A stretch of DNA of 64,000 bases from positions 2,365,382 through 2,429,381 of the forward strand of contig OZ240245.1 of assembly GCA_965198175.1 (NCBI GenBank). Reading direction: 5' to 3'. The translations under genes and the position numbers were made by a program. Of this stretch, positions 1-64,000 are shown piece by piece. Position 1 is the first letter of the stretch, and each line of letters opens with the position of its first letter. The notes under the pieces were generated by a model that had not been told where the DNA came from, searched no databases, and worked only from the letters and a program-made list of their open reading frames with translations. Origin of the DNA: Candidatus Poribacteria bacterium. Its GTDB lineage: Bacteria; Poribacteria; WGA-4E; PCPOR2b.

Positions 1-124
1 AAACGAGAGTAAGTCGGATGAAAGAAGGATAGAAATTGTACATGCAGGCGGAAAACTCCTCTCTCCTAAGAAGAAAGATTCGAAAGATAACGATACCAAA
101 AATCCATTTCACCAGGGGATCTGG

Positions 125-694
125 GTGAGTCATGGATGGTCAGAGAACATCCATGACAATGGCGGCCTCGTTTCACAATGGGATAGAGGTGATATACTCA
201 GTTTCAGTTACCTGAGTGAAGGCAAAGGCTATCGGACGCTCGGCGTAAAGATAGATTTTTCATATCACATTCCCACCAATACAAGCGCGACAGTGCAGTG
301 GTGGCCGGCAATGAGAGAACGTACTGTTGGGTTTGCGCTATTGGGGGGAGTTGCGCGATACAGAGATGCCGACGCCGGTCGCCTTCAGTCAAGTTGGACA
401 GGTGGAGAAACCTCAAATGAGTCCAGTCACATTACGCCGTTTCTCGGTGCTAGTTTGAAACTCTACCCGATGGATACTGTCACAGTTGACATCGCAATTT
501 CGACTAAACTTAGGTCGGTCGACACATTCTCTAGCCGAGAATCAGATTCTATCGCGACACATCTACACCACTACGAAGTTGAAACTCGGGTTTACATTAC
601 CCCCGCGTTGAATCTGAGGCTCAGCTACGGAAAATGGTACCTAGGAGATCGTGGAAACACAACTGTACAGCTTGGGCTCGGGGTTACCTTCTGA
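125..694 (+). CDS. hypothetical protein, possible outer-membrane beta-barrel
   Basis: Six-frame ORF of 189 aa. Alternating amphipathic pattern and a C-terminal ...LGLGVTF ending with aromatic Phe, typical of OM beta-barrels. No clear signal peptide, so it may be truncated or mis-started. Confidence 0.3.
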   Translation: MSHGWSENIHDNGGLVSQWDRGDILSFSYLSEGKGYRTLGVKIDFSYHIPTNTSATVQWWPAMRERTVGFALLGGVARYRDADAGRLQSSWTGGETSNESSHITPFLGASLKLYPMDTVTVDIAISTKLRSVDTFSSRESDSIATHLHHYEVETRVYITPALNLRLSYGKWYLGDRGNTTVQLGLGVTF

Positions 695-805
695 GCTTAA
701 ATAACTGGGAACCGTTAACACTGTTCTGACTGAGATGCTTTTTGAGAATGGGTATCGCCTTGGGAATCGCGCCTTTTTTCACGCACTCATAGGCTGCTTC
801 TTGGT

Positions 806-1552
806 TTAGCGGAAGGTTAAGCCAACTCCAAAGGTAGTATCCGAGTGGTCGAATGAGAATGAAAAAGCCCCGTGGGCGATAACGGAGGGGGATAAGTGGA
901 GTTCCATTCCAATTTGGGCGCCTGTGCTACCTTCATCTTCGCTTTCGTCAAAATCGCGTCGTTTGTCCGTAACCGTTGTCCAAATATGGGTGTACGATAT
1001 TCCAAAGTACGGTGTCAGCTTCATACCGGATTCCGTTTCTATGCGCTTTAAGAGTCCCCCCATGCCGGCAAGCCCCAAAGCCCGTGCACTTTCACGAGTC
1101 TCCGCCCCAACAACTTCTTTGGCGAAACTAGCGCTACCCTCAATTGTGAGAAAGGTATCAAAACCCGTTTGTTGCAACGGGTTCATATACAGGATGCCTA
1201 GTCCAATCGAGGGTGATGGGGGTATTTCGACTCCAGGTCTATAATCCACAGAATCGTCGTCGACAAAACCGATACCGCCAGCGCCGTAGACCTTTGTCCC
1301 AGAATTAATTCCGAATTCGAGGACGCCGCTTATTCTCCGAGAATCTTCCATGAATTGGATGCCGAACCCGTAAGCGCTTTGATCTTTCCCCAACTTCAGA
1401 AAACTGAGTTGGCTGTGTGCAGTCGTGGGATACACCAAACCAATGAGGAATGTAGCGGCAAGCAATAGACAGAATACGGTAAACTCGTATCTTTTGACAG
1501 GAAATTGTTTTCGCACCGGACATCGGTATTTCTTTCTAACCTTGTCTATCAT
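806..1552 (-). CDS. outer-membrane beta-barrel-like protein with signal peptide
   Basis: 248 aa. Basic N-region, hydrophobic h-region (FTVFCLLLAATFLIGLV) and an AHS-Q cleavage-like site. C-terminus ...FGVGLTFR resembles the C-terminus of the convergent neighbour at 125..694. Confidence 0.45.
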   Translation of the reverse strand: MIDKVRKKYRCPVRKQFPVKRYEFTVFCLLLAATFLIGLVYPTTAHSQLSFLKLGKDQSAYGFGIQFMEDSRRISGVLEFGINSGTKVYGAGGIGFVDDDSVDYRPGVEIPPSPSIGLGILYMNPLQQTGFDTFLTIEGSASFAKEVVGAETRESARALGLAGMGGLLKRIETESGMKLTPYFGISYTHIWTTVTDKRRDFDESEDEGSTGAQIGMELHLSPSVIAHGAFSFSFDHSDTTFGVGLTFR

Positions 1553-1842
1553 AGGTTCTCCTCAAAAAAGTGATGGTTTATGATACCACAAGAAGCCCTT
1601 CCGGGCAACACTAAAACTGTGGGCGCCACTTGACGGTGGGTTTTGTCCTCGTGTATAATGGCAGCTGTACACGATCAGTCTTTTTCAAGATGGAAATCAT
1701 TATAGTGGTAGAGGAAGGGCGGAAGAAATATTTCTTGTTCTTTCAATACCTACGTGTTGTTGAATATCTAAACGTCAAGGCGGGCTTGATGCCCCAAGTC
1801 ATTTTCAGCTAAAAACCTTCAGGCTTTCATGAAGGGACGATT

Positions 1843-3522
1843 ATGATGAAATCGTACTCCCGTTTTTCTCAATTCCTGGTGACTCTTGTTTGCTTAAGTT
1901 CATCTTGTTATGCCCATTTTTGGGCGCCTCCCACAAGGATTCACGAATTTGTGAGGAAGTCCGACTTAGTGGTGATTGGAACTGTAGTGAAAGACCAAAG
2001 TGTAATGAATCCAGCGAAAGGCGATGGAGATATCTCGAAGTTATTCATTGGGGCTTTATTTACGGTTCGCGTTGATAAAGTTCTTTATGGAAGGGCGGAA
2101 ATTACACAATCCATTTTCGCCACAAGCGATCTTCAGCGCATTAACTCGACCTTAAAGCGAAATCCAAGGAAAAAGTCTTTAAATATTTATGCCTTTCACC
2201 AGAGTGAGCTGGCATGGGGCTTAGGCATGCCAACATACCGCGAGAATCGACCACAACTTTTCTTTTTCAAGGTCTCAAAGTTCCCAACCAATTTTCCGAG
2301 TAATACCTTGATTTATGATGGTAGTCAGGAGTATGAACGTGAGTCCCAAATACCAACCGTTGCGAGCTTAAAGGAAAAGTTCTATTTTGAAGCGACTTCT
2401 GGAACCGTAGATAGCACATGGGATCTGACGAACAAAAAAGAAAAAGAATGGGTTCCCATTGTTGAAGCCCTTGGTGAAGTGATGTCGGTTCCGGATCTCA
2501 CTCAACGTGAGCAAAAGCTTCGCGAACTACTCAACCATGACGATGTACTGCTCGCCAGTAATGCTGAGGCAGCATTAGGGGAAATCAAAAACGTTAGCGA
2601 TGCAAAGAAAACGCAGGTCGAGCGGAAACAGAACATCAGTGTCGCACAAACACCGGTGAAAGAGAAGCAGATCGATGTAATTACCGATACATCTTCAGGA
2701 GCTTTAAGGGCGGAGAAAGTGACGGTTGATGCGAGAGAAGCGGCTCGCAATCTGCACAATAAAGAGATATTTGACAAAGTCTCTAGAGTTTTGTTTATGG
2801 TTGATGACGCTTATCTCTCCTCTGGCACGGTGAATCTGTTGAAGACTGCTCTAAACGACAACTCTGTTGAAGTTAGGCAGCGCGCAATCCTCTTACTAGG
2901 GCTTTCAAGAAACCCCGAAGCGATAGAAGTTATCTCCAATCGCTTGCGGAACGATCCGTCTTGGCACGTGAAATCAGTGGCAGCGGTGAACTTAGGAATA
3001 CTAGCAGGGGGAGCAGCGGTGCCCGTGTTAAAAGCCGCACTGGTTGAGGAAGAAAAAACTTCGGCGTCATTATCATTGATGTCAAAGATTTCACCGTCAT
3101 TAATTTCTGGATTAGGCAGAGCGGGTGGCACGGCTGTTCCACTGCTGATTGAGAGGTTGAAAGATGACTTAAAATTGGGTGGACATGACGCTAATTTTAT
3201 TATTCAAAGCTTGAAATGGACTGGCGATAGGAGGGCAATTAAGTCCCTTCTCGCTATCATATCACACCCCGCCTCTCCTTCCGACGCGGTCATGAGTGAG
3301 GTACAATTGGACGCAGCGAGAGCCTTAGCGCACTTTGCAACAGATCGGCGCTATGAGGATATCCTGAAGTTTCGCAACAAGTTTGCGGAGGGTTATCCGG
3401 TGACCCCGCGAGAGAATCGGAGAGTCAATGCGTCGGATCGAGCCCGAATCGTTGAAGCGCTTAAAACCGCTGGGTATGACATCAACCGTTTAGCAGAGCG
3501 TGATGTGGTAATTTTTCATTGA
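1843..3522 (+). CDS. exported HEAT-repeat (PBS-lyase-type) protein
   Basis: 559 aa. N-terminal signal peptide (FLVTLVCLSSSCYA). Repeated HEAT-like units (VRQRAILLLGLSRNPEAIEVISNRLRNDPSWHVKSVAAVNLG). The C-terminal ~290 aa is paralogous to the next gene. Confidence 0.6.
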   Translation: MMKSYSRFSQFLVTLVCLSSSCYAHFWAPPTRIHEFVRKSDLVVIGTVVKDQSVMNPAKGDGDISKLFIGALFTVRVDKVLYGRAEITQSIFATSDLQRINSTLKRNPRKKSLNIYAFHQSELAWGLGMPTYRENRPQLFFFKVSKFPTNFPSNTLIYDGSQEYERESQIPTVASLKEKFYFEATSGTVDSTWDLTNKKEKEWVPIVEALGEVMSVPDLTQREQKLRELLNHDDVLLASNAEAALGEIKNVSDAKKTQVERKQNISVAQTPVKEKQIDVITDTSSGALRAEKVTVDAREAARNLHNKEIFDKVSRVLFMVDDAYLSSGTVNLLKTALNDNSVEVRQRAILLLGLSRNPEAIEVISNRLRNDPSWHVKSVAAVNLGILAGGAAVPVLKAALVEEEKTSASLSLMSKISPSLISGLGRAGGTAVPLLIERLKDDLKLGGHDANFIIQSLKWTGDRRAIKSLLAIISHPASPSDAVMSEVQLDAARALAHFATDRRYEDILKFRNKFAEGYPVTPRENRRVNASDRARIVEALKTAGYDINRLAERDVVIFH

Positions 3523-3594
3523 AGCCCTTAAACCGCACAGTATAACATCAATCGTTTAACACGGTGCTTCTAGCTGGTACTCTAATTCGGTTTC

Positions 3595-4533
3595 ATGATG
3601 CGAAGAATTGAGTCTCACCCCATCATTTTTGGTCTGTTATTGTGTTTCATCTGTTGCGCGGTGGCACCTAGTACCCGTGTCGCACAAACGCCGGTGAAAG
3701 AGAAGCAGGTGGATGTGATTACCCTAGACCCACCTCCAGGGGCTTTGGGAAGGGAGAAAGTGACGGTTGATGTGAGAGAAGCAGCTCGCGACTTACGTAA
3801 TAAAGAGATGTTTAAAAAAGCCTCGGGAGTTTTGCATGTGGCTGATAACGCCTATCTCTCGTCTAGCACGGTGAACTTATTGAAAACAGCGTTGAATGAC
3901 GGGTCAGTTGAAGTCAGGATACGCGCAATTAATTTACTGGGAGTTTCAAGAAATCCCGATGCAATAGAGGTAATCTCCAATCGCTTGCAGAACGACCCAT
4001 CTTATCGAGTGAGATGGGCAGCGGCAATTAGCTTGGGGAGGCTAGCCGGGCAAGCGGCAGTTCCCGCATTAAAAATCGCGCTGGATGAGGACAAAAGGAT
4101 TGAAACGGCGGTAATTAATGGGTTAGGATATGCTGGTGGCAAGGCAGTAGCTCTCCTCATCCAGATGTTGAAAGAAGATGGAAAAGAAGGTGGAAACAAT
4201 GCAAATTATTTTATTCAAAGTTTGGAAACAACTTGCGACAGAAGAGCGATTAAGCCTCTCCTCGCTATTATATCGTACCCCACCTCTCCCACCGACCCGA
4301 ATATGAGTCAGGTGCAATTGAACGCAGCGACGGTCTTAGCGCACTTTGCAACGGATTGGATCTATACGCGAATGTTGAAGTCGCGCGACAAATTTTTTGC
4401 GGAGGATTACCCGGCAACTCCGCGTGAGAGCCAACGGGTCAATGCGTCGGATCGAGCCCGGATTGTTGAGGCGCTTAAAACCACCGGGTACGACATCAAC
4501 CGTTTAGCAGAGCGTTTTTGGAGAGTGAATTGA
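3595..4533 (+). CDS. exported HEAT-repeat protein (paralog of the C-terminal part of the upstream gene)
   Basis: 312 aa. Signal peptide (IIFGLLLCFICCAVA). Near-collinear similarity to residues ~265-559 of the 1843..3522 product (VAQTPVKEKQ.DVIT..., VEVR.RAI.LLG.SRNP.AIEVISNRL.NDPS, ...RVNASDRARIVEALKT.GYDINRLAER). Confidence 0.6.
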   Translation: MMRRIESHPIIFGLLLCFICCAVAPSTRVAQTPVKEKQVDVITLDPPPGALGREKVTVDVREAARDLRNKEMFKKASGVLHVADNAYLSSSTVNLLKTALNDGSVEVRIRAINLLGVSRNPDAIEVISNRLQNDPSYRVRWAAAISLGRLAGQAAVPALKIALDEDKRIETAVINGLGYAGGKAVALLIQMLKEDGKEGGNNANYFIQSLETTCDRRAIKPLLAIISYPTSPTDPNMSQVQLNAATVLAHFATDWIYTRMLKSRDKFFAEDYPATPRESQRVNASDRARIVEALKTTGYDINRLAERFWRVN

Positions 4534-4577
4534 ATCACTTTAAAATGCTCAGTCGCTGAATTACCTTAGACTGAACA

Positions 4578-5156
4578 ATGATCCATACCTCACCTTTAAA
4601 AAATTTGTGGTCTATCATGCTACTGTGTGTCATTCTACAGTTCATGGGCTGTTCAGGCAAGTGGGTGGATACGGATGATTTAGTCGGGCTTGACGAAGGC
4701 ATCCAAAGAGCCATCAGAACACCATCTCGTGTCTCTCTCGCCATTGTTTGGAGCGATAAGATCCGGAAGCAATTCGCCCCGGGCTATAAATTTAAATCGC
4801 TCCGTGGGCACCTAAAACAACTTCCCGATGGTAAACGTTGTTGGTATGATGAAAAACAGATCGAATTCCAGATACGTCATAAACAACAAAAATTGCCGAA
4901 ACTTGTGATAGGAACCCATGAGTTATTGCTACGCCTGTCTAACGAGGGCACGAAGGATTATAAAATCCATATCAACGGAGAAAATTGCTATCCGAATAAA
5001 AACGGGGAATGGCATATAATTACGCCATTTACGCGTAACACACATCGGTCCATTGATGCATATTTTCCTGCTATATCCACAGTTTCCATTCAATCTGAGC
5101 AAGGCGTTTGTTTGAGTTCCATCATACTGGTGGATCACGGTATAATGATTAAGTAA
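4578..5156 (+). CDS. hypothetical lipoprotein
   Basis: 192 aa. Signal peptide with a lipobox-like FMGC followed by SGK. No recognisable catalytic motifs. Confidence 0.4.
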   Translation: MIHTSPLKNLWSIMLLCVILQFMGCSGKWVDTDDLVGLDEGIQRAIRTPSRVSLAIVWSDKIRKQFAPGYKFKSLRGHLKQLPDGKRCWYDEKQIEFQIRHKQQKLPKLVIGTHELLLRLSNEGTKDYKIHINGENCYPNKNGEWHIITPFTRNTHRSIDAYFPAISTVSIQSEQGVCLSSIILVDHGIMIK

Positions 5157-5241
5157 AGCAAATCATGTCGTCTTTCGCTAAGTTTGAGAGATGGGGGTAG
5201 TGTAGCTATAGCTAGGTCTTTGGAAAGTAAAAAGGTAAGTT

Positions 5242-6432
5242 GTGCGATGTTCCAGTGGAAATATAGCCAAGTTCTACATCAGCTCAGCACTCGGCGGTTT
5301 TACGTTGTTTCACGGTGTGTTGGGTTTTTACATGAGGCAAATTGGATTTTCGTACACTCAAATCTTCTTTTTAGCCGCTTTATACGAAATCTTGGTATTC
5401 CTTTTAGAAATTCCGACTGGGGTATTTGCAGACCGTTTCGGTCTGAAAAAGAGCGCAGTTCTGGGGCACTTCATATCTGCTGCAAGTTGTTTTCCAATTG
5501 CACTGTTCCCGACATCTTACAGCGTATTCCTTCTTTGGAGTCTGCTGTCGGCAATATGCACTACACTGAATTCTGGTTCGGTAGAGGCGCTACAATATGA
5601 GTCTCTGCGAGATATATCGCGCGAAGCAGAATACACAAAGTTGCGCGGCAGGTTAGCTGCAATTGGTGGGTTTTCAATGCCGGTTGGGGCTTTTATCGGC
5701 GGCACTCTCTGTGGAAACATCGGATTTGGTACAGTAGTCGCTCTTGGAGGGCTAACCGGACTGTTTATTACAGCAGTATTTGTTAGCATGAGCGAACCAA
5801 GGGGGGTTCAACTTGAGCGCGAAAAATCGAAATCCCGAAATACTTTTGAGGCGATAAGCGAAAACTTTCGGTTCATTCAAGGGGATAGGGAATTGACCGG
5901 AGTTATCATCGCTGGATCGATAGTTTATGCAGCGTATCTACTAATCAATAACTATTCGCAGCCGTGCCTGGAAGAGGCAGGTATACAGTCTTATCGAATT
6001 GTAGGCTTGGTTAGCGGGACGCTCATGGTGGTTTTCGCCGTTGTTTCATGGTGGGCGGGATATTTGACTCAACGCATCGGTACAAAAGGCATATTCGTAT
6101 GGTTGTCTGGTGTCCCTATTTTGAGTTTAGTGGGATTGGGAAAACTGAAGGGGATCACACTATTAGCGCCGCTTTATCTCTCCCGATTGGGCGAAGGCGT
6201 TGCCGAGCCCTTCATCTCGAATAGGCTGCTTCAGAAGAGTCCTTTGGGAAAAAGCGCGACACTCCTTTCCACGCAGAGCCTTCTTACATCACTGGTGTTT
6301 TCCATATGGAGCATGGCAAGCGGGTTCGGTCTAGACTATGTTGGACGTTTCTTCATATTTTCTGCAGGTGCAGCATTCGCGCTTATTATATTGTTGTGGG
6401 GCGGCAAATGGGTAGTGCGAACAAACGATTAG
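5242..6432 (+). CDS. MFS transporter
   Basis: About 12 predicted TM segments. MFS motif-A-like GVFADRFGLKKS after TM2. Exact start uncertain. Confidence 0.6.
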   Translation: MRCSSGNIAKFYISSALGGFTLFHGVLGFYMRQIGFSYTQIFFLAALYEILVFLLEIPTGVFADRFGLKKSAVLGHFISAASCFPIALFPTSYSVFLLWSLLSAICTTLNSGSVEALQYESLRDISREAEYTKLRGRLAAIGGFSMPVGAFIGGTLCGNIGFGTVVALGGLTGLFITAVFVSMSEPRGVQLEREKSKSRNTFEAISENFRFIQGDRELTGVIIAGSIVYAAYLLINNYSQPCLEEAGIQSYRIVGLVSGTLMVVFAVVSWWAGYLTQRIGTKGIFVWLSGVPILSLVGLGKLKGITLLAPLYLSRLGEGVAEPFISNRLLQKSPLGKSATLLSTQSLLTSLVFSIWSMASGFGLDYVGRFFIFSAGAAFALIILLWGGKWVVRTND

Positions 6433-6678
6433 AATTCGCAAAGCCAAGTAATTTATTGAGTTAGTATCGCGGGGGTACGTTTTTGATATGTTCTGCAGGA
6501 ACATACATCGGTATTATCGGAAGATTTCTATCACCGAAGAGACGGTTATCCAATTTCGATCTCCCCAAAGGTCGGAAATCGTTGCTCCCAATTTCTCGCT
6601 TCCTGCTTTTGGCGGGAGTTGGAATGATTGCCGTCGTTTTCGTGGCAGCGGGATACGGAAAACAGGAGGAGGAACCAA

Positions 6679-8315
6679 TGATGCATAATGAACAACTAGC
6701 GGGGACATCCAACACGCTGGATTTGGTAGAGCGGGCTGGATATGCGATTAACGCGATGACGCAAAGCACTAATCCGGAAGCGGAGTATGCGGTCTACTTC
6801 ACCGGGGTTCTCCACCGCAATCCGCCAACCCTGTTGAGGGAAATCCCGCTGTATGGCAAATTCATGGAAGGGCTGGCGTTAATGCGCATCATGACAAACG
6901 GCGAATTCGACACACGCCCATCTACTCAACCGAAGGATTTCAATCGGCACGTAGACAAAATTTGGCGTGAAGCGTTTCTACGCAAGCTTAACGGACAGGA
7001 ACTCGGACTAATTGGCGCCGAAGGCGGCAGGCAACTCGCTTGGCTGGCGATACAGTATCGGCAGACCAAAGACTCAATGTGGAAAGAACTCGGCGACTCA
7101 GTGATTCAACAGGCGCTCGAAACGACTATCCATCAAGATGACTACTGCTATTTCCCCCAAGACTCGGAAGGCACAATGCCGTGGAGATGGGGGGCAACCT
7201 ATCAGGGGTGGACGCTTCAAGGCGTGACCCAGTATTATATTGCGACCGGCTCTGAAGCAGCTCTGGAACTCGCGGGCAAACTCGCTCGCTACTTGAAGGA
7301 TCACTCCGGTATTTTTGATACCAACGGGCGGTTTCTTGCACGTCACGACGTAGATGCGCCGCTCAACCCGCCGACTACTCTCGGACCAGCGCTGCATTTC
7401 CATCACAACGGCAATGCGATGGAAGCGCTCTCGGAGTATGCGTGGGCGAGCGGCGAAACGGAATTTGGCGAGTTCGCGAAGAAATGCTATGAATACGCGT
7501 GTTCGCTCCCCGACTCGTCACCGCTTATCGGCTTTTTCCAAGAGTACATTGACGATTGGCCCGACCATCGCGGAGTAATAGACTGTGAAACCTGTTGTGT
7601 CGTTGACATGCTCCTCACAGCGCTTTGGATGACGAAGGCGGGTGTGGGCGATTATTGGGATGATATCGACCGCTACTTGAGAAACCAGTTCGCCGAGATG
7701 CAGATGACCTCCGGCGATTGGCTGGTTCGAATGAGTGAGGAATTACCATATCGGCCGCCGGGGGAGGATGAGGTTGCGATGGGGTCGCCGGACCGTTGGG
7801 TCGGCACCTTCGCCGGGTGGGCGACTGCGAATGACTTCTTCGCTATCGGTGCGGGTCCCGGCATCATGCACTGCTGCACCGGCAACGGGTCACGGGCGCT
7901 ATACTACCTCTGGGAGAACATGCTTGAGTTCAACAACGGGGAGTTACAACTGCATTTACTTCTCAACCGGAAGTCACCCTGGGCAGAGGTCATCAGTTAC
8001 GTCCCGTATCAAGGGAAAGTTGCGTTGAAGGTCAAGGAGGCGTGTGAGAATATTGCGGTGCGAGTACCCGACTGGGTCGAGAGTTCGAGCCTGTCATGCC
8101 TAGTCAACGGCGTCTCCTGCATGCCCAGTTGGAACGGTCGCTATGTGAACATCGGCAGAGCATCGCCCGGAGATACGGTTGAACTCGCGTTTCCGATTTC
8201 GGAACGGACGGTTGAGGAAACGGTGGGCGGCGTTCAATATACGCTTGTGATTAGAGGAAACAACGTAATTTCCATCTCACCACCGGGAAAGAATTATCCC
8301 TTCTATGACCGATGA
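6679..8315 (+). CDS. conserved hypothetical protein, paralog A (CETCC motif)
   Basis: Start placed at ATGATG preceded by AGGAGGAGGAACCA (strong RBS); the six-frame ORF extends upstream to 6483. About 80% identical to paralog B at 8938..10582. Motifs HFHHNGNAMEAL and DCETCCVVDML suggest a possible metal site. Confidence 0.55.
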
Positions 8316-8346
8316 TGTATTTGGAGCTTGCGCGGGCTGGATTCTA

Positions 8347-8523
8347 CAGTCATTTGCATTTATGATTACACATATGAGCGATGATTGACTCGACTTAGCT
8401 CACAATCTCCCGGTTTGCGACGCTTCCCATTGAGCGGGTCGGGCTGGAAGCCCGACCTACGGGAATGGGTGGGAACTTGGATATGTTAATAAATACACGT
8501 GTAATTTTTAGTTGCGTGACTAT
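8347..8523. mobile_element. MITE-like ~178-bp insertion flanked by a TA duplication, absent from the paralogous site at ~10612
   Basis: Aligning the 3' flanks of the two paralog copies gives attcTA[insert]TAaatctt at copy A and attcTAaatctt at copy B. Insert termini cagtcat.../...gtgacta form an imperfect inverted repeat. Internal 9-bp perfect hairpin at 8437..8457. Confidence 0.45.
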
Positions 8524-8937
8524 AAATCTTAGGGGCTTGGGTAGGGGTCAATAGATAAACAGTTACCCTTACAATGTGATCATATCCTAACCGCGTTGTG
8601 TTTGATATGTGCCGTTCAACTTAACCGACGCGCTGAAATCAACTAGATGCGATGAGGCGTTGGCATGACCTTAACAGTGGCGTATCTACACAAGGACTGA
8701 TTTAATCGTGTAGGCGGTCTAATCAGGTCGGGAGATAACGTTAATGTTACATCCTAAAGATACACATATCAGTATTATCGAAAGATTCCAATCTTGGAAC
8801 AGACGGTTATTCAAAATCGGTGCTCCCAAAAGTTGGAAACTGCGGCTCTCAATGTCTCGCCCAGGTGTATTGATGTGGGTGGGTTTGACGGCTGTCGTTT
8901 TCGTTTCGGGCGGCTACGGAAAGCTAAAGGAGGAACC

Positions 8938-10582
8938 AATGATGCAAAATGAACAACTAGCGCAGACACCTGACACACTAGATTTAGTAACACGGGCTGG
9001 ATATGCAATTAACGCGATGACGCGAAGCACGAATCCGGAAGCAGAATACGCGGTCTACTTCACCGGAGTTCTGCACCGCAATCCGCCGACTCTATCGGGT
9101 GAAATCCCGCTATATGGAAAATTCATGGAAGGGTTGGCGTTTATGCGCATCATGACAAGCGGTGATTTTGACACGCGCCCATCTACTCAACCCAAAGATT
9201 TCAACCGGCACGTCGACCGTGTCTGGCGGGACACGTTTCTGCGGCGGCTAAACGAACAGAAGCCGGTGCTTACGGGGCCCGAAGGCGGACGACAGCTCGC
9301 ATGGCTGGCAATTCAGTATCGGCAGACCAAGGACTCAATGTGGAAAGAACTCGGTGAAGCGGCGATTCAACGGGCGCTCAATGCGGCAGTGCATCAGGAT
9401 GACTACTGTTATTTCCCGCACGACGCAGAAGGGACGATGCCGACTAGCTGGGCAGCGACCTATCAAGGCTGGACGCTTCAGGGGGTGACCCAGTTTTATA
9501 TGGCGACCGAATCAGAAGCCGCGCTGGAACTGGCGGGCAAACTCGCACGCTACTTAAAGGATCACGCCGGTGTCTTCGATTCTGAAGGGCGGTTTCTCGC
9601 ACGTCACGACGAATCAATACCGTTCAGTCCGCCATCCAGGCTTGGGCCCGCGCTACATTTCCATCACAACGGCAACGCAATGGAAGCGCTCACGGAGTAC
9701 GCGTGGGCAAGCGGCGAACCGGAGTTTGGCGAGTTCGTGAAGAAATGCTATGACTACGCTCGCTCGCTCTCCGACTCATCACCGCTTATCGGCTTTTTCC
9801 AGGAATACATCGACGATTGGCCCGACCATCGCAGCGTAATAGACTGTGAAACCTGCTGCGTCGTTGATATGCTGCTGACGGCGCTCTGGATGACGAAAGC
9901 GGGCTTGGGTGATTATTGGGATGATATCGACCGATACTTGCGAAACCAGTTCGCCGAGATGCAGATGACCTCCGGCGATTGGCTAACCCGGATGAATGAG
10001 GGGCTGCCATATCAGCCGGCGGGAGAGGATGAGGTTGCGATGGGGTCGCCCGACCGTTGGGTCGGCACCTTCGCCGGTTGGGCGACTGCGAATGATTTCT
10101 TCGCCATCGGCGCAGGGGCTGGCATCATGCACTGTTGCACCGGCAACGGGTCACGGGCGCTATACTACCTCTGGGAAAATATGCTTGAGTTCAATGACGG
10201 GGAATTGCGACTCCATCTACTTCTCAACCGGAAGTCCCCTTGGGCAGAGGTCATCAGTTACGTCCCAAATCAAGGCAAGGTTGAGTTGAAGGTCAAGGAG
10301 ACGTGTGAAAATATTGCGGTGCGCGCACCGGAATGGGTCGAGGGTTCAAGTGACGCCCTATCCTGTCGAATCAACGGCGACGCCCGCAATCTCAGTTGGA
10401 AGGGCCGCTATGTGAACATCGGCAAAGCGTCGCCCGGTGATACGGTTCAGCTTGCGTTCCCAATCACGGAACGAACGGTTGATGAAACGGTGGCTGGTGT
10501 CCCTTACACGCTTGTGATTAGAGGAAACAACGTGATTTCCATCTCACCGCCGGGAAAGAATTATCCATTCTATGACCGATAA
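8938..10582 (+). CDS. conserved hypothetical protein, paralog B (CETCC motif)
   Basis: Start at ATGATG preceded by AAGGAGG. Collinear with paralog A, including the ~200-nt upstream leader and ~100 bp downstream. Confidence 0.55.
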
Positions 10583-10817
10583 TGAATTTGGACCTTGCGC
10601 GGGCTGCATTCTAAATCTTAGGGGCTTGCGTAGGTCCAATATCTAAACAATTACCCTTTCAATGTGATTCAGATTTACAGCATTCCCAAACCGTTATATG
10701 AACAACGACGCGCAACCGACTTTGGTTTTGCGGTTGTCGGATGTTTTCTGAGAGACTCCTGTCGCAATTCGACTTAGTCCTCTGCACTCACTTGAATAAC
10801 GGAAAAAACCGTATCCG

Positions 10818-11123
10818 TCAGCACTTGACTTGGATTTGACCGTCTTCAACGAGGACTTCATAAGATTTCACTTGCAGCCGCACATCTGTCCGGCAGACAC
10901 CGGTTTTGGCATCATACGCGTAGCCATGAACAGGACAGATTGCCAGCCCATTTTTTATGCGTCCTCTGCCCAGCGACCCCAGCGCGTGGGCGCATGTATT
11001 GTTGAGTGCGTAGAAATTTTCTCCGTCGTTGAAAACCGCAATCCGTTTTCCGTTAACGGTGAAGGCTTTGCTTCGTCCGACGGGAATATCTGACGTTTTT
11101 GCAACGGGAGCGTAAGATGACAT
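10818..11123 (-). CDS. Rieske [2Fe-2S] ferredoxin-like small protein (NirD-like)
   Basis: Rieske boxes CAH (C-x-H) and CPVH (C-x-x-H) at the correct spacing. Start trimmed to MSSYAPV, which has a GGAG RBS. About 101 aa. Confidence 0.65.
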   Translation of the reverse strand: MSSYAPVAKTSDIPVGRSKAFTVNGKRIAVFNDGENFYALNNTCAHALGSLGRGRIKNGLAICPVHGYAYDAKTGVCRTDVRLQVKSYEVLVEDGQIQVKC

Positions 11124-11273
11124 CGTAATTCTCCTCTTGTGTTCAGCTTTCATCGGCACTGGAAACATAACAAACTTGTGTGAAACGTGAAGAAACACTT
11201 TGGCGTGCCCTGATTCTACCTTCCCCATTTTACATCGATCTACGACCGATTGTAAAGCAGGAAATTCCTTCTT

Positions 11274-13379
11274 CTACTCGCTCTCGGTTTGTTCATCTTC
11301 CATCTTTTTTACCAGCCGGTCCATTTTCTGAAACTGCCACGTCCATCGGACATTGTATAGAAACTGTCTGAGGTCGAATCGATTGTCGTCGGGTGAATAG
11401 GATTCGGCGTGGTATGAAGGCGTCAACGTTGTCATCTTATGACGGTTGAGTGAATAGTGGTAGAAGAAATACTTGACCTTTGCCGCCACCTCCTGCCGCC
11501 CAAGATGACCCCACTCATGTATCAATTTCTCAAACATGCTCACAGGTCCGCATCGATCAATTTTGCGGAGTCTTCCGAACCGGCTGAGTTCCTGATAGGT
11601 CAGCCCCATGTCCGCTTCGTCCTCTTGCACATACGTTTCGGTGATGGGTTCTAGCTCTGCCGTTGGCGGCGCTTTGAGCACATCGTTAAGAGAAGTGTAC
11701 CCCAGATGCACCGCCGCCCACCGCAAAAACCGGCGAAGATCTGCCTTACTTATTGCGCCAATCGGATTGATGTCTGCGCTGCTGCAGTCGTACTTCGTCA
11801 CGTAGCCACGCAGACTCTCGTCCACATTCGCTGTGCCTAACACCAGCAGTGTCCCGCGTTTGCCGCGCACCCACGGGAGCAGTTGCGCCAATAAATAAGA
11901 GAACACCATGCGCAGGCGTGCTTGGATGTTCTGCAGCGCGGCGTTTTCCGGCACTGACCCGCCGTCTACCTTGAATCGCGGTGTTTTCTGGGTCAGCCGT
12001 ATAAACAGGGAAAGCATTGCGGCGACGATGGAATCGATATTGACGTTCAGGTGGTAAGTTCCGATCTGCCCCGCTAGTTTTTTTGCACGCGCACGTGTCG
12101 TCTCTGAGCTATTCTTGGTCGCCAGATAGCAAGTGCAAAATATTCGGTTGGCGAATTCACGTGCATCTGTCGGGAGATAGTCGCCCGCCTCATCCTCACC
12201 GGCGATACGGCGAGCGTCCCGGATGACCGCACGATTCCCGGCTTTCGCTTCTTTGGCTACCATTTGACACATCGATCCAACCAGCGCAGCGACAGTGGAA
12301 CTATCCGCGCCGCCCGAGATCGGCAGGAAATACCCCGCTGCACCGGAACGTCTCAGATAATCCCATAGCCAACACGCCGGACCATATGCAATTTCTCCTT
12401 CAGGTGTGTGATAGTGGATTTCAATCGGTGGTGATGGTGCAACCCGATAATCCTCTGCGGTAAGGTCGAAATCCACGGCGACTCTCGGAACCGACTCCGA
12501 TTGGCTCGCCTGCACACCACGGCTGGTCTTCGCGCCCCGATAAGAGCGCACATCTTCCAAGTCGAGCGTGGCAGTTACAACTTCGACATCGTTCAGCGAA
12601 AACTGTGAACCCTGCGCCACAATCTCGCCATTGACGGCAATCATCGCGCACCCGTCGAAATAAAGACGACCTCCATCGCAGCCTTGCTGATTCGCATAGA
12701 GATAGATTCCACCGGCTTTTGACGTAGCGCTGCGGATGAGATTCACCCGCTGGTCAAGTTTACGAAGTTCGTGATGTGAGCCAGAAGCGTTGGTGATGAT
12801 CTCAACCCCATTCAAGCTGAGGTAGATATGTGGGCTATTCGGCGCGAAAAGCCCCTCACAGGTTTCTGCGGCTAGCACGGTATCGCGCGTCGCGACCGCA
12901 GCATCCCCGAACGGGACGGTATCCTGACCCGTAATTTCTCGAATCATTCGTGGCAGATAGAAGTCTTCTAGTGTTTTGAGATGCTGCCAAGCTGCGAACC
13001 ACCGCATTTCACGGTAATTTCCGTCCGCCGCCAGAATCGGTTTTGGAAGAATCAGGACAATTTTTCCATCTAGCGCGAGGATGCGGCAGTTGTATCGCAC
13101 ATTCTTGTGCATCACTGGCATCCCAATATCGCAGAGCATCCCTGCTGTCAAATCGCCCTTGAGTATCTCAGCGAGGCATTCCCATGAATGGAGAAATGTA
13201 TCCTGCTCCAGAAAATGATCTTCGCACCCGTAGCCGGAAATCTCCAATTCGGGACCCAGCCGATACCGCGCCCCACTTTCTTTCGCAATCTGGATGGACT
13301 GGGCAATGCGCTCTAAATTGCCTTCAAAATCCATCGCCCATTGGTTGAGATTGCACGTTGCGAGGGTTGCTAATTTCAT
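11274..13379 (-). CDS. nadE: glutamine-dependent NAD+ synthetase
   Basis: 701 aa. N-terminal nitrilase/CN-hydrolase-like domain plus a C-terminal NAD synthetase domain with the PP-loop ISGGADSS. Confidence 0.85.
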
Positions 13380-13606
13380 AATCTTTTCTATTCCGTGTCA
13401 GACGCGTAGGTTCAGATAGACCGCCCTACGACGGTGTTTCACCTTTCAGTTCCGCCTTCTGTCCGGAGCGCGGCTTGCGACAACATTACAGTAATTACAG
13501 TCTATAAAAAAAGGGCGTCTTTCAGTCCTCCGCCTTATCGCGGAATGAAGTGTGATGTGCAACCACTCGCTTATCAAGCTTTCAATCATCCGTTTCTCAA
13601 CCCTGC

Positions 13607-14560
13607 TTAAATCTGTATATCTCGCAGGAGATTATCCCAGCTTTGGCGTTCTCGGGCGGGGTCTACAAGCGGTTCAAGCCGTTCGCACCACGCTTTGATT
13701 GTATTGTAAAACGCCGTGTCTGTCTCAACGCGCGCTAGGAGATTTTCCAGCGCCTGTGTGTCGCCCACCGGAAAGTAGCCGGGGTAATCATCCCCCAGCA
13801 GACCGATTGAACCCGATATTCGCGACGAGATGACAGGCACCGAACAGGCGATAGCCTCGCCGACCACATTTGCGCCGCCCTCCATTTGTGAAGTCAGCAC
13901 GAGAAGGCGACATTGAGCTAGCCGGCGGAGCGTCTTCCAGCGAGGAAGCCCGCCTAACCAGCGATAGCGCGGATTGGACGCTGCCTCTGCTCTGGCAACT
14001 CTCTCCATTTCTTCACTGAGTGCTGCGCCCATATGCACCACCTGAATTCGCGAGTCGGAAGGCAGGGCGCGAGCAGCCATCGCTGTCCGGAATGGGTCCT
14101 TCACGGGACGCAGATGTCCAATCACTCACACCTCAAAGGCACCCTTCTTCGGAGGAAAGTTGCCCGACAGTTTTTTCACGGATTGATAAATGACCTGAGC
14201 CTTGTTGCGCAAACGTTCTGGAAGTTCGTCGATACCCTTCGGTTGCAGCACAATGAACCGTGACGCCATCTCTAGGGATTCCTGAGCGGACGAATCGGTG
14301 TGGATATCGTCGTAGAGGTCCGTTCCGGTCAGCGCCAGAATGAGCGGTAAGTCGGGGTGTTCATCTCGAAAGCGTTTCACAGAGGCATAGCTGCGGCGTG
14401 CGTGAAGGGCGACCATCAGATTGCACCGCTCTCCTTGATACACTTGTTGAATAAGGACGCGATGACCGAGTTCTCGCAAGATACGCGCCCAGCGAAGCGC
14501 TGTTACGCGATTTCCTTTGCGGGAGTGTGGCGGCGCCGGGGTAATCAGACAAATTTTCAT
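13607..14560 (-). pseudogene. GT4/GT1-family glycosyltransferase interrupted by an in-frame TGA
   Basis: ORFs 14126..14560 (N-terminal Rossmann half, MKICLITPAPP...) and 13607..14125 (C-terminal half, ...EGGANVVGEAIACSVPVISS...) are in the same frame. They are separated only by a TGA at 14126..14128 (...FEV*VIGH...). Confidence 0.5.
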
Positions 14561-14661
14561 GTTGCTACCTTAACAATTAGACGTAGATGCGAATGGGGTT
14601 GAAATTCCCGAAGTTGCTTATTTTGTCATATTGGGCTCATCGCGCTAATCGCGCCTGCGAA

Positions 14662-15975
14662 TCAGTCCAACGTACAGGTGCGAAATCCAGCTAACACGTC
14701 TCGTCGCTCGGGTGTGTAGAAGTTCCGCCACGTGTTGCGAAGCATCCGGGATCGGGTTGTCCAGCACCCGCCCCGCAGGGCTTTACGGGTACCAAACCAA
14801 GGTTCGGAATACTCTTTGTATAGGTCAATCTCGAAGCCTGGGTAAGGAAGAAAGCTGCTGCACGTCCATTCCCACACGTTACCAATCATTTGCCGGCATC
14901 CGAAGGCGCTGTCGCCATCTGGAAGGGCGTTCACGTTGATACATCCCATTCCATTCCAATCCAAGTTTGCCTGTGCTGGAGTCGGCGGCTCGCCCCCCCA
15001 GGGGAAGCGTCGTTTCACGGGCGAAAGTCCCTGACCGTCCGGATGCGGTTCCGCGGCGGCAGCTACTTCCCACTCAACTTCCGTTGGGAGTCGGCGCCCT
15101 GCCCAACGACAATAGGCTTCAGCTTCATACCAGTTGACGTGGATGACAGGAAGGTGAGGTTCGAGAGGCGCCCAGTTGTCAAAATGCCGACGCACCCAGC
15201 CGCCATCCGTGTCAAATTGCCAGTAAACTGGATATTCAGCGGCGACCGATTCGCGCCAATCCCAACCTTCAGGACTCCATAGGTCCTTTCGGAGATAGCC
15301 ATCAGCTCCCACAAATGCGGCGAATTCGGATTGGGTGACGGGGACACGCCCAATAGCGAATGGCTTGACATTGACGGGGTGCGCCCATTTCTCGTTGTCA
15401 AACACGAATCCTTCATCCCGCTTGGCACCCAACAGAAACGTTCCTCCGGGGATTTCAACGTCACCGAGAAGCGGACTGTCCATGCCATCTTCAGAGCGGG
15501 ACTTCAGACAACCCGATAATCGGGGCGGAGGATATTCCAGGGTCTGCCGCGTGTAGGTGAACGCTTCGGTGTGCATATCTTCGTGAAAGACAGCGTAGCG
15601 AACGAGGTAGGTTAGCTTTTCACTCGGTTCACTCTTTTCAAGCGTTTCAATAACCGCATCCCGGACTTCGCGCATATACGCCAATGTCTCTTCACGAGAT
15701 GGAATTGACAGCGCCCACCGCGTATCATGCGCGATCGCAATCGAATCCCAGAAGCCGTCAGTGTCGTGGCGAATCGGCTTCTGTTTGCAGCCGTGCCGTA
15801 GAACCCATTTTTCTTGAAACCACGCCACATGCCCAATTTCCCATAGCGGCGGGTTGACGATCGGGAGGTATGGTCCTATTAGTTGCTCGTCGTTTAAATC
15901 GGCGACCAAATCGAAGGTTCGCTGACGGGCATCGTACACCCACTCGGCGAGCTGTGTTGATGTTTCGTATGTCAT
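14662..15975 (-). CDS. EgtB-like sulfoxide synthase family protein (DinB_2 + FGE-sulfatase domains)
   Basis: 437 aa. N-terminal NPPLWEIGHVAWFQEKWV and an H-x3-H-x-E motif (FHEDMHTE). C-terminal FGE-type GGCWTTRSRMLRNTWRNFYTPERRDVLAGFRTC. Confidence 0.55.
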   Translation of the reverse strand: MTYETSTQLAEWVYDARQRTFDLVADLNDEQLIGPYLPIVNPPLWEIGHVAWFQEKWVLRHGCKQKPIRHDTDGFWDSIAIAHDTRWALSIPSREETLAYMREVRDAVIETLEKSEPSEKLTYLVRYAVFHEDMHTEAFTYTRQTLEYPPPRLSGCLKSRSEDGMDSPLLGDVEIPGGTFLLGAKRDEGFVFDNEKWAHPVNVKPFAIGRVPVTQSEFAAFVGADGYLRKDLWSPEGWDWRESVAAEYPVYWQFDTDGGWVRRHFDNWAPLEPHLPVIHVNWYEAEAYCRWAGRRLPTEVEWEVAAAAEPHPDGQGLSPVKRRFPWGGEPPTPAQANLDWNGMGCINVNALPDGDSAFGCRQMIGNVWEWTCSSFLPYPGFEIDLYKEYSEPWFGTRKALRGGCWTTRSRMLRNTWRNFYTPERRDVLAGFRTCTLD

Positions 15976-16237
15976 GACTTAATCTCTTGGCTTGTTTCAA
16001 AAGGGAGTGCAAAGCGATCCAGAGAAACCAAGTGTTTGGCGAACACTCGGATTCTCTGCACGAATATCAAAAAGTCTAGCACAACACAAATAGGGATGCA
16101 ACTGAAATTACTCGGTATGAGATGTAACAACTCACTGGCGGAGGAAAAAAACTTGGGAAAACAGTTGCGTTTCAAACCGAAACAGGGTAGAATATCGGCA
16201 CGCCGTGATACGAATTGATGAGTCAGATTGCTCGCGC

Positions 16238-18334
16238 ATGAACGATGAAAAATTTAAACTTAGGTTGGTCGTCATGGGAGATCTCTCGCTGTCTCCAAAG
16301 GGATTACCCGAGGTGGAAGAGGCGATTGACGATCTCAACCAGCTACATCCAGATGTTATCTTGGTGCCCGGAGATTTGGACGACACCCGGCAAGGCTTTG
16401 ACGCTGCTAGCGAAACGCTGCGTGCCTTCAACGGGATTGTGTTACCGGCAATTGGCAATCATGACCTTGAAGTGGAATGTTGCAAGACAGACGAAGAAAA
16501 TGTCGAACTGTTCGTCGAAGCCTTTGGGCTAGAAAACCACTACTACGCTTACGAATATGCAGGAATTTTGTTCATCACGCTCAGCACGGAGCGGTATCGA
16601 TCCCATCGCTGGCAGCCGCATGAGGTTTTTCTGAGCGATGAACAACTCGATTGGTTTCGTCAAACCTTGGAAGTGCACCCAACGATGCCGACAATCGTGC
16701 AGTGCCACGCTCCGATTTTCGGCACTCAGATTCCGGTGATTCCAACGGTTCATGTCCGTTCAACGAACCCTTACACCAATCACAACCATCACCCCGAACG
16801 GATCCTCGAGCTCATCGGAGGGCATCCACAGATTATCCTGTGGTTTTCAGGACACTCTCATCTCGGTCAAGGCTATCCCAATTCTATCTGCCAGCACCGC
16901 GGCGTCTACTATGTCCATGTTGGTGTCCACGGCAGTCGCGCGACTCGCGACGGATGTCGACACTCTCGTGTTGTTGAAATTGAACCCGACCATATCTTGA
17001 TTCGGACCTTTGATCACGCCCAACGAGCGATTGACCCCCGCTTCGACTATGGGTTAGATGAGGGAGCCGACGGATTGATGTCGAGTTGGGAGGCTTCAAC
17101 ATGTTCAGGTTTTCTGTCTGGACGCTTGAAAGGATTCCATGTCGGTCAAAACGGATTATCTCTGAAGCCGTTGCCGACAAGCGGTTTTCTGGCTTACCTC
17201 GATAAACCCGCATCCCCAAGCGTCCATGCAATTTGCCCCACCGAGAGAAAAATCTATGTGGCGACACAAGGCGGTTATGTGTGGGAATATGACCACACTT
17301 CGGGATTACCACTCGGCACAATCTACATGGATAAATCTCCCACTTGCATCCTCGCAACCGATTCGCATGTGTGGATTGGCGGGGGAGATCGGTATCTGCG
17401 CAAAGTTCCCACCGATAAACCCGAACGATTCCTGCGAAAAAATAGCACTGACGTTCATGATGAGGAGATTCATATCAAGGGAATTGTCCGCGCAATGCGA
17501 CTTATCGACCGAAATCGCATCCTTGTGGGCGCGGACCGGCGACTCTATGAGATAAACAGTCAAACCGATGAGCTAACGCCGAAAGCGATATTCAAAAAGA
17601 ATGTCCTTGCACTAATGCCAGATCGAGAGAGTCTCTACGTGCTCACGGAGAACGGTGAACTTGAGGTTTTCTCTCTTGCCGATCTCCAACTGCAAGAACC
17701 GCTCAAAATTCCATCACAACTCAGCGAATCGGGATTCCGGTTCGGGATTGATTTCATCCATATCACAAATCAGATTTGCTTTCTCGTTTCCAAGAAACAT
17801 CACACCATTATCAAATGTACATTGGATGATATGAAGGTTACCGATCAGTTCCGTATCCCTGGGAAAATTCAAACGACTCTGTTTGATGAACGGGAGATTT
17901 ACGTCTTAACCGAATCTGGACGCCTTATCTGCCTAGATGTGAAGGGGATGACAATCAAGATGCAACGTGACCTTGAGATGGAAGCCGCATCCACCATGGG
18001 GTTGGACGACCAATTCATCTATGTTGCAACGTCAAACCCTGACAGCCCGTGGCAAGAAGTTCAAATCATTGAACGATCTGCAAACATGATCGGGGAACTC
18101 GCCTTTTCTGTTCGTAGTGTTAATGACATCTATCCTCAATTGGAGATGGATATGGAGTTAATAGAGGGGAATTTTTTTCATGCCGACCTCCGCGCAAAAG
18201 TCGGTGGAAAATGGGTGAAGCTGGAGGGTCAGGATTTGCTGAGCCGAGAGTTTGAAATTCGTATGGCACTGGGGCGAGGTCGAGCAGAGGAGTCGCCCTA
18301 TATCTCACGCATGAAGTTGAAGGGTAGGCACTAA
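16238..18334 (+). CDS. calcineurin-like metallophosphoesterase fused to a C-terminal beta-propeller-like domain
   Basis: N-terminus has GDLS...VPGDLDD...GNHDLE...GHSH phosphoesterase motifs. The C-terminal ~400 aa are repetitive and beta-rich. The ORF could start at 16205. Confidence 0.5.
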   Translation: MNDEKFKLRLVVMGDLSLSPKGLPEVEEAIDDLNQLHPDVILVPGDLDDTRQGFDAASETLRAFNGIVLPAIGNHDLEVECCKTDEENVELFVEAFGLENHYYAYEYAGILFITLSTERYRSHRWQPHEVFLSDEQLDWFRQTLEVHPTMPTIVQCHAPIFGTQIPVIPTVHVRSTNPYTNHNHHPERILELIGGHPQIILWFSGHSHLGQGYPNSICQHRGVYYVHVGVHGSRATRDGCRHSRVVEIEPDHILIRTFDHAQRAIDPRFDYGLDEGADGLMSSWEASTCSGFLSGRLKGFHVGQNGLSLKPLPTSGFLAYLDKPASPSVHAICPTERKIYVATQGGYVWEYDHTSGLPLGTIYMDKSPTCILATDSHVWIGGGDRYLRKVPTDKPERFLRKNSTDVHDEEIHIKGIVRAMRLIDRNRILVGADRRLYEINSQTDELTPKAIFKKNVLALMPDRESLYVLTENGELEVFSLADLQLQEPLKIPSQLSESGFRFGIDFIHITNQICFLVSKKHHTIIKCTLDDMKVTDQFRIPGKIQTTLFDEREIYVLTESGRLICLDVKGMTIKMQRDLEMEAASTMGLDDQFIYVATSNPDSPWQEVQIIERSANMIGELAFSVRSVNDIYPQLEMDMELIEGNFFHADLRAKVGGKWVKLEGQDLLSREFEIRMALGRGRAEESPYISRMKLKGRH

Positions 18335-18356
18335 TTCAGTTAAAATATTACGCAGG

Positions 18357-18923
18357 TCACTTGGACGTTAAGTATAACAGGGCTGCTATCACCTCGAGTC
18401 CTGATGCTATAAGGTCCAAATACTCTGTGAGCTTCCTAGGGTTCATACCTTCTTCTTCTAGGGTTTTTACTGAGTGGGTTTCTGAAACCGTCGTATGCGT
18501 TTCGCGTACTAGAAATTTTTCGAGTTCGCCGGTTTTAGGATTTGGTACGTACTCCCATTCTTCCTCAATTGTCTCCGAGGGGGTTTGTGTAACTATCGTT
18601 TGCGTTTTGTGTACTGGCAGTTTTTCGAGTTCGCCGGTTTCAGGATTTAGTACGTACCTGCATTCTACCTCAGTTGTCTCCGTTGTTATTCTGGTTACAG
18701 ACCCCGTCGATTCTATTTTTGCAGCTCCTGAGCAACCATGAAGAAATATTAACGCGAGAACGATACATATGCAGTAGCAAGTTGTTAAAACGGTACCGTG
18801 TCTATTCTTTATCACTATAGCCTTCCTTTCGTCATTGGTTGTTCTAGCACTCGCCCGAAGAATTTCGTACAGCTTGGGCTTCAGTCGAAAGCGAAAAGGA
18901 ACAAGTTTACCCTCAAATCTCAT
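18357..18923 (-). CDS. repeat-containing lipoprotein
   Basis: 188 aa. Lipobox-like LHGCSG. Contains two copies of a 35-aa unit (YV.NP.TGELEK...), encoded by a 105-bp tandem DNA repeat. Confidence 0.45.
   Translation of the reverse strand: MRFEGKLVPFRFRLKPKLYEILRASARTTNDERKAIVIKNRHGTVLTTCYCICIVLALIFLHGCSGAAKIESTGSVTRITTETTEVECRYVLNPETGELEKLPVHKTQTIVTQTPSETIEEEWEYVPNPKTGELEKFLVRETHTTVSETHSVKTLEEEGMNPRKLTEYLDLIASGLEVIAALLYLTSK
18488..18692. repeat. 2 x ~105-bp tandem direct repeat inside a CDS
   Basis: Units starting at ~18491 and ~18596 align at about 75% identity: tcgtatgcgtttcgcgtact...tttttcgagttcgccggtttt versus tcgtttgcgttttgtgtact...tttttcgagttcgccggtttc. Confidence 0.6.
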
Positions 18924-19170
18924 TTGCAGGGTGTCCTCACAGTTGTCGAGTCCCCTTCAGCAGGCTCAGGGATAGTTGAATCGCCAAGTTATTTTTACAG
19001 ATAAAACAGCATGATGTCAAGAAAAAAGTAAAAGACGCTCCTTTCCGATTCTTAAGGGTTGTATAAGCTGAAATTTCAGTTGCGATTTTCTTGTCGGCGT
19101 GCTATGCTTTTTCTAGTTATTTCCGATTCGCTGATGCGGTGACCACATAAATAGCCAATGATTGTGACGA

Positions 19171-19995
19171 ATGCAGACTTATACATCCGATCAACCCAAG
19201 AAATTCGACCTAGCTACAAAGATTCTCGCCAACGAGCAGGTCGCCCAAGATCACTATCTGCTGCGCTGTGTATGCCCTGAGATTGCAGAGAGCGCGCTGC
19301 CCGGTCAATTTATCCACGTCCTGATTTCGCAGGGGCCCGCACTGCTGCTTCGCCGTCCATTCACAATCTACACCGTTGAAGGCGATCAGTTTACGATTCT
19401 TTACCAGCTTATCGGCGCAGGAACGGAGATGCTGTCTCACCTCCGTTGTGGCAATCTGCTTCGTGTGATGGGACCTCTTGGAAATACCTTCCGTATCCCA
19501 CCGAATCTGGATCCAGCGATTATCGTTGGCGGCGGTGCCGGAATCGCATCGTTGCTGCTGCATGCCGTTGCCTTGCGAAAGCTGGGCGTGCGCACCCTAG
19601 GGCTGGTTGGATCGGTCAACTCTGCTCGACTGTTGACCGTTGCGGATTTGGAGGAAATTGGCGTTGAAACGCACATTTCGACAGATGACGGCAGCGTTAG
19701 GCATCATGGATTTGTTACGGAGGTTCTCACACAGATTTTGGAACAACCGCAAGCCTATGAACTGCACAATCCTGTTATCTACGCCTGTGGTCCTCACGGT
19801 ATGCTTCGCGCCGTGACGAAGATTTCGCAAGCGTACGGTGTTCCCACGCAACTGGCGATGGAGAATCGGATGGGCTGTGCGATGGGAGTCTGTCTCGGCT
19901 GCGTGTGCAAAATTCGCACGCCGCATGGCGGGATTGAGTATCAACGCGTGTGTACAGAAGGGCCTGTGTTTGATGCGGAGGACATCGTTTGGTGA
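19171..19995 (+). CDS. pyrK: dihydroorotate dehydrogenase electron-transfer subunit
   Basis: FNR-like FAD/NAD domains plus a C-terminal Cys cluster, CAMGVCLGCVC...C, for a 2Fe-2S centre. Immediately upstream of pyrD. Confidence 0.8.
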   Translation: MQTYTSDQPKKFDLATKILANEQVAQDHYLLRCVCPEIAESALPGQFIHVLISQGPALLLRRPFTIYTVEGDQFTILYQLIGAGTEMLSHLRCGNLLRVMGPLGNTFRIPPNLDPAIIVGGGAGIASLLLHAVALRKLGVRTLGLVGSVNSARLLTVADLEEIGVETHISTDDGSVRHHGFVTEVLTQILEQPQAYELHNPVIYACGPHGMLRAVTKISQAYGVPTQLAMENRMGCAMGVCLGCVCKIRTPHGGIEYQRVCTEGPVFDAEDIVW

Positions 19996-20074
19996 ATACG
20001 CTACCGCACAGCGAAACTGGTTGAGGCGAGTAATTCTAAATCAGTGCCGCATTTCCAATCGTAGATGATGAACA

Positions 20075-20998
20075 ATGGATAGCAACTCACCTTCTCTTGA
20101 AACTCATGTCGCGGGCATCCGAATGAAAAACCCTGTCATGACGGCATCGGGGACATTTGGCTACGGCAGCGAATACGCGGACTTCATCGATCTGAATCAG
20201 CTCGGCGCAACGGTTGTCAAAGGCATTACGAACGTGCCTTGGCCCGGTAACCCAATGCAACGGATTGCCGAAACGCCATCAGGGATGCTCAATGCAATCG
20301 GTTTGCAGAACGTCGGTGTCGACGGCTTCATTGAAAAAAAGCTTCCCTATCTCCGAAACTTCGACGTCCCCGTTATAGTAAATATCTGCGGTGAGCGGCT
20401 AGAAGAGTACGAAGAAGTCACAGAAAAACTGGATGGCACTGATGGGGTTGCAGCGATAGAACTCAACATCTCCTGTCCTAACCTCCACTGCGGCGGGATG
20501 AGTTTTGGAGTCGATCCCAAATTAACCAATCAACTTGTCAGCGCGGCGCGAGAAAAAACCGCATTGCCGCTGCTCGTGAAGCTTTCACCGAACGTCACAG
20601 ACATAACTGTCATTGCTTCTGCCGCAGCGGATGCCGGCGCAGACGGACTTTCCGTAATCAACACGTTACTAGGTATGGCAATCGACATTAAAACAAGACG
20701 ACCAATGCTTGAGAATGTCACTGGGGGGCTTTCTGGACCGGCGATTAAGCCGATTGCGTTACGCATGGTCTGGCAAGTCTACAATACCGTTAAGATACCA
20801 ATTATCGGCATGGGCGGCATCATGACCCGCGATGACGCGATTGAGTTTTTCATTGCGGGTGCTTCCGCGGTTGCGGTAGGAACAGCCAACTTCGTCAATC
20901 CACGAGCCCCCTTGGACATAATTGACGGCATTCGTGAATATCTGGATCAAAACGGGATTAATTCGATTGAGGAATTGGTGGGTAGCTTGCAAACGTGA
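20075..20998 (+). CDS. pyrD: dihydroorotate dehydrogenase catalytic subunit (class 1B)
   Basis: TIM-barrel DHOD motifs ([25 protein letters not shown]). 307 aa. Confidence 0.85.
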
Positions 20999-21049
20999 AA
21001 CGTATCACCCAACCTATTACGCATTCGTACATAAATTGAGGTTGAGGCA

Positions 21050-22129
21050 ATGCGGCATTTGATAACGCTTGATGACTTCTCGAATTTTGAGATTCAACAA
21101 ATCTTTCGGCTAGCGGATCAGATGCGGACTCAGTTGGCAACGTGGTCGGGTTTCTGCAAAGGGAAATTGCTGGCAACGCTATTTTACGAGCCGAGCACGC
21201 GGACCCGCCTCTCGTTTGAAAGTGCAGTGGAACGGCTCGACGGGCGAGCAATCGGTTTTTCCGATCCGCACGCTGCATCCGTTGCCAAAGGTGAAACCAT
21301 CGCCGATACGGTTCGCATGGTCGCCAACTATTCAGATCTCATCGTCGTGCGCCACAATTGGGCGGGATCGGCGCGAGTCATGGCATGTTATTCCACCGTC
21401 CCAGTCATCAACGGCGGGGATGGCAGCCATTGCCACCCCACGCAGGCGCTCACAGATTTGTACACCATCCTTCAACGTAAAGGAGGTATAGAAGGCGTAA
21501 GGGTTGGTATCTGTGGCGATTTGCGATACGGCAGGTCTGCTCATTCGCTTGCGCTTGGCGTGGCACGATTCGGTGGAAGGCTGGTCCACATTGCCCCCGA
21601 CAGTTTTCAGATGCCTGAATGGGTTCTGGTGCAGTTGAAACATCTTTACGATCAGGAACCAATTGAGAGCTGTCAACTCAGCGATGTGATTGGTGAGCTT
21701 GATGTCATCTATGTCAATCGGCTTCAGCAGGAACGTCTGCCGCCAGAAATTGATCGAGAAGCGGCTAGTAGAAGTTATCTTGTGAACGCTGCGGTGATGA
21801 GCGGGGCTAAACCCGATGCAATTATCATGCACCCGCTACCGCGTGTTAACGAGCTGGCTTATGAATTAGACGCGGACGCACGCGCCGCTTATTTTGAACA
21901 GTCTGCGAACGGAGTTCCCATTCGGATGGCGCTGATTGCCAGTCTGTTAGGACTTGAACAGTTAATTTTGACCCAACCGCCAGAGCGAAGGATCATATCT
22001 GAGAATCGACCCTGTGAAAATCCAAACTGTGTCACCGCTCATGAGCGCTATCTGGAACCTGAAACGGAGATTATCACCGATGATTCGCTGATTACGGCGT
22101 GTGCTTATTGTGGCGACATCAAACGTTAA
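21050..22129 (+). CDS. pyrB: aspartate carbamoyltransferase catalytic chain with a fused C-terminal PyrI-type zinc domain
   Basis: STRTR carbamoyl-phosphate motif and HPLP motif. The extra ~50 C-terminal residues, CENPNCVTAHE...CAYCGD, match the 4-Cys zinc domain of the ATCase regulatory chain. Confidence 0.8.
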   Translation: MRHLITLDDFSNFEIQQIFRLADQMRTQLATWSGFCKGKLLATLFYEPSTRTRLSFESAVERLDGRAIGFSDPHAASVAKGETIADTVRMVANYSDLIVVRHNWAGSARVMACYSTVPVINGGDGSHCHPTQALTDLYTILQRKGGIEGVRVGICGDLRYGRSAHSLALGVARFGGRLVHIAPDSFQMPEWVLVQLKHLYDQEPIESCQLSDVIGELDVIYVNRLQQERLPPEIDREAASRSYLVNAAVMSGAKPDAIIMHPLPRVNELAYELDADARAAYFEQSANGVPIRMALIASLLGLEQLILTQPPERRIISENRPCENPNCVTAHERYLEPETEIITDDSLITACAYCGDIKR

Positions 22130-22162
22130 ACATCATGAAAGGGGAACTGCCAACGCGATTCC

Positions 22163-23599
22163 ATGAACCGTGTTTTTGAAAATACATCCGCGCTCTTTAT
22201 CGCCCAACTGATTGGTCGCCTCCTGTCGTTTGGCTTGATGGTTGTCCTGATGCCTCGCTATTTCACAGAGGAGGCGTTGGGAGGCTACATCACGGCGATG
22301 TCCCTGACCAATATGATTGCCGCCATTGCTGAATTGGGTATGCAATCCCCTCTGATTCGTGAGATGGCACTGCATCGCCGGCAAGCGCGCCATTTCTTGG
22401 GAAATGCGCTCATAATAAGATTTCTCTTGTCGATCATTGCTTTTGGGTTGATGGTTGGAATCGGCTATTGGCGTTATCAGCCAATCATTGTTCGGATGAT
22501 TCTCCTGCTCGGTTTATCGGACATCATTAACTCAACCGCTCAACTCTTTCGGTTTGTCTTTCGTGCATTTGAACGGATGAGATATGAGGCGTTCACGGTG
22601 GTGGTGGAACGCTCCCTAGTTGTTTTCGTTGGAGGAGCGCTCATTTTCTTGGGAATAGACCTTGTTAATTTCTGCGTTGTTGTGTTGATTGCGAGCATTT
22701 TCAACCTCGCCCTCAGTGTCGGAATTGTTGCCAGAAGATTCATGTCTCTTCGATTCCGTGCCGATCTGGGGATTTGGAAGGCGCTTATGCACCAAGCATT
22801 GCCCTTTGCGCTCGGCAATATCTGCAACCAAATCTATTTTCGAATCGACACGGTCCTACTCCCCATTTTAAGCTCACATGGGGTTACTGCTAACGCTTGG
22901 TACGGTCTAGCGTATCAACTGGTGAATGCTTTCACGATTCTCCCAGGTGCATTTATGGGAGCGATGTTTCCTGTGATGGCGCGGACCTTTGCGAATAAGA
23001 GGATGGATTTTAGCAGCATATACACCGACGCACTGCGATGGATGTTTTTGGTGGGCGTGCCCTTTGCTGTCGGGATGGCGACTTTGTCCGAAAAAATATC
23101 GTCTGCCCTTTTCTCGCATTATGAATGGGTAGAAATTGCCCCCGCCTTGCGTCTGCTGAGTTGGTCTGGGGGGTTGAGTTTCTTAACGACGGTCGTAATC
23201 ACAGTGCTTCGGGCAACTGACAAACGTCGTTCTTTTCCAATTTTAATGGCGACGACAGCACTTCTCAACATTGCATTGAACTTTATCCTCATCCCCCGCT
23301 TTAGCCATGTCGGCGCAGCCATGGCGATGATTGTCAGCGAGGTTTACTTATTTATCGGCAGTTTTATTTATATTTCTCAGCGAATCTCGAAATTAACCTA
23401 CATCAGATTTGCAATCAAAACCGTTATCGTCTCCGCGCTGATGGGTGCAGCCTTAATGTTCCTTCGAGACCGCTTTTCCATCTGGCTATTGATTCCGTGT
23501 GCGATTTTATTTTATCTTGCTGGAATGGCTGCCGTTGGCGAACTCAAACGGGGTAAAATCCCAAAAAGCATAGAGCTCAAAGATGAATCGTCTTTTTAA
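22163..23599 (+). CDS. MOP-superfamily oligosaccharide flippase (Wzx/MurJ-like)
   Basis: 478 aa, about 14 TM helices, with the typical polysaccharide-biosynthesis-protein layout. Confidence 0.55.
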   Translation: MNRVFENTSALFIAQLIGRLLSFGLMVVLMPRYFTEEALGGYITAMSLTNMIAAIAELGMQSPLIREMALHRRQARHFLGNALIIRFLLSIIAFGLMVGIGYWRYQPIIVRMILLLGLSDIINSTAQLFRFVFRAFERMRYEAFTVVVERSLVVFVGGALIFLGIDLVNFCVVVLIASIFNLALSVGIVARRFMSLRFRADLGIWKALMHQALPFALGNICNQIYFRIDTVLLPILSSHGVTANAWYGLAYQLVNAFTILPGAFMGAMFPVMARTFANKRMDFSSIYTDALRWMFLVGVPFAVGMATLSEKISSALFSHYEWVEIAPALRLLSWSGGLSFLTTVVITVLRATDKRRSFPILMATTALLNIALNFILIPRFSHVGAAMAMIVSEVYLFIGSFIYISQRISKLTYIRFAIKTVIVSALMGAALMFLRDRFSIWLLIPCAILFYLAGMAAVGELKRGKIPKSIELKDESSF

Positions 23600-23608
23600 T
23601 CGACTTTT

Positions 23609-24121
23609 TTAAGATGACATTTCTTCTCCTGTTTCCCTGCGAATTTCAAACGTCTGTATCACTTCATTTGCTAGAAGTCGCTGGGCGATTGTTTCCAGCT
23701 TTGCTCGATCTAAATCGCCTTGTAGCCAGTATTTTTTTCCGGTCTGTGCGGACTGAACGTCTGATGTACCTGGGTCACGAACTCCTTTAAGGACGCTATC
23801 GGCAACCGCATCTGTCACACCAGCCTTAAATCGAATTTCAATTGTCCAGGTGTCAATCAAACGTGCTGAACGAACGCCTTGCACTGGCGTGTCATTATTG
23901 AATTCCCGGTAAACATAACGCTGCGTTACCGGATCGGCGAGGAGAACTGTACAGATACGTTCTACTGTGTGAGAATCGATCTTACCTTCAATCCAATAAA
24001 TTTGCGCGGTACGAACGGAGGTAACACCAACGACGCCCAAATCAGCGATATCCTCAAGGATGCCTTGCCCAATAACATCCGGTGTTTCAGATTTGTAGCT
24101 AACTTCAATCTTCCATCTCAA
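23609..24121 (-). CDS. purS: tandem-domain PurS (phosphoribosylformylglycinamidine synthase subunit PurS x2)
   Basis: 170 aa made of two ~80-aa PurS-like halves (MRWKIEVSYK...ADPVTQRY and TWTIEIRFKAG...LANEVIQTFEI). Confidence 0.5.
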   Translation of the reverse strand: MRWKIEVSYKSETPDVIGQGILEDIADLGVVGVTSVRTAQIYWIEGKIDSHTVERICTVLLADPVTQRYVYREFNNDTPVQGVRSARLIDTWTIEIRFKAGVTDAVADSVLKGVRDPGTSDVQSAQTGKKYWLQGDLDRAKLETIAQRLLANEVIQTFEIRRETGEEMSS

Positions 24122-24213
24122 TCTTGACGTCTCCTAGGTGCCGATCCGAATATCTAGGATGTTTCGCTGTTATTTATGTTTTGCCTTGTTCTCTGAATCG
24201 CAAGGAGTAAAGC

Positions 24214-24468
24214 GTGCCGACTGAAAAAGCTAACGCTCGAATGCTAATGATTATTGTCAGCGTGATTGGACTGATATTTGCCATCGTTATGGTTATTCTG
24301 TTCTTCAACGCAGCCCCCGCGCTTTCTAAGCTACGAGAGCATCAAACGTACACGGACGCCTCTGCGTGTTTGAAGTGTCACTTGACTGGTGATGAACAAT
24401 CGCCAACCATGCCCCACCTCAATATTGGCGGCTGTCATCTCTGCCACAAACTAGCCAAGGGGGAATAG
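24214..24468 (+). CDS. membrane-anchored di-heme c-type cytochrome
   Basis: 84 aa. One N-terminal TM helix. Two CxxCH motifs (CLKCH, CHLCH). Confidence 0.5.
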   Translation: MPTEKANARMLMIIVSVIGLIFAIVMVILFFNAAPALSKLREHQTYTDASACLKCHLTGDEQSPTMPHLNIGGCHLCHKLAKGE

Positions 24469-24736
24469 CAACGCAAGCCGTAAAAACAGCTTGGGGGTTC
24501 CGCATCACTGGAAATCTTGGTTAGTAGTGAAGTGATTCCGAAGGTTATCACATTCTCTTTACGAATGCAAGTATCATGTCGTCATTAATTTTGAAACCGG
24601 AAACGGCGCCGGGGGTAGGCGTTGTGGCTTTTCTGTTGACGCTGACTTTGAAAATGGTATAATGCACAGCACCGTCGGCTGTTTCAGATCGTCGCAGAAG
24701 TACACATAAACTTAAATAATCTGGAGGAACCCTCAG

Positions 24737-25594
24737 ATGAATTTTGGACCCTTGGGTTGGGGCAAAACAAATCGATTAGCGCAGATGTTCAAACCCAATC
24801 GCCATGGTGAATATCATACCGCCATGTTGGCAGTGGACCACCCGTATTTCTATGGGCCGACTGAAGGATTAATCGATCCGAGAAAAACAATACGTCCGAT
24901 AGTCTCCTATGCAGATGCTATCAGTCCTGCAAAAGGGACTTTGGAATATTGCTTGGACCCATTCGTAACCACACCCGTCATTTTAAGGGTAACGGGCGGT
25001 AATAGTTTGACAAGGCGTGACGAACTATCTAATGAACACATTATAACGTCTGTCGAAGAAGCAGTAAGGCTGAATGCAATCGGTGTTTCAGTCTCAGTGT
25101 ACATTGATAGTGAACATCAAACCCAAACCATTAGAAATTTAGGAATGTTGGCAAACCAAGCCAGCAAATATGGATTACTAGTACTAGGCATCACGGCTGT
25201 GGGCGCGACATTAGAGCAGCGAATTAAAGGCGAAGGCGCCGGAGATGACACGTTTGATGCTGCCAGATATTTTGCCCATGCCGGCAGAATCATCCAAGAA
25301 AATGGCGCCGATATCGTCAAAACATATTATTGCGACCATTTTGAGCAAGTTAGAGAGGGAATACAAGTTCCCATCGTCATTGCAGGTGGCAAAAAGATAC
25401 CTGAGCGCGAAGCGTTGGAATTCACATATAATGCGATAGGCGCGGGCGCCAACGGCGTCGATATGGGGCGAAACATCTTTCAAGCGGAGGCACCCGTTGC
25501 CATGATACAAGCTGTGCAGTCAATCGTCCACGAAGGGAATACGCCCGATCAAGCTTCTGTAATCTATGATGAACTCAAACAAAGGACAGCGTAA
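24737..25594 (+). CDS. class I fructose-bisphosphate aldolase, DhnA/FbaB type
   Basis: TIM-barrel aldolase with DhnA-family features (VDHPYFYGP, VTGGNSL, KTYY, VIAGGKK). Confidence 0.55.
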   Translation: MNFGPLGWGKTNRLAQMFKPNRHGEYHTAMLAVDHPYFYGPTEGLIDPRKTIRPIVSYADAISPAKGTLEYCLDPFVTTPVILRVTGGNSLTRRDELSNEHIITSVEEAVRLNAIGVSVSVYIDSEHQTQTIRNLGMLANQASKYGLLVLGITAVGATLEQRIKGEGAGDDTFDAARYFAHAGRIIQENGADIVKTYYCDHFEQVREGIQVPIVIAGGKKIPEREALEFTYNAIGAGANGVDMGRNIFQAEAPVAMIQAVQSIVHEGNTPDQASVIYDELKQRTA

Positions 25595-25598
25595 GACG

Positions 25599-26636
25599 AT
25601 GAAAGTCGGTATGTATTATAATAACAGCGATGTAAGGATAGAACACATGCCGGTTCCAGCCATTGGCAATGGCGATTTGTTGATGGAAGTGAACACGAGC
25701 GGTATTTGTGGGAGTGATATCATGGAATGGTATCGCATCCAGAAAGCGCCGTTAGTATTGGGTCATGAGGTGACTGGGACAATTGTCGAAGTAGGAAAGA
25801 ATGTCGCTTCATTTCAGGTTGGCGACAGAATTTCTTCCACCCATCATGTTCCTTGCGATGTATGTCATTACTGTTTACACGGGCATCATACTGCTTGTGA
25901 AACCTTTCATGCCGAAAACAATTTTGACCCCGGTGGTTTTTCGGAGTATTTAAGAATCACAGGAAAAAGTGTAACGAAAGGTACATTAAAGCTCCCCGAC
26001 GAAGTCTCCTATGAACAGGGCGCATTTATCGAACCGCTCGGCACGGTAGTGAGGGGGGTGAGGGCAGTGGACGTACAACCTGACGATAGTATGCTCATTC
26101 TAGGAAGCGGTCTGGTCGGTTTGCTCCACATGAAATTAGGAAAGGCACTGGGCGCTGGGCGAATTATCGCAACGGACATGCACGATTCGCGACTGCGGTT
26201 CGCAGAGAAGGTTGGCGCCGACCATATCATTGATGCCAGAGCCGATTTGCCCAGTCTCATTAGGGAGGTCAACGATGGACATCTTGTTGACAAAGTAATC
26301 GTCTGTACAGGCGCCCTATCAGCCGCTGCACAAGCGTTAAAATCCGTTGGCAAGGGTGGAACGGTATTGTTTTTCGCTGTCCCCAAACCGGATGAGTCCA
26401 TTGCGGTTGACATCAATGCGTTTTGGAGAGATGATATTAGCGTGAAAGTAAGTTATGGCGCTGCGCCGGCGGATAACGAACAAGCCTTAGCACTTATTAG
26501 AACAGGAAAGGTTATCGTGACCGATATGATTACGCATCGATTGAGTCTTGATGACATCTGTGATGGCTTCAGGCTCGCGAATGAAGGCGCCGAATGCCTC
26601 AAGGTCATGATAGAACCAAACAGAGGCAACAGCTAA
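25599..26636 (+). CDS. zinc-dependent alcohol dehydrogenase (MDR family)
   Basis: GICGSD/GHE catalytic zinc motif and a structural-zinc Cys cluster (C..C..C..C). GxGxxG Rossmann motif (GSGLVG). Start trimmed to MKVG. Confidence 0.75.
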   Translation: MKVGMYYNNSDVRIEHMPVPAIGNGDLLMEVNTSGICGSDIMEWYRIQKAPLVLGHEVTGTIVEVGKNVASFQVGDRISSTHHVPCDVCHYCLHGHHTACETFHAENNFDPGGFSEYLRITGKSVTKGTLKLPDEVSYEQGAFIEPLGTVVRGVRAVDVQPDDSMLILGSGLVGLLHMKLGKALGAGRIIATDMHDSRLRFAEKVGADHIIDARADLPSLIREVNDGHLVDKVIVCTGALSAAAQALKSVGKGGTVLFFAVPKPDESIAVDINAFWRDDISVKVSYGAAPADNEQALALIRTGKVIVTDMITHRLSLDDICDGFRLANEGAECLKVMIEPNRGNS

Positions 26637-26746
26637 CACACGCAGCCGGAATAATCAATGCGGCAGGAAGCAACCCCCTAGTCCAAGTCAAAACTGAAAG
26701 CCGATGATTTGGATGTCGCCTAGCCTGGTGTCAGGGCGTTTAGTCC

Positions 26747-27985
26747 TTATATTTGTTCCTGTAGTTTTGGATGGCTACCGAGCACCTTGATGAGTGTTCG
26801 TACTAGCTTTTCTGGGTCATGGCGGATTACTGTTAGGGGGACTCCATTCTCAACAATAACCGTATCTCGAATAAGATCTGATTCCAAAACGCGGATGCCA
26901 CCGAGATTGTCTTGATCGGAATCGTAGAAGATTTGCACCTTGGAGGGATCCGCCATCTGTTTGGTCTCATCAGAGAGTTGCGAAATATGTTTGGTTAGAT
27001 TAAGCAGCGAGTCTGTCACATGTTGCGGCTGTTCTTTAAGCGCGGAAAGTGCTTCTTCTGTGTGCATCTTAATGCGTGTAAATTGTTCCATAAGCTCTTT
27101 CTGGACATAGTTGTTGATTAGGGTTTCAGGGGCAGGCTGATTGTTAACAATAACATAATCTATTGAAAGATTTACGTGGTTAATGATAGCTTGAATATGG
27201 TCACTGACCGAGTAGCCGTCAGTTTCGCCGGGTTGAGACATCACATTACAGATGTAAACCTTCATAGCCTTCGAGGATCGGATTGCCTTGGCGATTCCCT
27301 TGACAACGAGATTGGGCATAATGCTGGTGTATAAACTACCGGGACCGATTGCAATGACATCGGAATTTTGAATTGCCTCTTCAGCCTCCTGGTTCGCGGT
27401 GCATTCATAGGACTGGTTCGATGGACGATGATTTTTGCCATTATCGCGGGGCTCAAGAAAAACTCTCCGAATTGGTTCCCGATTCTCCCGTTTCGGAATT
27501 TTGGATTCGCCGCGGACTACATCGCCATCGGCGAGTTCTGCACACAATACGGTGTAATTCAAGCTAACGGGGATAATTTTCCCGCGTACAGCGAGCAATT
27601 TTGATGCTGCTCGAATTGCCTTGGGAAAACTGCCGTCATTCAATTCGGTAAGTGCGGTCAAGAGAAGATTGCCAACAGTATGTCCACCGAGATCGCCATC
27701 ATTTGAAAAACGATATTCAAAGAGGCTGTCTAATTCATCTGCCTCGGACAGGGCAACCAAGAGCTTACGAATGTCACCCGGTGGAGGCACATCAAATTCC
27801 TGGATTAATCGTCCACTGCTGCCACCATCGTCAGAAACAGAAACAATTGCGGACAGATTGTCTATATCAATTATTCCTGAGCAATCGTGTGTTCTATCTG
27901 TGTATTGTTTAATCCCACTGAGGAGAGATGATAATCCTGTTCCTCCGCCTATACACACGAGCCTTAGAGCACTTCCAGCTTCCAT
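26747..27985 (-). CDS. YvcK/CofD-family gluconeogenesis-factor-like protein with a C-terminal extension
   Basis: N-terminal LVCIGGGTGLSSLL motif. Start chosen at the ATG with a GGAG RBS. About 100 extra C-terminal residues compared with the typical family size. Confidence 0.6.
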   Translation of the reverse strand: MEAGSALRLVCIGGGTGLSSLLSGIKQYTDRTHDCSGIIDIDNLSAIVSVSDDGGSSGRLIQEFDVPPPGDIRKLLVALSEADELDSLFEYRFSNDGDLGGHTVGNLLLTALTELNDGSFPKAIRAASKLLAVRGKIIPVSLNYTVLCAELADGDVVRGESKIPKRENREPIRRVFLEPRDNGKNHRPSNQSYECTANQEAEEAIQNSDVIAIGPGSLYTSIMPNLVVKGIAKAIRSSKAMKVYICNVMSQPGETDGYSVSDHIQAIINHVNLSIDYVIVNNQPAPETLINNYVQKELMEQFTRIKMHTEEALSALKEQPQHVTDSLLNLTKHISQLSDETKQMADPSKVQIFYDSDQDNLGGIRVLESDLIRDTVIVENGVPLTVIRHDPEKLVRTLIKVLGSHPKLQEQI

Positions 27986-28208
27986 AATCGTTCTCCATAA
28001 ATGAGATCTAATGATCAGTTCTTTAAATTGACCCGCAGTTATAAGCCTCAATCACAGATTGGGGTCTGAGGTGGCGCACCCGATACGCACTTCTGAAATA
28101 AACCACTCGAAAGGGAGGTATCCAGAAGTGTTGGGACATTTGATAATATCAACGTTGTGAAACTTCTTGCGTTTCAGGGACACGAATACTGCAATTGCTT
28201 AATACCTT

Positions 28209-29606
28209 TCAATTGGACGAGGTCATTAGATCTCTCAAAGTTTTAAGCGTTGAATCACAAAGCACCTCCGCCTGTTCAGACGTAAGCGCTTCACTGAATA
28301 CACGGATAACCGGTTCCGTGCCTGACTTACGGATGTTTACCCATCGATCCTTCCAAACACGCTTCACACCATCGGTTAGATCGAGTGAAGGTTCTTGATT
28401 GACCCACGCTACCTGTTCGTCACGATAAGTTTCGTGGGCGAGTTTCATGACGGTATCAGCGATTTCTTGTGAGGAAACTTCCAATTTTTTCTTACTTATT
28501 GCGTAACGTGGCATGGCGGTAACGAGTTCCGAAATCGCTGATACACTTGAATCCGCAAGCAACTGGACGATTGCAGCAATAGATGCTATTCCATCTGTGG
28601 TGTATTGGACTTCTGGATAGATAACACCGCCTGTTCCCTCCCCACCGATAATTGCCTTGGTAGCACGCATCTTCTCAACGACGAAGCCGACTCCCACCGC
28701 TGTACGGTGAATTTCGACGCCATGTCGATCAGCGATATCATCTAACATGCGGCTCGTGGATACGGTGGCAACAATGTCCCCCTTGCGTTTGCTCAACAAG
28801 AATTCAGCCGCCAATGCAAAAGTATATTCGCTGCTTAAGGGAAAACCCCCATCTGTAACAACCACAAGGCGATCCGCATCAACATCATGCGCGAATCCGA
28901 TGTCGGCTCCTTCGGATTGAACAACTTGGCACAGTTGATTCAGCGCGTCGGGTGTTGGTTCTGTAGCGTGAGGGAAATTACCATCGGGCACACAATTCAG
29001 TTCGATGACTCGACACCCCAGTTCACTCAACAGGCGTGGGCTAATCACGCAGCCTGCTCCGTTGCAACAATCGATGACGACCTTCAACCTGTGCGAGCGA
29101 GTTTGATTGAGGTCTATCCAATCACAACTGAGGATGTTGGCAATATGACGATCGATTGCAGCGTCGAAGGCTTCCACAGTGCCTTGTTCATACCATCTCG
29201 CGAGCCTGAAATCCTCAGATTCATAGATGTGCATCAGTTGCGCTTGTTCGGCCTGATTCAAAAGCCGACCGGATTCAGCCGCGAACTCGAGTCCATTCCA
29301 ATCGATTGGATTGTGACTCGCTGTGATAACGAGGCTACCTTGCGCATTTAATGTCTTAGAGGTGAATAAGGCAGTTGGTGTCGGGCAAATTCCAACGTCA
29401 ATGACTTTGCAGCCGGATGCGACTAGCCCTGCAAGCACCGCGTGGCGCGCCATTAACCCAGATGTCCGTGTGTCTCTTCCGATGACGACGGTTTTACCAC
29501 CGACAAAGGTTCCAAATGCTGCTGCGAACCGCGTTAGTACCTCCGGCCCCAATGTCTCACCGATTTTCCCTCTCACACCTGAGACGCTAACGATGAAGTC
29601 CCGCAT
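28209..29606 (-). CDS. glmM: phosphoglucosamine mutase / phosphohexomutase
   Basis: GVRG start motif, active-site TASHNP, metal loop DVDADR, sugar-binding GEGTGG. Confidence 0.8.
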   Translation of the reverse strand: MRDFIVSVSGVRGKIGETLGPEVLTRFAAAFGTFVGGKTVVIGRDTRTSGLMARHAVLAGLVASGCKVIDVGICPTPTALFTSKTLNAQGSLVITASHNPIDWNGLEFAAESGRLLNQAEQAQLMHIYESEDFRLARWYEQGTVEAFDAAIDRHIANILSCDWIDLNQTRSHRLKVVIDCCNGAGCVISPRLLSELGCRVIELNCVPDGNFPHATEPTPDALNQLCQVVQSEGADIGFAHDVDADRLVVVTDGGFPLSSEYTFALAAEFLLSKRKGDIVATVSTSRMLDDIADRHGVEIHRTAVGVGFVVEKMRATKAIIGGEGTGGVIYPEVQYTTDGIASIAAIVQLLADSSVSAISELVTAMPRYAISKKKLEVSSQEIADTVMKLAHETYRDEQVAWVNQEPSLDLTDGVKRVWKDRWVNIRKSGTEPVIRVFSEALTSEQAEVLCDSTLKTLRDLMTSSN

Positions 29607-29856
29607 ACAGATTCCTAACGGTTCAAAGATTGTTACATTTCGGACGGCTGTTGCGCTTAATCCTGAACAGCATTTCCAGATGCTGCGTAGTTTTCCGTAA
29701 TTTCCTAATCTTAGAGTTGTAATCCCTTACGAGATTGCAACATCTATATCCAATAGTTTAGAGACTTTAGCACAGCATCTTGAAAATGATGCTTCCACTA
29801 ATCAGGGTTGCAGGCGCTGATCCAGAAAACAATAGGGCTACTGTCACATAAGAACT

Positions 29857-30648
29857 TCAGAAGGATAATTTTCGAGCTACTAGGACACAACAACAAAATC
29901 CAATCAGCATCTGCCAACCGCAGATTTGGTACCATGGCGGATAAACAAACAAGTACGATGGAATTGGCGTCAATTCGTATAAGGCAGGTGTCCTGAAAAT
30001 ATCGATTTCAAGCAGATGGCATACAGCAATTAGCGGGTTGATATGCAAAACCGGCGGTATGATTGGTTGAAGATTCTCTAGATACCGATCTAAAGGAGTA
30101 AGCAGGAAAACGCCACCGATGAAAAACGCCCACACAAGATACGTCAGTTCAACAGCAAATAGTGTTTGCCGGAAAATCTGCCAACCCAATGCACCGATTG
30201 ACGCTCCCACAAATATGTAATCGATAAACACCAGATGCAACAATATGACTCTATAACGCAGAAGTTCGCCGGCTGAAACTGTAAATACGAGGGTTGTCAC
30301 TCCAAGAAAACAAAGGCTGTATATCTGACTCCCAAAAAGTATACGCACCAGAATGCTTCGCGAACGTATCGGGCTCAATAACATGAGACCATCTGATAAC
30401 CTCAAATCAAAGTGCTTTTTAAGCGTGCTGCAAGCCAAGTATGGCGAGACAATCAGAATTAGTATTGCTTCGGCTAGAAAGATGAGATCAGTAAACTGTC
30501 CCAGCTTCGCACGTATCAGTAGCTGACAAATCGCCAGAAGCAGAGCGCTTTGTACGATTACGGCGAAACAGATTTTGCCAACTCCTCTCCATCGTTGGCA
30601 CATTACCCGGCTGAGAATTGGGTTTTCAAGTTGCCACACTAGGTTCAT
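29857..30648 (-). CDS. hypothetical integral membrane protein (about 6 TM)
   Basis: Hydrophobic profile only. Possibly an ABC-2-type permease fragment. An IS lies immediately upstream. Confidence 0.35.
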   Translation of the reverse strand: MNLVWQLENPILSRVMCQRWRGVGKICFAVIVQSALLLAICQLLIRAKLGQFTDLIFLAEAILILIVSPYLACSTLKKHFDLRLSDGLMLLSPIRSRSILVRILFGSQIYSLCFLGVTTLVFTVSAGELLRYRVILLHLVFIDYIFVGASIGALGWQIFRQTLFAVELTYLVWAFFIGGVFLLTPLDRYLENLQPIIPPVLHINPLIAVCHLLEIDIFRTPALYELTPIPSYLFVYPPWYQICGWQMLIGFCCCVLVARKLSF

Positions 30649-30699
30649 CGGCGAACCTTTCCAAAATGAAGCAAAGAATCACGAATAGGAGTTACGCGG

Positions 30700-31800
30700 A
30701 GCAGATAGACACGGACAGTAAAAAGCAGTAAAATAAGGAACGAGGAGGTAAGTATGGTGAAACCAACCCGGCTTGATTACTGTCAGTATCTGCTGAGCAG
30801 TCCAATTAACTATACCTTAACGCACTTCGCCGACCACAGCGAAGATTTCAGTCATGATATGATAAACCGTTATCTGGCGGGAGATTGTATTCCTCCTCGC
30901 TTGGTGTGGGAAAACGTTAAACCTCATCTGGTTCAAGTTGAAGAAGGATATGTCATCTTTGATGACACGGTTTTAGATAAAAAGCACGCTAGGCATATTG
31001 AGTTAGTACGTCGTCAATACAGTGGCAACGCCCGGGGTGTTATCAACGGCATCGGAGTAGTTACTTGTGTCTATGTGAATCCACTGCTAGACCGTTTCTG
31101 GGTAATTGACTACCGGATTTACGACCCAGAAGGAGACGGCAAAACGAAGTTAGACCACGTCAGAGACATGTTATCTCTACTGGTCTACCAGAGACAACTT
31201 CTCTTTCAAGCAGTGCTGATGGACAGTTGGTATGCTACCAAAACCGTGATGCTACACATTGAAAACTTGGGAAAAGTCTACTACTGCCCACTAAAAACCA
31301 ATCGGCTGGTTGACGATTCAAACGCCAATAAACCGTACCAACGCATTGACAACTTAGCTTGGACACCGACCGAACTTCATGAAGGCAAACGTATCAAAAT
31401 CAAAGGGTTTCCCAGAGACCACAAGGTGAAATTATTTCGGGTGGCGTCTGATACCGGACGCACGGATTATGTCGTCACTAACGACTTAGCACAAAACGAC
31501 ACTTCAGTGACACAACAGGCGTGTAACTGGCGGTGGAAGATTGAGCAATTTCACCGTGAAGCCAAACAACTCACCGGTCTCGAAAAATGTCAATGTCGAT
31601 TGGCACGGATTGTTCGCAACCATATCGGTTGTGCATTGTTAGTTTGGATTCGACTTGCAACTATGGCGTACCAGACTGGACGAACCATTTATCAGGTTAA
31701 ACACGGGATGCTGGAAGCGTATTTACGACAACAGTTAAAATCTCCGGCTATTAACATGGCGCTTGCGTAAGTCCTAACGAAGTGTACCATCCCTTTTCTG
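30700..31800. mobile_element. IS element (IS4/IS701-like), boundaries approximate
   Basis: Contains a single DDE transposase gene. Terminal inverted repeats could not be resolved by eye. Confidence 0.45.
30754..31770 (+). CDS. DDE transposase, IS4/IS701-like
   Basis: 338 aa. Candidate catalytic D (FDDTV), D (LMDSWYA) and E (HREAKQ, with K downstream), in the typical IS4-type arrangement. Confidence 0.65.
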   Translation: MVKPTRLDYCQYLLSSPINYTLTHFADHSEDFSHDMINRYLAGDCIPPRLVWENVKPHLVQVEEGYVIFDDTVLDKKHARHIELVRRQYSGNARGVINGIGVVTCVYVNPLLDRFWVIDYRIYDPEGDGKTKLDHVRDMLSLLVYQRQLLFQAVLMDSWYATKTVMLHIENLGKVYYCPLKTNRLVDDSNANKPYQRIDNLAWTPTELHEGKRIKIKGFPRDHKVKLFRVASDTGRTDYVVTNDLAQNDTSVTQQACNWRWKIEQFHREAKQLTGLEKCQCRLARIVRNHIGCALLVWIRLATMAYQTGRTIYQVKHGMLEAYLRQQLKSPAINMALA

Positions 31801-31926
31801 CCATCTATGCGTCAATGAATCAAGTCAATCGATCGACGAATCCGGGGTTATTCACCTCTTTTTACTTCTTCTCTCAACGAGGTTTTCCACGACAGCTTGA
31901 CTCGTCAACTGTTATCGTGTCAATCG

Positions 31927-32607
31927 TCAATTTTCCTCATCTTCAAGGTGTTCCTGCAACGCGACCTGAATTTGCAAGATGGTATGTGCTATTGCATAAA
32001 GATTCGGATTAACTTCCAAGGCTCGTTGATAAGCATCTATTGCTTGTCTAAGGTGTCCTAACCTGAGATAACAGTGTCCCAGTCCCGCAAATGCGCCGAA
32101 GTGATAGGGATTAAGGGCAATCGCTTGCTCGCAATCATCAATTGACTTTTCCCACTCTTCTTGCATAAAGTAGGCAATCGCTCGTTGATTATACCCTTCA
32201 GCGAATTTCGGGGCGACTTGAATTACCGCTGTCAATTTTTCTATTGCATCTTCATACTGTTCTTTTTTTAATGTATCTTGCGCCCTCTTGAGCATTGCAT
32301 CGACTGATTCATTGCCAGAACGAAACCAAATCGCCCATAACGCCTGCTCGGCATTGGATCGCAACCCTGGATCTTCATGCTGAAGCGATTCAACCAAAGG
32401 CTGTACCGCTTGCGCGTCGCTGATGACTCCAAGTGTATAGGTCGCTGCGCGTCGGGTTGGGGCAATTTCGTGCGATAGCAACTCGATTAAAGTTTCCTGC
32501 GTGTAATTCTTATTCCTCAGCGCACGCTTCAAATCTTCTTTCTGTTCTTGATTCGGATAACGCAACAACAATTTTGCTAGATCAGAATGTCCATTACTTC
32601 CTGACAT
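31927..32607 (-). CDS. TPR-repeat protein
   Basis: Multiple 34-aa TPR units (W..A...G.CYLRLG....AI..YQ.ALE..P). Confidence 0.6.
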   Translation of the reverse strand: MSGSNGHSDLAKLLLRYPNQEQKEDLKRALRNKNYTQETLIELLSHEIAPTRRAATYTLGVISDAQAVQPLVESLQHEDPGLRSNAEQALWAIWFRSGNESVDAMLKRAQDTLKKEQYEDAIEKLTAVIQVAPKFAEGYNQRAIAYFMQEEWEKSIDDCEQAIALNPYHFGAFAGLGHCYLRLGHLRQAIDAYQRALEVNPNLYAIAHTILQIQVALQEHLEDEEN

Positions 32608-32965
32608 TGTCTATTCCTCAAGAAAGACGAGTGCATATTGAATGGAGTATATGGAACTCTTGTGCAGTGCGGTTCAGTATCGCTTGGAACGCCACAATGC
32701 GGCGCTTAGAAAATTATCAAATTTTGGGCGGCTTGATTGCTTTTCATCTTATCACACCGCCTGAACAATGACAAGGCAAAAGTGTTGAGTGGAGTTCATG
32801 AAGCGCTCTAATTTTAGAAATTTTAGCTGAGAAGGTGAGTTAGATTGGCGGTTAGGCTTGCGAAGATGTATTGATATTGGATATAATCAGTTGTTAAGGA
32901 AAACTGTCTATCTGTCAGATTTTCATATCCAGCGCCCTATTCGGGCAAATTAAGAGCTTTTTACC

Positions 32966-34000
32966 ATGTATACGCTCGAACCGCTGAATAGAGAACGTTC
33001 AGATGTGTGGGACAAAATTTTGAGTCATTGTCCGAACAGTACTGCTTTTCACTCAACCACTTGGCGCAATGCGCTGGCGGGTTCTTTCAAACAGTTGACT
33101 CCCACTTACTTTCTGATTAAGGAAAATGGCACGACGATTGGCGGATTGCCTGTTTTCGTTTTTCAACCTATTCCCAGTATCAAGATGTTACAGTCAATGC
33201 CGTGGAATCTGTCCGGTGGGATTCAACTGATCGAGGAATCATCGGTGAATCTCAACCTCCTGTTTCAAGCCGTTGAAAGTCGTTTGAATCGGTTCGTCAG
33301 TGAACATGGCCTCTGTGAAACGCTCTTCACCCTCTCGCCAAGCCAGACAGATGACCTTGGGCAGAAGTTGATTGAATTGGGGTATCGAAGGTGCGAGAAG
33401 CGCTTTACACACCTTCTCAAAACCCATCCGGATTACGATGTCGTCTGGACAGGCTACAAGAAGTCAATAAGAAAGGCGGTCAGAAAGGCGGTGAAATCAG
33501 GGGTATCGGTTTACGACACGGACAAGGAGAGCGATCTCGAAGCATTCTACGAGATTTACTTGGCAACGCAAAAGAAGGTCCGGGGTGTTCCCAAACCCTT
33601 GTCTCTGCTGAAATTTCTTTTTCACAGCGACCTTGCGAAGTTAGTAATCGCAAAACATGATGGATTGATTATCGCAGGGGTGCTATATTTGTACTTCAAC
33701 CGCACCGTAACGCCTTGGTGCGGTGGTTCTGTGCCTGAGTTTCTTGAGTATCGTCCGAACAACGTGATCCTCCATCACATCATCAAATGGGCATGTTCCG
33801 ATGGATATGCGTGGGTGGATCTCGGGGCGTCGCCCCCGGATAATCCTGGATTGATTGTTTACAAAGAACAGCATCGAGCAAAGCGATTTGATTTTTGTAG
33901 TTATTTAAAAATCCACTCTCCTATTAAAAGAGCGGTATGGCAAAGGTCTGAACCAGCACTCCGAAAGATCTACACTTGGGTGCAGCACGCGCGAAGTTAA
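32966..34000 (+). CDS. FemAB/GNAT-fold acyltransferase family protein
   Basis: 344 aa. N-terminal ...NSTAFHSTTW... and overall layout resemble the FemAB / CelD-like GNAT family. Confidence 0.45.
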   Translation: MYTLEPLNRERSDVWDKILSHCPNSTAFHSTTWRNALAGSFKQLTPTYFLIKENGTTIGGLPVFVFQPIPSIKMLQSMPWNLSGGIQLIEESSVNLNLLFQAVESRLNRFVSEHGLCETLFTLSPSQTDDLGQKLIELGYRRCEKRFTHLLKTHPDYDVVWTGYKKSIRKAVRKAVKSGVSVYDTDKESDLEAFYEIYLATQKKVRGVPKPLSLLKFLFHSDLAKLVIAKHDGLIIAGVLYLYFNRTVTPWCGGSVPEFLEYRPNNVILHHIIKWACSDGYAWVDLGASPPDNPGLIVYKEQHRAKRFDFCSYLKIHSPIKRAVWQRSEPALRKIYTWVQHARS

Positions 34001-34273
34001 ATGGCAGCAGGTCCATCCTGCCCCTAGTATCTGCGCTTCTTCGTAAAGAATACTGGGCCCACAGGTTATCCAGAGCGAATAAACTCAAATAAGTCAGGTG
34101 CTGTATTCATGCGACGCGGAGTAGTTTAGATTTTGCTTTCTGTTTTTTGTCATACGTGCTAGAATAGTCACCGAAGCATAATAACCTTCAGATTGGCTTC
34201 ACACGCCGGGTTGCTACAATCCATGCAACCTCTCACAGTTTTCTGAGGAAATTCAACAAGGAGGTGTACTAAA

Positions 34274-35083
34274 GTGAAAGCCGCATTTAGGAAACTAACC
34301 CTCGTATGCGTAAGTTCTAGTTTTCTTGGGCTGATAATCGCAAGCCCAAGTTATTCCAAAATTAACTCAGAAACCATCGTCGGAATCTGGTTACTTGATG
34401 AAGGTCAAGGAGATATAGCAAAAGACGCTTCTGGCAACGGCCATGATGGAGAGTTCATCGGTTTAAACCCTCAATGGGTAAAAGGCAAGTTCGGCAGGGC
34501 GTTTGAATTTGACGGACAGGATGATTCTGTCCTATTTAATGCCAAAGAACGTCCCGAACACGCTTTTATATTTCATCAGCCGACCGACGCGACATTCCTG
34601 TTTTGGGTGAAAAGACTCACGTTACCTCATGTTGCGATATTCTGGACGAGAGGGGATAACTCCGATAACGGTAGATTTAATGTCTATGCGGGCGCAGGTG
34701 AAAATTTTGGCTTCACTTACAAAGCTGATGATGGAACACCACATGGGATTTTTTCTCGCACAGTTGAACTCCCTTTAAAGGAATGGACGCACTTAGCAAT
34801 AACACGGGAAGGCAATACCTATGTTGCTTACAAAGATGGAATTATAGCGGACGAAACCGTTGATCCAGAACCAGACCTGCCCACAGCTAAAAGATGGATC
34901 GCTTCGGGCAGAGATGGTTTTCTTTTCAACGGCATCCTCGACGAAATTGCCGCGTTCAATGCCGTCCTGAGTGAAGAGGATATTAACAGGATCATGAATG
35001 ATGGACTTGAGAAATCAGCGCTCACTGTTTCCTTGGCTGGGAAACTGACGACAATTTGGGGACAAATAAAGCACGTGGAATAA
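34274..35083 (+). CDS. secreted LamG (concanavalin-A-like lectin) domain protein, array member 1
   Basis: GTG start after AAGGAGG. Signal peptide. LamG_3-like motifs (DASGNGHDGEF, KGKFGRAFEFDGQDDSV, WTHLAITREG, ILDEIAAFNAVLSEEDI). Confidence 0.6.
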   Translation: MKAAFRKLTLVCVSSSFLGLIIASPSYSKINSETIVGIWLLDEGQGDIAKDASGNGHDGEFIGLNPQWVKGKFGRAFEFDGQDDSVLFNAKERPEHAFIFHQPTDATFLFWVKRLTLPHVAIFWTRGDNSDNGRFNVYAGAGENFGFTYKADDGTPHGIFSRTVELPLKEWTHLAITREGNTYVAYKDGIIADETVDPEPDLPTAKRWIASGRDGFLFNGILDEIAAFNAVLSEEDINRIMNDGLEKSALTVSLAGKLTTIWGQIKHVE

Positions 35084-35417
35084 TTCTGGCTTGAAGCTTC
35101 CAGAATAAGGCATCTGAAAATTGCTTAGGAAATATGCACCAAGTTTTGCGCTGTCACAACATCAACAGAGATCCCACAGAAAGTCTAAGCGGCCCCATCC
35201 GCAGCCGAACTCGCGGAAGTCCGAGAGAATGTCCAAATTATTCAAAATTTGCCTTAGAAACCGTCGTCAAGGTCTGGGGATATTCGATTAAGGCAAAGGC
35301 GACGAGGATTTAGATTCTTCTGAGAGCGAGTTGCACGGTGTGATCGCCGGGAATCCCGCTTGGGTCAAAGGGGAGCTGAAGCAAAATAGAACCCATCAAA
35401 ACCAAAGGAGGACAGCG

Positions 35418-36212
35418 ATGCGTGCTTTAATATTCGCGCTTTTGACAATTGCTTTGATTTATGCTTTTTCCTTCACAGCAGAGGCGGCAATCAACCCGGA
35501 AGCTATAGTGCTTTCGTTGTCGTTTGACGAAGGAGCAGGTGAAGAAGCTAAGGACGCCTCCCCACTCGGGAACAACGTGTTTTTCGTTGAAGGGGCGAAA
35601 TGGGGTGAGGGAAAATTCGGAAAGTGTGTACGGTTGAAAAAGACCGCTCACCTAGAGACTGAGATGCCAAACCTTGAGCTACACAATACTGATTTGACGA
35701 TGGCAATGTGGGTTAACTTCGCCGAGGAACCCGGCTGGGTTGCGCTTATGAGTCACGATGAAGGCGCGCAAATAGGCGCGAAAAAATGGGCCTGGTGGTA
35801 TTCGGCCGGCGCGTTCGTTTTCTATATTGATGACGCAGATGAAAAGCGCGAGTGGGTGCGTTCCGATTTCTTTGGGACACCAGAGCTTAATCGGTGGTAT
35901 CACCTCGCGTTTGTCAAGCAGAATGACCTACATACACATTATGTGGACGGTGAACCGTTTGGGGAGGAAGAAAAAAAAGCGCCTGTACCCGAAGCAATTA
36001 TAGGGCCATTATCCATCGGTGCGACAGGTATTAGGTATTTTTTCCAGGGTCTACTGGACGAGGCTTTGATTGTGCGGCAAGCGTTAAGCCAGAACGACAT
36101 CCAGAAGCATCTCGACGGCGGCGTTGACGGAATCCTGGCGGTCGACCCGGGTGGAAAACTCGCAACTAGATGGGGCAGCCTGAAGATGGAACGCAATTTG
36201 TCCGGCAATTGA
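35418..36212 (+). CDS. secreted LamG-domain protein, array member 2
   Basis: Signal peptide MRALIFALLTIALIYAFSFTAEA. Shares the core LSFDEG.GEEAKDAS..GN, AKWGEGKFGKCVRL, LAMWVNF, NRWYHLAFVKQ, FQGLLDEALIV.QALSQNDIQKH and KLATRWGSLKM with members 3-6. Confidence 0.65.
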   Translation: MRALIFALLTIALIYAFSFTAEAAINPEAIVLSLSFDEGAGEEAKDASPLGNNVFFVEGAKWGEGKFGKCVRLKKTAHLETEMPNLELHNTDLTMAMWVNFAEEPGWVALMSHDEGAQIGAKKWAWWYSAGAFVFYIDDADEKREWVRSDFFGTPELNRWYHLAFVKQNDLHTHYVDGEPFGEEEKKAPVPEAIIGPLSIGATGIRYFFQGLLDEALIVRQALSQNDIQKHLDGGVDGILAVDPGGKLATRWGSLKMERNLSGN

Positions 36213-36303
36213 TGGATTAATCCCTCAAATATTCAGTCCACTTCCGGCAAGATGGAAGGGCAATACCAAATTGAAAGCTAATCAGCGGCTAGGGAGGAAA
36301 ACA

Positions 36304-37101
36304 ATGCGTGTTTCGATATCCATGTTCTTAATGATAGTTTCGGTGTGGACGTTTCCATTCGGAGCAGAGGCGGCAATCAACCCGGAAGCTATAGTGCTTG
36401 CGTTGTCGTTTGACGCAGGAGAAGGTGAAGAAGCTAAGGACGCCTCCCCACTCGGGAACAACGTCTTACTCGTAGAAGAGGCAAAATGGGATGAAGGGAA
36501 GTTGGGTAAGTGTGTGCGACTTAAAAAGACCGCTCACCTAGAGACTGAGATGCCAAACCTTGAGCTACACAATACCGATTTGACGCTGGCGATGTGGGTA
36601 AACTTCGCCGAGGAACCCGGCTGGGTTGCCCTGATGAGTCACGATGAAGGCGCTGGATTAAATCTCAAGAAATGGGCTTGGTGGCTTCAGTCCGGTACGT
36701 TCGTGTTCCACATTGATGATGCGATTGAGAAGCGCGAATGGATCCGTTCCGATTTCTTTGGTGCACCGGAACTCAACCGGTGGTACCATCTCGCGTTTGT
36801 CAAACAGAAGGCCCTACATACGCATTATGTAGACGGTGAACCGTTTGGGGATGAGGAAAAAAAAGCACCTATTCCCGAAGCAATTGAAGGACCATTCTCT
36901 ATCGGTGCGACGGGTATTAGGTACTTTTTCCAAGGCTTGCTAGATGAAGCATTGATCGTAAAGCAGGCGTTGAGCCAGAACGACATTCAGAAGCATTTCG
37001 CTGGCGGCGTTGCCCGCATTCTAGCAGTGGAGCCGGGTGGAAAGCTCGCAACCAGATGGGGCAGCCTGAAGATGGGACGCGGCTATTCTTACGGTCAATG
37101 A
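36304..37101 (+). CDS. secreted LamG-domain protein, array member 3
   Basis: Close paralog of member 2 (about 85% aa identity). RBS-supported ATG at 36304. Confidence 0.65.
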   Translation: MRVSISMFLMIVSVWTFPFGAEAAINPEAIVLALSFDAGEGEEAKDASPLGNNVLLVEEAKWDEGKLGKCVRLKKTAHLETEMPNLELHNTDLTLAMWVNFAEEPGWVALMSHDEGAGLNLKKWAWWLQSGTFVFHIDDAIEKREWIRSDFFGAPELNRWYHLAFVKQKALHTHYVDGEPFGDEEKKAPIPEAIEGPFSIGATGIRYFFQGLLDEALIVKQALSQNDIQKHFAGGVARILAVEPGGKLATRWGSLKMGRGYSYGQ

Positions 37102-37184
37102 AGCAATATCCCAAGAAATTCAATCTGCTTCCAGCGACTTGGCGGGTCGATTATCAATACATCCACGACAATAGAGTGACAATA

Positions 37185-37985
37185 ATGCGTGCTTCGAGAT
37201 TCATATGTTTAACGATTGCTTTGGTGTGGGCTCCTTCCTTCAGTGCGAATGCGGGAATCAATGCGGACGCAGTTGTGCTCGCGCTGTCGTTTGACGAAGG
37301 AGAGGGCGAAGAAGCCGTAGACGCATCTCCAAAGAGAAACGACGCAACTCTGGTACAGGGCGCTAAATGGGGTGAAGGAAAGTTTGAAACATGCGTCCGT
37401 TTAAAAAAGATTGCCCATGTAGAGGTTGCAAACCATCCAACCCTTGATTTGCACGACACTGACTTTACGCTGGCAATGTGGATGAACTTTTCCGACGAAC
37501 CCGGCTGGTATAACCTGATGGCACACAGTGAGGGGCCTGGAGGAGATGATAAGAAGTGGTTCTGGATGTTCTCTGGCGGCAAGTTCAAATTCCACATCTT
37601 TAACCCGGGAGGCGAGCTAGTGTGGATAGATTCCGACTTCTTTGGGTTCCCTGAGCTTAACCGTTGGTACCACCTCGCCTTGGTCAAGCAGGGTGACCAG
37701 TACAGTTTTTTTCTGGATGGCGAACTGTTCGGGGAATCAGTAAAAGACTTGCCTGTTCCCAAGGAGATTAACAACGCTCTCACCATTGGATGGTCGCAAG
37801 AAGATCGCTATTTTCAGGGCCTTCTAGATGAGGTGTTCATTGTGAAACAGGCACTGACCCAAGACGATGTCCAAAGGCATCTATCCGGTGGCATCCAAGG
37901 GATTTTAGCTGTCGAACCCGGTGAGAAGTTTACGACCAGATGGGGTAGCTTGAAGATAGGACACGGATTGTCCAATGACCGATGA
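37185..37985 (+). CDS. secreted LamG-domain protein, array member 4
   Basis: Paralog with signal peptide MRASRFICLTIALVWAPSFSANA. ATG at 37185. Confidence 0.65.
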   Translation: MRASRFICLTIALVWAPSFSANAGINADAVVLALSFDEGEGEEAVDASPKRNDATLVQGAKWGEGKFETCVRLKKIAHVEVANHPTLDLHDTDFTLAMWMNFSDEPGWYNLMAHSEGPGGDDKKWFWMFSGGKFKFHIFNPGGELVWIDSDFFGFPELNRWYHLALVKQGDQYSFFLDGELFGESVKDLPVPKEINNALTIGWSQEDRYFQGLLDEVFIVKQALTQDDVQRHLSGGIQGILAVEPGEKFTTRWGSLKIGHGLSNDR

Positions 37986-38052
37986 AGTAATCTCTTGAAA
38001 TAACTATCCAATTTCAGCAAGACGACGCAACAATACACAATAGGGTACAGCG

Positions 38053-38850
38053 ATGCGCGTTACGAGATTCACTTTATTTTTGATTGCTACGCTGTGGGCG
38101 TTATCCTTCACAGTGGCGATTGCAATCGAGCGTGACGCTATTATATTGGCGTTGCCGTTTGACGAAGGAAAGGGCAGAGAAGCCAAGGACGTCTCCATGC
38201 ACGGAAATCACAGCGTCCTATCGGACACCGCCAAGTGGGCACAGGGGAAAATTGGGATGTGTGCACGCTTGAAGGACGCCTACGTGGAAGTGGCGAATCA
38301 CCCAAGTCTCAGCCTGCATAACACCGACTTTACAATGGCGATTTGGATAAAGTTTACCGAGGAGGCAGGCTGGTATGACCTAATGGCTCACAGCGAAGGC
38401 GGTGGAGGTGATGATAAACAGTGGATTTGGCTGCTTTCCGGCGGAAAATTCAAATTCCACCTTCATAACAGAGGAGTTGATATTACGTGGATCGACTCCG
38501 ATTTCTTTGGGTTTCCTGAGCTTGACCGCTGGTACCACCTCGCTCTTCTAAAGCAGGGGAACCAATACACGCATTATCTAGATGGCGAATTGTTCGGGGA
38601 AGAGATGGATGATACCCGCATCCCAGATGAAATCAATCACCCACTCACCATCGGTACGGGACCAGGCGAATTCTTTATACAAGGATTCGTAGATGAGGCT
38701 TTCATCACACGGCAGCCATTGACACAGAACGACATCCGTAACCATTTTGCTGGCGGCATCCAGGGCATTTTGTCAGTTGAACCGAGTGAGAAACTCGCAA
38801 CCAAATGGGGTTATTTGAAGATGGGACACAATGTGTCTCGCCTACAATGA
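38053..38850 (+). CDS. secreted LamG-domain protein, array member 5
   Basis: Paralog with signal peptide MRVTRFTLFLIATLWALSFTVAIA. Confidence 0.65.
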   Translation: MRVTRFTLFLIATLWALSFTVAIAIERDAIILALPFDEGKGREAKDVSMHGNHSVLSDTAKWAQGKIGMCARLKDAYVEVANHPSLSLHNTDFTMAIWIKFTEEAGWYDLMAHSEGGGGDDKQWIWLLSGGKFKFHLHNRGVDITWIDSDFFGFPELDRWYHLALLKQGNQYTHYLDGELFGEEMDDTRIPDEINHPLTIGTGPGEFFIQGFVDEAFITRQPLTQNDIRNHFAGGIQGILSVEPSEKLATKWGYLKMGHNVSRLQ

Positions 38851-38933
38851 AGCAATGCGCCAAGAGATCCAATCCGATTCCAGAAACGTGGAGAGTGAAC
38901 TATAAACTCATCATCAGCATTGGAGTAACAACG

Positions 38934-39737
38934 ATGTGTATTTCAAAGTTCATGTTATTGACGATTGCTTTACTGTGGGCGTTTCCCTTCACCGTATCAA
39001 CAGCAATCGACCAAGACGTTATTGTACTAGCGCTGTCGTTTGACGAGGGAAAAGGCAGAGACGCCAAGGACATCTCCTCACAGGGAAACCACGGCGTCCT
39101 ATCAGAGACTGCCAAGTGGGCACAGGGGAAAATCGGAATGTGCGCACGCCTAAAGAACGCATATGTAGAAGTGGCGAACCACCCAACACTCAGTCTGCAC
39201 GACACGGACTTTACGATGGCGATCTGGTTAAATTTTGCTGAAGAGGAAAGTTGGTATGACCTAATAGCGCACAACGAAGCACCCGCAATAGATGTCAAGA
39301 AATGGATCTGGATGTTTGCCGGTGGCAAATTTAAATTCCACATTAACGACAGAGGGGTTAAGATTGCGTGGATTGACTCCGAATTCTTCGGGTTTCCCGA
39401 GCTTGACCGCTGGTACCACCTCGCTCTTGTCAAGCAGGGAAACCAATACACGCATTATTTGGATGGAGAATTCTTTGGAGAAGAAACGGATGACACCCCC
39501 ATCCCCGATGAAATCGATCACGTACTCACAATCGGCTCGGGACCAGGCGATCGGTTTATCCAAGGATTTGTGGATGAGCTTTTCATCACGCGGCAGCCAT
39601 TGACACAGAACGATATCCTTAACCATTTTGCTGGGGGCGTCCAGGGCGTTTTGTCAGTTGAGTTAGGAGACAAACTCGCAACTAGATGGGGAGACCTAAA
39701 GACTGGTCGGACATCCCTTCCTTCGAATCCTCCGTAA
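38934..39737 (+). CDS. secreted LamG-domain protein, array member 6
   Basis: Close paralog of member 5. Signal peptide MCISKFMLLTIALLWAFPFTVSTA. Confidence 0.65.
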   Translation: MCISKFMLLTIALLWAFPFTVSTAIDQDVIVLALSFDEGKGRDAKDISSQGNHGVLSETAKWAQGKIGMCARLKNAYVEVANHPTLSLHDTDFTMAIWLNFAEEESWYDLIAHNEAPAIDVKKWIWMFAGGKFKFHINDRGVKIAWIDSEFFGFPELDRWYHLALVKQGNQYTHYLDGEFFGEETDDTPIPDEIDHVLTIGSGPGDRFIQGFVDELFITRQPLTQNDILNHFAGGVQGVLSVELGDKLATRWGDLKTGRTSLPSNPP

Positions 39738-39944
39738 GCCCGGATGTAAAATGTCGATTTGGAATAACTTAGAACTTAAGTGATATGGTTTGTGCATGCA
39801 TTTTGTTGAGGTTTGAAGGCGCTGAGTCTAGGTGTCACGTGCATAATGCTGCTTGAAGATGATTGATTCTTCGTCTAACAGAAGTGTCCACGGCGACTAG
39901 ACTGACGCCCACTTTCAGGTTATCGCAACCATGGGAAAAATATC

Positions 39945-39958
39945 TTGCTAAATAGCAA
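39945..39958. promoter_or_regulatory. perfect palindrome TTGCTA-AA-TAGCAA, candidate operator, ~80 bp upstream of the first PhyH gene
   Basis: 6-2-6 inverted repeat seen directly in the sequence, positioned in the intergenic region before 40038. Confidence 0.25.
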
Positions 39959-40037
39959 AGGTTTGGCTATCGTACAAACATGAAGCCAACTTGAGAAATT
40001 GGTTTTTTCGTTTGTTTCAATTATAGGAGATAAGGAA

Positions 40038-40889
40038 ATGGGTGAGTTGTTTACAGAAGAAGAAGTCAACCGATTCCATCGAGATAGTTTTATCATTGTC
40101 GAGAACTTTCTGGATGCGGAGGAGACTCAACTCCTTTATGAGGCAGCCAAAGGAGACTATGTACTGATGCAACACGCTCACGAGGTTAAGGACACAGAAG
40201 GGAAGAACTCTAAGCTGGCGCTTTGGGATCAACCTGGCAACGACATCTACGGGCTGATTGCTAAAAGCCATAAGATGGTGGACAGGATAGAGCAGTTGCT
40301 CGGCGCCGAAGTATATCACTACCATTCCACGATGATGCTCAAAGAACCCCGGGTCGGCGGAGCGTGGGAATGGCATCAGGACTATGGATACTGGTATCAC
40401 TACGGCTGTCTATTCCCAGATGTTGCCGCGTGTATGGTCGCGATTGATGAGCAGACGGAAGAAAACGGCTGCCTACAGGTGATTAAAGGATCACACCGGC
40501 TAGGACGTTTGGATCATGTGGAACAAACCTCTGCGGGCAGTACCCAGACCAGTATCGATCCAGAACGCATAGAAGCCATCCTAGCACGCATGGAATTGGT
40601 CTATTGTGAAATGCCGCCAGGCGCCGGGATTTTCTTTCATGGCAATATCCTACACCGATCCGATGCGAATCTGAGCGACAAACCCCGCTGGGCGCTGAGA
40701 TGTGTTTATAACACGGTTTACAATGACCCCTACAAAGATATCAAACATGCCCGCTATACGCCGCTACAGAAGGTTCCCGATTCGGCAATCAAAGCCGGCG
40801 CCGCTAAAATCAGTGACTCTGCCAAAGAATATTACTCCGGAGAATCACTGCGAACTTCTCGACCCGATGCTTCCGAATCCTCATCCTGA
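40038..40889 (+). CDS. PhyH-family Fe(II)/2-oxoglutarate dioxygenase
   Basis: RBS AGGAG before the ATG. PhyH-type motifs (WHQDYGYW with His-x-Asp, distal FHGNILHRS). Confidence 0.6.
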   Translation: MGELFTEEEVNRFHRDSFIIVENFLDAEETQLLYEAAKGDYVLMQHAHEVKDTEGKNSKLALWDQPGNDIYGLIAKSHKMVDRIEQLLGAEVYHYHSTMMLKEPRVGGAWEWHQDYGYWYHYGCLFPDVAACMVAIDEQTEENGCLQVIKGSHRLGRLDHVEQTSAGSTQTSIDPERIEAILARMELVYCEMPPGAGIFFHGNILHRSDANLSDKPRWALRCVYNTVYNDPYKDIKHARYTPLQKVPDSAIKAGAAKISDSAKEYYSGESLRTSRPDASESSS

Positions 40890-40979
40890 TGGTTCGTTTG
40901 ATGGATCCCACAAAATACTAAATTCCAACCCGATTCGGAATCATCAAATAGAACGTTTGAACTTAATCCACGAAAATAG

Positions 40980-41852
40980 ATGCTGGGGACCAATGTGCTC
41001 AGTCAAAACCAAATTGATGAGTTTCGTACCAAAGGCTTTCTCCTCGGTGGATGCGTGGTGAGTGGCAAACAGGTTGACGTTCTGAGGGCGGAAATCGATC
41101 GCGTGCTTGTTAAACAAAATACTGACAAGCCCCAGCCGATCCGGCTTGTGAACCTGTCCCCTAATCCCGATAGCGTAACTTGGCAAATTACGAACATGTG
41201 GGAAGCTAGCGATCCTTTCTGTGAGCTCATATACAACCCCAAAATTGTCGGTGAGGTTGTCCAACTGACGGGGGCGCACCAATTGCGGGTCTGGCACGAT
41301 CAAATCCAGTATAAACTAGCGGAGCGAGGCGGCATCACCGGCTGGCATCAAGATTCGCCTTGTTGGCCCATCCTGACGCCGAAGACAAGCCAAGTGACGG
41401 CATGGGTTGCGCTGGACGATGTAGATACATCCAACGGTTGCATGAGTATGGTCGCAGGGGCATACCATTGGGGAGATCAGATCGATTTTTTGCACAGCAT
41501 ACAGGATTTCAATGCGATGCCGTCAACTTTCCAGGATCGCGACGTGCAGGTAGAGTTGTGTCCGGTACCGGCGGGACATGTTCACTATCATCACGGTTTG
41601 GCTTGGCACGGTTCTCACGCAAATACCAGCACCCGACCGCGTCGAGCGATTGCAATTCACTACATGACCGGTGAGACACGCTACGATTCCACCGGCAACC
41701 ACACGATGAAACCCTTTGTTGAAGTCGCCAATGGAGAGATATTGACAGGTAACCGCTTCCCGTTAGTTTCGGATGATGGCAATGTGATACGCCCGAAATT
41801 GCCGAAGTTTCTCGATTCATTAGGTATTCGGGAAATTAGATGTAGGTTTTAG
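40980..41852 (+). CDS. PhyH-family Fe(II)/2-oxoglutarate dioxygenase (second, divergent copy)
   Basis: WHQDSPCWP with H-x-D, distal HHGLAWHGSHAN. Same fold family as the upstream gene but low identity to it. Confidence 0.55.
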   Translation: MLGTNVLSQNQIDEFRTKGFLLGGCVVSGKQVDVLRAEIDRVLVKQNTDKPQPIRLVNLSPNPDSVTWQITNMWEASDPFCELIYNPKIVGEVVQLTGAHQLRVWHDQIQYKLAERGGITGWHQDSPCWPILTPKTSQVTAWVALDDVDTSNGCMSMVAGAYHWGDQIDFLHSIQDFNAMPSTFQDRDVQVELCPVPAGHVHYHHGLAWHGSHANTSTRPRRAIAIHYMTGETRYDSTGNHTMKPFVEVANGEILTGNRFPLVSDDGNVIRPKLPKFLDSLGIREIRCRF

Positions 41853-41861
41853 GAGTATTCA

Positions 41862-44059
41862 ATGAAGCAGCTGTTCAGCGTAGAGCATTTGATGAACCTC
41901 CAACGCCCAACAGATCGTGTACCAATGAATCTATCGCCAGACGGTCGTTTACTAGCTGTGAGCGTACAGGGAATACGGCGAAAAGCGGTAGATATACGAG
42001 AAGACGGATTTGGCGTAGACGGTGTTTACGAAGCAATGGATGGCAGCCATATATTTGTCATAGATACAATAACTGGAAAAGCTCAAGAGCCATTTCCGAC
42101 TTGAAAGCGTTAGTTGGGGCGGACAGTGGTCACCTGATGGAAGCCGTTTAGCAGCATACGTGCGACACAACGGATTAGTGTGTTTAGGAGTTTGGTCTCC
42201 GGAGACCGATACTTTCCAGTTGTTTCAGCAAGCATTGATACGGACCAAATACGGATTTGAAATCCCGCGATGGACTCCAGATAGCAGAAAGGTTATCGTG
42301 AAGTTATGCCCTGTGAGTGGCGCGTTCAAACCGCCCGCACCAGACCAAGCATTGCTTCCTAATCAACCACCTCCCGTTAGCGTCTTCTCGTTTGATTCCA
42401 CCCGTGAAGTCGATACCCGCCCGACAGGTGCTTGGCTATATGATGGCACATGCTGCGATCTTGGATGTATAGATGTCACTACAGGTGAGGTAACAAGATT
42501 GGTCTGCGATTGGCCTGTGTGGAACTGGCGGGTTGCACCCGATGGTAAAACAGTCGCCGCATTCAAGTTGGCAGAATATGATTCGCAAAGCTACCGGATG
42601 ACCTACGATTTGGTCGTTGTTCCACTAGATGGAACACCTCCACGGACAATTGCTAGCAAGATATATCACGGCGGGGGTGGATTTAACTGGTCTCCCAACA
42701 GTTAGCTTATTGCCATTACAATGGACGATGGGGACGACGACGGATCCCCCAAACAACTCTTTGTTGTACCCGCAGACGGTTCTGAGAGTCCCAGAGCTCT
42801 AATAGACGAGATGACGATTAAGATGGATGATTATCTTGGACCGCACTGGAGTGAAGACAACTCTTCCATATTTTGTTTAACGCGAGATCACGTATGGATA
42901 TTCAATGCTGACGGGAGCAATCAACGCCAAATGAATGTCGTTCTTCCCGGCTGGCGGGTGGTTTTTTGGATTCAGCCTCCGATGGATTCAATATTACGGT
43001 CGTCACCGGATGGTTCTCTTTTCGCTGTTGTTCGAAATGACGTCTGGGACGAAGCAGTGGTTCGCGTTTCTCTTGAAAGTGGCGAAGGGACAATCCTGAC
43101 AGAATTTACCAAGTCGTGTTGGGATCCATTTCAGACCGAAGTTGCCTCCGATTTTTCTGCATGTTACCTTGTGGCTGAATCGGCAGAACACCCCGCAGAA
43201 ATTTGGCGTGTCTCTCTTGATACACCCGTTCTCAACCGTCTCTTTTCACTCAATTCGGATTTAGAGGGCGTTGCGTTAGGTAAACCTCGCTTGATTGAGT
43301 GGCGGGCATTGGACAAACAAATGCGACGTGGTGCGCTGCTCTTGCCTCCAAACTACAGTGAAGGAGAGCGTATTCCGGTGATTGTCCATGTATATCGCGG
43401 TAATTTCTCGTCCTGGATTCACGACTTTGGCTTTGGTGGAGGACACTACGATAATGCGCAATTGCTAGCGAGTCAGGGCTACGCTGTGCTCTGGCCAGAT
43501 CTCCCGATTGATAGACGTAAAATGCAGGAAATACCCAAATTCGTCTTACCTGCTGTTAATCGGTTGATTGATTTAGACATCGCCGATCCCAATCGAATTG
43601 GACTGATGGGGCATAGTGACGGAGGGTACTGTGTGTTAGCACTTCTAGCCCAAACGGATTGTTTTCGAACAGCTGTCTGTTCTGCAGGTGTGGTCAATAT
43701 TACGAGTGATTACGGTACAATGAATGACAAAGGCGATAATTCTCATGGCTATGAACTAGGAAGCGAAATGGGCGGAACGTTATGGGAAAAACGGGATGCC
43801 TACATAGAAAATTCACCCTTGTTCTACCTTCACCGTGTAAAAACACCATTGCTATTTAGTACAGGGCACGGAGGATATATGGGGGGCAAACCAGGTCAAA
43901 GAAGCGTTTAGTGCATTGCGGCGCCTCGGGAAACCGGTGGAGTTGCGGTTATACCATGGGGAAGAACATTGGCCAGGTGCATGGTCTGAACGTAATTTTC
44001 GGGACGTATGTCACCGAGTCCTAGCCTGGTTTAACCAGTATCTTGGAGCGCCCCAGTGA
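41862..44059 (+). pseudogene. S9-family (prolyl oligopeptidase / dipeptidyl peptidase-like) serine peptidase disrupted by an in-frame TAG and at least two frameshifts
   Basis: The N-terminal beta-propeller (WSPDGR) and C-terminal alpha/beta hydrolase (GHSDGGY = GxSxG; ...VELRLYHGEEHW...) are spread over ORFs 41862..42104, 42160..42705 and 42721..43911 plus an unlisted frame 43893..44059. TAG at 42706..42708 is in frame. The last frameshift sits in a G6 homopolymer at ~43885. Confidence 0.5.
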
Positions 44060-44403
44060 AGAACATGTGGCCCAGTTGATGGCATTCAGTGTTGCTTGCA
44101 CATCGAGTTCAGAGGTGCAGAGAATTACGTCGAATCGGAAATTCCTGATTATCACCGGCTTTTATGCGGCAGGAATCTGTGCTTATTCTTAGAGATTCGC
44201 ATCGACAGTCAGATAGACTATGGGTAAAATTGAGATTTAAATCTGGGAACAACTAGCTTGAGGAACATATCGGCTGCCTTATCGGTTTTTTATCGAGTAA
44301 AGCTTAAAAGATAGGACGTTTCGGGCAAAACTACAAGAAGAAAGGAGGGAATCGCAAGTTTCTACCCATTTGAAAACACGGAATCCTCTGCGATGATTTT
44401 ATT

Positions 44404-44907
44404 GTGATTTTAGAGCGTTGGGTTGTATCGTTATCGAAATATACAAGGCTTACCCTAAAAATTGCTGACCGCCTGATTGATCGTATCAATCTTGAACCGA
44501 TTGAAGGTGAAAATGGGAACGTAGGGGTAAAAGCCGTATGGGTTGGCGAACCCGGTAAGATCATGATTGAATTAAACGCTCAGTCTTTGAAAGGGAGCAT
44601 TCAAACTGAGGGCAATCGCGCACCAACGATTGAGTATTGGCAAATAGGCGAGAGACGCGGATTTGCGTTAGGAAATCCCAAAAGCATTTCTTGTGAACTT
44701 GATGAGAAAACGCTACGAAACATTTTAACCCCTAAAGCTGCGGGGATTGCAATGGCTGCCGGCGCAGCGATTGGGTTGGTGAGCTGGTTTGCTACGGCAA
44801 TCGCTAGCCGGGTGACGTTAACTAAACAGGAAACGGGAAAGCCTGCGCCTCCGTTGCTCGACTCACAAAAGACCAGTACAGATGGTTTCATTGAAAGTGA
44901 AGGATAA
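44404..44907 (+). CDS. hypothetical protein with C-terminal TM segment
   Basis: ORF only. Hydrophobic stretch AAGIAMAAGAAIGLVSWFATAIA. Confidence 0.3.
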   Translation: MILERWVVSLSKYTRLTLKIADRLIDRINLEPIEGENGNVGVKAVWVGEPGKIMIELNAQSLKGSIQTEGNRAPTIEYWQIGERRGFALGNPKSISCELDEKTLRNILTPKAAGIAMAAGAAIGLVSWFATAIASRVTLTKQETGKPAPPLLDSQKTSTDGFIESEG

Positions 44908-45113
44908 AACTCACCGCCGTCAATTCATTTACTGTGTTTAACGCGCGTTGAAAAAGTGATAATTCAGTCTAATTCTGTATTCATTACGCACTAGAACAGA
45001 ATTGGTAAATTTCAGAAGACAGGAGAAGTGCAGACTCAGTATCATCCGTTACTACTAACGCGCGATGGTATCTCGCGTTACGATGAAGGCGTATTAGACG
45101 CCTTTCCTAGATT

Positions 45114-46034
45114 CTACCAATTGGGATCGTAGTCCCAGTCGACTTTCTGGTTTCCGTATCGCTTGTCATTAAACATCGTCTGATGACAATCGAGGCATCT
45201 GTCATACAGGTTCACGCCGTGAACCTCATGTGCAAGCTGAATCTCGGGTGTGTTGTGAACGTGACACGTCCGGCAGGTGTACGTTCCGTAGCTTACATCG
45301 GAGTGAATGTTGAGCTGTCTTTCATCGTTCCTGACAGAGTATCTCCGTCCGTTTCTTGGGTCGATTATCAGCCACTCATTACCCTTCTTTTTCATCGAAA
45401 TCACAGTATCTTCAGATATTGGAATCTCGCGAATATCAAATTCCCACTGCACATCTTCCGGAAGCCTGTCCTCCTTGTCAAACTCTTCTTGCAGGTGCAC
45501 ATCAAAACTGAATAACAGTGAATCCGTGGTATGACACCGCGCACAAGGAACATCGTGTAATTGCGTCAACGGAAAGAACTCGTCGTGATCGAGTTTCTCA
45601 CGACCGTGTACGATGATACCAACCATTAAGATTGGGGCAAGTGCGAGATGGACACGCAACAGAATCCGTCTTGCTCGACGCGCCGTTAGACTCACCGCGA
45701 TACCTGTTCCTAGGTTGAGCAATGCCAGGGTGAGTGTCAACCAAGAATGCCATGCAAGTGGGCGAACAGCGGAGTGAATAACAACGAGACACAAACCAAA
45801 AGACGCCAGCCTTTGATGATATTTCAACCAGATTTGCCGACTACCCCATCGAATCAGGCGTGTGCGCAGGATGTAACCGCTTGCAATCAGGATGGCAATT
45901 GCCCCAATGATGCTGAGTATATGCCGCACTTCGCCATAGCCCGATTCCCATAGCCCAAAGGGAGAGGATATCAACACGAATGCGACGACAACTGCTCCAG
46001 CAACACCGTAGGCAATTTGTATAAACTGGCTCAT
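45114..46034 (-). CDS. integral-membrane tri-heme c-type cytochrome, possibly with a b-heme-binding TM domain
   Basis: About 5 N-terminal TM helices carrying conserved His. The C-terminal soluble domain has three CxxCH motifs (CARCH, CRTCH, CLDCH). Confidence 0.5.
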   Translation of the reverse strand: MSQFIQIAYGVAGAVVVAFVLISSPFGLWESGYGEVRHILSIIGAIAILIASGYILRTRLIRWGSRQIWLKYHQRLASFGLCLVVIHSAVRPLAWHSWLTLTLALLNLGTGIAVSLTARRARRILLRVHLALAPILMVGIIVHGREKLDHDEFFPLTQLHDVPCARCHTTDSLLFSFDVHLQEEFDKEDRLPEDVQWEFDIREIPISEDTVISMKKKGNEWLIIDPRNGRRYSVRNDERQLNIHSDVSYGTYTCRTCHVHNTPEIQLAHEVHGVNLYDRCLDCHQTMFNDKRYGNQKVDWDYDPNW

Positions 46035-46153
46035 AATGTGGGATAGTTCATTTTCCCGAAACGTTGGCTGGTGATGAATGTATAATTGTTAGTCCATATA
46101 TTTTGAATACGCTAGTTCTTGGCTCAAGTCGGTTGGCACAGCCTTTAATTTCT

Positions 46154-47092
46154 TCAAATGCTCTTATCAGAGGTTGCAGGAAGCGTCACATCTATAAATA
46201 GGTCTTCCAACCAACGTTCAGTTTTTTGAAAACGCAAAATCGTCGCGCCTGCATGAATCAAATCTTTGAGCAGATTCGCGATTTCTGTGTCTGTGATCTG
46301 TGATTCAATCAAAATTTTTGCCTCTGTTACCTCAAACGACGTCAAATTCGATCTGCTTTTCAAGAGGGCTTCTGCTTTATCAATGCCCTCTATCACATCA
46401 ATTTCGATCCGATGGCTTTGTGTAATTTGACCGGCGATGTCCGTGACATCACCATACAGGGCGAAACTACCTTTATCCAGAATTCCCAGCCGGTTACAGG
46501 TAGTCACTACGTCTGTGAGCCGATTGGTACCTAAAATCACCGTTTTTCCCATCGCACCAAGTTCATTGATTAATGCCTGCATCTCGATCTGCCCTCGTGC
46601 ATCTAATGCTGAGAGCGTCTCATCCAGAAACCAGATCGGTGGATCGTGCAAGAAGGTCTTGGCAAGACAAAGCCTTCGTTTCTGGCCCAGAGAGAGCTGT
46701 TCGATTTTCTGATCGCGTAGGGCGGTCAAATCCATCAGCTCGAGGACATCTTTCATGCCCGCCGCACGCAGCGCCCGGTCTATTTTGTATGCAGATGCGA
46801 AAAAATCAAGATACTCCCAAACAGAGAGAGCCGGATAACCGTCAAAGGTTTGAGGCACGTACCCAATGAGCGGGCGGACTCTATTAAGGTTGGCAAATGC
46901 ATCATAGCCAGCAATTTCGACAACGCCAGACGTGGGTTTGACAAGCGTCGCAAGAATTTTCAGCAGAAGTGTTTTGCCGGAACCATTTAAGCCTAGCAGA
47001 GCAAATCGATCGCCTGCGGCGAGATCCCAGGAGAGGTTGGTAAGAATCTGTCTTTGTTGAATAGATTTGCATAATTCTTGAACACGAATCAT
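46154..47092 (-). CDS. ABC transporter ATP-binding protein
   Basis: Walker A GLNGSGKT, signature LSLGQKRR, Walker B IWFLDE. No canonical permease gene adjacent. Confidence 0.8.
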   Translation of the reverse strand: MIRVQELCKSIQQRQILTNLSWDLAAGDRFALLGLNGSGKTLLLKILATLVKPTSGVVEIAGYDAFANLNRVRPLIGYVPQTFDGYPALSVWEYLDFFASAYKIDRALRAAGMKDVLELMDLTALRDQKIEQLSLGQKRRLCLAKTFLHDPPIWFLDETLSALDARGQIEMQALINELGAMGKTVILGTNRLTDVVTTCNRLGILDKGSFALYGDVTDIAGQITQSHRIEIDVIEGIDKAEALLKSRSNLTSFEVTEAKILIESQITDTEIANLLKDLIHAGATILRFQKTERWLEDLFIDVTLPATSDKSI

Positions 47093-47201
47093 GACTTGTC
47101 AATCCTCGAAATTTTAGCAAAGAATATCCGCAAGGTTGATTAAATTATAGCATGTGAATCTAAGTTTCAAAACAAGTCTTTCCGCCCATCATTCAGAAAC
47201 A

Positions 47202-48311
47202 TCAAGCTTTTGATTGGCTTGCATTGACGTTTAGTAACTGCGCGTGAATGGGCTTCCAGTCACTGCGACGATTGCTGATGAGAATCAACCGATCTGTCGG
47301 CTGAATCTCGAAGTCAGGCGGCGGATTAATCCAGTGCTTACTGCTTCGGATAACCCCGACTAATATGACCTGCGCACCCAATTTCATGAGTAGAGATTGC
47401 AGTTCATTAAAGTGAAATCCCTCGACCTCAATAGTTTCAGTATACAATTCACTCCCTTCAGCCTGCGTCAACAGCTCGGCAATGGCGTGAGACAGTCCAT
47501 GATCTCGGACTTCCTGCGCTAATACTTTAGCAGCGATGTTACGTGTGGGAATGACTGCATCACAATTGAAAGCTCGAAACAGCGGTAGATGTCCGATACT
47601 ACTGCACTCAACAATTGTCCTGACCTTGGGATTGAGGGTCTCAATGAGGGAAACAATCGAAGATGTAATTGCATCTGCAGCATGTTCATCGGTTTTCGGC
47701 GTAAGAATCAGCGACGCATAAGCTCTTGCAACATTTGCTCTATTCAGGGATTCATCTTGCAATGGCGATCCTCGGACAAAATAGACATTCGGATTGTTGA
47801 AAGGGATTTCCTCAATATTGTCTGCCAGGATGACAAGAGATCGATCGGATGTAACTGGGTCTGATGCAAGCTGATCTATGATTGCGGCGACCTTCAATTC
47901 GGATGGAAAATTCACAATAACGATATGGTCATCAACAAGATCCCGGCAATCAATGAGTCCGTAACGGCGATTGTTCTGTCCTTCGACGGCAATATCCACG
48001 ATCTGGGTGATAACGTACGGGAAGCAAGCTAACCCAACCAGATATAGCAGAACCATTGTGCCGATACGCCCACCTACGGTCGTTGCAGAGTAATCCCCGT
48101 ATCCGACTGTTGTGATTGTCGTAAAACTCATCCAGACAGAATCCCAAAGTGTCAACTGAAGGTGTGCTTTTCGCTCAAAGAGATAAAAACATACTGAATT
48201 GAGAATGATACAAAGTAAAGCTAGACCGAGTACTCCTGCAATCCGTCGGATATGACGATTGTGATATGCACGACGAAGGCGACGGCAGTATCGAAGAGTA
48301 AGAGTAAGCAT
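47202..48311 (-). CDS. potassium channel (2TM/P-loop) with cytoplasmic RCK/TrkA-like domain
   Basis: Selectivity filter TTVGYGD. Followed by a Rossmann-like RCK region (IVIVNFPSE...). Confidence 0.7.
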   Translation of the reverse strand: MLTLTLRYCRRLRRAYHNRHIRRIAGVLGLALLCIILNSVCFYLFERKAHLQLTLWDSVWMSFTTITTVGYGDYSATTVGGRIGTMVLLYLVGLACFPYVITQIVDIAVEGQNNRRYGLIDCRDLVDDHIVIVNFPSELKVAAIIDQLASDPVTSDRSLVILADNIEEIPFNNPNVYFVRGSPLQDESLNRANVARAYASLILTPKTDEHAADAITSSIVSLIETLNPKVRTIVECSSIGHLPLFRAFNCDAVIPTRNIAAKVLAQEVRDHGLSHAIAELLTQAEGSELYTETIEVEGFHFNELQSLLMKLGAQVILVGVIRSSKHWINPPPDFEIQPTDRLILISNRRSDWKPIHAQLLNVNASQSKA

Positions 48312-48608
48312 CGTTTCTCCTTTTCACAGTAATTGAATTATCAGTTGGTTATTGTACCATAGAAGCAAACCCTATCAAAACAAAAATTTCGCATTAGATT
48401 TCCGCCTAATTGATGTGAAATAGTTGAACATAATGGGCTTTGACGGCACATCCATGCTTTCTGGGCAGTTTAAGTTTACTTCATTTGCACGTTAACACAA
48501 TTGACTGATACAACTCTTGCAATTTCTCTTTATATTTGTGATCATCTATAGTAGAATATATGACGTGACTTTTCAGTCTTCAGCCTTTAATACGAAAAGG
48601 GACAAGTT

Positions 48609-50285
48609 ATGCCCAAAATGACTGGCTCCAGGTATATTGCGGAGACACTGAAGGGCTATGGTGTTACCACAATCTTCTTCGTACCTGCCATTTTGAGAGG
48701 TGTCCTTGTAGAAGCGGAAATATTGGGAATAAAGCGCGTGCTCTGCCATTCCGAGAAAGCTGCGGCATACATGGCAGACGGCTATGCCCGAGCATCGCAT
48801 GGTCCCGGGATCGCCATGGCACAGTCTGTGGGCGCTGCTAATCTCGCCGCAGGATTGCAAGATGCCTATCTCGCTTTGTCACCGGTGCTGGCTATTACCG
48901 GTCGGTTGCCAGCGGTCTATCGGTACCGCCATGCATACCAAGAAATCGATCATTGGCCACTCTATGAACCTGTCACCAAGTATAACGCTTTCATTGATGC
49001 GGTCGACCAGTTGCCTGTAATGTTGCGCCAGGCTTTTCGAGAAGCAACATCCGGCGCACCAGGTCCGGTTCACTTGGAATTGCTAGGATTTCAAGGTGAA
49101 ATGGTTGCCGATTGTGAAGCCGACTTAGAAGTGATTATTGAGGAGTCTTTCAGGCAGTATCCGGCATTTCGCTCCGAACCTGCAGCGGAACTGGTGGACC
49201 AGGCAGCTAAACTCATCGCTCAGGCGCAACGGCCCGTCTTGGTTGCCGGTGGAGGGGTCGCTGCTTCTAAAGCGGGGGCAGAGATTATTAAGCTTGCAGA
49301 GATGCTCTCTATGCCCGTGGCGACTTCTCTAAACGCCAAGGGGAGTATCCCCGAAAATCACCCTTTATCTGTAGGAGTCGTCGGTGCTTACTCCCGTTCG
49401 TGCGCCAACCAGATAGTCTCTGAGGCCGATGTAGTACTTTTTGTGGGAAGTCATACCGGCGGACAAGTCACCCACTTCTGGCAAGTGCCTAGGCACGGTA
49501 CTGCGGTCATTCAGATTGACATAGATCCCTCAGCAATTGGGCGAAATTACCCGACACAAGTGGCACTGCTTGGGGATGCCAAGGTGAGTATACAGCGTCT
49601 CATTGAGGCTCTTGAACCCAAGACTGTGGACGCCCGGTGGACTGCCCGAGTGAGTGAGTTGGTCGCGCAGTGGCGAAAGGAACTTAAACCGTTATTCGAC
49701 TCAGACGCATCACCCATTAGGCCCGAGCGGCTATGTAAAGAAATATGCGATTTCCTTCCGTCCGATGCTGTTCTGGTTTCGGACACAGGACACGCCGGCA
49801 TCTGGACAGGAGCGATGGTCGACCTCAAGACTCCAGACCAGCGCTATCTGCGATGTGCAGGCTCCTTGGGCTGGGGGTTTCCGGCAGCTTTGGGTGCCAA
49901 GTGCGCTGTTCCTGATAGACCTGTAATCTGCTTCACAGGAGATGGCGGCTTCTGGTACCACCTCAGCGAGTTGGAGACAGCCCTTCGCTGTGGCATCAAC
50001 ACTGTAACAGTGATCAACAACAACCATTCGCTTAATCAGGACAAGGCGGGTGTAGACCGCGCTTATGGCGGCGTGACTGCCGGTAACCGCGAAGAGATTT
50101 GGGTCTTTCAGGACGTAGATTTCTCGCAAATTGCCCAGTCCATGGGATGTTTTGGGGTTCGGGTGGAACGCCCGGGGGATATTCAGAACGCCTTGGAACA
50201 GGCATTGGCTTCAGGCAAACCAGCGGTCGTGGATATAGCAAGCGATATCAACGCTTTCGCGCCGTTGCCACATGTTCCAGATTAA
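48609..50285 (+). CDS. thiamine-pyrophosphate enzyme (acetolactate synthase large-subunit-like)
   Basis: Three-domain TPP enzyme layout with the TPP motif GDGGFWY...NNN. Confidence 0.7.
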   Translation: MPKMTGSRYIAETLKGYGVTTIFFVPAILRGVLVEAEILGIKRVLCHSEKAAAYMADGYARASHGPGIAMAQSVGAANLAAGLQDAYLALSPVLAITGRLPAVYRYRHAYQEIDHWPLYEPVTKYNAFIDAVDQLPVMLRQAFREATSGAPGPVHLELLGFQGEMVADCEADLEVIIEESFRQYPAFRSEPAAELVDQAAKLIAQAQRPVLVAGGGVAASKAGAEIIKLAEMLSMPVATSLNAKGSIPENHPLSVGVVGAYSRSCANQIVSEADVVLFVGSHTGGQVTHFWQVPRHGTAVIQIDIDPSAIGRNYPTQVALLGDAKVSIQRLIEALEPKTVDARWTARVSELVAQWRKELKPLFDSDASPIRPERLCKEICDFLPSDAVLVSDTGHAGIWTGAMVDLKTPDQRYLRCAGSLGWGFPAALGAKCAVPDRPVICFTGDGGFWYHLSELETALRCGINTVTVINNNHSLNQDKAGVDRAYGGVTAGNREEIWVFQDVDFSQIAQSMGCFGVRVERPGDIQNALEQALASGKPAVVDIASDINAFAPLPHVPD

Positions 50286-50395
50286 TTTACCGGGTGGAGG
50301 ATTAGCCAAATAGATTCGGCGGTATGCTCGTTATCGTCTTACAAGGAAAGAGATAAGTCAGTCTAAGATTATCTCATTGTCCACGAAATCTGAAA

Positions 50396-51721
50396 ATGTG
50401 CAACTCTGAAATCCTGTCACAAATACCATCCCAAGTCCTAGCTGTGCTGCAAGAGATTGGGCAACTTGCGAATGAAGCATGCCTACCCGCCTACGTCGTT
50501 GGCGGCTTGGTCCGTGATTTTCTGCTCAATCGTGAGAATTTGGATTTTGATGTCGTCGTAGAAGGGGATGTCATCAGCTTAGCTCACCGTCTTTCCAAAA
50601 GGTGGGATAGCAAGATGCGGGTTCATCACAGCTTTGGTACAGGGACGCTGATACGCAGTGATGGGCTCAAAATCGATTTTGTCAGTGCACGATGCGAAAC
50701 TTATGTGCGCCCCGGAGCGTTACCCTTAGTTAAGTTCGGAACGATTGTGGACGATCTCCACCGCCGCGACTTTTCGATTAATGCACTCGCTATGTCACTT
50801 AATCCGGACGACTTTGGAGAGCTTGTCGATTGTACGAACGGGTTACGGGATTTACAGACTGGACTCATTCGCGCTCTACATGATCGGAGTTTCATTGATG
50901 ATCCAACCCGCATCTTCCGCGCGATTCGGTACGAGGGGCGTTACCACTTTAAAATCGTTGACAGCGATCAAAAACGCATTCGTGATGCGATTAACGAAGG
51001 GATTTTAGATTTAATCAGTGGTCAGCGCATACGAAACGAAATCGACCGCATCCTATCGGAAGAATCTGCGCCGAAGATGATTCAGCGGATGTGCGAATTT
51101 AATCTTTTTCGTGGAATCCACCCAGAGTGGGAACTTCGGCAGGACTTTGACGCACGCTGGGATACTGCCCGTCAAGCCATCAATTGGGCAAAAAAGCATC
51201 TACCGAATGACTCGATTGATACAAGGTCGCTATTTTGGATAGCACTGTTGACTGACCTCTTCTCGGTGCCGAGAGAGGTTCAGTCAGGAGAGGAAAAACT
51301 AAGGTTCGCCGAAGCAATCGAATCCGTGAAAGATCGATTATCGTTGGAAAACCGATTACGCAAAAAGCTGATCGGTAAGAGACAATTGGGCGACGCTTTA
51401 GCCACGTTATCGGAAAATTCTAGACCGAGCGAGGTTTATAGACTGTTGAAATCGTATCCGTTAGAGGCGTTGGTCTTCTCGATTGTAGAGCCGGATCAAC
51501 CTCAATGGCGTGCGGAAAAGATTAAGAATTTTTTGACAGATTTGAGGTCCGCCCTGCCGTTGATCGACGGAACAGATCTTATCCAACTAGACTTGAATCC
51601 GGGGCCAACATTTGCGGAGATACTGTGGACGACATTTGCAGCGCAGTTAGATGGAAAAATACAAAGCAAACCGGAGGCTTACAAATTTTTAGGACGAATT
51701 CATGAGACTCGATCCAGTTGA
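50396..51721 (+). CDS. CCA tRNA nucleotidyltransferase / poly(A) polymerase family protein
   Basis: Class II nucleotidyltransferase head VVGGLVRDFLL...DFDVVV, with RxxRF motif (RIFRAIRYE). Confidence 0.65.
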   Translation: MCNSEILSQIPSQVLAVLQEIGQLANEACLPAYVVGGLVRDFLLNRENLDFDVVVEGDVISLAHRLSKRWDSKMRVHHSFGTGTLIRSDGLKIDFVSARCETYVRPGALPLVKFGTIVDDLHRRDFSINALAMSLNPDDFGELVDCTNGLRDLQTGLIRALHDRSFIDDPTRIFRAIRYEGRYHFKIVDSDQKRIRDAINEGILDLISGQRIRNEIDRILSEESAPKMIQRMCEFNLFRGIHPEWELRQDFDARWDTARQAINWAKKHLPNDSIDTRSLFWIALLTDLFSVPREVQSGEEKLRFAEAIESVKDRLSLENRLRKKLIGKRQLGDALATLSENSRPSEVYRLLKSYPLEALVFSIVEPDQPQWRAEKIKNFLTDLRSALPLIDGTDLIQLDLNPGPTFAEILWTTFAAQLDGKIQSKPEAYKFLGRIHETRSS

Positions 51722-52382
51722 AGCAATCCTACGAGTGGTTCAGTTTATTATTTTGCTTACTTTTCACGAATGGGGCCACGCAAAATCCGCCAACATGCTA
51801 GGAGATCGAACTGCTGAAGATGAGGGCCGAATGACATTCAATCCTGGGGCGCATATCGACCTCATCGGAACAGTGATTTTGCCGCTGATTGGAACACTCT
51901 TTGGAGGAATGTTTTTTGGCTGGGCGAAGCCTGTGCCCGTTAATCCTTACAATTTGAGAAATCCCAAACGTGATTTGATGATTATTGCGGCGGCGGGACC
52001 GATTATGAACATTATTTGCACAATCGTGATTTTAGGTGGTCTATCACTTCTTTCCATGGCGATTGAATTCCCTGATAGAGGTTCGGCAATTCAAGTTGAA
52101 ATGTATCGGCAGTTGAAAATATCAGCGATTATTAGTGTTTTTTTGGCGGTATTCAATATGCTCCCGGTCTTCCCGCTTGACGGATATAGCGTTGTATATG
52201 GTCTGCTGCCTTGGAAACAGGCTCAAGAGTTCGAAAAACTGCGCCCTTACGGCATGATGATTCTTATGGGAATTATTTTCATTCCAGGCCTGATTGGAAT
52301 ACCGAATCCGGTCTTTATCATTATTAGTCTAGTAGCTTACGGTATGTTCGACCTAGCTCAAATACTTGTCGGTTTGTATTGA
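51702..52382 (+). CDS. M50-family (site-2 protease-like) zinc metalloprotease
   Basis: HEWGH (HExxH) in TM1 and an NMLPVFPLDG motif. Overlaps the preceding gene by 20 nt. Confidence 0.55.
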   Translation: MRLDPVEAILRVVQFIILLTFHEWGHAKSANMLGDRTAEDEGRMTFNPGAHIDLIGTVILPLIGTLFGGMFFGWAKPVPVNPYNLRNPKRDLMIIAAAGPIMNIICTIVILGGLSLLSMAIEFPDRGSAIQVEMYRQLKISAIISVFLAVFNMLPVFPLDGYSVVYGLLPWKQAQEFEKLRPYGMMILMGIIFIPGLIGIPNPVFIIISLVAYGMFDLAQILVGLY

Positions 52383-52579
52383 ATCCGACGGGAATAGATA
52401 GGTCTGAACCGGTAGAAGCATGTCACGAAAACCACTGAAAGACATGGTGTTGAAGCGCATAAAGCGGCAATAGTGAATGATGCTGCCGTAATTCTACGGG
52501 TTTCCTATTAGGTTATCGCAAAGATATTTGACTAAATACCCTAGGCTGATTCGGAGCGACTTTGGAGGAAGCAACAAGC

Positions 52580-53572
52580 ATGCAAATAACAAGATTAGTC
52601 AGCGGTGTCCGCCCAACAGGACTTCTACATATTGGACACCTCGAAGGGATGCTGAAAAATACAGCAAGCCTGCAAGAAAAATACGAATGTTATCCCTTCA
52701 TCGCCGATTGGCATTCGCTCACCGATGTGACCGACACATCGAACCTTCACCACTACATATTGCAGGCAGCGGTCGATTGGTTGAGTGCGGGGATTGACCC
52801 GGAAAAGAGCACTCTCTTCATTCAATCTCACGTTCCAGAACATGCGGAGCTATCAACTCTGCTTACAATGATTACACCGGTGTCTTGGCTTGAGCGGTGC
52901 CCTACGTATAAAGACAAGGTTCAAGATCTCAACCAGCATATCAATCAGCGCGAGGGACCTTCAACCGGATTGTTAGAATATCCGGTATTGATGACATCGG
53001 ATGTAATTGTTTACAAAGCCGCGGTAGTGCCTGTTGGGGCGGATAATGTCGCCCACCTTGAAATTTCGCGGGAAATCGTCCGCCGATTTAATCACATCTA
53101 CGGGGACGTTTTTCCGGAGCCACAGCCGCTGTTGACGGAAACCGCGGAATTGCCAGGACTTGATGGTCGCAAGATGAGCAAGAGCTACGGTAATACCATT
53201 CAGTTGTCAGACCCACCTGAGACCACACGGAAAAACATTATGAAAATGGTAACAGATCCAGGTCGTGTACGTCGCAATGACCCCGGTAATCCGGACGTAT
53301 GTCCGGTTTTTGCGTATCATAAAGTCTACAATCCCGATGAGGTTCCAAAAATCGATAAGGATTGTCGTTCCGCTGCAATAGGGTGTGTCGATTGTAAACG
53401 TAATCTCACCGATAATATGATTGCTGAGATAGCCCCATTCTATGAAAAACGGGCTCAATGGGCGTCAAAACCTAAAGTGGTTCGTGAAGTTCTCGCTTAT
53501 GGAGCAAATCGGGCACGAGGAGTTGCCCAAGAGACAATGGCAGAAGTCAGAGCTGCAATGAATTTAGTCTGA
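52580..53572 (+). CDS. trpS: tryptophan--tRNA ligase
   Basis: Class I motifs HIGH (GLLHIGH) and KMSKS. About 330 aa. Start trimmed to the ATG after a GGAGG RBS. Confidence 0.85.
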   Translation: MQITRLVSGVRPTGLLHIGHLEGMLKNTASLQEKYECYPFIADWHSLTDVTDTSNLHHYILQAAVDWLSAGIDPEKSTLFIQSHVPEHAELSTLLTMITPVSWLERCPTYKDKVQDLNQHINQREGPSTGLLEYPVLMTSDVIVYKAAVVPVGADNVAHLEISREIVRRFNHIYGDVFPEPQPLLTETAELPGLDGRKMSKSYGNTIQLSDPPETTRKNIMKMVTDPGRVRRNDPGNPDVCPVFAYHKVYNPDEVPKIDKDCRSAAIGCVDCKRNLTDNMIAEIAPFYEKRAQWASKPKVVREVLAYGANRARGVAQETMAEVRAAMNLV

Positions 53573-53609
53573 CCGTCTTTAACAGAAATTTTATCAATAA
53601 TGAGATTGT

Positions 53610-54365
53610 ATGCAAAACCGTGTTGAGATCTATGACTCTCAGGTGAAACCTATCTACGCAATCAAACTTGATGTTTTTGAAGGTCCTTTAGATCTCCTGC
53701 TCCATCTTATTCAACAAAATGAGATGGAGATCACGGATATCCCAATCGCAGAAATTACCGAGCAGTATCTAGAGTATCTCAACTTTATGGAACTGCTAGA
53801 TCTTGATGTCGCGTCGGACTTTCTGGTGGTGGCAGCGACTTTGCTTTATCTCAAATCTCAAAGCATTCTTCCATCGGTGACAGAAGACGATCAAAAACCG
53901 TTCAAGGATCGGGAAGAGCTAGTCAGACAACTGTTAGCGTATAAACAGTTCAAGGAAGCGGCGCAAGCGTTAGATTATCACGTCGCGAAGCGGGAACGAA
54001 TCTACGGAAGGAGCATCAATCCGGATACTGAGTTGGCTGATTTACGTGAAGTCCAGATTAAGGCGACGCTCTTTGATCTCCTATCCGCTTTCAAGCACGT
54101 GGTTGAAAGATCACAGTATGCAACGGATGATGATTTGTACGAAGAAATTGAAGAAGAGCCAATCACAGTTGAGGAAAAGATGGAGGTTGTGCAGCGCAGA
54201 CTCAGTGAGGAACCAATAAATTTCAATGACCTTTTATCGGAGTTTGCAAGCAAAATTGAACAGATTGTGACGTTTTTAGCGATTTTGGAGTTGATTCGCC
54301 TTCAGCGAATCGCTGCGGTGCAATCTGGACATCTTGAGGACATTTATATTGTCAAACTTAGTTAG
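53610..54365 (+). CDS. scpA: segregation and condensation protein A
   Basis: N-terminal IKLDVFEGPLDLLLHLIQ..EM.ITDIPIAEIT. Adjacent to scpB. Confidence 0.8.
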   Translation: MQNRVEIYDSQVKPIYAIKLDVFEGPLDLLLHLIQQNEMEITDIPIAEITEQYLEYLNFMELLDLDVASDFLVVAATLLYLKSQSILPSVTEDDQKPFKDREELVRQLLAYKQFKEAAQALDYHVAKRERIYGRSINPDTELADLREVQIKATLFDLLSAFKHVVERSQYATDDDLYEEIEEEPITVEEKMEVVQRRLSEEPINFNDLLSEFASKIEQIVTFLAILELIRLQRIAAVQSGHLEDIYIVKLS

Positions 54366-54425
54366 GTAATACGTAAAAACCCGCAAAGGTTACCCCTTAT
54401 ACTAAATCGTACCGACAGAAAATCC

Positions 54426-55013
54426 GTGACTGAAGAACTCACGCTTCCCATTCAAGATTCTGCGTTTAGCCCAGACGAGATGAAATCCATCCTCGAAGCG
54501 GTGCTGTTTGCTGTTAGCGAACCCATTTCCCTGAAACAGTTTAGCCAAGTATTGAATGGGGTGTCCACGAGACAGATTCGCCAAGTGCTCAAGCTGTTGC
54601 GTGATGAGTACCGTGACACAAACCGCAGTTTTGAGCTCATCGAAATTGCTAACGGGTTTCAAGTCTGTACACACCCCAAATATCACAGTTGGATTGAAAA
54701 ATTTCACACCCGTCAGGTGCGCGTCAAACTTTCACCTGCCGCACTTGAAACCCTCACCATTGCCGCCTACAAGCAGCCTGTTACGAGAACCGAAATCGAA
54801 GAAATCCGCGGCGTCAATAGCGATAGCGTCCTCAATTCCTTGATCGAAAAAGGATTAGTTCGCATCGCCGGAAGGAAACCCGGCCCTGGGCGTTCACTCT
54901 TATTCGCAACGACCGACGAATTTCTGCAACTATTCGGATTGAAGGATCTTGCTGAACTGCCTTCTATGGATGAGATTGAACAGATTTTAGATCGAGCGCA
55001 AACGGAAATGTAG
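54426..55013 (+). CDS. scpB: segregation and condensation protein B
   Basis: Winged-helix ScpB motifs (ILEAVLFAVSEPIS, RGV, GRKPGPGR). GTG start. Confidence 0.8.
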   Translation: MTEELTLPIQDSAFSPDEMKSILEAVLFAVSEPISLKQFSQVLNGVSTRQIRQVLKLLRDEYRDTNRSFELIEIANGFQVCTHPKYHSWIEKFHTRQVRVKLSPAALETLTIAAYKQPVTRTEIEEIRGVNSDSVLNSLIEKGLVRIAGRKPGPGRSLLFATTDEFLQLFGLKDLAELPSMDEIEQILDRAQTEM

Positions 55014-55466
55014 GTAATATCGTATTCCGTTGTGCGTATAACTTCTGCACACTTCTGCAGTAGGTCAATTCTCCGGATTTCACAGTAGGTCAATAGGCTT
55101 TATTGGGAAAAGTTATCCGGGTTAAGCGAAATATAGCTTCAGGCGTTAATCACCCACCTCCACACAATTACTCATAAGCGTATTGAATACTATCTTGTCA
55201 CCTTTGACGACTATGTTCCCAACCGAGAATCTCATGTCAAGGAAAACGAAACAACAATAGTGAACGTTTGTCCGACTCTCTCAGTTCCCCGAGCACCGTC
55301 AAGTGGTAGATTGTGACCGACAAAGCTAGTTGTGAGAAAAGCTTGGATTGCATTGAGGTTATGCTTGTTGATAACTCCTTCCGAGAAGCGGCTGAGCACC
55401 TCTTTCCTTTGTCCGTCGCCGACATGTGGTGATTAGCCTACGACGAATAGTTTGAAGAAATTCTAT

Positions 55467-55496
55467 TGACGACAGAGAGGGTTGAAAGGTACAATT
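55467..55496 (+). promoter_or_regulatory. candidate sigma70-type promoter (TTGACG-18-TACAAT) for thrC
   Basis: Near-consensus -35 and -10 hexamers about 110 nt upstream of the thrC start. Seen in the sequence only. Confidence 0.3.
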
Positions 55497-55604
55497 GTCA
55501 TATCAGAACCGTGCGAAGGGCGACCCCGTTGGATAATGAGCAAATCTGGAGGTATAGGCAACCTGTTAAAGCTTGATTCCAGCCGGAAGGAAAGGATTGA
55601 GGCG

Positions 55605-56939
55605 ATGAAATATCATGCGTGGTTTCAATGCAGTGAGGGCTGTGACGAAAAGTACCCGCTCAATGAAGTCATTTATCGTTGCCGAGCGTGCAATGGCTTA
55701 TTAGAGGTTAAACACGACATAGACCGCTTAAGGCATCGAAACGCCGCCGCGTGGAAGGAGTTGTTTAATGAGCGGTATATGAGAACGCAATACCCCTATG
55801 GCAGCAGCGTCTGGGGCAAAAAAGAGTTGGTTTGTCCGCATATTGATGATGAAAATGTGGTTTCAATGTATGAAGGAGGCACCAATCTCTTTTGGGCTGA
55901 GCGGTTTGGCAAAGAGATAGGTCTTTCTAATCTCTGGATAAAGCAGTGTGGAAACAGTCATACAGGCTCCTTCAAAGACTTAGGGATGACTGTTTTGGTT
56001 TCCATGGTGAAGCAGGTGATAAAAGGAGGCGGCGACATCCGCGTGGTTATGTGCGCTTCTACGGGTGACACCTCCGCTTCACTGGCAGCTTATGCAGCAG
56101 CAGCAGGCATTCCGGCGGTTATTCTTTTGCCACAGGACAAAGTGTCCCACGCACAACTCATTCAGCCGATTGCCAACGGGGCAATTACGCTTGCCTTAGA
56201 AACGGATTTCGATGGCTGCATGGCGGTTGTCCAAAAGCTTGCGGAGAGGAAGGATTTTTACCTGGCAAACTCAATAAATTCTCTACGGATTGAAGGGCAG
56301 AAAACAATCTCCATTGAGATAGTCCAGCAGTTTGACTGGGAAGCACCAGATTGGGTCATCATTCCGGGGGGTAATTTGGGAAATGTAACAGCACTTGGAT
56401 TGGGGTTTTTAATCATGCGAGATTTAGGGATTATCAATAGACTACCACGCATTGCTTGCGCTCAATCCGCCAAAGCGAATCCTTTGTACCAAAGTTACCT
56501 GAAACATTTCAAGACGTTTGACCCGGTTACGGCGCAGTCAACGATTGCAACAGCGATTCGAATTGGTCATCCTGTTTCCGTGAAAAAGGCGATAAAGGTA
56601 TTAAAACAGTTCGACGGAATTGTGGAGCAAGCAACGGAGGACGAGTTAGCAAATGCCGTAGCCAGGGCAGATCGAACAGGGTTATTCAACTGTCCTCATA
56701 CAGGGGTTGCTCTCGCAGTGCTGCTGAAAATGGTAGAAAGCAGGCTAATTCAACGCGATGATCGGGTTATCGTTATCTCGACAGCCAACGGACTCAAGTT
56801 CCCGGAGTTTAAGATTGATTACCACCAAAGCAAATTGAAAGAAGTTCAGCCTCAACATGTTAACTCACCGACAACACTCGAACCAAACTATGACACGGTG
56901 ATGAAAACGATTACCCATCAACTGAAAGCCTTGAACTAA
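55605..56939 (+). CDS. thrC: threonine synthase (long form with N-terminal zinc ribbon)
   Basis: PLP lysine motif GSFKDLG. N-terminal C..C...C..C ribbon. 444 aa. Confidence 0.75.
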   Translation: MKYHAWFQCSEGCDEKYPLNEVIYRCRACNGLLEVKHDIDRLRHRNAAAWKELFNERYMRTQYPYGSSVWGKKELVCPHIDDENVVSMYEGGTNLFWAERFGKEIGLSNLWIKQCGNSHTGSFKDLGMTVLVSMVKQVIKGGGDIRVVMCASTGDTSASLAAYAAAAGIPAVILLPQDKVSHAQLIQPIANGAITLALETDFDGCMAVVQKLAERKDFYLANSINSLRIEGQKTISIEIVQQFDWEAPDWVIIPGGNLGNVTALGLGFLIMRDLGIINRLPRIACAQSAKANPLYQSYLKHFKTFDPVTAQSTIATAIRIGHPVSVKKAIKVLKQFDGIVEQATEDELANAVARADRTGLFNCPHTGVALAVLLKMVESRLIQRDDRVIVISTANGLKFPEFKIDYHQSKLKEVQPQHVNSPTTLEPNYDTVMKTITHQLKALN

Positions 56940-56978
56940 TGAGTGAGGGCCTCCAAATATTCTGTTTCTCATCGTTCC

Positions 56979-58973
56979 CTATATTTTTAACGCTTTCTTC
57001 CCTGCTTCTAGCGTTTTGATGATTGCCTCAACGTCATAGACGCATCCGCCCCATGTTCCACCGCCAATGCTCTGAAGCGCAGCCCACAGGCGGGTATCCC
57101 CCGGCAGCATCTCGTCGGGAGCGAGGTCTGGACGTGGTAATCTTTCCGCTAAAACTCGCGCTCCTTCTTCTGGCCCAAAGGTAGTATAACCATGACCGAC
57201 CAAATCTACGCTCCCTTCCAGCCGATTTCGATCGATGACAATTTGAATAAGATCGCCGTTGATTACCTTGCCGATAGGACCATCAGCCAACGCTTCAGGT
57301 CCAATGTGTCCGATACATGCGCCGGTTGACACACCGGAGAATCGGGCATCAGTAATCAGGGCGATATGTTTACCGAAGGAGAGGTGCTTAAGAGCAGCAG
57401 TAATTTGATATACCTCTTCCATGCCAGTGCCCATTGGTCCTCGGCAGCAAAGCACCATCACCTCTCCCGGTCTGATTTGGTCTTGGTCTCCACGCTTAAT
57501 CGCGCGAATTGCGTCGCGTTCCCGAACAAAGACACGCGCAGCACCAGTCATACGATAGACGCCGTCGGGATCAACAACGCTCGAATCGATAGCGGTACTT
57601 TTGATTACCGATCCTTCAGGTGCAAGGTTGCCGCGCGGAAATGCGAGGGTACTCGTCAGTCCACGCTTCTGCGCAGTATTAGGATTCATAATTACATCGT
57701 CTGGATGGACGCCATCACTTTCCATCAGCAAAACCCGCAGCCGTTGACGTCGCTCAGACTTTTCCCACCAATCAAGGTTCCGCCCAAGGGTTTCGCCCGT
57801 CGCGGTGATAACATCTTCGTTGAGCACACCTAGGTCCCGTAAACGAAGCATCACTTCAGGAACACCACCCGCGAGAAAAACGCGGACCGTTGGATGTCCG
57901 ACAGGTCCATTTGGAAGCACATCCACAAGACGGGGTGTTTGGCGGTTGACACGAGTCCAATCTTCGATGTTGGGGCGATCTAATCCCGCTGCGTGAGCAA
58001 TCGCAGGAATGTGTAGGAGCAAGTTTGTAGAACCCCCGAAAGCGGCATGAACAACCATCGCGTTTTGAATTGCTTCGTCGGTGAGGATGGTTCGCATCGT
58101 GATGCCTTTTGCTTCGAGGTTGACGAGAGCGCGCGCCGATCGCTTTGCCATATCCAACCAAATCGCTTGCCCTGAAGGCGCGAGGGCTGCGTGAGTGAGC
58201 GTCATGCCCAAAGCCTCTCCGACGACCTGCGAGGTTGCAGCCGTGCCTAAGAATTGACACCCGCCCCCCGGCGTCGCACACGCTTTGCACCCGAGGTCGG
58301 AGGCATCCTGCAAAGAAATCTCACCGTGTGCGAAACGCGCACCAATCGTCTGAATCTTGCCCGCATCCTCACCTTCAATGGGTGGCAGTGTTACGCCGCC
58401 CGGCACTAATATACATGCTAGATTGGACATTGCCGCAAGCGCTATCATTGTCGCGGGTAGCCCCTTATCGCAGGTTGCCACGCCCATCACCCCTTTGCGT
58501 GTCGGCAGCGATCGAATGAGCCGACGGAAAATTTGTGCAGCGTCGTTGCGGAATGCTAGGCTATCCATCATACCAACTGTGCCCTGTGTACGCCCATCAC
58601 AGGGATCTGAGCAATAACCCGCAAATGGAATCGCGCCCAGCGATTTAAGCTCGCTTGCAGCAGCTTGCATCAACAAGCCTACTTCCCAATGCCCTGTATG
58701 ATATCCAAGCGCGATTGGTGTCCCATCGGATGCACGGATACCGCCTTGTGTGCTCAGAATTAGAAACTGTTTCCGATTCAATTCAGCGGGCGACCACCCC
58801 ATACCTACATTCTGGCTCAGCGCAAAAACATCGCCGCTCGGCAAATTGAGAAGCATTTCCTCCGTGAGTGGTAAACTGCCCTGGGGTCCAGAGGCATTCG
58901 TCTGACATGTGTAGATCGCGGCGTCGTCGGAAGCAACAATTTTGTCAAATTCGATGATTCCAGTCGAAACCAT
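56979..58973 (-). CDS. IlvD/EDD-family dehydratase (YjhG/YagF-size sugar-acid dehydratase-like)
   Basis: 664 aa. Fe-S ligand region CDKGLPA and substrate motif ITDARFSG. Longer than canonical IlvD. Confidence 0.75.
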
Positions 58974-60211
58974 ACTCTTCTTCCCCTTTTCCTGTTTTCA
59001 TCGTCAGTTTCATGATGCATTCGATAGCGTAGATTGTCTCCACCGTTACCTTTAGCTGTCCGGACCCAATAATGGGTTGTCAACACGGTTCCCAAGCTTC
59101 CTATGATAACGATTCAGAGTTTTTTGGGCTAGACTTCTCGGGGCGCCTTTATTGACATATTTTCAGCCGTGCAGGTTCGTGGAGGTGTGCGGCTTTGGTT
59201 TGATTGCGTCCAAGATGTCTGTATTTCGGCGATCGAGAATACCCATAGCATCTCGATTCCTATCGCTACAACGTTCTAATCGAATACCTGAACCTGTTTA
59301 TCCGGACATTGAACTGTCAGATGCTAAAGATTATCAGAATTTTCCCTCTCATGTCAAATCAATCGTCCAAAATGTCTGTGAAACATGAAGGCTATGACGT
59401 ATCAAGCGACTTACATTTCAACTTAGCAATTAATCGCAATCTGACGTGCCAATTTGCATGACATGGCACAAAATAGCGCACTTATCCATGCTTAACAAGG
59501 TAACTACTTGGAGTTTTGCCGAATCCAACAGCCAATATTGAGATCCACGCTCTACCTCCAAACTGAGCCATGCACATGCGTCCGTAGTGAGGTGCCGCGT
59601 TAGAGAGCACAAACAATTTGCTTGACAAAGTTGGCTGATAGTGATAACATTACAAAGTTTTGGGGCAGGCGGATACTGAGTGGGGAATGGGATGAATGTG
59701 GGCACGTTGTCAGTTGTCGAACATGGACTGATAATCGTCAAGGATAAGCACGGGGATTTGGTTTTCCTATCATTGAGAAACAAGAGGTATGGGGTTGCTT
59801 GGCTATCAAAAGGATATGAGGGAAGATGAGCGACTAGGAAAAAAAATAGATAGTATGCCCTAACCTTATATGTCCCTTGTGTTCATAAATGAAAGAAAAA
59901 CGAATCATCAGGGATTTCTAAGTGACGCAGCGTTTTCCGCAGAGAATAGAGATATGAACCCTAATTAACGATTTCTGTCCTGTGCACTCTGCGCCAACTA
60001 ATACTTTGTAAATGGATATTTTTCGGACAGAAATCACGCGGCAATTTCATTTCAGATTACCTCCAACGGGGCTGTTTACAAAGGGTCTGGCTGTACCCCC
60101 CAAATCTATCGTGGAGCATTGTTGCCGTATTGTCCATACAATTGCGTTGGAGTGAAAATAGGCAAATTCCGATTTGAACCGAGATTGCTTTTTAAGAACA
60201 TATGCCTTAAA

Positions 60212-60251
60212 ATGCCTATTATCACACTGGTGGTAGTAGGCATTTTTTTTC
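60212..60251 (+). terminator. intrinsic-terminator-like hairpin (14-bp stem, 4-nt loop) plus T8, 23 nt upstream of the thrC-like start codon
   Basis: 60212..60225 pairs with 60230..60243 (two G-U wobbles), followed by TTTTTTTT at 60244..60251. A terminator inside a leader marks either an attenuator/riboswitch or the 3' end of an upstream sRNA. Confidence 0.5.
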
Positions 60252-60274
60252 ACGGTTTCAGATAGGAGAAAAAA

Positions 60275-61510
60275 ATGGAAGAAAAAGTATTTGGATTGAA
60301 GTGTCGTGAATGTGAGAGAAAATATCCTAAAGAGCCCATTCACGTTTGCGAATTCTGTTTTGGCCCGCTCGAAGTGGATTACAACTATGCAACTATTCAG
60401 AAATCCATTTCGCGGAAATCCATTGAACGAGGTCCTGTCAACCTCTGGCGATATATCGATCTGTTGCCTATTGATGGTGAACCTACCGATGGATTGAACA
60501 CCGGCTTCACACCGCTGATTCGTGCGAAAAATTTGGAGGCTGCCTTCGGCGTCAAGGAATTGTATATCAAGGATGACTCCGTGTGTCACCCCACGCTTTC
60601 CTTCAAAGATCGAGTGGTTGCCGTGACACTGAGCAAGGCGAAGGAGTTTGGGTTCGATACTGTTGCATGTGCTTCGACCGGGAACCTCGCCAACTCTGTC
60701 GCCGCGAACGCGGCGGTCGCCAATTTTGACTGTTTCATCTTTATCCCTGCCGACCTCGAAATGGCGAAAATCGTCGCATCGCTGGTTTACGCGCCTACGG
60801 TGGTCGGTATTATGGGAACATATGACGATGTCAACCGGCTCTGTAGCGAGATTGCGGGTGTATATCCGTGGGCATTTGCCAACATCAACACCCGTCCATT
60901 CTACGCCGAGGGGTCGAAAACTTTTTGTTATGAAATCATTGAGCAACTCGACTGGAAAACGCCGGATCACATTATTGTGCCGGCGGCAGGCGGCTCGCTT
61001 GTCACAAAAGTGGGCAAAGCGCTGAAGGAATTTCACCTGCTAGGATTGATTGATGAGCCAAAAACGAAGATTCATGTAGCACAAGCTGAAGGCTGTGGGC
61101 CAATTGTCACAACGCTGAAGGAAAATAGCGATTTCGTCAAACCGGTACGAAAGCCAAGTAGCATTGCCAAGTCCCTGGCGATTGGAAATCCTGCCGACGG
61201 AATATATGCCGCCGCAACAGTACGAAATTCGGGCGGTTATGGAGAACATGCAACCGATGAGGAGATTGTCGACGCCATCAAACTCCTCGCAGCAGCCGAA
61301 GGAATCTTCACGGAGACAGCAGGCGGTGTCACCCTCGCAGCGACGCAGAAGTTGATCGAGAGTGGGCGCATCAATCGGGACGATTGCATCGTTATTGGCA
61401 TCACGGGGAACGGACTAAAAACCATCGAAGCCCTCGACGGCAAGGTTCCAGAAACGCATGTCATCCAACCGCAATTGAATGTGTTTCGGAAATTGATGAA
61501 AACACTTTAA
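60275..61510 (+). CDS. threonine synthase-like PLP enzyme (second ThrC homolog)
   Basis: PLP motif SFKDR. N-terminal zinc ribbon C.EC....C.FC. RBS AGGAG. 411 aa. Confidence 0.75.
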   Translation: MEEKVFGLKCRECERKYPKEPIHVCEFCFGPLEVDYNYATIQKSISRKSIERGPVNLWRYIDLLPIDGEPTDGLNTGFTPLIRAKNLEAAFGVKELYIKDDSVCHPTLSFKDRVVAVTLSKAKEFGFDTVACASTGNLANSVAANAAVANFDCFIFIPADLEMAKIVASLVYAPTVVGIMGTYDDVNRLCSEIAGVYPWAFANINTRPFYAEGSKTFCYEIIEQLDWKTPDHIIVPAAGGSLVTKVGKALKEFHLLGLIDEPKTKIHVAQAEGCGPIVTTLKENSDFVKPVRKPSSIAKSLAIGNPADGIYAAATVRNSGGYGEHATDEEIVDAIKLLAAAEGIFTETAGGVTLAATQKLIESGRINRDDCIVIGITGNGLKTIEALDGKVPETHVIQPQLNVFRKLMKTL

Positions 61511-61526
61511 TTCTCAGTCTACAAAA

Positions 61527-63794
61527 ATGGAAACACTTAGTGGCATTCTAGAACGCATCGTTTTTGAAAATACCGAAACAGGATACACGATTGCAAGACT
61601 TTCTTCGCGTGAGTATCCGGGTGAATTGATCACGGTCGTGGGGAATGTTGCGTCTGCCAACGCGGGAGAAAGCCTTCTACTCAAGGGGTGGTGGGGCAAC
61701 AATCCGAAATACGGCAGACAGTTTCAGATTGACTCGTATGAAACAGCATTGCCTGCGACGATTGTGGGATTGAGGAAATATCTGGGCTCCGGGCTCATCA
61801 AAGGCATTGGACCCGTGATGGCAACACGGATTGTGACCCATTTTGGCATGGACGCCATGGAGGTCATTGAGAAATCGCCTGAAAAGCTAAAGTCGGTTCC
61901 CGGAATAGGTAAAAAACGCGTAGATATGATTGTGCGCGCGTGGGAGGCACAGCGTGAAATCAAAAATGTGATGCTCTTTTTGCAATCCCACAACGTGAGT
62001 ACAACTCACGCTGCCAAGATTTACAAGACCTACGAGAATGAAGCCATTCCAATTGTCCGTGAAAACCCTTATCGTCTTGCCGATGACATCTACGGGATTG
62101 GATTCAAAACAGCGGACACAGTCGCTCAGAAACTCGGCGTAGATACTGAATCCCCCAATCGTGTCAAGGCGGGAATCAAATATGTCCTGAGCGAAAAAGC
62201 TGACGATGGTCATGTCTTCCTGTATCACGATGAATTAATCTCTGCGTGTCAGGACATTCTCAACCTCTCATCTGATGCCATTGAGAGTGCTATCATAGAG
62301 CTCACCGAGAAAAAGGAACTCATTACAGAAAATATCATGCCGTTCGATTCCATACAATGCCAAAAAAGCGTCTATCTCGCACCCTTTTACTATGCCGAAA
62401 TCGGCGTCGCCAAACGGCTAGTCAGGTTACTCAATGGGGATTTCCCTCAGCCGAATCTCGATTCTCCCGGTTCCGTTGATTGTTCCATAAATCAGATTGA
62501 GAAAAGTATGGGCATGTGTTTCGCTGAAAATCAGCGGGAAGCCATCAGAACAGCGTTAACGAGTCGCGTCACTATCTTGACGGGTGGACCAGGCACCGGA
62601 AAAACAACGACCACGATTGGCATGCTTCGTCTGTTCGAGGCACTTGGGATGCAAGTTGTGTTAGCCGCCCCGACAGGACGTGCAGCCAAACGCCTGAGTG
62701 AAACAACCGGACGTGAAGCAAAAACCATCCACCGCTTGCTGGAGTTCTCTCCGCAAGAAAATAGATTCAAACACGATTGGAATAATCCGCTGGAGGCAGA
62801 TGTAGTGATTATTGATGAGATGTCAATGGTCGATCTTGTGTTGATGAATAGTCTCATGAAAGCAGTACCACCGCTCGCAACCTTGATTATTATCGGTGAT
62901 GCTGATCAACTACCATCAGTGGGTGCGGGAAGTGTCCTGAAAGATCTCATCGCCTCTGGACAGATTACCACCGTGAGGCTGACAAAGATTTTCCGTCAAG
63001 CACAACAGAGCATGATTGTCATGAATGCGCATCGTATCAATCGGGGTGAATTTCCTCAAGTTGCCGGTCCAACGGACCGCAATTTCTTCTTCATTGAGGA
63101 AGAAGATCCAGAGACTGCGGTTGAACTCATCTGCGACCTTGTACACCGGCGATTACCCCAACACTACGACTATCACCCGATGGACGACATTCAGGTGTTA
63201 TGCCCGATGCGGCGTGGCGTCATTGGATCTGAAAACTTCAACAAGCAGTTGCAGGAGAAACTCAACGGAAATCCTGAGGAGGTCATTCGAGGCGGTCGAT
63301 CTTTCCGCATCGGGGACAAAGTGATGCAGGTTCGCAACAATTACGATTACGAAGTTTTCAATGGGGATATTGGGCGAATCACGGATGTAGATACCGTTGA
63401 GAGGTTGGTTACAATCACATTTGCTGAAAAGGTCGTCGCTTACGATATGGCAGATTTAAACGAACTAGTGCTGGCGTATGGCATAACAGTCCACAAGTCA
63501 CAGGGCAGCGAGTATCCCGCAATCGTCATCCCGCTCATGGCACAGCACTACATGATGCTGCAGCGCAATCTACTTTACACTGCTATCACACGGGCTAAGG
63601 AACTCGTTTTGGTTGTTGGGACGAAAAAAGCGCTCGGCATAGCGATTCGCAATAACAAAGTATCTGAACGAAATACGTATCTCGCTGAAAGACTTCAAGC
63701 ATTGCCCCACCAGGAATCGGATATCCCTGTGAGTTATCTAGAAGAAAACGGCTGGCTCCTTCCGAATTTGCATACCCCATTCAATTCACAGTAA
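61527..63794 (+). CDS. recD2: RecD2-type ATP-dependent SF1 DNA helicase
   Basis: HhH N-terminal region. Walker A GGPGTGKTT. Helicase motifs (VIIDE, GD..QLPSVG, VHKSQGSE). 755 aa. Confidence 0.85.
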   Translation: METLSGILERIVFENTETGYTIARLSSREYPGELITVVGNVASANAGESLLLKGWWGNNPKYGRQFQIDSYETALPATIVGLRKYLGSGLIKGIGPVMATRIVTHFGMDAMEVIEKSPEKLKSVPGIGKKRVDMIVRAWEAQREIKNVMLFLQSHNVSTTHAAKIYKTYENEAIPIVRENPYRLADDIYGIGFKTADTVAQKLGVDTESPNRVKAGIKYVLSEKADDGHVFLYHDELISACQDILNLSSDAIESAIIELTEKKELITENIMPFDSIQCQKSVYLAPFYYAEIGVAKRLVRLLNGDFPQPNLDSPGSVDCSINQIEKSMGMCFAENQREAIRTALTSRVTILTGGPGTGKTTTTIGMLRLFEALGMQVVLAAPTGRAAKRLSETTGREAKTIHRLLEFSPQENRFKHDWNNPLEADVVIIDEMSMVDLVLMNSLMKAVPPLATLIIIGDADQLPSVGAGSVLKDLIASGQITTVRLTKIFRQAQQSMIVMNAHRINRGEFPQVAGPTDRNFFFIEEEDPETAVELICDLVHRRLPQHYDYHPMDDIQVLCPMRRGVIGSENFNKQLQEKLNGNPEEVIRGGRSFRIGDKVMQVRNNYDYEVFNGDIGRITDVDTVERLVTITFAEKVVAYDMADLNELVLAYGITVHKSQGSEYPAIVIPLMAQHYMMLQRNLLYTAITRAKELVLVVGTKKALGIAIRNNKVSERNTYLAERLQALPHQESDIPVSYLEENGWLLPNLHTPFNSQ

Positions 63795-64000
63795 TCCCTG
63801 TCAATATTCCTGTTGTGTCAAGTCTTTTCGCTGCTAAGGTGGTCGTGAGATTGGTGTTTGGAATTACAAGACTCTATTGACAGTTGAAGCCTTCGAAAGG
63901 CTTGTAACCGTTCGGTTTCAAATCTATAATTTGGAGAATTGCATGAACTACAACAACCTATATTTACAAATTGACCGTCAGATGGTTGGTGACATCTACA

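Follow-up and report, generated by a model that had tools for sequence, protein, structure and literature searches.

A predicted bc-type cytochrome of Poribacteria with a five-helix membrane domain and three c-type haem motifs

Electron transfer between the membrane and the periplasm is carried out elsewhere by proteins such as CymA/NapC, NrfH, ImcH and CbcL. Members of the NapC/NirT/NrfH/CymA group and ImcH connect the quinone pool to periplasmic reductases, and the NapC-type proteins have one transmembrane (TM) helix and four or five c haems, without a b haem. Two haems b are the hallmark of families such as Ni_hydr_CYTB and Ferric_reduct, and the spacing H-x13-H on two helices is an established ligand pattern in di-haem cytochromes b and in ferric-reductase domains (FRDs). 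The FRDs (NOX, STEAP, MsrQ/YedZ) contain six TM helices and lack c haems, and they usually work with a flavin/NAD(P)H module or partner on the cytoplasmic side. The bc-cytochromes of the CbcL type, from Geobacter and other organisms, have been proposed to act as quinol oxidase or quinone reductase serving periplasmic partners; in CbcL the c-haem domain is N-terminal and contains 3–23 CxxCH motifs (nine in G. sulfurreducens), and the membrane domain is C-terminal, with six TM helices, and resembles HydC/FdnI (PMC6295460). ImcH contains three TM helices and seven CxxCH motifs (PMC6295460).

We analyzed a stretch of 64,000 nucleotides from a Candidatus Poribacteria genome (contig OZ240245.1), which we refer to as the window. 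Poribacteria are abundant, uncultivated sponge symbionts, and to our knowledge their respiratory chain is known from annotation only. The genes and protein segments discussed here are:

46154..47092, minus strand: solitary ABC ATPase, 312 aa, DrrA/GldA/CcmA-like (PF00005, 96 bits)
45114..46034, minus strand: predicted membrane b/c-type cytochrome, complete gene, long form, 306 aa (from the list of open reading frames)
45597..46034, minus strand: N-terminal five-helix membrane domain, aa 1-146, with H38, H73-x13-H87 (TM3), H96 and H129-x13-H143 (TM5)
45531..45596, minus strand: periplasmic linker with the invariant H150-D-x-F-F-P-L and H160, then CxxCH no. 1 (C164, C167, H168)
45531-45545, minus strand: CxxCH no. 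1, C164ARCH
45279..45530, minus strand: inserted domain, ~84 aa, beta-alpha-alpha-beta4, aa 169-252
45114..45278, minus strand: C-terminal di-haem segment with CxxCH no. 2 and no. 3 and the invariant H260, H269 and H272
45261-45275, minus strand: CxxCH no. 2, C254RTCH
45183-45197, minus strand: CxxCH no. 3, C280LDCH

Architecture and conserved residues of the cytochrome

The open reading frame, the motifs and the hydrophobicity agree with a sequence-only reading made earlier, which had described a 306-aa product with about five TM helices and three CxxCH motifs. Five hydrophobic segments are located at about residues 5-29, 39-57, 76-91, 98-117 and 125-144, and six of the seven cysteines lie within the CxxCH motifs, of which there are exactly three. 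Lysine and arginine residues cluster in the loops 58-75 (five residues) and 118-124 (four residues), which by the positive-inside rule indicates an N-in/C-out topology and thus places the CxxCH-containing part in the periplasm. TM5 runs from in to out and is followed by the three invariant CxxCH motifs, on the side of the membrane where a c-type cytochrome carries them. Topology and motifs together bear out the fusion of a histidine-bearing TM domain to a periplasmic tri-haem c domain that the same reading had put forward.

In a comparison of 122 long forms and 10 short forms, ten histidines (H38, H73, H87, H129, H143, H150, H160, H260, H269 and H272) are the same in every one of the 132 relatives. 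So are the three CxxCH motifs, and H96 is kept in 122 of 122 long forms and in 7 of 10 short forms. This invariance is far beyond chance. The sequence-only reading had made its proposal dependent on conservation of the TM histidines in homologues, and these residues, H96 in some short forms excepted, are unchanged in all 132 relatives. Its statement that each TM helix carries a conserved histidine is correct for TM2 to TM5 (H38; H73 and H87; H96; H129 and H143, respectively) and incorrect for TM1, which contains no histidine.

Two H-x13-H pairs can be read from the sequence, H73/H87 on TM3 and H129/H143 on TM5, with H73 and H129 near the cytoplasmic face and H87 and H143 near the periplasmic face. 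Two bis-His b haems are presumed to lie in the membrane domain. Five more invariant histidines outside the CxxCH motifs are found on the periplasmic side. In total, ten invariant non-CxxCH histidines (plus H96 in long forms) compare with the seven that five bis-His haems would need, and the surplus is not explained by five haems; an additional haem, or a site that binds a quinone or a metal, could account for it.

H260, H269 and H272 are candidate distal haem ligands, and haem 1 together with the C-terminal di-haem segment may constitute a tri-haem module of the c7/c3 kind. Weak matches to Cytochrome_C7 were found in 21 of 21 family members and to Cytochrom_CIII in 19 of 21 (best E 8e-5); the window protein scores 16.3 bits with PF02085 (cut-off 22.9) and 14.4 bits with PF14522 (cut-off 24.8), and the short form P0128 reaches 22.9 bits with the class III model, for which the cut-off is 22.9 bits. 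The AF2 model has low confidence in its c-haem parts. In the short forms, the three CxxCH motifs and additional histidines lie within about 70 residues. The tri-haem module is compact in these proteins only, because the long form carries a domain of ~84 residues between haems 1 and 2 that is missing from the short-form relatives.

The sequence-only reading had overlooked this separate domain between haem 1 and haem 2. It recurs in many sensor proteins that are extracytoplasmic and otherwise unrelated, as well as in caspase proteins and pentapeptide-repeat proteins; Pfam and NCBIfam contain no match to it, and the PDB no clear one. It is an undescribed, widespread family, which would merit a definition of its own. 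In the other proteins in which it occurs, the inserted domain is extracytoplasmic; in the cytochrome it is probably a docking or ligand-binding module.

Relatives, genomic setting and proposed function

The cytochrome has 221 homologues; those that carry a name all come from Candidatus Poribacteria, are annotated as 'hypothetical protein' and lack a Pfam domain. A scan of genome contigs gave 137 relatives, and the 80 loci retained are all from Poribacteria metagenome-assembled genomes (MAGs) or from unclassified 'uncultured bacterium' MAGs. The cytochrome appears confined to Poribacteria, the phylum to which all taxonomically named relatives belong. Identity across the phylum is 54-87% (137 loci, GTDB species genomes), and the short forms share only ~34-54% identity with the window protein. 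The cytochrome is thus highly conserved in the phylum, yet 'hypothetical' in all annotations, and it is not described in the titles and abstracts among the matches listed for Poribacteria and cytochrome in the literature.

No Pfam or NCBIfam model matches the window cytochrome at threshold, and the family profile retrieved no relative by sequence from the PDB (best E 5.7). Sub-threshold matches in family members were obtained with Ni_hydr_CYTB (best E 1.2e-4; PF01292 matches 5 of 21 members, and the window protein with 11.4 bits against a cut-off of 30.1) and with DUF4405 (best E 1.1e-3), which we take to belong to the same Pfam clan as Ni_hydr_CYTB and Ferric_reduct. Membership in NapC/NirT/NrfH was rejected on the scores for Cytochrom_NNT (PF03264; 12.1 versus 24.1 bits) and NrfH (TIGR03153; 10.2 versus 134.2 bits), and on the presence of five hydrophobic helices and three CxxCH motifs instead of a single TM anchor and four to five CxxCH motifs. 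The cytochrome b of bc1/b6f complexes was rejected as well: no cytochrome b family is among the Pfam matches at E<=1, and neither a Rieske nor a cytochrome c1 gene, the partners of such complexes, is present in the window or among the genes that recur around the cytochrome. With sub-threshold Pfam and NCBIfam matches only, and no relative in the PDB, the protein stands outside the NapC/NrfH and cytochrome bc families, as had been suspected from the sequence.

We consider it probable that the protein is a Poribacteria-specific, integral-membrane bc-type cytochrome, predicted to form a wire of two b and three c haems that would connect periplasmic partners with the quinone pool or with the cytoplasmic side. 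Two b haems, stacked across the membrane, would have the H-x13-H pairs as their bis-His ligands, and three covalent c haems, also bis-His, would sit at the CxxCH motifs in an arrangement like that of cytochrome c7/c3; together they would make up a wire of at least five haems. Electrons could then be exchanged with redox partners in the periplasm, soluble or lipid-anchored, at one end and with the quinone pool (or the cytoplasmic face) at the other.

Neighbouring genes within 6 kb were clustered for 85 loci. Recurrent neighbours are rpsD-rpoA-rplQ with an outer-membrane protein (30 loci), an HtrA-like protease with a uridine-kinase-like gene (15-18 loci), and Laminin_G_3 genes; no conserved redox partner adjoining the cytochrome is among them. 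The gene is mostly monocistronic and located amid housekeeping genes, and this setting, together with the conservation across the phylum, is in keeping with a core function in respiration. In a divergent short-form lineage, a co-oriented EB_dh-family gene (113 bits) lies directly upstream with a gap of 12 nt, and its product contains CxxCH. Judged from its sequence, this product would be a periplasmic haem protein and is a plausible redox partner.

The surroundings of another divergent short form bear on a different assignment, in which the cytochrome is a transmembrane reductase related to the ferric-reductase domain (MsrQ/STEAP/FoxB-like) and does not serve respiration. Such an enzyme would move electrons from a cytoplasmic donor or quinol via two b haems and the c haems to a periplasmic ferric chelate or a repair enzyme. 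In the lineage L180, the short form is located downstream of co-oriented genes for TonB and a TonB-dependent receptor, with a URO-D gene nearby; however, no other lineage shows this context, the receptor is not specifically assigned to a siderophore or to haem, and no iron-uptake genes are seen among the recurrent neighbours in sponge-associated Poribacteria. The topology fits the numbering of the histidine pairs known from NOX and FRDs, in that the protein is N-in with bis-His pairs ~13 residues apart on TM3 and TM5, in to out, and Ferric_reduct (PF01794) gives sub-threshold matches in 4 of 21 members (best E 3.1e-3). Against this assignment, the window protein has five helices, without the sixth helix of the six-TM FRD core, carries no flavin/NAD(P)H domain and has no Ferric_reduct match at E<=1. 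The hhalign probability is 0.1% with MsrQ from E. coli; it is also 0.1% with E. coli YodB, compared for the family of prokaryotic cytochrome b561, HydC and FdnI (PF01292) that includes CbcL's membrane part. We regard a reductase function outside respiration as unlikely.

The neighbouring ABC ATPase

The sequence-only reading had pointed to a co-oriented ABC ATPase next to the cytochrome, without an ordinary permease partner, and this description holds. The ATPase gene lies 119 nt upstream of the cytochrome gene in the same orientation. Like the ATPases of ABC-2 systems of the DrrA/GldA/CcmA type, the protein has a canonical nucleotide-binding domain, but it scores below every specific model (drrA, 175 versus 312 bits; GldA, 162 versus 403; CcmA, 124.6 versus 131.6), and its match to the DrrA-type C-terminal domain is also sub-threshold (21.6 bits, cut-off 27.4). 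The 64-kb window has 44 listed open reading frames with a length of 200 aa or more; a Pfam scan of 43 of them, all but 37154-37786 (minus strand, overlapping a Laminin_G_3 gene), found no ABC permease or membrane component.

Orthologues of the ATPase with 60-68% identity are found across Poribacteria. They are solitary in the loci L093, L094 and L104, and neither there nor in the window is an ABC-2 or CcmB permease found beside the ATPase. Unrelated soluble proteins are encoded by the genes that follow it in L093 and L094, and metabolic enzymes flank it in L104. ATPase and cytochrome are adjacent in two clades only, that of the window (the window, L005 and L013-L015, whose cytochromes share 80% identity or more) and a basal pelagic one (L011, L096-L099, L105 and L106). 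The gene order in the pelagic clade is Thiamine_BP, ABC, a gap of 8 nt, cytochrome, an overlap of 44 nt, a polytopic protein of 622 aa, and BatA; for the 622-aa protein, neither the window nor any other locus compared contains a homologue.

These arrangements raise the possibility that the cytochrome and the ATPase, with the 622-aa protein in pelagic lineages, form a redox-linked export or assembly unit. In two clades that are separate in the phylogeny, an orthologous ATPase immediately precedes the cytochrome; the ATPases of the two are 46% identical to each other, compared to 26-30% identity to other ABC ATPases in the same loci. The tight packing of the pelagic genes, the lack of a canonical permease for the ATPase in any locus examined, and the score of the CcmA haem-exporter model, close to its cut-off, point in the same direction. 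However, an ABC ATPase is missing within 10 kb of the cytochrome in about 75 of 85 Poribacteria loci, the orthologues elsewhere are solitary among unrelated genes, and nothing in the window points to co-transcription across the 119-nt gap. Members of the DrrA/GldA subfamily typically score at this level with CcmA, and the models of that subfamily give higher scores here. Moreover, the cytoplasmic loops of the cytochrome comprise just 18 and 7 residues, leaving little room for a coupling interface with an ATPase. A functional unit of this kind is, in our judgement, improbable. The ATPase is a syntenic neighbour in some lineages and probably not an obligatory partner, the linkage is patchy, and there is no fixed module; of the module suggested by the sequence-only reading, the adjacency persists in two clades, and the absence from the other loci and the solitary orthologues leave the rest weakly supported.

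The CcmA-like neighbour also bears on a role in haem trafficking or chaperoning, as in CcsBA or CcmF, in which the histidines would hold haem in transit instead of serving electron transfer. The paired TM histidines and the invariant periplasmic ones would suit such a role, as would a Trp-rich periplasmic loop (A-W-H-S-W) that is invariant in the long forms. This loop is not conserved in the short forms, however, and no WWD domain and no CcsA or CcmF match was found at E<=1. Since the protein bears three CxxCH motifs, it is itself a cytochrome c substrate. We deem haem handling very improbable.

Two bolder proposals share a single low estimate, and we hold both to be equally doubtful. The cytochrome and the solitary ATPase, with the pelagic 622-aa protein, might be one ancestral Poribacteria system, in which ATP hydrolysis would be coupled to, or gated by, the haem-bearing membrane subunit, and of which most lineages would have scattered the genes and kept both proteins. 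Alternatively, the cytochrome might be a minimal, Rieske-less quinol:cytochrome c oxidoreductase, a core respiratory enzyme of the phylum.

Comparison with known systems

If the preferred reading of a wire of two b and three c haems is correct, the cytochrome would be a link, so far missing, that joins the membrane to the redox enzymes of the periplasm in Poribacteria. The few bc-type cytochromes that consist of one polypeptide would gain a new architecture, in which the TM domain comes first, TM3 and TM5 carry the histidine pairs, and a foreign domain splits the c7-like module.

CbcL, MtrH and MtoC likewise combine a di-haem b membrane domain and a periplasmic multihaem c domain in one polypeptide. 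Compared to CbcL, the domain order is reversed in the window protein, which has five TM helices and its histidine pairs on two of them. The order of N-terminal TM helices and C-terminal periplasmic haems is shared with NapC/NirT/NrfH/CymA and ImcH. The tri- and tetra-haem cytochromes of the c7 and class III (c3) families are soluble, whereas the putative module of the window protein shares a polypeptide with a membrane domain and, unlike theirs, is interrupted in the long form by the foreign domain of 84 residues.

Membrane topology and invariant histidines

The cytochrome of the window contains exactly three CxxCH motifs (residues 164-168, 254-258 and 280-284), which hold six of its seven cysteines.

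45114-46034, - strand: cytochrome gene, an ORF of 306 aa
45279-45530, - strand: domain inserted between haem 1 and haem 2 in the long form of the cytochrome (aa 169-252)

Hydropathy places five membrane helices (TMs) at approximately residues 5-29, 39-57, 76-91, 98-117 and 125-144. Loops 58-75 and 118-124 are rich in K/R (five and four residues, respectively), and the C-terminal part, which is acidic (19 K/R vs 32 D/E), lies with the remaining loops on the opposite side. This charge distribution argues for an N-in/C-out orientation with the CxxCH part in the periplasm, the location required for covalent haem attachment. Motif positions, hydropathy and charge thus agree with the sequence-only reading, which had described about five TMs fused to a periplasmic domain with three CxxCH motifs.

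We assessed conservation in an alignment of 122 long forms, which carry a domain of ~84 aa between haem 1 and haem 2, and 10 short forms, which do not and are ~34-54% identical to the window cytochrome. All three CxxCH motifs are invariant, as are H38, H73, H87, H129, H143, H150, H160, H260, H269 and H272; H96 is invariant in the long forms and present in 7 of the 10 short forms. A conserved histidine had been proposed for every helix. TM1 contains none, but the histidines of the other TMs are retained in all 132 aligned proteins, apart from H96 in three short forms; poor conservation of these residues, named beforehand as an outcome that would refute the reading, is clearly not what the alignment shows. 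The cytochrome is a real feature, conserved far beyond chance.

H73 and H87 are on TM3 and H129 and H143 on TM5, each pair being spaced by 14 positions (H-x13-H). Di-haem membrane cytochromes, including cytochrome b and ferric-reductase domains, are known for just this arrangement of ligands, with the motif on each of two helices. With the topology derived here, the first histidine of each pair (H73, H129) is close to the cytoplasmic side of the membrane and the second (H87, H143) close to the periplasmic side.

The periplasmic CxxCH part and its inserted domain

In short forms the three CxxCH motifs lie within ~70 residues, and these proteins weakly match the models for class III and c7 cytochromes; P0128 just reaches the cut-off, at 22.9 bits. 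Among 21 diverse members, all match Cytochrome_C7 below threshold and 19 match Cytochrom_CIII.

The inserted domain of the long forms has no Pfam or NCBIfam model and no clear PDB match. Its ~80-aa consensus is LLFxxxxxFQxDLDxxxISxxLRxxFxxxGxxLSxxAxVxxxxxGxxWxITDxxxxxxYxVRKExxxLxIY, and its predicted fold, beta-alpha-alpha-beta4, is confident (pLDDT 88). In Poribacteria it occurs exactly once per locus, within the cytochrome gene. Beyond the cytochromes, the profile search matched only this segment, in hundreds of otherwise unrelated proteins with one to five copies each, often two to five in tandem (up to seven matched stretches in P0146), where it is combined with pentapeptide repeats, caspase, HAMP and cNMP-binding domains or a phosphatase (RsbU-type in the source's naming); further examples are P0126, P0132, P0135-P0137, P0139, P0142, P0145 and P0150. 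A signal or anchor sequence usually precedes it. In sensor proteins it follows an N-terminal anchor or sits between TM1 and the pre-HAMP TM, which indicates a location outside the cytoplasm, in agreement with its place in the cytochrome. It looks like an undescribed family of extracytoplasmic domains.

On the basis of the observed motifs, topology, invariance and domain structure, we favour with moderate confidence a bc-type membrane cytochrome with two b and three c haems, forming a wire of at least five haems; haem occupancy, ligand pairing, electron-flow direction, donor and acceptor are what we infer. Two bis-His b haems would be stacked through the bilayer, the inner one ligated by H73/H129 and the outer one by H87/H143, and would exchange electrons, in either direction, with three bis-His c haems of a c7-like periplasmic module. 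Such a wire would join the quinone pool or the cytoplasmic face to periplasmic partners. Haem trafficking is, in our view, a very improbable alternative. Ten histidines outside the CxxCH motifs are invariant, vs the seven needed for five bis-His haems. H38, H96 and H150, located at the periplasmic membrane surface, could be ligands of haem c1 or of an additional haem, or form a quinol site.

The adjoining ATPase and other gene neighbourhoods

The ABC ATPase gene lies 119 nt upstream of the cytochrome gene on the same strand.

46154-47092, - strand: ABC ATPase, 312 aa (PF00005, 96 bits)
47202-48311: K+ channel with RCK domain (Pfam), upstream of the ATPase
L093 7001-7948, L094 7001-7948 and L104 5998-6936: solitary relatives of the ATPase, a conserved gene
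L096 6942-11589 (same in L097-L099, L105 and L106) and L011 1271-5853: tightly packed pelagic operon

The ATPase is DrrA-like, with a weak, sub-threshold match to the DrrA-type C-terminal domain. The window has 44 listed ORFs of 200 aa or more; Pfam identified no ABC membrane component in the 43 that were scanned (the other, 37154-37786 on the - strand, overlaps a Laminin_G_3 gene), in agreement with the earlier description of a co-oriented ATPase without an ordinary permease.

That description had also suggested a redox- or export-linked module. Among ~85 non-redundant Poribacteria loci, an orthologous ATPase is found directly upstream of the cytochrome in two groups only, and most loci do not have the adjacency. 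One group is the clade of the window itself (with L005, L013, L014 and L015; cytochromes at least 80% identical), in which the order K+ channel-ATPase-cytochrome is kept. The other, a pelagic clade of short forms, comprises L011 and the TARA contigs L096-L099, L105 and L106. Its ATPase is 46% identical to those of the window and of the solitary loci L093 and L094, vs 26-30% for other ABC ATPases of the same loci, and is therefore treated as orthologous. The Poribacteria orthologues in L093 and L094 (60-68% identity) and, at 45% identity, a lake-metagenome relative (L104) stand alone amid unrelated genes, with no adjoining permease. A neighbour-joining (NJ) tree gives the pelagic clade a basal position relative to all long forms, with the window clade nested within lineages that do not have the adjacency. 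Since chance re-creation beside the same orthologue is unlikely, the adjacency is probably an ancestral arrangement kept in two lineages; its repeated loss without loss of either gene argues that co-transcription is not required. Failure of the adjacency to be conserved, which had been named beforehand as a refuting outcome, is largely what the loci show. A redox-linked ABC module is not established, and we consider a true ATPase-linked module improbable.

The pelagic operon encodes an MTH1187/Thiamine_BP protein, the ATPase (244 aa), the cytochrome after an 8-nt gap, a 622-aa protein overlapping it by 44 nt, and BatA/VWA. In the 622-aa protein the N-terminal half is lipoprotein-like and the C-terminal half polytopic; the protein shows no family match except a weak one to ABC_cobalt and may be the membrane partner of the ATPase. 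Elsewhere the cytochrome is monocistronic, beside rpsD-rpoA-rplQ and a gene for an outer-membrane protein (30 loci), or flanked by genes for an HtrA-like protease (15 loci) and a uridine-kinase-like protein (18 loci). In single lineages, short forms have other co-oriented neighbours.

L012 20-1072 and L009 90-734, co-oriented with the cytochrome: EB_dh-family gene (PF09459)
L180 1726-6756, co-oriented, one lineage: TonB_C protein, TonB-dependent receptor and short-form cytochrome

The EB_dh-family gene lies 12 nt upstream of a divergent short form in L012, and a related gene is directly upstream of the cytochrome in L009. Both products contain CxxCH, the former also a lipoprotein-type signal, and a role as periplasmic redox partner is possible. 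In L180, a Lake Tanganyika Poribacteria contig, the TonB-related genes upstream of the cytochrome hint at an iron- or haem-uptake context for this lineage alone. A uroporphyrinogen decarboxylase is divergently encoded nearby in L180.

The window contains several further features.

30754-31770, + strand: DDE transposase gene (DDE_Tnp_1)
34274-39737 and 39999-41852: six tandem Laminin_G_3 (concanavalin-like) genes, then two PhyH (phytanoyl-CoA dioxygenase) genes
41862-43911, + strand: prolyl-oligopeptidase (S9)-like gene, seemingly split into three ORFs (80, 181 and 396 aa)
44404-44907, + strand: 167-aa ORF convergent with the cytochrome

The transposase gene marks a mobile element inside the window. 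At 28 further loci, too, Laminin_G_3 genes lie close to the cytochrome. The S9-like ORFs of 181 and 396 aa share a frame with a stop codon between them, and the split could reflect a pseudogene or an error in sequencing; at the corresponding place in L005, flanked by the 167-aa ORF and PhyH genes, is a single 546-aa gene, matched to the S9-like ORFs by position. The 167-aa ORF has no Pfam match, and its location is conserved only within the clade of the window (5 loci).

Distribution and relation to known cytochromes

A search of 5.8 billion proteins returned 221 relatives of the cytochrome, none with a precomputed Pfam domain; all named ones are 'hypothetical protein' from Candidatus Poribacteria. 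Scanning a single genome for every GTDB species gave 137 loci, the best 80 of which are all from Poribacteria MAGs or unclassified 'uncultured bacterium' MAGs. A no-index HMMER search over 1.84 billion 50%-identity representatives yielded one full-length long form and five or six short-form clusters (232-251 aa), those bearing a name being Poribacteria too. By these results, the family appears to be a signature of the phylum. Some genomes among the best 80 loci have two copies; the long-form pairs L019/L036 (OZ240209.1), L034/L055 (OZ246960.1) and L033/L043 (CAXXCS01) are far apart in the genome and all belong to one tree clade.

No Pfam or NCBIfam model matches the membrane domain of the window cytochrome at threshold. 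Weak matches recur in differing members to Ni_hydr_CYTB (best E 1.2e-4), DUF4405 (1.1e-3) and Ferric_reduct (3.1e-3). Ni_hydr_CYTB and Ferric_reduct are two-haem-b families, and DUF4405 presumably belongs to the same Pfam clan. The layout is like that of the ferric-reductase domain (FRD), N-in with the ligand pairs of TM3 and TM5 oriented from inside to outside, but the sixth helix is missing. A PDB search returned no sequence relative, and hhalign against the single E. coli sequences MsrQ and YodB gave 0.1% probability each. We regard the likeness as a resemblance rather than demonstrated membership, and an FRD/MsrQ/FoxB-like reductase, which the layout and weak matches would suit and the missing helix and hhalign values would not, as rather unlikely compared with the five-haem wire.

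The window cytochrome is no member of the CbcL/MtrH/MtoC, ImcH or NapC/CymA/NrfH families, and its scores with the family models tested all fell below threshold. The initial impression that neither NapC/NrfH nor cytochrome bc families fit is upheld by sub-threshold scores and by a topology unlike that of cytochrome b of bc1. In CbcL, MtrH and MtoC, the multihaem c domain is at the N-terminus and a di-haem b domain of HydC/FdnI-like type at the C-terminus (PMC6295460). The window cytochrome resembles them functionally, as it does ImcH and NapC/CymA/NrfH, but differs from all of these in domain order, TM number, ligand distribution and sequence. The protein belongs to a kind already known, the single-polypeptide b/c membrane cytochromes; it appears confined to one phylum and carries an inserted domain that looks undescribed.

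Follow-up and report, generated by a model that had tools for sequence, protein, structure and literature searches.

A conserved transcription terminator with a competing antiterminator in the leader of a ThrC-like, probably MetM-like, gene of Poribacteria

Poribacteria are sponge-symbiont bacteria. The DNA analysed here, a stretch of 64 kb from a Candidatus Poribacteria MAG referred to below as the window, carries two genes of the threonine synthase (ThrC) family, the first of which (55605..56939) matches the plant threonine synthase 1e5x with E = 1.9e-159 and lies, as a plant-type ThrC, 3 kb upstream of the second. The product of the second gene is placed in the same PLP-dependent family by a PALP domain (E = 1.6e-60) and by TIGR00260 (262 bits), and it matches ThrC structures only at about 1e-49. 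A gap of 1.3 kb (58974..60274) separates it from a divergent YjhG/YagF-type xylonate dehydratase gene (56979..58973). The sequence before the first thrC (55014..55604) showed neither a terminator nor a leader-like ORF. The features of the gap and of the gene behind it are as follows.

59330..59357, minus strand: promoter-like site TTGACA-16-GATAAT, 11/12 matches, in a block conserved in the loci L007 and L008
59622..59650, plus strand: candidate promoter of the leader transcript, TTGACA-17-TAACAT with TG upstream
59677..60003, no strand: window-specific DNA between promoter and leader, absent from L007 and L008
60012..60155, plus strand: candidate leader ORF of 47 codons, MDIFRTEITRQFHFRLPPTGLFTKGLAVPPKSIVEHCCRIVHTIALE, with its stop TGA (60153..60155) inside region 2
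60040..60058, plus strand: 5' strand of helix P1, GGCAATTTC..TTCAGATT, spanning codons 10-16 of the leader ORF
60059..60131, plus strand: hypervariable interior of the leader domain, overlapping the P2 5' strand
60061..60068, plus strand: 5' strand of helix P2, CTCCAACG, from predicted folds
60145..60152, plus strand: 3' strand of P2, CGTTGGAG, abutting the antiterminator strand
60152..60164, plus strand: region 2, the antiterminator strand GTGAAAATAGGCA, closely similar to the 3' arm of the terminator and able to pair with 60213..60225
60171..60189, plus strand: 3' strand of P1, GATTTGAA..GAGATTGCT, inside the antiterminator loop
60212..60225, plus strand: region 3, the terminator 5' arm, common to terminator and antiterminator
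60230..60243, plus strand: region 4, the terminator 3' arm, with conserved pairs, together with T8 (60243..60250)
60265..60268 and 60275..61510, plus strand: GGAG Shine-Dalgarno sequence and the regulated gene, coding for a PLP-dependent ThrC-family protein of 411 aa with an N-terminal Zn ribbon

The switch that is the subject of this work takes up no more than the final ~240 of the 1,300 bases of the gap. The preliminary description had presented 58974..60274 as one noncoding region, and no convincing gene was indeed found there, but the region is not a single feature, about 1 kb of it being unrelated to the switch. This remainder consists of two back-to-back conserved promoters and lineage-specific DNA and holds no single large RNA. 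The 59330..59357 site would serve the divergent xylonate dehydratase gene and lies outside the switch. The nearest species, L007 and L008, keep the block 59617..59706, where the promoter reads TTGACA-17-TAATAT, and the position of the 59622 promoter aligns with that of a TTGCCT-N17/18-TGCTAAAAT promoter of other Poribacteria. Repeats or a MITE were considered as the source of the extra DNA and of the JGI contig breaks, and no repeats were found within the window or the loci. Gene callers run on the 819-kb ENA contig called nothing in 58974..60274; on one JGI contig an ORF of 45-49 aa was called (59680/59692..59829), and the ORF 59680..59829 matches only itself among 5.8 billion proteins. Five ORFs of the gap (59152-59388+, 59309-59461+, 59430-59783-, 59680-59829+ and 60012-60155+) gave no Pfam match above the cutoff, the one at 59309..59461 having a weak, sub-threshold similarity to C2-set_2 (E 0.0044, 17.5 bits, cutoff 21). 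No tRNA or tmRNA genes were found.

The hairpin just before the ThrC-like gene, its T8 and the ribosome-binding site and ATG right after it had been noted before, and sequence and folding bear them out. The arms ATGCCTATTATCAC (60212..60225) and GTGGTAGTAGGCAT (60230..60243) form a 14-bp stem, with five G-C and two G-U pairs, around the 4-nt loop ACUG (ACTG in the DNA, 60226..60229). Four A (60209..60212) stand 5' of the stem, and the T run at 60243..60250 counts eight T with the last paired one; the ATG at 60275 comes 24 nt further on, preceded by GGAG. When 60195..60275 was folded with RNAfold, its energy of -23.9 kcal/mol (z = -4.08) was equalled by one of 200 shuffles. A simple terminator scan of the sequence did not list a hairpin at 60212..60243, presumably because extension of the stem through A/T pairs consumes the T run. 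A stable, G+C-containing stem-loop thus stands directly before a U run. Seventeen leaders of the orthologous gene carry the same structure, 14 of them full-length and three partial (L007, L008 and L019); all 12 core pairs are retained in 14/14 full-length leaders, where the only changes are A/G wobbles, and region 3 is invariant except for one position, mismatched in the antiterminator, and one wobble-compatible change. Judged by its sequence, 60212..60250 is a real intrinsic (Rho-independent) terminator, conserved in Poribacteria.

A short ORF that starts at 60212 (MPIITLVVVGIFFHGFR) had been proposed as an Ile/Val/Thr-rich leader peptide. The ORF exists and is rich in Ile and Val, a composition that follows from the conserved stem sequence, but it lies within the terminator stem and beyond it, and its translation therefore cannot govern the formation of the stem ahead of the polymerase. 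Nor is the ATG conserved: most relatives have TTGCC instead, and stops or other frames occur at this place in relatives. We give this proposal practically no weight, and the candidate leader ORF is instead the one at 60012..60155.

The terminator is the final part of a leader element of ~215 nt (60034..60250). Outside the closest species, conservation is confined to about 60012..60250, and comparison of the regions upstream of thrC-like genes in relatives, which the preliminary description had proposed, showed the structure to be conserved across Poribacteria; the comparison covers one phylum and about 5 lineages. The element was found nowhere else in ~1 Mb of sequence searched, and a scan of metagenomes with the leader pattern brought one additional locus, L087. 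In the poribacterial lineages in which the thrC-like gene follows a 470-aa gene (L011, L021, L023-L028), no attenuator was found upstream of the operon. No known riboswitch, T-box or threonine-leader model fits the element: Rfam 15 gave no match at gathering score in the whole window and nothing in 11 loci of other phyla, and with the threshold relaxed to E <= 10 both 58800..60400 and the main-group leader L014 gave chance-level matches only.

The alternative antiterminator folding that the preliminary description had called for was found as a pairing of region 2 with region 3 (60152..60164 with 60213..60225), which shares a strand with the terminator. The segment 60152..60164 is invariant across the leaders, 13/14 positions of the antiterminator are paired in all 14 full-length leaders, and 91% of its cells are paired vs 34-50% for slid controls. 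When region 4 is left out, the antiterminator folds in every leader, including L007, L008 and L019. These observations bear on the possibility that the terminator is unregulated and marks the 3' end of a noncoding RNA or sRNA started at the 59622 promoter, or an insulator, with the thrC-like gene transcribed from elsewhere. The strength of the hairpin and the ~600 nt between candidate promoter and hairpin in the window would suit such a reading, and premature termination would release an RNA of this kind as a by-product anyway. The 14 nt between T run and GGAG are, however, too few for a promoter, the antiterminator strand, which has no function except to compete with the terminator, is kept in 17/17 leaders, and the element always stands directly before the same gene even though the upstream neighbours differ between loci. 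An unregulated terminator is therefore most improbable.

Two further helices would keep region 2 from region 3. P1 is a long-range helix in which 95.6% of cells are paired and which RNAalifold predicts independently. Since its 3' strand lies within the antiterminator loop, P1 and the antiterminator are mutually exclusive; P2 abuts the antiterminator strand, and together the two sequester it. One P1 pair appears as AU, GC, GU or UA, another changes from AU to GC and a third is UG, UA or CG, a covariation in which only 2 pairs are changed on both sides and whose statistic does not exceed shuffled alignments (113/500). L007 and L008 lack the P1 5' strand as well as a long ORF. As long as region 4 has yet to be transcribed, the two competing folds, domain and antiterminator, are almost equal in energy (-5.5 to +5.3 kcal/mol). 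The earlier suggestion that the hairpin is the expression platform of a regulatory leader is supported by its conserved position, by changes that are all compatible with the stem, by an exclusive antiterminator and by a covarying helix.

The interior of the domain behaves differently. Over 4.3 kb, 24 of the 40 differences between the L004 allele and the window fall within 60059..60131, so that co-occurring alleles are ~33% divergent over these 73 nt vs 0.3% in the flanks, and the interior also differs among the window clade, the main group of leaders and L019. The main-group leaders hold perfect or near-perfect palindromes (CATGTACATG, CATGCCGGGCATG) as well as invariant single-stranded blocks, such as AATAGGCAA-TT-AGAT, beyond what the helices explain. 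Both could point to a trans-acting factor that picks the fold, either a TRAP/PyrR/LicT-type RNA-binding protein or a repressor that binds the palindromes in the DNA. Yet in none of the lineages does the locus have a linked gene that could code for such a regulator, the window clade has no palindromes and nevertheless keeps P1, P2, antiterminator and terminator, and the features of the leader ORF would be left without an explanation. We hold such a factor to be improbable.

The candidate leader ORF runs through P1 and ends in or just after the antiterminator strand, so that a short ORF covers the upstream strands and stops near region 2. The RQxHF codons of the window ORF align with the start of the relatives' ORF of 39-46 codons; L087, L013 and the main group share an aligned start codon, in L009 this codon is GTG, and in the window and L004 the ORF starts at an in-frame ATG further upstream. 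The open frame extends over 39-54 codons, with internal indels of 3, 9, 12, 3 and 6 nt, and the stop always lies inside region 2 or <=~25 nt beyond it. The ORFs of L019 are unrelated, and the window ORF ends in a frame different from that of the L004 allele and the main group. Among 35 database clusters of the leader ORF, T21, M22, Y23, M24, P25, G26, M27 and M36 are invariant (TMYMPGM..SM); the ORFs of the relatives hold 5-6 Met per 39-46 codons, and several lineages have gained extra in-frame Met codons. The window allele, absent from the protein database, lacks internal Met codons, and none of its codons forms an obvious run; L004 has 2 internal Met. No Shine-Dalgarno sequence is evident before the ORF in the window or the relatives, and the three codon positions share the variable columns about equally (27/28/31), which indicates that the ORF is kept open yet is not under protein-like selection. 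The Met cluster falls in CATG palindromes (S1/S2/S3) that can form alternative hairpins and show no synonymous variation, so that RNA constraints could explain the cluster. A run of Thr/Ile codons as in thrL was also looked for; Thr is unenriched (1-3 per ORF in relatives; 5/47 in the window, unclustered) and the position of an N-T-T varies. A second frame (HGHCCCCGVHAC in the main group, EHCCRIV in the window clade) was considered as a His/Cys leader and set aside, the main group having no start codon for it.

The domain formed by P1, P2 and P3 (about 60040..60189) might be the aptamer of an undescribed riboswitch class for a ligand of the methionine pathway, with SAM as the obvious candidate; the ligand would stabilise P1/P2, region 2 would be sequestered and the terminator would form, the ORF being incidental. 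Such a switch would have a typical OFF architecture, with a covarying long-range closing helix directly before terminator and antiterminator and two near-isoenergetic folds; the ORF without Shine-Dalgarno sequence and third-position bias and the nucleotide-invariant S1-S3 region without synonymous changes agree with it, as does the SAM riboswitch reported for metM of Streptomyces albulus (PMC12172450). However, no Rfam family matches even at E <= 10, and the interior of the domain is the very part that is not conserved between lineages (~33% vs 0.3% in the flanks), the opposite of a ligand-binding core conserved across representatives. Nor would a riboswitch explain indels in multiples of three, an aligned start, a stop fixed at region 2 and the in-frame gains of Met codons. 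We consider a riboswitch unlikely, if still worth keeping in mind.

We lean, by a modest degree, towards the view that the terminator belongs to a ribosome-mediated attenuator of transcription in front of the thrC-like gene, one that in the relatives possibly senses Met. In the OFF state, P1 (60040..60058 with 60171..60189) and P2 (60061..60068 with 60145..60152) would close the domain and make region 2 unavailable, so that region 3 would pair with region 4 and RNA polymerase would terminate at the T run. In the ON state, region 2 (60152..60164) would pair with region 3 (60213..60225), the antiterminator loop taking in the P1 3' strand, and read-through would follow. The most likely selector between the folds would be a ribosome translating the candidate leader ORF 60012..60155. 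Standing at the stop codon inside region 2, the ribosome would mask region 2 and favour termination; delayed earlier in the ORF, it would melt or block P1/P2, leave region 2 free and favour read-through; and an untranslated leader would form the P1/P2 domain and terminate.

The homologues of ThrC include MetM, which often carries a mistaken ThrC annotation (bioRxiv 10.1101/2024.10.14.618325; PMC12172450). Homologues of the regulated gene at 61-67% identity have a gene for a 91-aa ThiS/MoaD-like protein nearby in 57/58 loci of other phyla, and in nearly all of the 57 this ThiS-family gene is directly downstream (in L033 it is ~2.5 kb away). In the sampled loci L041, L079 and L035 a ThiF-family gene also flanks the pair, both the ThiF and the ThiS families being confirmed, and a cysteine desulfurase gene is found at L035 and an Rrf2 regulator gene at L041. 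Neither the 64-kb window nor the +-6 kb around any poribacterial locus contained a ThiS-like gene, which leaves MetM as an assignment by homology. A downstream 392-aa gene of the main group was considered as MoeZ and rejected, since by eye it reads as an AspC-type aminotransferase. The function of threonine synthase given to the regulated gene in the preliminary description is probably wrong in view of the plant-type ThrC elsewhere and the ThiS-linked homologues, and the gene product is probably a MetM-like enzyme of the methionine pathway, not the housekeeping ThrC. For an uncultured phylum of sponge symbionts, this means that a family annotated as ThrC probably consists of homocysteine synthases that depend on a sulfur carrier.

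The invariant Met cluster in most other Poribacteria and the MetM/MetO-like clade of the enzyme together suggest that the ancestral signal was probably methionine supply, and the allele of the window itself has lost the cluster. A more far-reaching proposal, which we put forward tentatively, is that in Poribacteria a leader-peptide attenuator senses Met through a cluster of in-frame Met codons and regulates a ThrC-like homocysteine synthase of the MetM type, its sensor being replaced or eroded in the population of the window (two alleles ~33% divergent over 73 nt), or alternatively that the leader domain represents a new class of riboswitch with a ligand from the methionine pathway. Methionine genes are controlled by repressors, SAM riboswitches and T-boxes, and the classical objection to attenuation by methionine is that its starvation would limit initiator tRNA too and block initiation; no leader-peptide attenuation for methionine was described in the literature searched, which also held nothing relevant on riboswitches of Poribacteria. 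If the proposal is true, this would be the first ribosome-mediated attenuator for methionine, and a Met-codon-rich leader ORF before a MetM-like gene would directly test the initiation-block argument. The element itself, a compact RNA of ~215 nt absent from Rfam, is defined well enough for modelling and searching.

The element can be compared with three kinds of known leaders. The T-box leaders of Gram-positive amino-acid genes, which respond to amino acid supply, likewise choose between terminator and antiterminator, whereas the poribacterial element lacks both a T-box sequence and the specifier-loop architecture and is not matched by the T-box models of Rfam. The metM gene of Streptomyces albulus is reported to have a SAM riboswitch upstream (Hasebe et al. 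2024, cited in PMC12172450 and bioRxiv 10.1101/2024.10.14.618325). The S. albulus leader is also a cis RNA and a terminator-type OFF switch before a ThrC-homologous gene of the thiocarboxylate-dependent homocysteine pathway; unlike it, the poribacterial leader matches no SAM-I, II, III, IV, V, VI or SAM/SAH model, has a hypervariable interior and carries a conserved ORF across the domain. The attenuators trpL, thrL, hisL, pheL, leuL and ilvL of E. coli differ in having leader ORFs of 14-32 codons vs 39-54, a simple 1:2 hairpin instead of an anti-antiterminator made of a ~130-nt long-range helix and an inner domain, and Rfam leader models, which do not match the poribacterial element; the latter further differs by the enrichment of Met in the relatives, a window allele without a codon run and no recognisable Shine-Dalgarno sequence. 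With these attenuators it nonetheless shares a 3:4 terminator, an exclusive 2:3 antiterminator and the sequestration of region 2 by pairing further upstream; in both, a short ORF covers the upstream strands and stops at region 2, and the downstream gene codes for an enzyme of amino-acid biosynthesis.

The gap at 58974..60274 lies between a minus-strand dehydratase gene and the plus-strand thrC-like gene, and its features are the following.

56979..58973, minus strand: YjhG/YagF-type xylonate dehydratase (1140 bits), its start bordering the gap on the left
58974..~59055: 5' region of the dehydratase gene, common to the window, L007 and L008
59357..59330, minus strand: promoter-like site TTGACA-16-GATAAT, common to the same three
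59622..59650, plus strand: promoter-like site TTGACA-17-TAACAT, common to the same three, adjoining the minus-strand site in the nearest species
last ~180 nt before the thrC-like gene: block common to the same three
60243..60250, plus strand: T8 run, read from the sequence
60265, plus strand: GGAG, likewise, ahead of the ATG at 60275
60275..61510, plus strand: thrC-like gene, with a RecD2 helicase next downstream

The terminator hairpin reported just before the thrC-like gene in the preliminary description matches the sequence in stem, loop, T8 run, GGAG and ATG: 14 bp (60212..60225 with 60230..60243), including two G-U pairs, enclose the loop ACUG (-23.9 kcal/mol, z = -4.1). Its view that the gap holds no convincing ORF also stands, as gene callers leave the region empty on the long (819-kb) contig, the ORFs of the gap gave no significant Pfam match (one hit was sub-threshold), and a homologue search with the single ORF called there on a JGI contig returned none. 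A tRNA search found none, and an Rfam search of the window and the gap gave no match.

That 819-kb contig, from an ENA metagenome, and several short contigs from JGI encode a protein identical to the thrC-like one, whose closest genomic relatives are all Candidatus Poribacteria MAGs (77-93% identity). The equivalent intergenic region measures only ~480-530 nt in L007 and L008, the two nearest species (protein 93% identical). The DNA that the window alone carries between the common blocks falls mainly at 59378..59617 (~240 nt), separating two divergent promoters otherwise side by side, and at 59677..60003 (~330 nt), between the plus-strand promoter and the leader; a repeat search found both to be unique DNA, without family match. 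Four JGI contigs (L006 and L002-L004) start at window positions 59668 and 59699, at most 31 nt apart, on the downstream side of the plus-strand promoter block, and three of them bear consecutive ids; this clustering suggests an assembly-graph break from upstream strain variation, and a repeat sought as its cause was not found. In more distant Poribacteria, the upstream neighbour gene differs and conservation is limited to 60034..60250, which indicates that the element and the thrC-like gene travel as a unit.

That the terminator could serve an attenuator or riboswitch as its expression platform, as the preliminary description proposed, is supported by a conserved antiterminator and a competing helix, P1. 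Fourteen full-length leaders were aligned (alignment A4: the window, its co-occurring allele L004, L087, found by a metagenome scan, L009, L013 and the nine genomes of the main group), and all 14 retain the 12 core pairs of the terminator, with only A/G changes that preserve wobble pairs. The antiterminator strand (region 2, 60152..60164) is an invariant block, GTGA(A/G)AATAGGCA, near-identical to the terminator 3' arm (region 4), and can pair with the 5' arm (region 3) at 13 of 14 positions in every leader; 91% of cells are paired, against 34-50% with a slid partner. Besides a wobble-compatible A-to-G change in L087, the sole variable position of region 3 is the antiterminator mismatch, as expected of a strand serving two partners. 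P1 (60040..60058 with 60171..60189; 95.6% paired), whose 3' strand is placed between region 2 and the terminator, covaries at one pair as AU/GC/GU/UA, at another from AU to GC and at a third as UG/UA/CG, and unguided RNAalifold predicts P1, an apical hairpin P3 and the terminator. A further helix, P2, joins an upstream segment to bases that overlap region 2 or lie immediately 5' of it (CTCCAACG / CGTTGGAG in the window, CTCACTTTG / CAAAGTGAG in the main group). In single-sequence folds, the terminator forms in every leader when region 4 is included, and without it the antiterminator can form in every leader, including L007, L008 and the divergent L019; for the sequence up to region 3, the domain and antiterminator folds lie close in energy, the difference being -5.5 to +5.3 kcal/mol. 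Such an anatomy is that of a transcription attenuator, and the switch itself is likely and well supported.

The gene under this putative control is probably not a conventional threonine synthase. The ThrC model TIGR00260 recognises both thrC-like genes of the window; the first (55605..56939), plant-type with a Cys-rich N-terminus of its own, matches the plant threonine synthase of PDB entry 1e5x at E = 1.9e-159, whereas the regulated gene reaches only ~1e-49 against ThrC structures. The 590-nt gap upstream of the first gene contains no terminator and no leader-like ORF, and has one promoter-like site.

55466..55495: promoter-like site upstream of the first thrC

Homologues of the regulated gene, 61-67% identical, occur in Nitrospirota, Omnitrophota, Methylomirabilota and other phyla, and in 57 of 58 such loci (L029-L086; e.g., L041 4797..7510) a 91-aa ThiS-family (ThiS/MoaD-like) protein ending in AIAGG (…PAIAGG) is encoded nearby, directly downstream in nearly all 57 (~2.5 kb away in L033). 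ThiF-family genes flank the pair in three of four sampled loci; L035 also has a cysteine desulfurase gene and L041 one for an Rrf2 regulator. Such genes make up the thiocarboxylate route by which O-phosphohomoserine is converted to homocysteine (MetM, MetO, MoeZ), and the whole Zn-ribbon "threonine synthase" clade is probably MetM-like. MetM is a ThrC homologue "often misannotated" as threonine synthase (bioRxiv 10.1101/2024.10.14.618325), and metM of Streptomyces albulus is reported to carry a SAM riboswitch (PMC12172450). Since no sulfur-carrier gene lies within 6 kb of the Poribacteria loci, a MetM-like function of the regulated gene there is one that we infer; it would make a leader with Met codons biologically sensible.

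The leader peptide initially proposed, from an ATG at 60212, finds no support; the ORF that runs through the leader domain is another one, at 60012..60155 in the window (main-group example: MRQSHFNFSSITHFVPFANTTMYMPGMGIAAVAVSMRARRSENRQI, then a stop). In L087, L013 and the main group its start codons coincide in the alignment (GTG in L009); the window and L004 instead begin at an in-frame ATG eight codons upstream. Over 39-54 codons no stop interrupts the frame, whose internal indels measure 3, 9, 12, 3 and 6 nt, the stop falls within region 2 or no more than ~25 nt past it, and 35 database clusters, all labelled hypothetical proteins, contain the ORF; together these points favour translation. 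The three codon positions have similar shares of the variable columns (27/28/31), which suggests an ORF kept open without protein-like selection on the peptide, as expected of a leader peptide. The conserved feature of the ORF in most relatives is an invariant Met cluster, T-M-Y-M-P-G-M plus one further M, and L020, L087, L009 and 13 database clusters have additional Met codons in frame. Two observations speak against an ORF that is translated and senses Met: no Shine-Dalgarno sequence precedes it, and the Met codons are located in CATG palindromes (S1 ATGTACATGCC, S2 GGGCATGGGCAT, S3 GTGTCCATGC) that form alternative hairpins and lack synonymous change, so that RNA constraints also act there. 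Read in the -1 frame, the leader gives HVHAGHGHCCCCGVHAC in the main group (L014 5742..5800 and equivalents), where this frame has no start codon, and EHCCRIV in the window clade (60112..60155), where the window ORF ends in this frame; one Cys codon is gained or lost by a 3-nt indel.

In the window, P1, P2, antiterminator and terminator are all intact, and the ORF has zero internal Met and ends in a different frame, with its TGA inside region 2. L004, from the same JGI sample as contigs with the window allele, differs from it in the interior of the leader domain: 361..432 against window 60059..60131 shows 24 differences and a 1-nt indel in 73 nt, as opposed to ~13 over the remaining 4.2 kb. 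The L004 ORF remains in the main-group frame (…GMPYNLLRSIAAVRSILLRWSENRQIPI, then a stop) and looks nearer the ancestral type; the L004 leader resembles the main group more than the window leader does. The divergence of the patch could reflect short-patch recombination or diversifying selection. In L007 and L008 both the long ORF and the 5' strand of P1 have been lost, and L019 retains the promoter type, regions 2, 3 and 4 and the P1 3' block with different ORFs. A riboswitch, with the leader domain as a ligand-binding aptamer, would also employ the terminator as expression platform, but a sensor interior that changes quickly while that platform stays fixed argues against an aptamer core.

Several further variants were seen around these leaders. 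L019 (5640..5980) has a small ORF (MTVHLSTYNVERRRRQCQSLLTTWH, then a stop) ending inside region 2, and a two-sided change in its terminator stem, CAC/GTG to GTA/TAT. Main-group leaders L010, L012, L014-L018, L020 and L022 (~5900..5990) carry between terminator and RBS an extra conserved ~90-nt segment, absent from the window, L007, L008 and L013, with a stem (CGGTCAGTC … GACTGACTG), noticed only on visual inspection of the alignment. In L011, L021 and L023-L028 (about 4500..6000), the thrC-like gene has no leader and directly follows a conserved ~470-aa gene (MLYYGLVCTAIS…).

The literature searched held no precedent for an attenuator with a Met-codon-enriched leader. In mode of action, the Poribacteria element, as its sequence portrays it, may be likened to the leader-peptide attenuators of trp, thr and his, from which it differs in standing outside every Rfam family, in its long-range closing helix, in the length of its leader ORF and in the enrichment of Met codons in the ORFs of its relatives.
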